Origin: an uncultured archaeon
GTDB taxonomy: Archaea; Asgardarchaeota; Heimdallarchaeia; Heimdallarchaeales; Kariarchaeaceae
Direction: 5' to 3'
Length of the DNA stretch: 30,295 bases
NCBI GenBank assembly: GCA_964645535.1
Contig: CAZYCQ010000041.1
Span: 1-30,295 of the forward strand
Positions within the stretch are counted from its first letter, which is position 1, and each line of letters begins with the position of its first letter. The translations under genes and the position numbers were made by a program. The notes under the pieces are model-generated. The model was not told where the DNA came from, searched no databases, and saw only the letters and a list, made by a program, of their open reading frames with translations. Of the stretch, positions 1 to 30,295 are shown one piece after another.

Positions 1-63
1 CATTATGTATCATGTATTTATTTTTCGGGATGTTCTTTTGGATCCATATATGGTCTGGATTTC

Positions 64-1422
64 TTACCAACTAGCTTTGTTTTTTCTTTTCAGTATAATG
101 ATTGGAGAAAGCCAGAAAATAGGGGAAAATGGTGATGTTTGGGAATCTGTATTGAGGAAAGATGGGGTTGTTTGACTTTTTTCTGGAATGGGGTCGGATG
201 TATCATTGATTATAGAAGGAACAGAATGTGGGAAGAAAAATCTCAACATGTCATCAAGAGTGTGTCTCCATAATCCCCAAGAATGACCTTCATGATAATA
301 GGTGACATTATATTTCCAATTCTTCTCTTCAATGATTCCTGTAATGGTCTGTGTATCACGATAAACTGTTTGCTCATAAGTTCCTGCAGTGAGCCACATC
401 TTCAAATCTAGGTCACCAGAAGCATTTCTGTACTGGTCGATTATATTGCATCCAATTCTTCCCAAAGAGGAGGATCCATCCCAGAATGCTCCTGAATGTA
501 TACCTATATTTCCAAAAGTTTCACTTCTCTGCAGACCTACGAAGGCAGAAATCTGACCTCCCAAGGAATCTCCGAGATGCAATCTTTGTTCACGTTCTTG
601 AATGGTGGAATACCTAAAATCTATAAACTTCACTAATTCATCGAGATAATTGATGTAATCCATCGTACTGCAATTATACCATTCATGACGTTGGTTCCAT
701 GGATCCACAAAAATTCCTATGATTGGTTCTATTTCTTGATCGGCAATGATGTTGTCAATAATTGTGGCTGCATAGGCCAAAGAGAGATATTCATTCCCAT
801 CTGTGAAATAGACTGTTGGGTAGCTTTTGGTTTCATTGTAGTTTGGTGGCAGATAGACCGTTACGCTTGGATTTGGACCTGAAAAATTGGTATCGACAAA
901 GTTCAGTGTTCCATGAGGGATATCTTTCCGATAAATAATCTCAGTTGGTTGTTCAAAAGCAGGCATAGCCAATTCAGAATTGTCACCAAATCCGCCTGGA
1001 ACTCGATTTGGATTTCTTGGATCCAATATCCAATTGCCATCAATGATGAATTTGTAATCCAATCGCGCAGTTGGTTCGGCATTTAATGGGAAGTAGAAGA
1101 AATTGTATGTTCCGAGTCTTTCCATGTCTGTAGGTTGCCACTCATTGAAATCTCCTGCGATTTTTGCTGAACCTATGAAAATAGATTCTGAATAATACAC
1201 AAAAACTGCATGAGTATCATTGACAATTGCAGGGAATCCCCTTTCTGCCTGCCAAACAATATAGTCTTGGATCAACTGCTCCTGTTCCTCTTGGGGTGCA
1301 TTTTGGAACTGATTAAGGAAATCATAAAAATTTTCGAAAGTATTGGATTGTCCATGAACAGGAACAACAACTAGTATGATGAGAAATAGAATTGACCACG
1401 CCATAATTGAGTTTTTACTCAT
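64..1422 (-). CDS. Secreted/cell-surface alpha/beta-hydrolase (enterochelin-esterase-like putative esterase) with an N-terminal CBM48/AMPK-beta-like domain and a C-terminal sorting tail
   Basis: Signal peptide (MSKNSIMAWSILFLIILVVVPVHG). CBM48-like segment IAGDFNEW...DYKFIIDGNWILDPRNP. VYLPPNY...YPTVYFTDG, nucleophile elbow GDSLGG and catalytic His in EGHSW. S/T/P linker, hydrophobic stretch and basic tail (PIFWLSPIIILKRKNK). Confidence 0.8.
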   Translation of the reverse strand: MSKNSIMAWSILFLIILVVVPVHGQSNTFENFYDFLNQFQNAPQEEQEQLIQDYIVWQAERGFPAIVNDTHAVFVYYSESIFIGSAKIAGDFNEWQPTDMERLGTYNFFYFPLNAEPTARLDYKFIIDGNWILDPRNPNRVPGGFGDNSELAMPAFEQPTEIIYRKDIPHGTLNFVDTNFSGPNPSVTVYLPPNYNETKSYPTVYFTDGNEYLSLAYAATIIDNIIADQEIEPIIGIFVDPWNQRHEWYNCSTMDYINYLDELVKFIDFRYSTIQEREQRLHLGDSLGGQISAFVGLQRSETFGNIGIHSGAFWDGSSSLGRIGCNIIDQYRNASGDLDLKMWLTAGTYEQTVYRDTQTITGIIEEKNWKYNVTYYHEGHSWGLWRHTLDDMLRFFFPHSVPSIINDTSDPIPEKSQTTPSFLNTDSQTSPFSPIFWLSPIIILKRKNKASW

Positions 1423-1587
1423 GATCTGGTTGGCTCGTTTTGTTTTGTAAAATTTTTTCCGGTTGCAGGTAATATTGCATCAATTCCAGATTTATCTGTT
1501 GGTTTATGGATTGTTTTGCGTTCTTCTTTCCGTAAGGTGTGAAGTTTAAAAGGTGATTGGATCGAAAATACAAATGGTGTAGATTGT

Positions 1588-3543
1588 ATGAGGAAGCTTT
1601 TGTGGAAACCCAGCGATGAACGGATTAAAAACGCCAATATAACCAAATTCATTGAATTTGTCAATGAACGGTATGGTCTTTCCATCAAAGATTATGCAGA
1701 CCTTCACAAATGGTCTGTTACCCAAATCGAGGATTTTTGGGCAGCGGTTTGGGATTTTGCTGGAATCATTCATTCCAAACCTTATGAGAAAGTGGTCATC
1801 AATCTCCATGAGTTCCCTCCAAAGACTCAATGGTTTGTTGGGGCAGAATTGAATTTTGCAGAAAACCTGTTGAAATACAATGATGATCATGATGCCTTCT
1901 TATTCAAAAGGGAGGATAGTCCTGTTCGTCATATGACCTTTGAAGAACTTCATGAAGAAGTCAGGAAGGTTCATTTGGCTCTGAAGGAACTTGACATACA
2001 GCCCGGAGATCGAGTGGTTGCTTTCATGCCGAATACGATTGAAACTGTTGTGGCAATGCTTGCTGCTACTTCTTTAGGTGCTGTATGGGCATCATGTGGT
2101 GCAGAACTTGGGGCTGATGCGGCTTTAGATCGGTTGGGTCAAGTTGAACCCCGAGTTCTTTTCACAGCGGACGCATATCTGTATAAGGGGAAGAAATTTG
2201 ATTTGCTTGGTAAGGCCAAGACCGTTGCAGAAGGGACTCCCTCAATTGAAAAAGTAGTTGTCTTGCCATATGTCGAAAAAAGTGTCGACTTGGATTCGGA
2301 CAAATATATTGAATGGGATTCTTTTGCACCGTCAAGGGAAGGACAAATGGAATTCAGGCAATTGCCATTCAGTCATCCTTTGTTCATCATGTTTTCGTCA
2401 GGAACTACTGGCAAACCCAAATGTATGGTGCAGAGTGCCGGGGGAGTTTTGATCAATCATTTGAAAGAGTTGATCCTCCATACAGATTTGAAACGGACGG
2501 ATAAGATATTCTATATTACATCTCCTTCATGGATGATGTGGAATTGGGTCGTTTCATCATTGGCGGTTGGGGCAACAGTTGCTCTTTTTGACGGCAATCC
2601 GATGTATCCGACTTGGAAAACTGTTTTTGAATATATCCAGGATGAGAAAATCACTATTTTTGGATGTAGTGCAAGTTATATTCATGCCTTGATCAAACTT
2701 GGGGCAAAACCTGGCAAGGAGTTTGATTTATCTTCTCTTCGTGAGATCTCTCAAACAGGTTCTGCCTTGTCTGAAGAAGGTTTTGAATTCGTCTATTCCG
2801 AAATAAAGGAAGATCTTCATTTCAACTCGATTTCGGGAGGAACGGATATCAATGGCTGCTTTGCCGCAGGTAGTCCCACTTTGCCGGTCTATCAGGGAGA
2901 ATTGCAGGCTCTTGCATTGGGAATGAATGTGAAAGCCTACGACTATGACATGAATCCTATCTATGATGAACAGGGTGAGTTAGTCTGTGAAACTCCTGCT
3001 CCTTCCATGCCAATCTACTTCTGGAATGACCCTGACAATGAAAAGTACAGGAAGGCCTATTTTGATTTCTTCAAGGATAGAAAGGTTTGGAGGCATGGAG
3101 ATTATGTGCTTATCCACAAGGATACCGGGGGCATTACATTCTACGGCAGATCTGATGCGGTTCTCAAACCTTCCGGTGTAAGGATAGGAACCGCTGAAAT
3201 TTACAATATTGTTGAGGAGATGCCTGAAATCGTTGACAGCCTAGCGATTGGGCACAATGTCGAAGGAGATCAGGAAGTGATTCTGTTTGTCCAATTGGCG
3301 GAAGGTGTTGAACTGACTGATGAATTGAAGAATAAGATAAAAGAAAATTTAAGGAACAGGGCATCACCTCGCCATGTTCCTGCTCGAATTGTGGCAACCC
3401 CTGATATTCCCTATACATTCAGTGGCAAGAAAGTTGAATCTGCGGTGACCAATATAATCAATGGTAGACCGGTAACTAACAGAGGTGCCCTTCGCAATCC
3501 GGAATCATTGGATTTCTATGAGGAATTTGCCAAGACCCTATGA
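1588..3543 (+). CDS. acsA: Acetoacetate--CoA ligase (acetoacetyl-CoA synthetase, AMP-forming)
   Basis: LWKPS N-terminus, LNFAENLL, AMP-binding motif IMFSSGTTGKPK, SPSWMMWNW, SISGGTD, WRHGD, GRSDAVLKPSGVRIGTAEIY, ASPRHVP, SGKKVE, NPESL. Confidence 0.92.
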   Translation: MRKLLWKPSDERIKNANITKFIEFVNERYGLSIKDYADLHKWSVTQIEDFWAAVWDFAGIIHSKPYEKVVINLHEFPPKTQWFVGAELNFAENLLKYNDDHDAFLFKREDSPVRHMTFEELHEEVRKVHLALKELDIQPGDRVVAFMPNTIETVVAMLAATSLGAVWASCGAELGADAALDRLGQVEPRVLFTADAYLYKGKKFDLLGKAKTVAEGTPSIEKVVVLPYVEKSVDLDSDKYIEWDSFAPSREGQMEFRQLPFSHPLFIMFSSGTTGKPKCMVQSAGGVLINHLKELILHTDLKRTDKIFYITSPSWMMWNWVVSSLAVGATVALFDGNPMYPTWKTVFEYIQDEKITIFGCSASYIHALIKLGAKPGKEFDLSSLREISQTGSALSEEGFEFVYSEIKEDLHFNSISGGTDINGCFAAGSPTLPVYQGELQALALGMNVKAYDYDMNPIYDEQGELVCETPAPSMPIYFWNDPDNEKYRKAYFDFFKDRKVWRHGDYVLIHKDTGGITFYGRSDAVLKPSGVRIGTAEIYNIVEEMPEIVDSLAIGHNVEGDQEVILFVQLAEGVELTDELKNKIKENLRNRASPRHVPARIVATPDIPYTFSGKKVESAVTNIINGRPVTNRGALRNPESLDFYEEFAKTL

Positions 3544-6500
3544 ATACTTGAAGGTAATAGGGATTTTGTTGCCATTGATATCCACGGTTAATTTCTTTTC
3601 ATTGGTGCACATATTGACGAACTGACGGATTCTTGCAGAATTTTCCAATGCAACTCGTTTTCGCGGGAGGTATTCGAGAAAATTGGATGACGCTACAAGA
3701 ATGATTTTTCCTTTTGCTCTTGAAGTGAGTACATTGAATCTATTCAGTTCATAAATGAATTCCTCCTCCTTTTCTAGTTGGAGACGAGAGGAAATGCCGA
3801 TTGTACCAATAATAAGATCCCGGTCTGAACCTTGGAACTTTTCTACTGAAAAGGTGGTATTGCGAAGTTGGTCCATGAGCCTCTTGGCATCCAATTGTGA
3901 TATAGTGTTTATTCGGTTGAAGATATTTCTGATGATGAACCTTCCTTGAGCATTGTGTGGTGCAACAATTCCGATTTGATTCGACCAAAACTCAATTTCC
4001 TCTTCAGGCGTTTGGGGAGAGATCATTTGATAGTATTCTTCTACCAAGGCAGTTGTCACAAAGGCTTCATTGGGAGACAATGCCGTATCAAATTGTGACT
4101 CATGTATTATTGTGCACAGAATTTTTTTAGGATCCAAGATTTCTCTCAGGTTTGGATCTTTTACTTGCTGTATATCTCCCTTGATCTGATAGTTTTTGCA
4201 AAGGGGAGCCGCAGTCAAGTCTGAATAGATTTCTAATGATTGGGTATAGGAGACTATTTTTTGATTCGAACGATAATTGACACTTAATTGAACTGGCGTT
4301 AAATTTTGAACTTCTACATAATAGGAGAAGACACTTCCCAAAATAGGTGCAAGTTTCTTTGGAGGGGATAGGGGCTGGACAGGCGGAAGCTGAAAATGAT
4401 CTCCTACCAAAATTACCTTGGTCAAGTCATTGAAGTCTGCATCAATTTTCACTTTAAGATTATCTGGATTCAACAGGTCTCCCTTCTCTGATATCTCGCT
4501 TTCGACTTGGATGATGGCTGTTGCAGATCTAAGGAAAAGGAGGACACTAAGAAATTGATCCAATGGCATTTGTGAAGCTTCATCACAGATAATGTAGTCA
4601 AACGCGAAATCTTCATCAAAAACTCGTTTACCGTCAATTGGCTGAGAGAGATTGACCAATTGCTGTGGATTTGCGAATACAATGAATGAATCGGGTAATT
4701 TATCTGTCAGTCTCCTTTCTCTTGTTACTACTCGGGATTGACCATTCAATTTCCAAGTTTTGTTTTCTTTGACAAAATCCTCTGCTCCTTCAGCAGGCTC
4801 CTTGGATGCAGATCGTACAAAAACCTTGGTGATTTTCGAGGCCAAGGCATTTTCCCCATTCATTTCTTTGGACTTGTTGAGCTTTTCAAGAACCACATGC
4901 ATTGCTTGGTAGGAGAATGAGGTCACCAAAATCTTTACTGGTTTATCTGTTGTCGAGAGGATTTCGTTGACCAAATTTGCGATCGTTTGTGATTTTCCTG
5001 TTCCTGGAGGACCTTGAATGAGTGAAATGACGGAATTCATTGAGTTCAATATGGCTTTTTCCTGTGAAGAATCTGGTTTTGGAGCAAGAGGTCTTGTCAA
5101 TGATGTTTGTGGTTGAGTTGGTTTGAGTTTCAGCAGTTCCGAAGGTCGAAAGACATAAAGCTCAGCTACATCAATTTCTGGGCTTGGTGGTTGCTTTAAT
5201 GATTTGAGATTAAGTTGAAGTTGCCAATCAATAAGCTGACCTAGCCAAGAAGATCCAATATGTCTCTGTTCAAGCACAAATTTCAGTTTCTTTGACCAGA
5301 AATCACCTCCTAATGGATACAGAAACCATTGGGTCTCGGATGAGGGGACAAAGTCATCTATTGGCTTATCTAGGTCAAATTGGACAGCATCAGTCGTAAT
5401 GGTGAAGGAATTGTTCTCATCATTCCATTCCATGCTTACAATCCTTATTGTTCTGAATTTCATAAGCGGGTGATCCCTAAGTTCATTTGGACAAACTAGA
5501 GCCATGTCTCCGACAGAAAATTTCGCATTTGATGACAATCCTTCCATTTCAAACTGATATGTGTATTTCACTCCCCCTCTAGGGCCTTCGATGACTGTTT
5601 TCCTGATTTTGGAAATCTTTGCTGCTCTGAGTTTGGCAATTGAGAATTCTGGGAAAATATGCTTGAAGAAATCCGCTTCCAATTCTTGAATGGCTCCTGT
5701 CAGTTTGGAAAACATCAGCCAAACCCTTGCAAGATTATGAAATTCTTCAGGAACGAAATCCTTGCGAAGAGCCAGATTTTTTACGGGTTTGGATTGAAAT
5801 GAGATCAGACGGTTTTGATTCTGCTGGAATTGTACCCTCAATCTATCCAAAATTCGAACCTTCTTTCTAATCTGTTCGTGCATTTTTTGCAACAGATGTA
5901 TTTTCTTGTTGATGTCTGTTTCTTCAATAAGAAGGTGCCACATGTTGAATTCCATGTAATTGAAATGTTCCCGCCAATACTTTCGATCGATCTTGAAATA
6001 TTCCAAATACAATTTGGCAATTCCATGCCACGTATAGTTCAAAACCAATGGAAATCCCATTAGTGTTTCTGCAAACAGTCTGAGATCATATACTTTCTTG
6101 AATTGAAGGTTGTTCTTGACTTGGCTTTCTTTTGGAGTCAGCCAAGAGGTTATTTTTTGTAGATGTTCCCGGGATTTCTTTTGGAAGAGAAGTGATTTCA
6201 GATGGCGTTCCAATAAACTTTCGATTGAAGAAATTACTTCCCACGACCAATAGTAGGCTGCTGTTGTCGGAGAGGAGATATAGGTTCCTCCTTTATAGGT
6301 CATTTCCACTTGAATGATTTCCTCTAGATACGATGTCAGGCTGATAATCCTTTCAAAAACCTGAATTGCATTTTGGGCAAGGCTCAATTCCTTTGACGGT
6401 TCAAGATTATCCAACACATACGAATATTCAAGTTCAAACTTTTGGGTTCCATTTTCGAAACTTTTGATTTCGGTTTTGATTGTTTCATCTTCAAGAAGAT

Positions 6501-7899
6501 TTGAGAGATGAGTGGCAGCACGGAACAAATTGTGCTTGTTTACTGTTTTTGACCATTGACGGAGTGTGTCAACTCCCTTTTGTACTGTTTGACTATTTGG
6601 TGATGCATCTTCACATTCCAAGATTTCCTGAAGAATGCGCCATGTTTCATTAAGGCATTTTGAATGGGGTCTATTGTTGGAAAAGAAGATGGAGAAGTAA
6701 ATTCCAAAATTATATACAATGTCATTGATCGGATCCAAGTTTGCATCGATGATTATTGAAAAATCGGAAAATTTTGGTATGGCTGCGGTAAATGCTTCCC
6801 CATAAGGTGCAGGCACTCTATTGGTTCTTAATATTGCCTCGGTTTTGATCCTAAGTAGAGGCAATTCTGCATATATGGGTTTGGGAATACTTGTTGGTTC
6901 GATTCTTGGAAGCTGTTCATAAAGCTGTCCTATGGTGTTGATTCCCATTGATTTGAGCTCTTCTGCGGTCGCATGTTCAAGGTAGGGAAGGAGGTCAATG
7001 CTCCAATCTTCTGGTCGTTTTTTGTAGCCCAAGGTTTCTTTACAGTCATCAAGATATCTGCATCTGCCACAAGCAGGTTGGATCCGTAATGGAATCGTTT
7101 CAATGGATGTGGGGATCTGACTGCTGAGTGTTCTTATTTTGGATTGTATTTTTGAATACAGATGCTTCAGATCCTGATATTTGAAACTGACAATATGGTC
7201 TTGGAATTGATCAAAGTTGAAAAATTGAATCCGATCCTTGTTCGGAAAAATTCCATTTTCATTGGCTAGGATAAAGAATTGTTGATCAAGTCCTTCTTGT
7301 TTCAAAAAGGCTTGTAGTGCAGAAATATAGTGGAGTATTTCTATGAAATGCTTTTTGTTGATGGATTCTTCCTGAGTGATTTTAATATCCCAGATACAGA
7401 TTCCAATAGGATTCTCCACATCTGAAGGGATTTCTGAAACCTCTCCTGATGGAAGAATGATTTTTTCAGACCTGTCAATCTTCCTGAATACCATGATGTC
7501 GGGTCTTAACCTATCACTGTATTCCTTTGGTTTGCTTTTAGGGAACAGATTATCCCAAAATTGTTTTGGAACGATGAAACTATGTTCCAACAGAATCAAT
7601 GGTTCTTCAAAACTTGCATTTGCTAAAAAATTTCTGGTCAGCACGGTTTCTTCAATTTCACCATTGGGTTTTTCATTGGCAATCACATTATTCGGCAAAT
7701 TCAGTATGTTTTGATAGATTCTATGCTCAAACAAATTTCCATATCGTAATTTCGAACGTTGTGAATAACGCTTGGAAAGAGTTAATTGGCGGAAGGGCTC
7801 TATCCAGTTCCTGTCCTTTTCTGCCAAATTCAGGAACAGTTGCCTGTCACATTCAAAATCAACCCATTCTACTAGGACTCTTTTGGTGATTTTCCCCAC
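3538..7899 (-). CDS. Fusion of an Fe-S PD-(D/E)xK nuclease (RecB/Cas4/TM0106-like) and a Dna2/Upf1-family SF1 helicase
   Basis: GTG start. Nuclease motifs RPDIMV...IWDIK and EILHY. Cys near the N-terminus (FECDRQ) plus CGRCRYLDDC. Helicase motifs QGPPGTGKS, ICDEASQ, LVGDHFQLPPV, VNYRS, IGIVAPHNAQ, SVEKFQGSDRD, NRFNVLTSRAK. Confidence 0.88.
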   Translation of the reverse strand: MGKITKRVLVEWVDFECDRQLFLNLAEKDRNWIEPFRQLTLSKRYSQRSKLRYGNLFEHRIYQNILNLPNNVIANEKPNGEIEETVLTRNFLANASFEEPLILLEHSFIVPKQFWDNLFPKSKPKEYSDRLRPDIMVFRKIDRSEKIILPSGEVSEIPSDVENPIGICIWDIKITQEESINKKHFIEILHYISALQAFLKQEGLDQQFFILANENGIFPNKDRIQFFNFDQFQDHIVSFKYQDLKHLYSKIQSKIRTLSSQIPTSIETIPLRIQPACGRCRYLDDCKETLGYKKRPEDWSIDLLPYLEHATAEELKSMGINTIGQLYEQLPRIEPTSIPKPIYAELPLLRIKTEAILRTNRVPAPYGEAFTAAIPKFSDFSIIIDANLDPINDIVYNFGIYFSIFFSNNRPHSKCLNETWRILQEILECEDASPNSQTVQKGVDTLRQWSKTVNKHNLFRAATHLSNLLEDETIKTEIKSFENGTQKFELEYSYVLDNLEPSKELSLAQNAIQVFERIISLTSYLEEIIQVEMTYKGGTYISSPTTAAYYWSWEVISSIESLLERHLKSLLFQKKSREHLQKITSWLTPKESQVKNNLQFKKVYDLRLFAETLMGFPLVLNYTWHGIAKLYLEYFKIDRKYWREHFNYMEFNMWHLLIEETDINKKIHLLQKMHEQIRKKVRILDRLRVQFQQNQNRLISFQSKPVKNLALRKDFVPEEFHNLARVWLMFSKLTGAIQELEADFFKHIFPEFSIAKLRAAKISKIRKTVIEGPRGGVKYTYQFEMEGLSSNAKFSVGDMALVCPNELRDHPLMKFRTIRIVSMEWNDENNSFTITTDAVQFDLDKPIDDFVPSSETQWFLYPLGGDFWSKKLKFVLEQRHIGSSWLGQLIDWQLQLNLKSLKQPPSPEIDVAELYVFRPSELLKLKPTQPQTSLTRPLAPKPDSSQEKAILNSMNSVISLIQGPPGTGKSQTIANLVNEILSTTDKPVKILVTSFSYQAMHVVLEKLNKSKEMNGENALASKITKVFVRSASKEPAEGAEDFVKENKTWKLNGQSRVVTRERRLTDKLPDSFIVFANPQQLVNLSQPIDGKRVFDEDFAFDYIICDEASQMPLDQFLSVLLFLRSATAIIQVESEISEKGDLLNPDNLKVKIDADFNDLTKVILVGDHFQLPPVQPLSPPKKLAPILGSVFSYYVEVQNLTPVQLSVNYRSNQKIVSYTQSLEIYSDLTAAPLCKNYQIKGDIQQVKDPNLREILDPKKILCTIIHESQFDTALSPNEAFVTTALVEEYYQMISPQTPEEEIEFWSNQIGIVAPHNAQGRFIIRNIFNRINTISQLDAKRLMDQLRNTTFSVEKFQGSDRDLIIGTIGISSRLQLEKEEEFIYELNRFNVLTSRAKGKIILVASSNFLEYLPRKRVALENSARIRQFVNMCTNEKKLTVDINGNKIPITFKYS

Positions 7900-8004
7900 A
7901 AAGTGAAAAGGATGGATTTCAATCTTAACTTTTTTTTATTCTACGCCAATTTTGTTTTTCTCAAATCGTTGACTACATAAAGGATTTTCATCACAATAGC
8001 ATCA

Positions 8005-8943
8005 GTGACTGACTATATCGAACCACGCCAAGACGTCGTTACCGATTTGTTTTATCGCACCCATAGGCTTTATGTGGGATATGGGGACTACAAAGTCAAG
8101 GTTTGGGATCTGCGGGATCGCATACCGGTTGAAGAATTGACTGGTTTTTGGGAGGTTCGATCAGTTTTTGTCGATGACGATTTCCTCTATGTGGGCTCAC
8201 TCCGAGAAACAATCGATGTGATCGAGTTGAAGAATTTCACCCTTTTCAAGCAGCTCAAACATGATTTGGGAGTGCTTTACCTTCTGTCAGACGAATTCTA
8301 CCTGTTTTCATGTTCTCATGATGGTTCTGTCAAGGTTTTCGATTTGGAGGATTTTTCTGAGGTTACTGCGCTTGAGGGGCATTCGGAAAGAGCGAATTGC
8401 TGTTTTTCATATAGAGGGCTGCTTTATGTGGGCGATGGATTCATGCAAGGAGGAAAAGTAACAGTTTGGGATCTGAAGGATTTCAAGGTGGTTAAGCTAC
8501 TCGAAGGAATTGATTCAAAGAGAATTCACAATATTTATGCCGCAGACAATTATATCTTTGTGGCCCATGGTGGTCCTCCAAGATTGTCAATTTGGGATAT
8601 CAAAACTCATGTCAATATTGGCGAGATTTCATCATTCACAAGGGATGTCATTCGTATTCGTGGCAATTTGACCCATATATTCGCAGCAAGTACACGTGAA
8701 ATCCTGAAGATCAACCGGAAAACCCTTGAAGTTGAAGGTAGGTATGAAGTTGTTGGTTACCCTCTCAGTGCACTTGCTGTGAACGACACTCATGTCTTTT
8801 TCGGCCATGGTACCAAGGTTGAGGCTCTAGTGGCTGAAACTTTAGAAAAAGACTTCGAGATTATCCGAGGAGAGAAAATCTTGGATGAAGAATTTGTCAT
8901 CGACAGTGAAGATCAACCAGTTCCATCAAGGTTCAATTTGTGA
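8005..8943 (+). CDS. WD40-repeat beta-propeller protein
   Basis: Repeats of about 40 aa ending VKVWDL, VKVFDL, VTVWDL, LSIWDI. GH dipeptide in LEGHSERANC and SCSHDGSVKVFD. GTG start. Confidence 0.85.
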   Translation: MTDYIEPRQDVVTDLFYRTHRLYVGYGDYKVKVWDLRDRIPVEELTGFWEVRSVFVDDDFLYVGSLRETIDVIELKNFTLFKQLKHDLGVLYLLSDEFYLFSCSHDGSVKVFDLEDFSEVTALEGHSERANCCFSYRGLLYVGDGFMQGGKVTVWDLKDFKVVKLLEGIDSKRIHNIYAADNYIFVAHGGPPRLSIWDIKTHVNIGEISSFTRDVIRIRGNLTHIFAASTREILKINRKTLEVEGRYEVVGYPLSALAVNDTHVFFGHGTKVEALVAETLEKDFEIIRGEKILDEEFVIDSEDQPVPSRFNL

Positions 8944-9633
8944 TTTCAGATTCAATCCCAAATAAAGTATCCCCAAAATAATCGGAATGAAAAGATTGTC
9001 CATCCCTTTGGGAGAAACCAATTCGATCAATGCAGCGATGACCGAAATTGCTAGAATGATTCCGACTAGATTGAATGAGAAGCTGTATGAAAATCCTAGT
9101 GATAGAATCAACGCGATAGCCGAAAATACTACAAAAGCCACTGTCCCTCCAACTGATTTCGAACCTCCGATAGTCTGATATCTTCTGATGGGTTTTCGTG
9201 TGCCTATGACGGCAGCCATACCATCACCATAGGCAAGTGGAAGAAAGCAGAGTATTATTCCAAAAGGGTCATTCCACAGGAGAATGACCAGCCCAAGCAA
9301 GGATGCGGCATAATAGACTGTTCCAAGGGAATGACCTGCTTCAAAGGTTTTGAGCCTGAGCTTTTCTAATGGGGAATGAGGGCTCATCAGGAAGTTGACG
9401 ACCACATACACTGCGGGGATCACTACCACGATCCACCAACTTTCAAAATATGGCAGAAAGAGGACAACATTGCCTACCAGAATATGGAGGGTTTTTCGTG
9501 CGGTTGCATCAGACATTTTTTCCTTTGCAGTCAGAAGCTCAGTCAAAATCAGCAGAAAAACGACATAGGCATTCAATATTGCAAAAAGAAGAATATCGTT
9601 CATTGTAATTTCCATGATTCTGTGTTGGATCAT
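8926..9633 (-). CDS. Integral membrane CTP-dependent polyprenol/phytol/dolichol or diacylglycerol kinase (SEC59/DGK1/VTE5 family)
   Basis: Multiple TM helices. Motifs RKTLH, YGDGMAAVIG, KSVGG and ELVSPKGMDNL. The start may be one of the downstream Met codons. Confidence 0.82.
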   Translation of the reverse strand: MIQHRIMEITMNDILLFAILNAYVVFLLILTELLTAKEKMSDATARKTLHILVGNVVLFLPYFESWWIVVVIPAVYVVVNFLMSPHSPLEKLRLKTFEAGHSLGTVYYAASLLGLVILLWNDPFGIILCFLPLAYGDGMAAVIGTRKPIRRYQTIGGSKSVGGTVAFVVFSAIALILSLGFSYSFSFNLVGIILAISVIAALIELVSPKGMDNLFIPIILGILYLGLNLKSQIEP

Positions 9634-9726
9634 TTCTACTTATACTTGTTCTCGAAATACAATTCAAAAGTTAGTAATTTTCGTGTTTCAGACAATCATC
9701 TTTGATTTCAGCCAGATACCATATCG

Positions 9727-9733
9727 TTATATA
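9727..9733 (+). promoter_or_regulatory. Putative archaeal TATA box for the MoxR-like ATPase gene (leaderless)
   Basis: TTATATA lies 27-33 nt upstream of the ATG at 9760, and no SD motif is evident. Confidence 0.5.
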
Positions 9734-9759
9734 GGATTGTATCTTGAATCTATTATAGA

Positions 9760-10854
9760 ATGGCACCCCCTCAAGACAGTTTTGCTTCTTCAAACTTTCC
9801 CCAAGCAACCATCGCTCAAGTCAAGCGGATGTTGCATGTACTGGTGAATGACCTCTCTTTGGCAGAATCTCAGGGAATTTTCCTGTGGGGTCCGCCAGGG
9901 ATAGGAAAATCTTCTTTGGTGAAGCAGTTTGCCAAAGAAAAGGGGATGAAATTGGTTGATCTCCGTTTGCCATTGATGGATCCTGTGGACTTAAGGGGGC
10001 TTCCGATGGTCGACAAGGAATCCAAGAAAGCAGTCTGGTTGCCTCCCGATTTTCTTCCTGATGAGAATGAAGATCCGGGAGTTCTTTTCCTTGATGAAAT
10101 CAATGCCGCTCCACCAAGCGTTCAGGCTTCTGCCTACCAATTGGTTCTTGACCGACGTATTGGCAATTATAAGCTTCCTGAAGGATGGATTGTCATTGCT
10201 GCCGGGAATAGAACAACCGATCGATCAGTTGCTTATAGATTACCCACTGCACTTTCAAACAGGTTCACCCATTTTGAGATCAAGGTTGATGTTGAAGAAT
10301 GGGTAAAATGGGCTTGGGAAAATGCGATTGATCCATATGTCATTTCATTCATTCGTTTTACACCGGATCTTTTGATGAAATTTGATCCTTCAAGCAATTC
10401 CACTGCCTTTCCAACACCAAGATCGTGGGAATTTGTCTCCAAGCTTCGACCGTTGAGGGATGAGGATTTTGCCCTTTACATCAAGGCAGTCAAGGGAACC
10501 ATTGGGGATGTTGCTTCCCAACAATTCATTGTTTTCTTGAACTATCGGGATACCCTTCCAGACCCCAAGGATATTCTTGAAGGTGAACCTTATGAAATTC
10601 CAAGGCAGATTGATGCCCAATTTGCATTGATGGGTGGTCTAATCATGGAGTTGTTAATGCGGCATGAAGAGAAACATATTGAGAATTTCTTTGCGTATGT
10701 GGCTCAATATGAAGAAACTCCATATGCAGACCATGCCATTGTCCTAGTCAGGGAAGCCCTTCAAGCTCTCAGTGGTAAGGGATTGAGAGAGGTAATCACT
10801 GCAGCACCGGCTTTCAGGGCATGGATGACCCGAAATAAAAAGGCACTACTCTAA
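9760..10854 (+). CDS. MoxR-like/dynein-related AAA+ ATPase (AAA_5-type)
   Basis: Walker A LWGPPGIGKS, DPVDLRGLP, Walker B LFLDEIN, IAAGNR, arginine finger LSNRF, AFPTPRSWE. Confidence 0.9.
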   Translation: MAPPQDSFASSNFPQATIAQVKRMLHVLVNDLSLAESQGIFLWGPPGIGKSSLVKQFAKEKGMKLVDLRLPLMDPVDLRGLPMVDKESKKAVWLPPDFLPDENEDPGVLFLDEINAAPPSVQASAYQLVLDRRIGNYKLPEGWIVIAAGNRTTDRSVAYRLPTALSNRFTHFEIKVDVEEWVKWAWENAIDPYVISFIRFTPDLLMKFDPSSNSTAFPTPRSWEFVSKLRPLRDEDFALYIKAVKGTIGDVASQQFIVFLNYRDTLPDPKDILEGEPYEIPRQIDAQFALMGGLIMELLMRHEEKHIENFFAYVAQYEETPYADHAIVLVREALQALSGKGLREVITAAPAFRAWMTRNKKALL

Positions 10855-10881
10855 TTTGTTCAGTCGGGAAATCTTAAATTT

Positions 10882-11676
10882 GTGGAAGCAATAGTTTCCA
10901 TGATGCTCGATATTGTAGAGTACAGAAGGAATGAGTTTGAGGTCATCAATGAAGGGGTCAAGCCCGAATTCATTCAATTTCTCCTTACTAGGTTATGGTT
11001 TAGTCCATTAAGTGGTGTGTTGACGGTAACTTTTCTGGTAATAGCTCTGATATCCAACGATCTTTTGCTTGTATTTTTTGTTCCAGCAATCATTTTCCTT
11101 TATCTTTTTTGGAAAAGCAGTCCTTTGGATCTGATGAAGCAGGATCTTTTTGACAGAATAAGATATTACGGTTTCAGGGTTCTTTTTGATACAGAAAAAG
11201 TATTTCAAAATCTGATATCCTATACAATTATCGATTCATTGACTGGAGAGATGAAGGAGACGGAATTGAACACCAGACAGGCAGTTGGCTATCGTATCGT
11301 TGCTGTTTCGTGGGAATATGACGGCTCCCTTCCCTTGAATGACCCCGTATCCAAATGGCTCGATCAATACAATCGAAATTCCATAGTGGATCTCGGATTT
11401 CAGATTGAATTGGTCTATTCAGAGACACAACCTGGAATTCCTGTGATTGAACATGATGACCTTTTCGAAGTCTGCCAATTGATTCATCTGTTTGATGAGA
11501 TGTTCCCCAGAAAAACCTTCTTTCCACCTCAGGAAAAGGTGGTTTCCACATCTGGTAAAGTTAAATACAATCCCCTCGACAATGATTTTGTAACCGAAAT
11601 CAATGAAATGATCAATGAAACCGATCTTCCTGAGCCGTTTGACAGTTACTTCAAGAAATTTGTCTACATGGGTTGA
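10882..11676 (+). CDS. Hypothetical membrane protein (two N-terminal TM helices and an acidic soluble domain)
   Basis: 264-aa ORF co-oriented between the ATPase and ilvE. Hydrophobic hairpin at about aa 40-78. Start uncertain (GTG 10882 or ATG 10900). Confidence 0.65.
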   Translation: MEAIVSMMLDIVEYRRNEFEVINEGVKPEFIQFLLTRLWFSPLSGVLTVTFLVIALISNDLLLVFFVPAIIFLYLFWKSSPLDLMKQDLFDRIRYYGFRVLFDTEKVFQNLISYTIIDSLTGEMKETELNTRQAVGYRIVAVSWEYDGSLPLNDPVSKWLDQYNRNSIVDLGFQIELVYSETQPGIPVIEHDDLFEVCQLIHLFDEMFPRKTFFPPQEKVVSTSGKVKYNPLDNDFVTEINEMINETDLPEPFDSYFKKFVYMG

Positions 11677-11774
11677 AAAATTTGAAAAACTATACCATCT
11701 TTCCATAGATAATCAATAGCGCAAAATTGGTAATCCTTCACAGAAAGGTTTTTTACTGCTGTCAGGATTAAGTC

Positions 11775-12863
11775 GTGATGGAGTCGGTTTCACGTTCTGA
11801 CCTAATTATTGAAGAGCTTCCTCCTGAAATGATGAAGCAGAAGATTCCAGACGATCAATTGACGTTTGGAACGAATTTCACCGATCGAATGCTCCTTAGG
11901 GAATATAAGGATGGGGCATGGCAACGTGCCAGAATAATGCCCTTTCAAAATTTCTCCCTGAGTCCAGCTGCATTGGTGTTCCATTATGGTCAGGCAATTT
12001 TTGAAGGTTTGAAGGCTTTTCGCCAGCAGAACGGTCGAATTGTTCTTTTCAGACCAGACATGAATGCTGAACGAATGTACAATTCCGCCAAAAGAATGGT
12101 CATGCCACCTATTGAGAAGGATTTTTTTGTCGATAGCATCAAAACGTTAGTGAAACTGGAAAAAGATTGGGTTCCAACGAAAAAAGGAACCGCTCTTTAT
12201 ATTCGTCCTACAATGATTGCAACCGAAGCTATTCTTGGTGTACGACCATCTTCAGAATATTACTACTTTGTGATCCTTTCACCATCTGCACCTTATTTCA
12301 AGGAAGGGTTTTCTCCAACTAAAATCAAGGTTGAAGATTACTATGTCAGGGCTGCTCTTGGTGGTGTTGGTGAAGCCAAAACGGCTGGAAATTATGCAGC
12401 TTCACTCTATGCCGCCAAACTTGCCAAAGAAGAGGGGTATTCTCAAGTCCTATGGCTTGATGCCTGCAATAAAAAATACGTCGAGGAAGTTGGAGCCATG
12501 AACATAGCTTTTGTTCTTGATGACATTATTTATACAAGTCCATTAAGGGGTACTATACTTCCAGGCATCACCAGAAATTCAGTTTTGCAGTTGTCAAAGG
12601 ATTTGGGTTACAAAGTCAAAGAAGAGGCCTTGGCCATTGACACCATTGTAGAAGGAATTGAAAGCGGAGCATTGACGGAAGTCTTTGGTATGGGGACTGC
12701 CGCTATCATTGCGCCTGTTGGTGAACTGAAATACAAGGACAAGGTGCTTACCATCAATAATGGAGAAATCGGTCCCAAAACAAGAGCGCTGTACGAGGAA
12801 TTGACTGGAATACAGTATGGTTTGAAAGAAGACAAATATGGATGGATCGTTCCTGTAGAATAG
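11775..12863 (+). CDS. ilvE: Branched-chain amino acid aminotransferase (class IV PLP, long bacterial-type)
   Basis: FGTNFTDRM, FHYGQAIFEGLKA, LFRPDMNAERM, LYIRP, PLP Lys in AKTAGNYA, EEVGAMN, ILPGITR, GTAAIIAPV. Confidence 0.95.
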   Translation: MMESVSRSDLIIEELPPEMMKQKIPDDQLTFGTNFTDRMLLREYKDGAWQRARIMPFQNFSLSPAALVFHYGQAIFEGLKAFRQQNGRIVLFRPDMNAERMYNSAKRMVMPPIEKDFFVDSIKTLVKLEKDWVPTKKGTALYIRPTMIATEAILGVRPSSEYYYFVILSPSAPYFKEGFSPTKIKVEDYYVRAALGGVGEAKTAGNYAASLYAAKLAKEEGYSQVLWLDACNKKYVEEVGAMNIAFVLDDIIYTSPLRGTILPGITRNSVLQLSKDLGYKVKEEALAIDTIVEGIESGALTEVFGMGTAAIIAPVGELKYKDKVLTINNGEIGPKTRALYEELTGIQYGLKEDKYGWIVPVE

Positions 12864-12870
12864 GAAATTC

Positions 12871-13641
12871 ATGAGTTTTGGCATCGAAGGAAAATTCAAA
12901 ATAGCTAAATTTTTACGAAGAGGTCCTCGATTTGTAGGTTTTGCAGATATTGACGGTAAGGAGGTTCGTTGTCATCTTCCTAATCCCGGTCGAATGAAGG
13001 AATTTTTGACGGAAGGAGTAGACATTCTTCTTAAAATAAATGAAGGTAATTCATACAAGACAAGATACACCATGGTGGCAGTAGTTAAAGAAATTCAAAA
13101 TGAAAGGCTGGAACTTATCAATTTGAATACGCATGTTCCTGTGAAGTGGTTGTGTACCGAATTCCAAGAAACTTCCCCTTTTGGCTTCTTCAAGAATCAT
13201 CGTTGTATTCGAAAGGAGCCATCCTATGGAAATCATAGGTTTGATTTACTTCTTGAGGATCAATGGCATAATGAAATCATCTGTGAGATCAAAAGTACTA
13301 CAAAGATTATCGATGGAGTTGGATATTTCCCTGATGCGGTCAGTTCTCGTGCAACCAATCAATTGAAAACACTTTACGAAAGAGCTCAGAAAGGAGGAAA
13401 GAGTGTTGTTTTGTTCATTGTCCAATCTGATGAGGCAGATTTGGTTCGACCCGATATGGAAACAGATCCCGTTTTTGCAGAAACCATAAAAAATCTCCAA
13501 CATGAAAATTTGATTCATGTTGCTTTTACATCAACTTCCTATGTAGAATCACCTGATTTCAATGATCTATTTGCAGGAAAGATCATTTACCAACTCAAAC
13601 GTGAAATTCCTGTTAGTTTAACCGACGACAGACAAATCTAG
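12871..13641 (+). CDS. sfsA: SfsA family PD-(D/E)xK DNA/RNA nuclease (sugar fermentation stimulation protein A)
   Basis: CHLPNPGRMKE, KTRY, RFDLLL, CEIKS, FPDAVSSRA, LFIVQ, DPVFA. Confidence 0.9.
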   Translation: MSFGIEGKFKIAKFLRRGPRFVGFADIDGKEVRCHLPNPGRMKEFLTEGVDILLKINEGNSYKTRYTMVAVVKEIQNERLELINLNTHVPVKWLCTEFQETSPFGFFKNHRCIRKEPSYGNHRFDLLLEDQWHNEIICEIKSTTKIIDGVGYFPDAVSSRATNQLKTLYERAQKGGKSVVLFIVQSDEADLVRPDMETDPVFAETIKNLQHENLIHVAFTSTSYVESPDFNDLFAGKIIYQLKREIPVSLTDDRQI

Positions 13642-14506
13642 ATTGGGTGTATTTTGGCATGATCTTCATTCCGTATCTTTTTACAATATCTGGTGGAAAC
13701 GGATGGGTTCTGATGATTCGAAGGGAGTTTTGGCCTTTTAATTTCCAATAGCTAAGAAATTCATTGATCATGGCATATTGAATTTCCGGTTCAAAGGCAT
13801 GTGGCCCATAAAGCACGGCAAACCTTCTGTTTGGTGGTCCTTGCAGGAAAGACCCGCCAAAGCCTATGATCTGTCCATTAAAATCTTTTGCAACCACTGT
13901 TGATTCACTATGACCTGCCACTTGCTCAATAAGATTCATGAATTGCATTTTATCTACATAGATTGGAGAATCGATATCTAGATCCGGAAAAACCAGATAA
14001 TCGTAAATAAATTCGGCATCCCTTGGATCTACTTTTTCCAGATAGAAATTCTCAGTTAAGTTATTCATGAACCGAGTTGGAACCTTATAGACTGTCATGA
14101 TATTCTTTTCAAATTCGAAGCCCATCTTCTTAAAGGAAGCAATCAATGGCGACTGTGGATAAAGATCCGCAACAAGAACTTCTGCCTCTTCCATGGCGTA
14201 TTTTTTCCATTCCTTGATAAGAGCCTGTGAAGTATAGTCCAATTCATTGGTACTGGTCGCCTTTGTCCAAAGGTGGGTCAGATATGATTGTGTTCCGTCA
14301 TAAATCACACTGATAAATCCGTTGGGAAGTTGGGTGTCCTCGTTGATGGCCAACCACCAATCGGAATTCTCACTATCCTTGCTTTCCATGTCCTTAATCA
14401 ATGTTTCGAGCATTGGAACATCTTTCTTGTTTTCACGTAGGGCAACCTCAATTTTTGCTCGAGATGTTACATCTCTCCCTGAAAGAATATGTACTCGGAA
14501 AGCCAT
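13613..14506 (-). CDS. Hypothetical protein, probable tandem GNAT-fold (degenerate acetyltransferase-like)
   Basis: Two repeats with GNAT-like patterns: WWLAIN..NGFISV...LTHLW...SQALI...FKKMGF and VVAKDFNGQIIGFG...YAMINE...KRYGMK. The canonical acetyl-CoA motif R/QxxGxG is absent. Confidence 0.55.
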   Translation of the reverse strand: MAFRVHILSGRDVTSRAKIEVALRENKKDVPMLETLIKDMESKDSENSDWWLAINEDTQLPNGFISVIYDGTQSYLTHLWTKATSTNELDYTSQALIKEWKKYAMEEAEVLVADLYPQSPLIASFKKMGFEFEKNIMTVYKVPTRFMNNLTENFYLEKVDPRDAEFIYDYLVFPDLDIDSPIYVDKMQFMNLIEQVAGHSESTVVAKDFNGQIIGFGGSFLQGPPNRRFAVLYGPHAFEPEIQYAMINEFLSYWKLKGQNSLRIIRTHPFPPDIVKRYGMKIMPKYTQSRFVCRRLN

Positions 14507-14632
14507 TTTCTTATTAATTTATGATTTTATACCTATAAAAACATGAGTCTACGAGAAAAAAAGTGAAATTTAACAAGGAGTCTCCATCAATGCAGAAAAA
14601 TGGCTAAATAGTAAACTTGATTATTTTGATCA

Positions 14633-15259
14633 ATGGAAGAATCCCTTCATTTGCTGAATATACAAATGTCCAGCTGTATCTCCTGTGAACTCAGTAAATC
14701 TAGAACTCAGGTGGTTCCGGGAGATTATGGTCCAAAGAGGGGAATATGCTTTATTGGGGAGGGGCCGGGAAGGGATGAAGACCTTCAGGGACGTCCGTTT
14801 GTAGGACGATCTGGTAAACTTTTGGATCAGATGCTTGAAATGATCGGTTTGAAAAGAACTATGGTTAGTGTTCTGAATATCGTGAAATGTAGACCTCCCA
14901 ATAATCGGGCACCTCTTCCCCTAGAAATGCAGATTTGTGGCAGTTCTTGGTTGGAAAGACAGCTTGAACTCTTGCAACCTTCAATTATGGTCACTTTGGG
15001 TTCAGTTCCTCTTCGATATTTCTTTCCATCAAAACGAATCAGTTCAGTGAAGGGTGAGCTTTTGTTTCTGTCAGATGGAACACCTCTTTTTCCGATGTTT
15101 CATCCTGCATATATCCTTAGAAACGGTTCTCTTGCAATGGAAGAATATCGGAAGGATTTTGAAAAACTTGCGATGATTCTCTCGGTACTCAACAAGAACG
15201 AACAGAAGGAACCTGTTAAACATGAAAGACAGACTTCTCTGAAGGATTTCATTCCATGA
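14633..15259 (+). CDS. udg: Family 4 uracil-DNA glycosylase (Fe-S) with a C-terminal PIP-box
   Basis: CISCEL, RTQVVPG, FIGEGPG..ED.QGRPFVGRSG, NIVKCRPPNNR, FHPAY. C-terminal QTSLKDFI. Confidence 0.93.
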   Translation: MEESLHLLNIQMSSCISCELSKSRTQVVPGDYGPKRGICFIGEGPGRDEDLQGRPFVGRSGKLLDQMLEMIGLKRTMVSVLNIVKCRPPNNRAPLPLEMQICGSSWLERQLELLQPSIMVTLGSVPLRYFFPSKRISSVKGELLFLSDGTPLFPMFHPAYILRNGSLAMEEYRKDFEKLAMILSVLNKNEQKEPVKHERQTSLKDFIP

Positions 15260-16016
15260 GAAGATCCCAGAAAAATTCCACTGTCTGTTCAAATGATTTT
15301 TTCTGCTTCGAATCCAGATGCCGTTTAATTTCAACTAACCTTTCAAGCATATCACTTATGGCATAATCTAGCTCATCTCCATTTCCAACAAAAATTCGCT
15401 TCAATCCGTAAGTGGATGTATTTTCGATTTTTGCCATGGCCTCTTGAACAGCTGTTTTTGGATCCATTGCGTTTTCAAGTTCCATATTCGCGAAATTGGT
15501 TCTTAGATTTCCAAATTCAAGAACCACAATATTGGATTTTGGCATTTCATGACTGAGATTCTCAGCGTAGGATTCAAGCATCCATTTTGAGAGGCTATAC
15601 AACGGGTGTCCTGCTTGAAAGGAGATGCCGGCATCAGAACCACAGAATATGAGGGTGGGATGTTCATCAAGTAAATGCAGAATTTTGGTAAGGAGGGTAT
15701 TGAAACCGATAACGTTTGCCAAGAGGGTCTCGCAAAAATCTTTGACTTCACTTTGAAGCAATTTCTTTGTTGAATAAACTCCCGATGCATTGATGATGAG
15801 GTTGATACGAATGCCTTTTTTGGACAAGCTATCTGCAAACCGATCGATTGTCTGTGGATTGTTGAAATCTAGTTCAAACCCTTGTGGAACTGAATTAGAA
15901 TGAAACGTCTCAATAATATTGAATCTTTGTTTCAAGAATGTGGCAAACTCTTTTCCAATTCCTCCCGATGCTCCAATTATCAATGCATAGAGTTTTTTCT
16001 CATTCATATCTCTCAC
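15249..16016 (-). CDS. Short-chain dehydrogenase/reductase (SDR)
   Basis: IIGASGGIG, LIINASG, catalytic Ser in CGSDAG and YSLSK, GNLRTNF. Confidence 0.85.
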   Translation of the reverse strand: MRDMNEKKLYALIIGASGGIGKEFATFLKQRFNIIETFHSNSVPQGFELDFNNPQTIDRFADSLSKKGIRINLIINASGVYSTKKLLQSEVKDFCETLLANVIGFNTLLTKILHLLDEHPTLIFCGSDAGISFQAGHPLYSLSKWMLESYAENLSHEMPKSNIVVLEFGNLRTNFANMELENAMDPKTAVQEAMAKIENTSTYGLKRIFVGNGDELDYAISDMLERLVEIKRHLDSKQKKSFEQTVEFFWDLLME

Positions 16017-16939
16017 GAAGGAAATAGTAGAAGGATTCCTGTAAGCTCAAGAGGAAGTACAAGCAGAGCTACAGCAGTCAATATCACAATGACATCGCTT
16101 GTCAATTCGGTATCCATGTTGAACTTTTCTGCATAAAGACCATTATATACTGCAGGTGGGGCTCCCATCTGAATGATCAATGGAATTGCGATATAAGAGG
16201 GAAGCTGTAAAAGGATTGCCATAATCAAACCTACCAAAAAAGATACTATGAAACGGGTAATTCCAACTCGAACCACACTTTCCTTATGTCCGATCTTCAA
16301 AGAACCCAATCCAAATCCAACTGTCATCAAGGTCATGTAGATCCCGATATCGAAAAGAATGGTACCCACCAAGGAAGATGCAAACATGAAAACAAAATTT
16401 TTGTTTCCAGCAGCATTGATGATTATTCCCAAAATAATCCCCCAGATTGGCGGGAAACGAAGGATTTCTTTCAAACTCTCCTTTGTCAGATTGTATCCTG
16501 ATATCCAGAAACCAACCGTGTTTCTCATGATGATGGATACTGCAATGAAAATAGCAGCAATCCCAAGACCATCTGGAGCCAATACATAAATTATGGGGAT
16601 GGGAAAGTTCACTGCATTGGAAAATGAAGCAGTAGCGATTTCTGCGGGATCTGGTGGCTCAGTATCTTGGAGCTTGGCGATCAGTCGAGGAACAGTCAAA
16701 CCAAGTCCCGTGACCAGAAGTCCTGCCAACACCGGAAAATGCCATGCATCTGTAAGATCAACCTTCAGCATGGAGACCAAGATTAGGTAAGGTGTAAAGA
16801 CATTGATTGTCAGGTTCACAAATTGTTTGCGATACTTTGCCAATCTTGGTATTCTTATCCAAAGAACCCCAAGAAAAACTCCGATATAGATTCTGAAAGA
16901 TGCATTTAGGAGTGTTCCTGCAAGGTCAAGAAATTCCAA
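16013..16939 (-). CDS. AEC (auxin efflux carrier/malate permease) family transporter
   Basis: About 10 TM helices. NVFTPYLI, FSNAVNFPIP, FPPIWG, GAPPA..NGLYAEKF. The start codon is non-ATG in the ORF track. It overlaps the SDR start by 4 nt. Confidence 0.85.
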   Translation of the reverse strand: MEFLDLAGTLLNASFRIYIGVFLGVLWIRIPRLAKYRKQFVNLTINVFTPYLILVSMLKVDLTDAWHFPVLAGLLVTGLGLTVPRLIAKLQDTEPPDPAEIATASFSNAVNFPIPIIYVLAPDGLGIAAIFIAVSIIMRNTVGFWISGYNLTKESLKEILRFPPIWGIILGIIINAAGNKNFVFMFASSLVGTILFDIGIYMTLMTVGFGLGSLKIGHKESVVRVGITRFIVSFLVGLIMAILLQLPSYIAIPLIIQMGAPPAVYNGLYAEKFNMDTELTSDVIVILTAVALLVLPLELTGILLLFPS

Positions 16940-16952
16940 TCAACCACCAGTC

Positions 16953-17225
16953 TTACAGGTCTTTCAAAAGCTCTGCGGCTTTTTTGTGTCCTCTTTCCGC
17001 AGCTTTCTGCAACCATGTTTTCGCAGTTTCCTTGTCCCCCAATTCTAGGCTTACTTCTCCGAGTTTGAACATTCCTCCCAAATGTCCTCGTGCAGCTGCC
17101 TGTTCGAAATACTTTCTTGCTTCTTCCTTCTTGCCTTCCTGAAGTCTTTTTCTTCCAAGATTGAATATTGCCAATGGATTGCCGGTCTGTGCTAACCTTT
17201 GAAGAGTTTCCTCATCATCAAACAT
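16953..17225 (-). CDS. Small SEL1-like/TPR repeat protein
   Basis: GNPLAIFNLG...EARKYFEQAAARGHLGGMFKLG...AKTWLQKAAERGHKKA, which is about two SEL1 repeats. It has its own TTATAAA box at 17245-17251 on the - strand. Confidence 0.85.
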   Translation of the reverse strand: MFDDEETLQRLAQTGNPLAIFNLGRKRLQEGKKEEARKYFEQAAARGHLGGMFKLGEVSLELGDKETAKTWLQKAAERGHKKAAELLKDL

Positions 17226-17324
17226 GAGCTATATCTATGCTTTGTTTATAATAGGATTTTGGTTTTCATCCTACGATTGGGTCAAGGTTGCTCGATTTTG
17301 CTTGTCAGACGAAATAAATTAAAA

Positions 17325-18626
17325 TTAGACTGGTTTGAGATGCGACCACTTTTCAAGGGCTTTCCTCAGTGGTTCACTTGTCTTGGCTTTCTCTTCTAAT
17401 GAAATTCCCTCTTTCCATGCTTCAATTGCTTGGATGGTTGCGATCGCTCCTGCTTTGGTACCGTCAGGATGACCATGTATTCCTCCACCAACTTGAAGAG
17501 CCATTTCTGTTGTGTTGTAGATATTAAGGACTTCAGGTAGGATTCCCGGATGCAGGCCTCCCGAAGCAGTTGGAACCGTTTTGTTCTTTCCTGCAAAATC
17601 TTGATCAAGGAACCTTACGCCTTCTCCGGTGACTCGATCTGCAAGCAACATGTTTTTCATGTCAATTACATCCTGCTTAGGCGAATCTAGCTTACCTACT
17701 ACTGTTCCGATGTGGATGTTGTCCACTCCGATCAATCGCATTATTTTTGCAAGAAGGTACATGTTAAGACCATGGGTCTTCAATTTGGTAAAGGTTGCAT
17801 GCATTGCTCTATGCGCATGGATTGCCATATTCAGATCATGGGCGACATCCACCATGGTTTGAACAGCCGCAAATCCGGTGGTCACTACATCAACCATGAA
17901 ATACTTGAATCCATGATCATGGATAAACTGGGCTCGTTTTTCCATCTCTTTGGTTTCAGCTGTCACATTGATGAACGCATCTTTTTTGTCTCCAGTTTCT
18001 GCTTCCACTTGATCCCTTGCCTTGGCCATCTTTTCAACTCGTTCCTTGAAACGGTTGAATTTCTGATTGGTCAGGTTTTCGTCATCCTTGATACAGTCAA
18101 TTCCACCTGTCCAAGCCTCAATTGCCACTTGCACATGCTTGTCGACACTCATTCCTATCTTCGGTTTGGGTACACAGGAAGTCAAAGGACCTTCTTTTCC
18201 AAGGAAGTCCTTGAATGCTTTTGGTCCTTTGTTTGGCCCTTTCAAGCTATTGACGAATTCTTTGGGAAATTGGATGTCCACCAATCGCAATTTCTTGACT
18301 GCTTTCATTCCAAAAACATTTCCGGCCACACCGGAAAGGACTTGTGGCATATTTCCTTCCTCCCAAAGCTCTAATGGATAAGCTATCTTCACAAAGTTGC
18401 CATCTCTCCAATAGGATCTGGCTCTCAATTCAAAAATTTCCGGATCAAGCGTTTCAAGAGTTGTCCAAGTTCCGACAGAGGATTCAGAAGCAATCCTTCC
18501 AATGACATCCTCATCAGTCAATCCTTCTGCTTTTTCATAGTAAAACAATGCAATTAGATCCGAGGATTTTGGTTGGTACGAAAAGTCGATCATGTCATGG
18601 TACCATTCAATCTTTTTGTCAGTCAT
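17325..18626 (-). CDS. rbcL: Form III ribulose-1,5-bisphosphate carboxylase large subunit
   Basis: ESSVGTWT, AGNVFGMK, PKPKIG, carbamylation motif IKDDENLT, HAHRAMH, IHIGT, VGKL, ASGGLHPG and GGGIHGHPDG. Catalytic residues are intact and no rbcS is adjacent. Confidence 0.95.
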   Translation of the reverse strand: MTDKKIEWYHDMIDFSYQPKSSDLIALFYYEKAEGLTDEDVIGRIASESSVGTWTTLETLDPEIFELRARSYWRDGNFVKIAYPLELWEEGNMPQVLSGVAGNVFGMKAVKKLRLVDIQFPKEFVNSLKGPNKGPKAFKDFLGKEGPLTSCVPKPKIGMSVDKHVQVAIEAWTGGIDCIKDDENLTNQKFNRFKERVEKMAKARDQVEAETGDKKDAFINVTAETKEMEKRAQFIHDHGFKYFMVDVVTTGFAAVQTMVDVAHDLNMAIHAHRAMHATFTKLKTHGLNMYLLAKIMRLIGVDNIHIGTVVGKLDSPKQDVIDMKNMLLADRVTGEGVRFLDQDFAGKNKTVPTASGGLHPGILPEVLNIYNTTEMALQVGGGIHGHPDGTKAGAIATIQAIEAWKEGISLEEKAKTSEPLRKALEKWSHLKPV

Positions 18627-18652
18627 AGGTTAGCTCATTGTTTTCAGGCTTC

Positions 18653-18666
18653 TAATATACCTTTCT
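18653..18666 (-). promoter_or_regulatory. Putative BRE/TATA promoter of rbcL
   Basis: The - strand reads AGAAAG-GTATATTA, with the TATA-like element 27-34 nt upstream of the ATG at 18626. Confidence 0.45.
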
Positions 18667-18725
18667 AATGGGAATCGTAAATTTTCCCCCACTCCTCAGA
18701 AGAAAGAATGAAGATGAAAGTTTCC

Positions 18726-19892
18726 CTATATCTGAGTGAAATAGGGGAAATTGGATAGTTGATGACCTCCTTGGTCTGTCACCAACCAAGAATCTTCAAT
18801 TCCTACACCCGTTTTTAGCTCAGGAATCATTAATTTCGGTTCAATTGCAATGGTATTTCCTGATTCCAATGGATCTGTATAGGAAGGCGTGATGATCGGA
18901 AATTCATCAAGTTCTAATCCAATCCCATGACCGATGAATTTTACCTTGTCCGAATGAAGACCCATGAAACGATCCTCATATCCCAACTCCCGAACAAGCT
19001 GTTCAAGATCGGTATAGATTTCCGGAGGACTGGCGCCCTTCCTGAGCAATATCTTGCATTTTTCCTGAACCGCTTCTGCAATTCTATATGTTTCCACAAT
19101 TCTTTCATCAACTGATCCGACAAAAAATGTTCTTGTAACATCTGTAATGTAACCTTCAACAACTCCCGTCGTATCAATAAGCACAGGATCTCCATTCTTG
19201 ATCTTTCTTCTGCTTGGTCCAACCATATGGAGACGTGTTGATCCTTGTCCGGAAACAGGACCAAACATGGAATTTAATGTGATGGTGCTTTCTCCTGCCA
19301 TTACATAAGCATTGGTAACAAGATTGTGCTGAAATGTGCGAACCTGTGTCCAACCCGGATGGCCGTTGGCGCGGAGATACCTCTCGATTTCTGCTGAGAC
19401 TTCCATCTCTGTCATTCCGGCTCTGATGAAATTCTTTGCATGTTCAAAGCTTTCATCTGTCAACTTTGCCGATTTCTCCATATATTTGATTTCCTCGGAT
19501 GATTTGACTGATCTTATCTTCCTGAGATGAGAACTGATGTCTATAATTTCGGGAGAATCAAAAGCCCTTTTGATATAATCCACGGTTTTGTATGGAAGAA
19601 TGTCCAATTCCAACCCCAATCGTTCAATTTTGATATCCTTGGCTCTCTGTTTAAACCATCTGTAACTTGACATGAATTGAACCGGGTACTGGCTAACTTG
19701 ACTTGCCAAGTCTGGATTCCTTCTTACAAGGCGTATGCTTCTATCTTCCGAAAATTCAATGACCCCATCAAGACCGGTTCCTGAATAATAGAACAGATCT
19801 GGTCTGTTGAATACGTAAACAAGATCCAAATCTTTTATTGTTTCTCGTACTTTCTTTTCTCTTGATTTGAATTCATTTTCTGAGAAGACCAC
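18726..19892 (-). CDS. M24 family Xaa-Pro peptidase (creatinase/prolidase N-domain plus pita-bread domain)
   Basis: DLFYYSG, LRKIRSVKSSEEI, metal ligands in IDTTG..GYITDVTRT, GHGIGLELDE, AIEPK, GIEDS. GTG start. Confidence 0.9.
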   Translation of the reverse strand: MVFSENEFKSREKKVRETIKDLDLVYVFNRPDLFYYSGTGLDGVIEFSEDRSIRLVRRNPDLASQVSQYPVQFMSSYRWFKQRAKDIKIERLGLELDILPYKTVDYIKRAFDSPEIIDISSHLRKIRSVKSSEEIKYMEKSAKLTDESFEHAKNFIRAGMTEMEVSAEIERYLRANGHPGWTQVRTFQHNLVTNAYVMAGESTITLNSMFGPVSGQGSTRLHMVGPSRRKIKNGDPVLIDTTGVVEGYITDVTRTFFVGSVDERIVETYRIAEAVQEKCKILLRKGASPPEIYTDLEQLVRELGYEDRFMGLHSDKVKFIGHGIGLELDEFPIITPSYTDPLESGNTIAIEPKLMIPELKTGVGIEDSWLVTDQGGHQLSNFPYFTQI

Positions 19893-20012
19893 AATTCAGA
19901 TTATCACCAGTTTATTCTTAACTTGTTCGGAAGAACAATATTTTCATTGAGCATGGGATTTTCCCCCTTTCCTGAAGAAAAAGATTAAACCTACGTATCC
20001 TTAATCTATACA

Positions 20013-20930
20013 ATGCGGTACATCATCACAGGTGGGTCTGGGTTTATTGGACAATTGCTGATTCCCAATCTTCCAAAGGATTCTGAAATCTTTGTATTGA
20101 CCAGAGGAGAGTCAAAAGAAATTGGATCCGTCAAATATGTTACTTGGGATGCAAGAACTAGGTCTGGCTGGTCAGATTTAATCACAGAGGATACAATTAT
20201 CCTCAATTTGGCAGGACACAATATTTCCAAAGGACGCTGGACAAAGAAGACCAAGGACAAGATCATTTCAAGCAGAGTTCAAGCAGGCAAAGCCTGTGTT
20301 GATGCCATTGCTAAATCAGGTGTTACCCCTTACTGCTTTTTTCAGGCATCTGCGGTTGGTTATTATGGATGGCATGCTGACGAAATTCTGGATGAGGAAT
20401 CAAAAGGTACAGGTGCTGATTTTCTGAGCCAGGTCTGTATGCAATGGGAAGAATCAACTTCCTCCCTTGAAACGATGGGGGTGCGCCGTATTGTTGGGAG
20501 GATCGGTGTGGTGTTTCATCCAAAACATGGTGCATTTCCTCTTTTGGTTCTTCCTATCAAGCTTTTTGTTGGAGGTCCTGTTGGTACGGGTAACCAATGG
20601 ATTTCTTGGATACATTATCAGGATTTGATTCGTTCGATTCTTTTCGCGATCAACAACAAAAATACACATGGTGTTTTCAATCTTACCTCTCCTTGTCCTG
20701 TGATCAATAAGAAATTGGGTCATGAAATCGCGAAGAAGTTGCGACGACCTTTTTGGTTCAGAACCCCATCCTTCGTTTTGAAAATGGTGTTGGGCAAGAA
20801 GGCCGAAATTGTTTTGGCAGGTCAGCGAGTGTTTCCTCAACGCCTTGTTGATATGGGTTTTGAATTCGAATTTCCAACAATTGAAAAATGTCTAGATGAT
20901 CTTTTGGGAAGAAACAAAGTGAATGATTAA
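20013..20930 (+). CDS. TIGR01777-type NAD-dependent epimerase-like oxidoreductase (YfcH/SDR39U1 family)
   Basis: ITGGSGFIG, NLAG.NI..RWT..K..I.SSRV, ASAVGYYG, FLSQVC.QWE, GTGNQWISWIH, GQRVFP. Confidence 0.9.
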   Translation: MRYIITGGSGFIGQLLIPNLPKDSEIFVLTRGESKEIGSVKYVTWDARTRSGWSDLITEDTIILNLAGHNISKGRWTKKTKDKIISSRVQAGKACVDAIAKSGVTPYCFFQASAVGYYGWHADEILDEESKGTGADFLSQVCMQWEESTSSLETMGVRRIVGRIGVVFHPKHGAFPLLVLPIKLFVGGPVGTGNQWISWIHYQDLIRSILFAINNKNTHGVFNLTSPCPVINKKLGHEIAKKLRRPFWFRTPSFVLKMVLGKKAEIVLAGQRVFPQRLVDMGFEFEFPTIEKCLDDLLGRNKVND

Positions 20931-20950
20931 GAGTCGGAATGTTCTAGCGT

Positions 20951-22327
20951 TTGATGGTGAATCTACTACAGCGGTATATCTCTTACATTAGATCTAGCTT
21001 GGCAGAAGGTTGGCAGGCAATTGTTGGATATTTGATTGGATATTCCATCTTGGGAGTGATGCTGTTTTTCATCCTACTTCCTTTTGTCTTCGGCATCAGT
21101 TATCTTGTAAGTTCAATTTCGAATGGTGCAAATGGATTTCTTGTCCTAAAATATTACTTCCTTTATTACATTCCCGTCTACTTTTTCATGATATTTCTGA
21201 TTAACGGTTACATGCACAAAAGGGTCTATGTGGAGGAAACTCTTGGAGATATCACACCTGAGGAAGTCAGAACGATTTTGAGTGAAGGTTCAGAAGATGA
21301 AATTCTGCATCTGATCAAATTGTTGCCCAAATCAGAATTGAGTCCCATTTTTGTAAGAGATACCCTTACACAGGTTGCAAGAACGTCTACAAATTATAAA
21401 ATCAGGGAACGTGCATTTTCTTCTTTAAGATTGATGATTGATAAGGAAATCATTGTGCCTTCACATTCAAAGCATACCATGCTCGTTCAAGTACATGATC
21501 TCATATCTGGCAATGATCTTTCGTCACTTGCAATAAAGGAAAGAATTGTCGAAATAGAGAACAGGGACGAATTCAGATTTGGAGTCGTCGTTCAAAATGC
21601 CGATCAAAATTCTGATATTGTTGACCTCCCTCTCTACAAAAAGGTTCCAATTTCTTTCTCTATGGAACAACAAATAGATTCTCCTTTGATGATCAATGCC
21701 ACGCAAACAACAGATCAAATCGTTCTGCATTTGACAAACATAGGAATTGATCCCATAACAGCAGTGATCCTCGAACTTTCTTCAGGTTATTTTCAGGAAG
21801 GAACTGAATCTGCTTCTAGGGAAAGAATAGCCAGAATAAAAAAAATTGAACCAAATCAGGCAATTGTGCTTAATATAATAGGTTACAAGAATGATGGTGG
21901 TTTGGATGTTTCATTTGTCCTCAAAAGTGATGAGATAGACAATCTCCAATTTGTCATTCCTTCTGATGACAAAAACGTCCGGATCAATGTTTCTGAACTG
22001 AGACGTGACTTGACAGACAAATCTCTCAATGTCGAATATACATTCAGCAATCCTTATGGATTTGAAATTGAAATTGTCGAAGCCATTCTGAAATACATTT
22101 CTGACCAAAATCCCCATGGAATTGTCTTTGAACTTGATTCAGATGATCTTGAAAAGGAGGTCGGATCAGTCCATCTGAATCCAGGTGACCAAATCTCGAT
22201 CAAAAGGGAAATTGATTTTCCAATTGATGAACATCCGTCTTTCATACCACAGATTGCATATCGCATAATTCCGGATATTGCCAGAGATTTGAAATTCAGT
22301 TGGAAACAACCCTTGACTTTAAAATAA
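20951..22327 (+). CDS. Hypothetical membrane-anchored protein: two TM helices, a short HEAT-like helical segment and beta-sandwich (Ig-like) domains
   Basis: Hydrophobic aa 24-86. LTQVARTSTNYKIRERAFSSL is HEAT-like. Beta-rich repeats FGVVVQN, LHLTNIG..I..V.LEL and VEYTFSNPY..LNPGDQ. Confidence 0.6.
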   Translation: MMVNLLQRYISYIRSSLAEGWQAIVGYLIGYSILGVMLFFILLPFVFGISYLVSSISNGANGFLVLKYYFLYYIPVYFFMIFLINGYMHKRVYVEETLGDITPEEVRTILSEGSEDEILHLIKLLPKSELSPIFVRDTLTQVARTSTNYKIRERAFSSLRLMIDKEIIVPSHSKHTMLVQVHDLISGNDLSSLAIKERIVEIENRDEFRFGVVVQNADQNSDIVDLPLYKKVPISFSMEQQIDSPLMINATQTTDQIVLHLTNIGIDPITAVILELSSGYFQEGTESASRERIARIKKIEPNQAIVLNIIGYKNDGGLDVSFVLKSDEIDNLQFVIPSDDKNVRINVSELRRDLTDKSLNVEYTFSNPYGFEIEIVEAILKYISDQNPHGIVFELDSDDLEKEVGSVHLNPGDQISIKREIDFPIDEHPSFIPQIAYRIIPDIARDLKFSWKQPLTLK

Positions 22328-22353
22328 GGCGTAATCTTCAATCATACTGGATC

Positions 22354-23007
22354 ATGGTAAACATTACTGTTATTGGTGGAACTGGGAATTTCGGAAATGC
22401 GTTGTCCCATCGACTGGCTTCTTTCGGGTTTGCAGTTTCAATCGGGTCTCGTTCCAAAGACAAGGGAAAACAAACGGCAGAGACAATGAACCGGAAGTTC
22501 AATTATCCTCAACCCATTCAAGGTGGATCAAATGATGAATTTCTGGAATCTGACATTATCGTCTTGGCGGTGCCTCCTAAGGAAGCAATCAACCTGCTTT
22601 CCCCCTATAAAGAAGCGCTTGATGGAAAAATCATTTGGGATGTCACTGTTCCGTTGAAATTTGGAAAGTACATTCGAACCGAAACTGAAGCTGGGAAATC
22701 AAATTATGAACTCATTCGTGATTTCTTTGAAAACAGCAAGGTTGTAGGTTGTTTGAAAACCATTGCGGCAGACATTATCAGGGATACATCGATCAAGGAC
22801 AGAGTAAATGCTTTCATTATGGGGACTGATGACGAGGCTGTCAGATTTTCTTCAGAAATCATTTCCCAAATTGGCTTTCTTCCTGTACGGGTCAAAGGCA
22901 AATTTCATGCACACACCCTTGAAAGAATGACTGCTTTGGCCATTCAGATCAATAAGGAGTATAAGGGCTCTCATGTGGCTTTTTCACTGGTAGGCCTGAA
23001 AATTTGA
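22354..23007 (+). CDS. npdG: NADPH-dependent F420 reductase (F420H2:NADP+ oxidoreductase) family
   Basis: ITVIGGTGNFG, IGSRS, IIVLAVP, DVTVPL, LERMTALAI.IN..YK. Start moved to ATG 22354 because the 22300 start overlaps the upstream gene. Confidence 0.85.
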   Translation: MVNITVIGGTGNFGNALSHRLASFGFAVSIGSRSKDKGKQTAETMNRKFNYPQPIQGGSNDEFLESDIIVLAVPPKEAINLLSPYKEALDGKIIWDVTVPLKFGKYIRTETEAGKSNYELIRDFFENSKVVGCLKTIAADIIRDTSIKDRVNAFIMGTDDEAVRFSSEIISQIGFLPVRVKGKFHAHTLERMTALAIQINKEYKGSHVAFSLVGLKI

Positions 23008-23178
23008 AAATATGGATGAACTATTGGGGAATAGAACCAAGTGATTTCATTTTTCTGAATCTTGGGTGGTTGACAATTTTTGAACTTTTGATGTATCCAT
23101 TTATAGTTCAATGTTATTTCACAATCCTTAGATGAGCTTCTAAACTAGAACAATCTTTATCCTTCATTTTGGAAAGGA

Positions 23179-24054
23179 TCAATGAATTTTTGGAACAAGA
23201 AGATGAACATTCAATTTTCTACAGTATGGACACCTTTCCTCTTTTGTCAACCAACTTTTAATGTGATCTCCATAAACTGAAGAACCACAACAATCTAAGA
23301 TGTACAACTGATCAATTTGTATATCTCTTCGACAGATTATGCAATTGAAATTCCCAAATTTCATAATTGTTTCAATATTAATCTCTTTCATTCTATATCT
23401 GTTTTCGTCATTGATTTGTCCAAGGATATTTTTAATTGACTTGATAAGGTTCAAACTTCTGTTCAGAGCATCACTTAACTGGAAAGAATTCTTTTCGGTT
23501 GTGAGGGTAATTCTCTGTTGGAAGTCGATTCTATTTGTATATAAAAGAATATCATGAAGAACATTGCGAAATTCTGGGTCGGAAAGAAGAGAATTTACAA
23601 GGATAACGTTTGAACATTTAATTGACAGGTCATTACTCAAGTCTGGAAAATCTCCTTTGTTGAAACCAAAAACTTTGTTCAATATACTTCTTTTTTTAAT
23701 AACAAGATCCGTTCGTATTTCCCAGGGAATAGCAAACTGAATTTCAAACATCGAAACTAGAACGTCGTTTTTCTGACTCAATACTTCTCTAACATCAAAA
23801 GTTATTCCCTCTTTTGAAACGATGAAATCCTTAAGAACGGAATAACGAAACATTTTGAAAATTCCCGCCCGATCAATGTTTTTTATATATTGTTCAAAAT
23901 TTGGATCAAATTCAAATCCGTCTGAACTAAGAATTCTGTAGATTGACAGGTTTTTGTAATGGTTATTAAGAACTGAAAAATAATAAATTAACAGAAGAAA
24001 ACCAACGATTAGAAGAATGGCACTGATGAATTGGAACATGAAGCCCCATTCCAT
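23179..24054 (-). CDS. Membrane-anchored RING-finger protein (putative E3 ligase), paralog B
   Basis: N-terminal TM helix. C-terminal CIIC-x13-CC-x4-Y-x2-H-x2-SWL-x5-CPYC. Confidence 0.75.
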   Translation of the reverse strand: MEWGFMFQFISAILLIVGFLLLIYYFSVLNNHYKNLSIYRILSSDGFEFDPNFEQYIKNIDRAGIFKMFRYSVLKDFIVSKEGITFDVREVLSQKNDVLVSMFEIQFAIPWEIRTDLVIKKRSILNKVFGFNKGDFPDLSNDLSIKCSNVILVNSLLSDPEFRNVLHDILLYTNRIDFQQRITLTTEKNSFQLSDALNRSLNLIKSIKNILGQINDENRYRMKEINIETIMKFGNFNCIICRRDIQIDQLYILDCCGSSVYGDHIKSWLTKEERCPYCRKLNVHLLVPKIH

Positions 24055-24059
24055 GGTCT

Positions 24060-24075
24060 TGTAATGAAAAAAAAG
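24060..24075 (-). repeat. Conserved upstream motif of RING paralog B (copy 1)
   Basis: + strand TGTAATGAAAAAAAAG, 5 nt from the start codon. A near-identical copy is at 25005-25019. Confidence 0.7.
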
Positions 24076-24124
24076 TCCAATAAAAGAATATCTGGCAAAT
24101 TTTGATGTTTTGCGTAAAATCGGA

Positions 24125-25000
24125 TCAATAACTGTGTGCTATTGGATGCGGATCTAGAAGAACTACGTCTGTTCGTTTACAATAGGGACAACGTGGGTCT
24201 TGGCTCAGCCATCCCAAAATATGCTCTGTATGAGCAACTGATGCACAGCAGTTCAATATTTTCATATTTTGATAAGATGTATTCTTTCGACAAATTACAC
24301 ATTGGAAAGTGAAATTTTCTAATTCTCTCGTGAGCCTTATTTCCTTTACGGTATAACGGACATCACTTTCTACGGTGTTAAGAAGCCTCTGCAAAAGCTG
24401 AGTGAAATTGAGTATGGATTCCAAGGCAAACAATATCCTGTGCCTGTCCTTCGGCACGATAAACGTATTTACCCATCTAATGTCTAGATTCTTTGTATAG
24501 GCCATTACATTTCGTAGCAGACTGAGATTCTGTGGATTGGTCAGTATGCTATTGATAATGAGGAAGTTGGATCCTCTGATATTGAAATCTTTATTCAGAT
24601 GTGAAAAATCTCCGGCATCATATCCAAATATCTTGGACAATAGCCCACGTTTTCGTATTGTTATATCCAGTTGGTTTTTCAGCTTGGGAGGAAATTCAAA
24701 AGTAATCTCATACATTGATTTGGACGTTTCTCCCTGTGTTTCTCTCTTCACTCTTAGTTGAAATGCGATTTGATCCTTCCAAGTCAATATGAATTGGGGT
24801 GGTTTGGTATTGATCCTATCCAACACTGTTCCATTTTGGACTGTTGCGATGTATCTGAGGAAATCATTTGTAAATTGATAACCATAGGAAGCTAAGGTTT
24901 GGAAAAGAAAAACGTTGTCCGAGTGTTCTTTTGATTTTATAAATGCAAAAAAACCAACGATTATGAGAACCATGGTTCCCATAATATAGGCTTCTTCCAT
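24125..25000 (-). CDS. Membrane-anchored RING-finger protein (putative E3 ligase), paralog A
   Basis: N-terminal TM helix. C-terminal CVIC-x13-CC-x4-H-x2-H-x2-GWL-x5-CPYC. Confidence 0.8.
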   Translation of the reverse strand: MEEAYIMGTMVLIIVGFFAFIKSKEHSDNVFLFQTLASYGYQFTNDFLRYIATVQNGTVLDRINTKPPQFILTWKDQIAFQLRVKRETQGETSKSMYEITFEFPPKLKNQLDITIRKRGLLSKIFGYDAGDFSHLNKDFNIRGSNFLIINSILTNPQNLSLLRNVMAYTKNLDIRWVNTFIVPKDRHRILFALESILNFTQLLQRLLNTVESDVRYTVKEIRLTRELENFTFQCVICRKNTSYQNMKILNCCASVAHTEHILGWLSQDPRCPYCKRTDVVLLDPHPIAHSY

Positions 25001-25004
25001 ACTC

Positions 25005-25019
25005 TGTAATGAAAAAAAG
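25005..25019 (-). repeat. Conserved upstream motif of RING paralog A (copy 2)
   Basis: + strand TGTAATGAAAAAAAG, 4 nt from the start codon. Confidence 0.7.
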
Positions 25020-25147
25020 GATAATTTATTACTGTCGAATGATGAATGGACAAATCCTAATGTTCCTGAATCCCGTTAAACATTGATGTCCATCCATTGT
25101 AATAATAATAACACTAATGTTAAATTAGAAACGGTTTTTGGAAAATC

Positions 25148-25339
25148 ATGGAACTAAACAATCAATCCATTACCACATATCTCTGTCCTGTCTGCGACGG
25201 AGAAAATTCGATTAATGAACAACTCGAAATCGGTGAACTTCTTGACTGTTTTGAGTGTGGAAGTGAGTTGGAGGTAGTAAACACTTCTCCTCTAGAACTA
25301 ATTGAATCCGAAATCGAAGCTGAAGATTGGGGTCAATGA
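25148..25339 (+). CDS. lysW: Amino-group carrier protein LysW/ArgW (C-terminal EDWGQ variant)
   Basis: 63 aa and highly acidic. Zn knuckles CPVC and CFECG, ELEVV..PLEL. Ends GAA GAT TGG GGT CAA TGA (EDWGQ). Confidence 0.93.
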   Translation: MELNNQSITTYLCPVCDGENSINEQLEIGELLDCFECGSELEVVNTSPLELIESEIEAEDWGQ

Positions 25340-25342
25340 AGG

Positions 25343-26206
25343 ATGAAAGTTGCCTTCATTCATTCACTTCTAAGACGTGATGAAAAGCTTCTCATTCATG
25401 AATTTCAGAAGAAAGGCATTCCCTTGGAAAGGATTGATACCAGAAAGGTCAAGTCAGTTGTGGATGACCAAGGGTTTTCGCTTCTGGATGGCAATTCTCT
25501 GTCGTTTGATATCGCCATGGAACGATCCATGGGGATGATGGAGGGATTTCTAACGGCTACCGCTTTGGAGAATATAGGGGTTCCTGTCATCAATTCTTCA
25601 CGGACAATTGCCATTTGTGGAAGCAAAATAGAAACCACTATGGAACTGGCTAAACAGCGTATCCCTCAACCTAAAAGCGGTTGGACAACATCTCCCAATT
25701 CAGCAAAGGAAATTGTTGAGGAAATGGGATATCCGGTTGTCCTTAAACCAATTATAGGTTCATGGGGTAGACTGTTGGCCAAAATCAACGATTCAGATGC
25801 ATTGGAGGCAATCTTGGAACATAAGCAAAGATTGGGTGGTTTGATGCATTCTGTCTTTTATTTTCAGCAATACATCGAAAAAGGCGGAAGAGATATCAGA
25901 GCATTTGTAGTGGGTGATGAATGCATTGCAGCAATTTACAGGAACAGTGACCATTGGATAACGAATACTGCAAGAGGAGGCACTGCCACCAATTGTCCAT
26001 TGAATGAGGAATTGAATGACCTTGCCGTCCGATCTGCTGAAGCTGTCGGAGGTGGAATTGTTGCAGTGGACATCATGGAATCCTCAAAAGGATTTCTTGT
26101 TACCGAAGTCAATGCTACCATGGAATTCAAGAACAGTATTGCCACTACAGGCGTCAATATTCCTGAAAAAATGGTCAACTATGTGATAGAGCAGGCGAGG
26201 CGATAG
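25343..26206 (+). CDS. lysX: LysW--alpha-aminoadipate ligase (RimK/ATP-grasp)
   Basis: [69 protein letters not shown]. Confidence 0.93.
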
Positions 26207-26208
26207 AA

Positions 26209-27228
26209 ATGGTTACAGTTTCAATTATTGGAGGATCTGGATTTGTGGGAGGAGAATTGCTTAGAATCCTTCTGGGACATCCTGAAGTGGAAATTGTACA
26301 GGTTACCTCAGAAAGATTTTCCGGTAGCTATCTCAAAACAGTCCATCCACATTTGAGGGGAAGAACTCAATTAAAATTTGAAAGTGCATCCCATCTCAAG
26401 GATGTGGATGCCATGTTCTTGGCTCTACCTCATGGATATTCATCAAATCGTATCACTGAATTTGATGACCATGCAGAAAAGATCATTGACCTATCTTCAG
26501 ATTTTCGGTTTGCTTCTCCCGAAACCTATAGCAAATGGTATGGCAAGGATCACCCGAATTCTGCATTCCTTGAAAAATTCGTTTATGGTCTTCCTGAACT
26601 TTGGAGAAACGAGATCCGCGATGCAGATTATGTTGCCGTTCCTGGATGCAATGCAACGATTTCCATTCTCTCACTGTTTCCTTTGAGAGACCTGATCAGA
26701 AATGTGACAATAAATGCGACTGTAGGGACTTCTGAAGGTGGAAGAACCCATTCAGAAGCATCACACCATCCGATCAGATCGGGAAGCATGAGAACATATC
26801 GTCCAGTTCTTCATCGTCATATCGGAGAAATCGAGGAACAAATCCAAGCAAGTGGAATCGCTTTCAGTGCAACATCTGTGGACATTGTCAGAGGAGCAAT
26901 GGTGAATATCCATGTACAAACGGACCGCTTCCTTACCGAAAAGGATCTTTGGAAGATTTATCGAAGACAATACGGTGCTGAACCTTTTGTAAGGTTGATC
27001 AATGAGAGAAGGGGAATTTTCAGATATCCCGATCCAAGACTTGTTGCAGGAACAAATTTTGCAGATATTGGCTTTGTTATTGATCCCCATACCGGTGGAA
27101 TCGTGGTTATCGGTGCCATTGACAATCTAATGAAAGGAGCAGCGGGACAGTCAGTCCAAGCGTTCAATCTCATGAACGGATTTGAGGAAACATTGGGACT
27201 TGACTTCCATCCAATTTTTCCATTGTAG
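26209..27228 (+). CDS. lysY: [LysW]-aminoadipyl/glutamyl-phosphate reductase (ArgC family)
   Basis: IIGGSGFVGGELLRIL, VHPHLRG, LALPHG, IDLSSDFR, VYGLPEL, catalytic Cys in PGCNAT, SHHP.RS, HRH..EI, AIDNLMKGAAGQ. Confidence 0.92.
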   Translation: MVTVSIIGGSGFVGGELLRILLGHPEVEIVQVTSERFSGSYLKTVHPHLRGRTQLKFESASHLKDVDAMFLALPHGYSSNRITEFDDHAEKIIDLSSDFRFASPETYSKWYGKDHPNSAFLEKFVYGLPELWRNEIRDADYVAVPGCNATISILSLFPLRDLIRNVTINATVGTSEGGRTHSEASHHPIRSGSMRTYRPVLHRHIGEIEEQIQASGIAFSATSVDIVRGAMVNIHVQTDRFLTEKDLWKIYRRQYGAEPFVRLINERRGIFRYPDPRLVAGTNFADIGFVIDPHTGGIVVIGAIDNLMKGAAGQSVQAFNLMNGFEETLGLDFHPIFPL

Positions 27229-27238
27229 GTGATAAATA

Positions 27239-27919
27239 ATGTGCAGATTATTGAGCGGCAAGTTTCCCTATCCAATACAGATTAATTCGATTCTAGAACA
27301 GTTCGCAGAAGATTGCAGATCAAGCAAGGAATTTCAAGGACATGGATGGGGTATTACCTATCTGACCAATGGACAGTGGATCACCCGGAAATCCATCCAA
27401 CCAATATGGGAATCCCTTCCCGAAGAGCCGATATATACTTCTTCCTTTCTGGTTCATGCAAGATCCGCTTTCAGAGATGCAGGAATCGTCATAGAAAACA
27501 ATATGCCTTTTGAAAACGACAGGTTTGTGTTTGCATTCAATGGTGAACTGAGAAAAGTTAGGTTAAACCTTCCTGGCTCAACAGGTGCCAAAAAGATCTT
27601 CAATTTCTTTCTGAGAAAGCAGGAACCCTCGATTCTACTCAGATGGTCAAAAGTTGCTGCAATTCTCAAAAGGAGAAGTGAATACATCAGGGCGATGAAT
27701 GTCATATTGATTGATAAGGAAACCAATCTTCATTATGCCTATTCCCATTATAATGAGGATCCTGAATATTTTAGGCTCCATAGAATGGCAAGTGGTGGAT
27801 TTGAGTTGATAAGCTCGTTTCCCATTGACAGAAGGCTGTTTATTAATCTTCGGGGTGAGGAACGGCCGAGAATCGTTTACAATGCGGTTCTTGCCAATCA
27901 GGGAATTGAGGTGATCTGA
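27239..27919 (+). CDS. Class II glutamine-amidotransferase-fold Ntn hydrolase (EgtC/YafJ/Dug3-like)
   Basis: N-terminal MCRL (Cys nucleophile), HGWG, HARSA, NNMPF, FAFNG. SD-like AGGTGA upstream. Translationally coupled to the next gene (TGATG). Confidence 0.85.
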   Translation: MCRLLSGKFPYPIQINSILEQFAEDCRSSKEFQGHGWGITYLTNGQWITRKSIQPIWESLPEEPIYTSSFLVHARSAFRDAGIVIENNMPFENDRFVFAFNGELRKVRLNLPGSTGAKKIFNFFLRKQEPSILLRWSKVAAILKRRSEYIRAMNVILIDKETNLHYAYSHYNEDPEYFRLHRMASGGFELISSFPIDRRLFINLRGEERPRIVYNAVLANQGIEVI

Positions 27920-29982
27920 TGAACGTCTTGAAGGTAGGTGGAGGTCAGTCCATCAATTTTGATGCAATAGCTGATTTCATTCGGAATTTGGGAGAGCCGA
28001 CAATTGTTGTTCTGGGTGCAAACAGTGTCAGAAATCAACTGGCATCCCAGCTGGGGATCACTCCCAAAATTCTGACCAGTGCTTCGGGTGTCTCAAGTGT
28101 ATATACTGATGATCAAATGATTGATCTTATTGGTGCTGCATACTCGGGAATTAGAAGAAACCGATTTGTCGCAACCTGCCAAAAAAATGGCATAAACGCC
28201 ATCGGTCTTTCCGGCTTGGATGCCCGGTTGATTGAAGGAAGAAGAACCAAAGGCATCCGGGCCATCGAGAACGGAAAGAAACGAGTTGTCCGGGATCTAA
28301 GTGGAAAACCAAATGAATTGAATGCCGGGTTGCTTGAAAGTCTTTTGGCAATGGATCTTGTTCCGGTGCTTACCATTCCAATCATGGATGAGCATGGCAT
28401 CCCTCTCAACTCGGAAAATGATGACATTGTTGCATTGATCGCCGAGAAAATGAAGGTTCACCGTGTCATTCATTTCATTGAGGCAGAAGGATTGCTTGGA
28501 ACAAATGGTCGTCCCATCTCTGAATTGGGAAAAGAAGGTCTTTTGGAAATGATGGATGCCTTGGATGGAAGAATCAAACGAAAACTGATGTCGTTGCTCA
28601 GAATTCTTGACAAAGGTATTGAAATTCGCATTATGGACGGAAGAAGTTCCAATGTAGTGGAAGATTTCCATTTGGGAAAGGGAACCATCATTGCCAATGA
28701 GGTGCCCTCCAACAAAAAACGTACAAGACCTGAAACCCAAACAATGGTTCTTACCTCCAAAAAATCAGAAATATACTTGGAAAGGGCAGAAGGCATATAT
28801 GTATACGACCACAATGGAAAACGGTATCTTGATTGCAGTGGAGGATGGGGTGTGGCCCTTCTCGGCCATCGGCACTCCAATGTCACTCAGGCCATGATCC
28901 AACAGCTCAGTAGGATTATGACTGCCCCAATCAACCACAGAAATTCCACAAGGGAAGAATTTGTAGATTTCCTTTTGTCATTGGTTCCCTCTCCTCTCAA
29001 CAGGGTGTTTCTCTCGAATTCAGGTACTGAAGCTGTTGAAGCCGCTTTGAAATTTGCAATCTGTACAACCGGACGGTCAAAAATTGTTTCCCATGTCAAG
29101 GGCTTCCATGGAAGAACTCTAGGGTCTCTTTCAGTCACGCATAATCCTCATTTTCGCCGACCTTTTGAAGATCTTCTGAATCCGGACAGAATAACCTTTA
29201 TCCCCCTTAATAATCTTGAGCTTGCCAGAAAATCAATCTCAAATGAAACTGCCGCGGTGATCATTGAAGCAATTCAAGGCGAAGGCGGTGTGAATCAAGC
29301 CTCTGATGAGTATCTTCAAGGCTTGAGAGAAATCTGCAATCACACAGGAACCCTTCTTATCATCGATGAGATCCAGACTGGATTGGGAAGAACTGGGAAT
29401 CTGTTTGCATTTGAAAAATCTGGGATTGTTCCCGACATTCTCTGTCTCGCAAAAGGATTGGGCGGTGGATTTCCCATAGGTGCAACGATTGTGTCTGAAA
29501 AGGTTGACGTAGCATATGGAATGCATGGGTCAACATTTGGGGGAAATCCCATGGCCTGTGCAGCTGGGTTGGCAACTCTCCAGACATTGGTCTCCGATGG
29601 ATTGATCGAAAATGCTCAAATACAGGGTGATAACCTACTGAGGAGATTGAAGGAACTTTCTCGTGAGTTTCCTCTTATCCGTGAAATACGAGGAAGAGGT
29701 CTGATGATTGCAATTGTATTAAGAAGATCTCATAAAACCCTTCTTGGACATCTCCTTGATGAAGGAATCCTCTCCATCCCGACCGGCCGAAACATCATTC
29801 GCCTGTTGCCTCCGCTTACCATTTCAAGTGCCGAGATCGATCAGATTGTCTGTGGCCTCAGAAATGCCCTTCTGAAGACAAATGACAAGGTTTTCAAAAG
29901 AACAAATACCATAGAAATGCATACAAATGGGACGGAAGACCAATTCCGATGCAGTGGCAAAACCTCTGGAATCATTGGATGA
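27919..29982 (+). CDS. lysZ-lysJ: Fused [LysW]-aminoadipate kinase (LysZ/ArgB) and [LysW]-aminoadipate semialdehyde aminotransferase (LysJ/ArgD)
   Basis: N-terminal about 260 aa: VLKVGG, SGVSSVYTD, AIGLSGLD, DLSGK, LNSEND, GRIKRKL, GTII. C-terminal part: YLDCSGGWGV..LGH, NSGTEAVEAA.K, GFHGRT, EAIQGEGG, DEIQTG.GRTG, PLP Lys in LAKGLGGG, HGSTFGGNP, IRLLPPL. SD-like GAGGTGA upstream. Confidence 0.9.
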   Translation: MNVLKVGGGQSINFDAIADFIRNLGEPTIVVLGANSVRNQLASQLGITPKILTSASGVSSVYTDDQMIDLIGAAYSGIRRNRFVATCQKNGINAIGLSGLDARLIEGRRTKGIRAIENGKKRVVRDLSGKPNELNAGLLESLLAMDLVPVLTIPIMDEHGIPLNSENDDIVALIAEKMKVHRVIHFIEAEGLLGTNGRPISELGKEGLLEMMDALDGRIKRKLMSLLRILDKGIEIRIMDGRSSNVVEDFHLGKGTIIANEVPSNKKRTRPETQTMVLTSKKSEIYLERAEGIYVYDHNGKRYLDCSGGWGVALLGHRHSNVTQAMIQQLSRIMTAPINHRNSTREEFVDFLLSLVPSPLNRVFLSNSGTEAVEAALKFAICTTGRSKIVSHVKGFHGRTLGSLSVTHNPHFRRPFEDLLNPDRITFIPLNNLELARKSISNETAAVIIEAIQGEGGVNQASDEYLQGLREICNHTGTLLIIDEIQTGLGRTGNLFAFEKSGIVPDILCLAKGLGGGFPIGATIVSEKVDVAYGMHGSTFGGNPMACAAGLATLQTLVSDGLIENAQIQGDNLLRRLKELSREFPLIREIRGRGLMIAIVLRRSHKTLLGHLLDEGILSIPTGRNIIRLLPPLTISSAEIDQIVCGLRNALLKTNDKVFKRTNTIEMHTNGTEDQFRCSGKTSGIIG

Positions 29983-30003
29983 AAGAAAAAAAACATATGG
30001 CTG

Positions 30004-30026
30004 GGCTCCTGGTTTCGGTTGGAGCC
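30004..30026. terminator. Possible hairpin between convergent transcription units
   Basis: GGCTCC-N11-GGAGCC inverted repeat. An A-rich run at about 29982-29993 gives a T-run downstream on the - strand. Confidence 0.3.
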
Positions 30027-30102
30027 GTTTCTATAATTGCTATCGCCTGAGAATCTATCAAAATCACTAATTCCTTGAAAAATACCACAAGAAAGAACAT
30101 GA

Positions 30103-30294
30103 TTAGTTTTGGCTGTTTTCAGGTTCTAGGGTTCCACACTCGATAAGGGAGGTTTTTCCATACTCTTCTTCTATGATCTGTTTTACTTTGTAGTTTTCCT
30201 TTCGAAGCCATCTCCCTAAAATCAACGCAATCGGGGTTGGTCCTTTGAAATATATTCCTATCTCCTTACATTCCTTCGACTTTATTATTTTGAA
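30103..30294 (-). CDS. 3' end of a gene running off the window; C-terminus resembles a SAVED domain
   Basis: Manual translation, not in the ORF track: FKIIKSKECKEIGIYFKGPTPIALILGRWLRKENYKVKQIIEEEYGKTSLIECGTLEPENSQN*. IGIYFKGP..IA..LGR.L matches the SAVED-like pattern ihlF.agP.slAf.lG..l. Confidence 0.5.
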   Translation of the reverse strand, partial: FKIIKSKECKEIGIYFKGPTPIALILGRWLRKENYKVKQIIEEEYGKTSLIECGTLEPENSQN

Positions 30295-30295
30295 A

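Follow-up and report, generated by a model that had tools for sequence, protein, structure and literature searches.

In the LysW-dependent alpha-aminoadipate pathway, lysine is released from its carrier by LysK, the LysK/ArgE-type LysW-lysine hydrolase of the M20 family (TIGR01902, NF003367) known from Thermus thermophilus, Sulfolobus and Thermococcus kodakarensis, a metal-dependent enzyme whose gene is usually located after lysJ. The carrier of the published pathway ends in EDWGE (PMC10433800). Furthermore, a LysWXZYJ set without LysK has been listed in the genome of Caldithrix abyssi and flagged as a possible case of non-orthologous displacement (PMC5317091); GapMind 2026 mentions neither LysW nor an amidotransferase (PMC13759103). 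In the ergothioneine pathway, a gamma-glutamyl amide is the hydrolysis target of EgtC (PMC5790434), a stand-alone protein of the class II glutamine amidotransferase (GATase) fold with an N-terminal Cys (PDB 4zfj, 4zfk, 4zfl; TIGR03442) that cleaves the gamma-glutamyl bond to an alpha-amino group.

The window analysed here, i.e., the whole stretch of 30,295 nucleotides, comes from an uncultured archaeon of the family Kariarchaeaceae and contains a LysW operon in which an Ntn-type hydrolase gene accompanies lysWXYZJ (Table 1). The initial annotation had described this gene order, the tight coupling of the genes, the lack of an M20 lysK gene and a convergent gene behind the operon, all of which is borne out by the coordinates of the open reading frames and by family matches. 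The gaps between lysW, lysX, lysY and the Ntn gene are 3, 2 and 10 nt, and the stop codon of the latter overlaps the start of lysZJ by 1 nt (TGATG); the kinase part of the lysZ-lysJ fusion spans residues 3–240 and the class III aminotransferase part residues 284–651. The family-profile search found no M20 gene among the genes of the operon. The convergent open reading frame (30103–30294), 5'-open at the contig end, has no Pfam match, and a promoter/terminator scan returned signals at chance level only.

Table 1. Genes of the LysW operon in the window
Gene	Position	Strand	Characteristics
lysW	25148-25339	+	63 aa; four Cys, Zn-ribbon type; C-terminal EDWGQ; Zn_ribbon_LysW 45.6 bits
lysX, ATP-grasp ligase	25343-26206	+	TIGR02144 346.5 bits (cut-off 275.6)
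lysY, ArgC-family reductase	26209-27228	+	TIGR01850 argC/lysY 359.8 bits (cut-off 233.6)
Ntn gene, cysteine hydrolase of the class II glutamine amidotransferase fold	27239-27919	+	226 aa; proposed LysW-gamma-lysine hydrolase
lysZ-lysJ fusion	27919-29982	+	687 aa; AA_kinase and Aminotran_3 matches

All of LysW, LysX, LysY, LysZ and LysJ of the alpha-aminoadipate pathway are thus encoded at the locus, and the LysX motif (F188-I198-T209-N264/S265) is of the alpha-aminoadipate (LysX) type by the specificity residues of Table 1 in PMC12998189, its register being set by residue spacing and alignment among the sequences compared here. The genome (89.4% complete) yielded no dapB, lysA, ilvC or argG in a genome search. 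HCS-, HacAB- and HICDH-like genes were found, namely one HCS/LeuA-like gene below all cut-offs, a HacA-family large subunit above the cut-off together with a small subunit, and a LeuB/HICDH-like gene; given the lack of ilvC, these genes probably do not serve leucine synthesis. This combination of missing and present genes makes lysine the likely product of the operon. Arginine was rejected as the product in this host on account of the LysX motif, the absence of argG and an argH-like match of 33 bits only.

The Ntn gene and LysK exclude each other in operons. In all 163 loci fetched with the Ntn gene, which are LysW operons throughout, it lies beside lysX/Y/Z/J genes, and within the DNA examined none of them contains an M20 peptidase gene. 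Among 112 loci sampled by LysX, which is blind to the release gene, 51 have only LysK, 47 only the Ntn gene, none has both and 14 have neither; when all loci are pooled, 211 and 54 carry one release gene only and 0 carry both, counts that are not independent because the Ntn query retrieves the loci most closely related to it and the genomes are related, and in which LysK-type operons form a small sample dominated by Asgard archaea because the sampling had no entry point in Chloroflexota, Deinococcota or Thermoproteota. At the genome level, TIGR01902 exceeds its cut-off in 0 of 50 genomes with an Ntn operon. The genome-wide lysK search suggested by the initial annotation gave the same picture for the host, with a best TIGR01902 score of 93 bits against a cut-off of 163.1 in the 89.4% complete genome. 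Of the two co-occurrences of the Ntn gene that the initial annotation proposed to examine, the one with lysK absence was found, and the one with EDWGQ-type carriers turned out not to be strict (97 of 133 distinct carriers end in Glu). Of 401 genomes from the Woesearchaeote's phylum, 13 are LysX-positive, every one of them of the Ntn type, and the seven of 400 Asgard genomes with strong Ntn members (>150 bits) are all LysX-positive. In most operons the Ntn gene is located between lysY and lysZ; in one locus (L258) it follows lysJ, the usual position of LysK.

The Ntn protein has no match to LysK/M20 profiles, and the two folds are unrelated, the metal-dependent M20 enzyme contrasting with a predicted Cys-nucleophile Ntn enzyme. 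It scores 20.7 bits (E=2e-4) against GATase_4 (PF13230; cut-off 23), a domain that many of its homologues carry, and a near-length search found no synthase domain on proteins of the family. The AlphaFold2 model (pLDDT 92.8) is an Ntn sandwich with EgtC as the best Foldseek match (TM 0.74, E 2e-9) and the GlmS glutaminase domain matched at TM 0.69; a PDB search with the single sequence returned noise only, and one with the family profile retrieved EgtC and 3mdn. The predicted fold is EgtC-like, yet identity to EgtC is ~14%, the TIGR03442 score is 20 bits against a cut-off of 218.65, egt genes are absent from the neighbourhood and the proposed substrate, unlike that of EgtC, is protein-bound. 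The fold, Cys1, the Arg of HxR and the Asn-Gly oxyanion hole are common to the Ntn protein, the GATase_4/YafJ/Dug3-like proteins (PF13230) and the glutaminase domains of GlmS and PurF. All 124 members start with Met-Cys-Arg, and C2, R75, N101, G102 and G116 are 99–100% conserved among them; by transfer from GlmS/PurF, we take R75 to be the carboxylate-binding Arg and N101-G102 the oxyanion hole. Generic GATase_4 proteins keep a TDSE/TDTE motif, the Asp of which binds the free alpha-amino group in proteins of this fold, whereas in the Ntn family its aligned place is occupied by the invariant G116, a replacement that would fit a peptide-bound gamma-glutamyl substrate. A predicted complex of the Ntn protein with LysW (score 0.59 against 0.02 for the best control; at least 98% of contacts agreeing between runs; partner pLDDT at least 82) lends weak support to the pairing, the score mark being passed by 58 of 80 solved pairs and 2 of 110 mismatched pairs, and passed at scores up to 0.60 by only 7 solved pairs together with both mismatches.

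Because it never co-occurs with LysK in more than 200 operons, the Ntn hydrolase most likely performs the undescribed last step of the pathway. We propose, with a probability of roughly 0.8, that it is a non-orthologous replacement of LysK, catalysing the same reaction at the same point of the pathway and working with the same partners (LysW, X, Y, Z and J). After removal of Met1, Cys2 would become the N-terminal nucleophile and attack the gamma-carboxamide between the terminal Glu of LysW and the alpha-amino group of lysine, with Asn101-Gly102 forming the oxyanion hole and Arg75 holding the terminal residue by its free alpha-carboxylate; the missing amino-binding Asp would leave space for the continuing LysW backbone, and hydrolysis of the thioester would free lysine and regenerate the Glu-ended carrier. 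The initial annotation had offered deamidation of the carrier, release of lysine or both; the release arm is strongly supported by the mutual exclusion with LysK, the EgtC-like fold and the active-site pattern. The LysW pathway itself is known, and the new element is most likely the Ntn release enzyme: in the literature covered, which leaves most subscription papers outside, no paper describing it was found, nor one describing Gln-ended LysW. If correct, this proposal would supply the final step that lysine biosynthesis lacks in a widespread type of operon, provide an unnamed subfamily of GATase_4 with a function, correct auxotrophy calls and add a second chemistry for the unloading of amino-group carrier proteins.

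Gln-ended carriers raise the question of how such a LysW works at all. The single lysW copy of the host genome ends in EDWGQ, with CAA as the last codon; a sequencing error was rejected as its source because the Gln end is common to all five relatives of the same family that have the operon, and Gln-ended carriers are also encoded by all six of the remaining Asgard genomes in which an Ntn operon occurs. Among Ntn operons, 36 of 133 distinct carriers end in Gln and 97 (73%) in Glu; Gln is rarer with LysK (4 of 35). Since the sole carrier is encoded with Gln, a one-time conversion to Glu would be needed before loading by LysX, and the Ntn enzyme appears to be the most economical candidate for it, as a side activity in this host, at about even odds. 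On the Ntn tree, Gln was gained or lost at least 4 and at most 13 times.

The strongest alternative, which comes close to an even chance, is that the Gln end becomes usable independently of the Ntn enzyme, whether by a different deamidase, by deamidation occurring slowly and spontaneously, by a secondary activity that any LysW release enzyme might have or because loading takes place on the alpha-carboxylate, so that the Ntn enzyme only releases lysine. This estimate covers the Gln question alone, and the alternative is compatible with replacement of LysK. Gln-ended carriers are indeed found in LysK operons without the Ntn gene in at least three archaeal lineages, so that Gln-ended LysW occurring only with the Ntn gene was rejected as an absolute rule: an Asgard genus (G118-G121; intact-looking LysK, TIGR01902 296.7 bits; no Ntn-family member found in the genomes), a Nezhaarchaeales locus (L329; 276.9 bits) and a Bathyarchaeia-labelled contig (L331; 256.7 bits). 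Carriers of this kind may thus be made usable by some other route, and in one more genome (G1296) the single LysW ends in Gln and no Ntn member was detected. However, the three genomes of the Asgard genus that were checked (G118, G119, G121) have a second, Glu-ended carrier, so the Gln copy may be dispensable; L329 and L331 were seen at the locus or contig level rather than as whole genomes; and in G1296 the operon is cut by the contig end and LysK is absent as well. The LysX specificity motif is identical in Gln- and Glu-type operons, and the repeated switches on the tree fit a tolerance built into the system, both of which speak against this alternative.

In Pup/Dop of actinobacteria, the gene of the small protein tag specifies a terminal Gln, which has to be converted to Glu, and Dop both deamidates it and removes the gamma-linked partner; Dop has a glutamine synthetase-like fold, so the parallel is one of analogy only. 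A tentative extension of the LysK replacement proposal, with the odds leaning somewhat against it, is that one Ntn enzyme both uncaps the Gln-ended carrier and releases lysine, and that the encoded amide cap is a general feature of amino-group carriers, gained repeatedly, present also in some LysK operons and unrecognised in published work on strict EDWGE ends.

Quite improbably, the Ntn enzyme could instead be an editing or recycling hydrolase that clears the carrier of adducts that are stalled or were loaded in error, for instance LysW-gamma-Glu, with lysine freed by an unlinked M20 enzyme. The chemistry and active-site pattern would be the same as for release, LysX enzymes show promiscuity towards Glu (PMC12998189), and the host genome has seven M20 matches, one of them above the ArgE/DapE cut-off (TIGR01910, 267 bits), that could act in trans and count against replacement of LysK; editing leaves the strict exclusion of LysK unexplained, however, and some Ntn genomes (G401, G415 and G423 among them) have only a single weak M20 candidate each. 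Least probable is a dedicated maturase converting the terminal Gln to Glu, again with an unlinked generic M20 enzyme freeing lysine: the fold natively supports glutaminase chemistry, and the host and its Asgard counterparts have Gln ends, which are also commoner with the Ntn gene than with LysK, but Glu-ended operons keep the gene and its invariant catalytic residues, a maturase would have no need to exclude LysK, LysK operons have Gln-ended carriers without it, and no position of the Ntn protein cleanly tells Gln operons from Glu operons, the signals being at the lineage level only. Given the Glu ends in 73% of Ntn operons, deamidation of the carrier does not appear to be the main job of the enzyme or the reason for the place of its gene in the operon, and this part of the initial annotation did not stand as the main function.

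Ntn operons occur in Ignavibacteria, Calditrichota, Binatia, Gemmatimonadota, some Gammaproteobacteria, Woesearchaeota and Heimdall-type Asgard archaea. Operon members score >150 bits on the Ntn-family profile and generic GATase_4 proteins <80, and the 2441 protein clusters matching the Ntn protein, some of which may be generic relatives, set an upper bound. One Asgard genome (G305), in which a LysK operon is accompanied by a separate Ntn operon, counts against the replacement of LysK.

The Ntn operon is real and is a variant of the known LysW pathway. Its five genes lie in the order lysW-lysX-lysY-Ntn-lysZJ, where the Ntn gene encodes a class II glutamine-amidotransferase-fold cysteine hydrolase, in the place and order that the initial annotation had given, and family scans uphold the identity of each. 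The genes are separated by only 3, 2 and 10 nt, followed by a 1-nt overlap of the Ntn gene and lysZJ. A convergent ORF fragment lies 3' of lysZJ at the contig end; in the relatives, this place is taken by unrelated genes, none of them lysK. The window is the entire contig C41 of a 3.6 Mb, 89.4% complete genome, and the closest named homologues come from Candidatus Heimdallarchaeota, which points to an Asgard archaeon as the source.

Genes of the LysW operon in the window
Gene	Position	Strand	Remarks
lysW	25148-25339	+	family scan; ends EDWGQ
lysX	25343-26206	+	family scan
lysY	26209-27228	+	family scan
Ntn gene	27239-27919	+	226 aa, Met-Cys-Arg start; weak matches to GATase_4 and EgtC only
lysZ-lysJ fusion	27919-29982	+	family scan

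The lysZ-lysJ fusion is common to the same-genus relatives and apparently also occurs in two Gemmatimonadota loci (L010 and L066). A 120-bp stretch overlapping the 3' end of lysZJ (29951-30070) is 82% identical to C100:2368-2486 on another contig, and may be a small repeat accounting for the ~20 extra aa of the window protein (687 vs 667-669 aa in relatives). One same-genus Ntn gene (G054:C367:7165-7831) is matched in two frames, reflecting either a frameshift or an assembly error.

The LysX of the operon carries the F-I-T-NS signature of the alpha-aminoadipate type (PMC12998189), dapB, lysA, ilvC and argG were not found in the 89.4% complete genome, and HCS-like, homoaconitase-family and HICDH-like genes are encoded elsewhere; therefore, the product of the operon is likely lysine. 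The operon is probably the sole lysine route of this incomplete genome. LysK, the M20 metallopeptidase that normally cuts lysine off LysW, had been noted as missing from the cluster; genome-wide, no protein reaches the LysK cut-off, the best scoring 93 bits against 163.1 (genome 89.4% complete). There are seven M20 matches, and the most LysK-like of these is a generic ArgE/DapE protein.

The Ntn gene adjoins LysW-pathway genes in all 163 loci fetched with it (159 + 4, from separate searches), nearly always in the order lysX-lysY-Ntn-lysZ-lysJ and often accompanied by the homocitrate synthase gene or by all genes of the upstream route; no M20 gene was found within the DNA stretch examined at any of them. 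To avoid selection by the counted feature, we also assembled a LysX-first sample from Asgard archaea, Gemmatimonadota, one Bacteroidota class and the phylum to which the Woesearchaeote belongs. Its 112 loci comprise 51 with LysK only, 47 with the Ntn gene only, none with both and 14 with neither, the last being mostly orphan genes or loci cut by contig ends; the sampled genomes are related, and the counts are given without a P-value. LysK exceeds the cut-off in none of 50 genomes from the set fetched with the Ntn gene. Among 400 Asgard genomes, strong Ntn members occur in seven, all with LysX, and generic relatives score below 80 bits. In genome G305, a divergent Ntn gene follows lysJ, the normal place of lysK (L258:2770-7962, lysW(Gln)-X-Y-short HCS fragment-Z-J-Ntn), and a separate LysK operon (L206) has two lysW copies. 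This distribution is the pattern of non-orthologous displacement.

Five Ntn-type operons (L014, L280, L285, L286, L287) contain two tandem lysX/argX paralogues with atypical specificity motifs, which suggests that their Ntn enzyme may also release ornithine. In a Binatia locus (L039), the lysY-Ntn-lysZ/J block is duplicated, genuinely or by assembly artefact.

No description of the Ntn enzyme was found in the literature searched, nor is it included in GapMind 2026. For Caldithrix abyssi, LysWXZYJ and Hcs have been listed without LysK and non-orthologous displacement was suspected (PMC5317091); the Calditrichota loci of our Ntn sample carry the Ntn gene.

The Ntn proteins form a coherent family (2441 clusters). 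The AlphaFold2 model (pLDDT 92.8) best matches EgtC (TM 0.74), followed by the GlmS and PurF glutaminase domains; the protein is thus built like EgtC, an enzyme that cleaves glutamate off a gamma-glutamyl amide (PMC5790434), yet is no member of that family. Cys2, Arg3, Arg75, Asn101 and Gly102 are 99-100% conserved, positions 114, 119, 126 and 151 are conserved as basic (the window copy has Ser at 114), and an invariant Gly replaces the Asp of the generic GATase_4 TDSE motif. In class II GATases, this Asp binds the free alpha-amino group, so its loss would fit a Glu/Gln substrate whose amino group is peptide-bonded, like the terminal residue of LysW, and fits lysine release and deamidation equally. 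The predicted Ntn-LysW complex lends weak support to the pairing: it scores 0.59 against 0.02 for the best control, at least 98% of contacts recur between runs, and the partner pLDDT is 82 or more. In the calibration, 58 of the 80 solved pairs and 2 of the 110 mismatched ones reached the mark, but the passing scores of 0.60 or less came from just 7 solved pairs and both mismatches.

We propose, with a probability of roughly 0.8, that the Ntn enzyme hydrolyses LysW-gamma-lysine; a Cys thioester would form and its hydrolysis would yield free lysine and Glu-ended LysW. The enzyme would work like LysK, yet does not belong to the LysK family. That it is instead an editing hydrolase appears improbable. 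The initial annotation had offered carrier maturation (Gln to Glu), release or both; genomic context favours release, whereas maturation cannot be the main role of the family because 97 of the 133 distinct carriers in Ntn operons already end in Glu (36 in Gln). A pure maturase is likewise improbable.

The single lysW of this genome encodes a Gln end, which is shared by the five same-family relatives. LysX uses the gamma-carboxylate of the carrier in characterised systems (PMC10433800), and if it does so here, a single Gln-to-Glu conversion would be needed; the Ntn enzyme is the simplest candidate, at about even odds. The Gln/Glu state changes 13 times on the Ntn tree, at least four of these being forced by well-supported branches, and no diagnostic residue separates the Ntn sequences of Gln and Glu operons. 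The anticipated link between EDWGQ-type LysW and the Ntn gene stands in part: Gln is enriched (12/45 Ntn vs 4/37 LysK carriers in the LysX-first sample, the four from one lineage), yet is not confined to Ntn operons. At least three archaeal lineages have Gln-ended LysW within canonical LysK operons. Four genomes of one Asgard genus (G118-G121; L209:369-5564, L219, L288, L289) encode lysW(Gln)-X-Y-Z-J-K and have no Ntn family member; their LysK scores 296.7 bits. Three of the four have a second, Glu-ended carrier, and LysW of their sister genomes is Glu-ended. The others, chosen for the Gln end, come from Nezhaarchaeales (L329:8001-14145, argG-argH-lysW(Gln)-X-Y-Z-J-K) and from a contig labelled Bathyarchaeia (L331:1189-6542); in three further operons chosen likewise, which are incomplete, lysY and lysZ are not separated by an Ntn gene. 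These LysK operons suggest that other routes from a Gln-ended to a usable carrier may exist.

Elsewhere on the contig, a block of AMP-binding synthetase, helicase and WD40 genes (1588-8943) lies at the end opposite to lysZJ and directly follows lysZJ in a same-genus relative (L001/L202 compared), a local rearrangement. Divergent from lysW, two tandem 291-aa genes occupy 23179-24054 and 24125-25000 on the minus strand. Their products both have a hydrophobic segment at the N-terminus and weakly match a RING finger at the C-terminus (E about 1e-4), and are possibly membrane-anchored E3-ligase-like proteins. A RuBisCO large-subunit family gene (433 aa) occupies 17325-18626 on the minus strand.

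What the first reader, a model, noticed from the sequence alone, without database searches (positions are those of the whole stretch)
25322..25339. LysW ends in EDWGQ rather than EDWGE, so it lacks the gamma-carboxylate LysX needs
Seen: codons GAA GAT TGG GGT CAA TGA. Known: LysX/ArgX phosphorylates the gamma-carboxyl of the C-terminal Glu to ligate the substrate amine, and a Gln side chain cannot be activated that way. Inference: the carrier is made as an inactive pro-form needing deamidation (a possible control point), or loading uses the alpha-carboxyl or transamidation. CAA versus GAA is a single base, so a sequencing error is possible. Q-ending homologs may already exist in databases.
Basis: partly seen in the sequence, partly recalled or inferred. 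Interest (0 to 1): 0.75.

Follow-up and report, generated by a model that had tools for sequence, protein, structure and literature searches.

The report
Glutamine-capped LysW carrier protein
This Asgard (Heimdall-group) archaeon really does encode its only amino-acid carrier protein, LysW, with a terminal glutamine where the known chemistry needs a glutamate; the variant is conserved and recurs in many microbes, so it most likely needs a one-time "uncapping", probably by a cysteine amidase in the same operon.

Summary
The 63-aa LysW at 25148-25339 ends AEDWGQ (GAA GAT TGG GGT CAA TGA).

It is not a sequencing error. All five related Heimdallarchaeota species genomes with a LysW also end in Gln, using both CAA and CAG. 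The genome has one LysW, one LysX and no LysK above the curated cut-off.

Gln-ended LysW is widespread:
- 12 of 99 LysW-type cluster representatives end in Gln.
- 14 of 62 LysW genes beside the amidase in species genomes do.
- There were at least 9 E/Q switches.
- No other terminal residue was seen.

An EgtC-like Cys-Ntn amidohydrolase (27239-27919) lies between lysY and lysZJ, here and in hundreds of bacterial operons that lack LysK. A predicted complex puts the LysW tail into its active site (0.69, best control 0.47).

Best reading (about 0.55): LysW-Gln is a pro-carrier deamidated once to LysW-Glu. This amidase does it, and it also replaces LysK as the release enzyme. This is analogous to Pup and Dop.

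One caveat weakens a strict link to the amidase. Another Asgard genus has EDWGQ in a canonical LysK operon with no such amidase.

Nothing here is biochemically shown. The scan had already noted this phenomenon on other genomes. No paper in the held library mentions it.

The parts
25148..25339 (+). lysW: 63-aa zinc-ribbon amino-group carrier protein (C13, C16, C34, C37) with an acidic tail ending EDWGQ
   Evidence: ORF; Pfam PF21344 45.6 bits; only LysW in the genome
25334..25339 (+). Terminal Gln codon CAA followed by stop TGA. This is the position that is Glu (GAA/GAG) in characterised LysW.
   Evidence: relatives carry CAA or CAG here
25343..26206 (+). lysX: ATP-grasp ligase that loads the carrier
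   Evidence: TIGR02144 LysX_arch 346.5 bits against cut-off 275.6; only copy over the cut-off in the genome
26209..27228 (+). lysY/argC-type semialdehyde-forming reductase
   Evidence: TIGR01850 359.8 bits
27239..27919 (+). EgtC-like stand-alone Cys-Ntn (class II glutaminase fold) amidohydrolase, starting MCR. It is the candidate deamidase of LysW-Gln and the candidate LysK substitute.
   Evidence: Weak GATase_4/EgtC hits. AF2 model pLDDT 92.8. Best PDB fold match is EgtC, TM 0.75. Same operon position in 4 Heimdall relatives and many bacteria. Predicted complex with LysW scores 0.69 against best control 0.47.
27919..29982 (+). lysZ-lysJ fusion (amino-acid kinase plus class III aminotransferase)
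   Evidence: PF00696 and PF00202 in one 687-aa ORF

Best explanation
LysW of this Heimdallarchaeote is genuinely translated with a C-terminal glutamine and is a capped pro-carrier. Before LysX can act, the side-chain amide of Gln63 is hydrolysed once per molecule to give the canonical C-terminal glutamate. LysX (ATP-grasp) then phosphorylates its gamma-carboxylate and ligates glutamate and/or alpha-aminoadipate. LysZ-LysJ and LysY process the bound substrate, and a hydrolase releases ornithine/lysine and regenerates LysW-Glu. The most likely deamidase is the operon's EgtC-like Cys-Ntn amidohydrolase (27239-27919). Its main job is probably the release step that LysK performs elsewhere, that is, cleaving the gamma-glutamyl amide. 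A terminal Gln is simply gamma-glutamyl-NH2, the smallest such amide, so the release enzyme can also uncap a new carrier. This parallels Dop, which both deamidates Pup-Gln and depupylates. Shown here: sequence, conservation, recurrence, operon architecture, fold and absence of LysK. Inferred: deamidation, the enzyme responsible, and its release function.
For: (1) Gln is real and maintained. Six of six LysW-bearing genomes of the family end EDWGQ, with both CAA and CAG.
(2) The carrier is needed. The genome (89% complete) has one LysW, one LysX, no ArgJ, and no LysA or homocitrate synthase above the cut-offs.
(3) Only E or Q ends the tail: 87 E and 12 Q among LysW-type representatives, and 48 E and 14 Q in genome loci. 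None of the other single-base neighbours of GAA (K, D, A, G, V) appears. This is expected if Q is convertible to E.
(4) E/Q switched repeatedly between close relatives with the same operon: 9 changes on an unbiased 66-locus tree and 12 on 82 loci.
(5) The amidase gene lies between lysY and lysZ in all 4 Heimdall relatives with enough contig. It also lies in LysW operons of Melioribacter, Ignavibacteria, Binatia, Arenicellales, Gemmatimonadota and Acanthopleuribacter.
(6) LysK (TIGR01902) is below its cut-off in all 7 amidase-type genomes tested. The same search finds it in 4 control genomes and in Asgard genus g28.
(7) In a scan for EEDWGQ-stop made without reference to the amidase, all 15 loci where the whole operon is visible carry the amidase.
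(8) The closest fold is EgtC, a gamma-glutamyl amide hydrolase also crystallised with glutamine.
(9) Predicted complex: ipSAE 0.69 (runs 0.69, 0.67, 0.73) against best control 0.47. That mark was reached by 58 of 80 solved complexes and 2 of 110 mismatched pairs. Runs agree in at least 98% of contacts and partner pLDDT is at least 79. The interface comprises amidase C2, R75-F78, N101-G102 and 115-120, and LysW 58-63.
(10) Precedent from established knowledge: Pup is encoded ending in Gln in mycobacteria and Glu in other actinobacteria. Dop deamidates it and also cleaves the isopeptide.
Against: No biochemical evidence exists for deamidation or for any activity of the amidase. The amidase is not specific to Gln-ended carriers: 48 of 62 amidase-type operons have EDWGE, so its primary role cannot be uncapping. 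Gln-ended LysW also occurs without it. In Asgard genus g28, four species carry EDWGQ in a canonical lysW-X-Y-Z-J-lysK operon, and the three of them searched (96-97% and 87% complete) have no amidase orthologue. Another archaeal lineage has a stand-alone Gln-ended LysW with no amidase next to it. So some other route to a functional carrier must exist at least there. The complex score exceeds its best control by only 0.22, just above the 0.20 margin, and the alignments were my own. Pfam and NCBIfam hits of the amidase fall below curated cut-offs.
Confidence: 0.55

Rival explanations
1. LysW-Gln is deamidated to LysW-Glu, but by something other than the operon's Ntn amidase. Candidates are an M20-type hydrolase or a general cellular amidase. 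The Ntn enzyme only performs release.
For: Gln-ended LysW exists in a LysK-type operon in genomes with no Ntn orthologue. The window's genome carries M20 paralogues scoring 87-93 bits against the LysK model. One turnover per carrier molecule would be enough, so a weak side activity could suffice (inference).
Against: Class II glutaminase-fold enzymes hydrolyse exactly this amide, and the LysW tail is predicted to enter the Ntn active site. All 15 assessable Gln-type loci from the unbiased scan carry the Ntn gene. The g28 genomes also have a second, Glu-ended LysW that could compensate.
Confidence: 0.17
2. The Gln is never converted. LysX, or LysX plus a partner, attaches the substrate in another way, for example to the alpha-carboxylate as RimK, MptN and CofF do. 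Alternatively, the Ntn enzyme forms a gamma-glutamyl thioester from Gln and transfers it to the substrate amine (transamidation).
For: LysX belongs to the RimK family of alpha-L-glutamate ligases. Cys-Ntn enzymes pass through a gamma-glutamyl thioester (established mechanism). An alpha linkage would make E and Q interchangeable.
Against: Close relatives flip between E and Q with highly similar LysX and unchanged operons, so a change of chemistry at each flip is unlikely. If the side chain were irrelevant, other residues should also appear, but only E and Q do. A canonical LysX scoring above its equivalog cut-off is retained. Published structures and MS show gamma linkage for Glu-type LysW (established knowledge; PMC12998189 describes AAA attached to the C-terminal Glu of LysW).
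Confidence: 0.1
3. Gln-ended LysW is a dead or regulatory carrier (a decoy or a decaying pathway) and is not used for biosynthesis.
For: Gln cannot be activated by LysX (established chemistry). The LysW pathway is patchy within this class of archaea: 7 of 83 genomes score above the cut-off.
Against: It is the only LysW in the genome. The whole operon is intact and conserved across three genera. The Gln codon is maintained through synonymous change. No ArgJ or LysA alternative was found. The cultured Acanthopleuribacter pedis also has a Gln-ended LysW as its sole copy.
Confidence: 0.07
4. Sequencing or assembly error (CAA for GAA).
For: It is a single-base difference, and the reads could not be inspected.
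Against: The same residue is found in five independent related assemblies with CAA or CAG, and in dozens of other genomes and metagenomes.
Confidence: 0.01

Closest known systems
LysW/ArgW amino-group carrier protein pathway (Thermus thermophilus LysWXZYJK; Sulfolobus/Sulfurisphaera; Thermococcus kodakarensis)
   Same: Zinc-ribbon carrier with an acidic EDWG tail, directly followed by a LysX ATP-grasp ligase, a LysY reductase, a LysZ kinase and a LysJ aminotransferase.
   Different: The terminal residue is Gln, not Glu. There is no LysK (M20) in the operon or above the cut-off in the genome. An EgtC-like Cys-Ntn amidohydrolase is inserted between lysY and lysZ, and lysZ and lysJ are fused.
Pup/Dop/PafA pupylation system of actinobacteria
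   Same: A small protein is ligated through the gamma-carboxylate of its C-terminal Glu by an ATP-dependent ligase. It is encoded ending in Gln in some lineages and Glu in others. In the Pup system one hydrolase both deamidates the Gln and cleaves the gamma-glutamyl isopeptide. This rests on established knowledge and is a mechanistic analogy only.
   Different: No sequence or fold relationship. Dop and PafA are glutamine-synthetase-like, whereas here the ligase is an ATP-grasp enzyme and the candidate hydrolase is a Cys-Ntn enzyme. The carrier also serves biosynthesis rather than protein tagging.
EgtC, gamma-glutamyl-hercynylcysteine sulfoxide hydrolase (PDB 4zfj, 4zfk, 4zfl)
   Same: A stand-alone class II glutaminase-fold Ntn hydrolase of about 230 aa with Cys as the first mature residue. 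It cleaves a gamma-glutamyl amide and is the best structural match (TM 0.75, E 1e-10).
   Different: Only 13-15% identity. The family here has its own strict motifs (MCR, QGHGWG, HARSAF, ENNMPF, FNGEL). It is embedded in LysW operons, so its acyl donor would be a protein C-terminus rather than free gamma-glutamyl.
LysK, [LysW]-lysine/ornithine hydrolase (M20, TIGR01902)
   Same: It performs the step that this operon appears to lack, hydrolysis of the gamma-glutamyl amide between LysW and the product.
   Different: An unrelated metallopeptidase fold. It scores below its cut-off in this genome and in 6 other amidase-type genomes, but is present in the LysK-type Asgard operons.

Membership tests
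LysW/AmCP (PF21344, TIGR01206, NF041070) | Zinc-ribbon globular domain with two CxxC pairs | tested here: met
   C13, C16, C34 and C37 are invariant; PF21344 scores 45.6 bits against gathering score 27
LysW/AmCP (PF21344, TIGR01206, NF041070) | Score above the NCBIfam curated cut-off | tested here: not met
   TIGR01206 scores 40.6 against 53.2, and NF041070 scores 44 against 75. This is a divergent member.
LysW/AmCP (PF21344, TIGR01206, NF041070) | Acidic C-terminal tail with the EDWG motif | tested here: met
   ...ESEIEAEDWG-Q
LysW/AmCP (PF21344, TIGR01206, NF041070) | C-terminal Glu whose gamma-carboxylate carries the substrate | tested here: not met
   The encoded terminal residue is Gln (CAA). 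Whether the mature protein ends in Glu cannot be tested with these tools.
LysW/AmCP (PF21344, TIGR01206, NF041070) | Genomic coupling to LysX, LysY, LysZ and LysJ | tested here: met
   The operon runs 25148-29982
Class II glutamine amidotransferase / Cys-Ntn hydrolase (EgtC-like, PF13230) | Cys directly after the initiator Met, serving as N-terminal nucleophile | tested here: met
   The protein starts MCR, and C2 and R3 are invariant in 67 homologues
Class II glutamine amidotransferase / Cys-Ntn hydrolase (EgtC-like, PF13230) | Ntn alpha-beta-beta-alpha fold | tested here: met
   Model pLDDT 92.8. Foldseek top hits are EgtC, PurF and the GlmS glutaminase domain, all at probability 1.00.
Class II glutamine amidotransferase / Cys-Ntn hydrolase (EgtC-like, PF13230) | Score above the Pfam/NCBIfam curated cut-off | tested here: not met
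   PF13230 scores 20.7 against 23, and TIGR03442 EgtC scores 20 against 218.65. It shares the fold superfamily but is not EgtC itself.
Class II glutamine amidotransferase / Cys-Ntn hydrolase (EgtC-like, PF13230) | Hydrolysis of a gamma-glutamyl amide (Gln or isopeptide) | not testable with these tools
   Needs an enzyme assay
LysK (TIGR01902) | An M20 hydrolase scoring above 163.1 bits somewhere in the genome | tested here: not met
   Best hits score 93.2 and 86.6 bits. True LysK in Asgard g28 scores 228-298 bits, and those genomes also carry paralogues of about 100-110 bits.
Pup/Dop-type capped modifier | Homology to Pup, Dop or PafA | not tested
   This is an analogy of mechanism only, and no homology is claimed.

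The most novel reading that the evidence does not exclude
Amino-group carrier proteins have a Pup-like life cycle. In many bacteria and archaea LysW is made capped as Gln and must be activated by deamidation. The enzyme that releases the finished amino acid doubles as the activator. That enzyme is an undescribed Cys-Ntn amidohydrolase family that non-orthologously replaces LysK. Capping could act as a checkpoint that ties carrier activation to the presence of the release enzyme.
Probability: 0.45. Interest if true: 0.75.

Novelty: new variant of a known kind. Interest (0 to 1): 0.62.

Why it matters
The LysW pathway is the textbook example of carrier-protein-mediated amino acid biosynthesis, and its chemistry depends on one C-terminal glutamate. 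About a tenth to a fifth of LysW families encode a glutamine there, including the sole carrier of this Asgard archaeon and of a cultured bacterium (Acanthopleuribacter pedis). This implies a missing post-translational step or an unknown loading chemistry. It also points to an uncharacterised, widespread enzyme family, with more than 2,400 proteins at 90% clustering, as the likely release and activation enzyme of LysK-less pathways. Both ideas can be tested directly with recombinant proteins and mass spectrometry. Genome annotation pipelines currently call the amidase 'class II glutamine amidotransferase' or 'hypothetical'. They would also score such pathways as incomplete because LysK is missing.

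Tried and rejected
Conservation was used instead.

This omits tails such as AEDWGQ.

(3) A 15-nt pattern over the class was too noisy alone, since the control also matched. It was used only where a LysW model hit coincided.

(4) My working hypothesis that Gln-ended LysW occurs only with the Ntn amidase was rejected. Asgard genus g28 has EDWGQ in a LysK operon with no amidase orthologue.

(5) L175 looked like a Gln-type locus without the amidase. In fact the locus ends inside lysZ, and a homocitrate-synthase-like gene fills the lysY-lysZ gap, so it cannot be assessed.

(6) The 185-aa gene after the stand-alone Gln-type LysW in L311 is unrelated to the amidase.

(7) Sequence alignment to EgtC stops before the position of the alpha-amino-binding Asp of GlmS-type enzymes.

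(8) Earlier scan notes say Gln-ended LysW is normal in ammonia-oxidising archaea. I had no handle on such genomes and did not test this.

(9) Which amino acid this operon makes (Lys, Arg or both) was not settled. No homocitrate synthase, LysA or ArgJ scored above the cut-offs in an 89%-complete genome.

Full report
**Observation.** The window reads GAA GAT TGG GGT CAA TGA at 25322-25339. This closes a 63-aa ORF, 25148-25339 on the + strand, that ends ...ESEIEAEDWGQ. The protein is a LysW-type carrier. Pfam Zn_ribbon_LysW scores 45.6 bits against a gathering score of 27. The two NCBIfam LysW models hit at E about 1e-10 to 1e-11 but below their curated cut-offs. It has the two CxxC pairs and the acidic EDWG tail.

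Downstream, tightly packed, lie four genes:
- lysX, 25343-26206 (TIGR02144, 346.5 bits)
- lysY/argC, 26209-27228
- a 226-aa protein starting MCR, 27239-27919, with weak GATase_4/EgtC hits
- a lysZ-lysJ fusion, 27919-29982

**Not an error.** The organism is a Heimdallarchaeote. Its relatives' contigs are titled Candidatus Heimdallarchaeota, and two membrane RING proteins lie upstream. Among 11 other genomes of the same family, five have a LysW, and all five end EDWGQ. They are G001-G003 (same genus) and G006 and G007 (two other genera). The terminal codon is CAA in three genomes and CAG in three, and the stops are TGA, TAA or TAG. So Gln has been kept through synonymous change, and there is no conserved read-through. 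Reads could not be inspected.

**The carrier is needed.** The genome (89% complete) has one LysW and one LysX over the cut-off. It has no LysK over the cut-off; the best M20 hits score 93 and 87 bits against a cut-off of 163. No ArgJ was found. No LysA or homocitrate synthase scored above the cut-offs. Which amino acid the operon makes was not settled.

**How common is a Gln end?**
- A profile of the Gln-type LysWs, searched against 1.84 billion cluster representatives, returned 86 EDWGE, 11 EDWGQ and 1 EDYGQ among the best 150.
- Of all representatives ending in the [ED][DE][WFY]G-x motif, x is E in 87 and Q in 12, and never anything else.
- Gln-ended LysW occurs in Acanthopleuribacter pedis, a cultured acidobacterium, where it is annotated simply as LysW (WP_207861610.1). 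It is the only LysW in that genome.
- The word EDWGQ occurs in no paper of the held library.

**The extra gene.** The MCR protein belongs to a large, well-conserved family. More than 2,400 proteins are about 45% identical, with invariant MCR, QGHGWG, HARSAF, ENNMPF and FNGEL motifs. It lies between lysY and lysZ in all four Heimdall relatives whose contigs reach that far. It holds the same place in LysW operons of Melioribacter, a 'Woesearchaeota' MAG, Acanthopleuribacter and many others. At least 527 loci were found in species genomes.

Its AF2 model is confident (pLDDT 92.8). The best solved matches are EgtC, TM 0.75 and E 1e-10, followed by the PurF and GlmS glutaminase domains. EgtC is the Cys-Ntn hydrolase that cleaves a gamma-glutamyl amide in ergothioneine synthesis, and it was also crystallised with glutamine.

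LysK is below its cut-off in all seven amidase-type genomes tested, including complete chromosomes. The same search detects LysK in four control genomes. W, X, Y, Z and J are all present and only the release step is missing, so this enzyme most likely replaces LysK.

**Link between Gln and the amidase.**
- In 62 amidase-containing genome loci with a detectable LysW, 48 end EDWGE and 14 end EDWGQ. The amidase is therefore not specific to Gln carriers.
- Close relatives differ. Arenicellales, Ignavibacteria, Bacteroidota and Calditrichota each include both states.
- On an amidase tree of 66 genome-derived loci the label changes at least 9 times. With metagenome loci added it changes 12 times, of which 6 are forced by well-supported branches.
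- A metagenome scan for EEDWGQ-stop, blind to the amidase, gave 50 true LysW ends. All 15 loci where the operon is visible to its end contain the amidase. The one apparent exception, L175, is cut inside lysZ.

**A counter-example.** Across 400 Asgard genomes, 72 have LysW. Every terminus I could read outside the window's family is Glu, with one exception, and none of those loci carries the amidase. The exception is genus g28. There, copy 1 of LysW sits in a canonical lysW-X-Y-Z-J-lysK operon. It ends EDWGQ in four species and EDWGE in two. The three Gln-type and two Glu-type g28 genomes that were searched have true LysK (228-298 bits) and no amidase orthologue. They also carry a second, Glu-ended LysW operon.

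Another archaeal lineage has a stand-alone Gln-ended LysW (P0280). Its 74%-identical relative ends in Glu, and its neighbouring gene is unrelated to the amidase. So the Gln cap is more frequent with the amidase, but it is not restricted to it.

**Predicted complex.** The amidase (residues 2-226) with LysW gave ipSAE 0.69 (runs 0.69, 0.67, 0.73) against a best control of 0.47. That mark was reached by 58 of 80 solved complexes and 2 of 110 mismatched pairs. The runs agree in at least 98% of contacts, and partner pLDDT is at least 79.

The interface comprises:
- Cys2 of the amidase
- R75-F78 (the HARSAF arginine, which in GlmS-type enzymes binds the glutamine alpha-carboxylate)
- N101-G102 (oxyanion hole) and residues 115-120
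- the LysW tail 58-63, with Trp61 buried

This supports binding of the tail in the active site, but it does not show it.

**Mechanism.** The most economical reading has five steps:
1. LysW is made as LysW-Gln.
2. The Cys-Ntn amidase attacks the gamma-amide, releases ammonia through a thioester, and leaves LysW-Glu.
3. LysX phosphorylates the new gamma-carboxylate and ligates the substrate.
4. LysZ-LysJ and LysY convert it.
5. The same amidase cleaves the gamma-glutamyl amide to release the product and regenerate LysW-Glu.

The carrier is recycled, so uncapping is needed only once per molecule. That makes a GAA-to-CAA change nearly neutral wherever the release enzyme accepts gamma-glutamyl-NH2. 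This explains why E and Q alternate and why no other residue appears. The precedent is Pup: it ends in Gln or Glu depending on lineage, and Dop both deamidates and depupylates (established knowledge).

The steps shown here are sequence, conservation, recurrence, operon make-up, fold and lack of LysK. The steps inferred are the deamidation, the enzyme that performs it, and its release function. The g28 case means that either LysK or another amidase can also uncap, or the second carrier compensates there.

**Rivals.**
- Deamidation by another enzyme: 0.17.
- Direct use of LysW-Gln, by alpha-carboxyl ligation or thioester transamidation: 0.10. This is disfavoured because the chemistry would have to change at each E/Q flip, and because only E or Q is tolerated.
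- An inactive or regulatory carrier: 0.07. This is disfavoured because it is the sole, conserved carrier.
- Sequencing error: 0.01.

**Novelty.** The LysW pathway is known. The Gln cap and the Ntn substitute for LysK are not described in the literature I could search. The sequences are in public databases, however. Earlier notes of this scan had already reported the same phenomenon on other genomes: ammonia-oxidising archaea, Jordarchaeia, other Asgard archaea and bacteria. I class it as a new variant of a known kind.

Noticed in passing
window 23179-24054 and 24125-25000 (- strand): Two tandem 291-aa proteins, each with an N-terminal hydrophobic segment and a C-terminal RING-like CxxC...H...CPYC motif. 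They resemble membrane E3 ligases and fit an Asgard origin.
   Followed up: no
window 27919-29982: LysZ (amino-acid kinase) and LysJ (class III aminotransferase) are fused in one 687-aa ORF. The fusion is also seen in G002 and G003. In G006 and G007 lysJ lies on the other strand upstream of lysW.
   Followed up: partly
L308:10001-10168 and L309:10001-10168: LysW-like zinc-ribbon proteins ending EDWGQ (P0157, P0205) lie in contigs full of small ORFs without Pfam hits, plus glycosyltransferases. The context looks viral, and no LysX is nearby.
   Followed up: no
G001:C367:7165-7831; G006:C222:20250-20822: The amidase orthologue is split into two ORFs in G001. In G006 it contains one in-frame TGA near the contig end. 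These could be assembly errors, frameshifts or decay.
   Followed up: no
L261-L267 (Asgard genus g28): These genomes carry two LysW operons, each with its own LysX and LysK. Only copy 1 (W-X-Y-Z-J-K) switched to Gln, in four of six species. Copy 2 (W-X-Z-like-K) stays Glu.
   Followed up: partly
L122 and L153 (metagenome): A divergent branch of the amidase (31-36% identity) sits after lysJ rather than between lysY and lysZ, again with Gln-ended LysW.
   Followed up: no
G000:C31:31368-32462 and G000:C1:2017-3117: M20 peptidase paralogues score 87-93 bits against the LysK model, below the cut-off of 163. A similar class of about 100-110 bits coexists with true LysK in g28, so these are probably not LysK.
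   Followed up: partly
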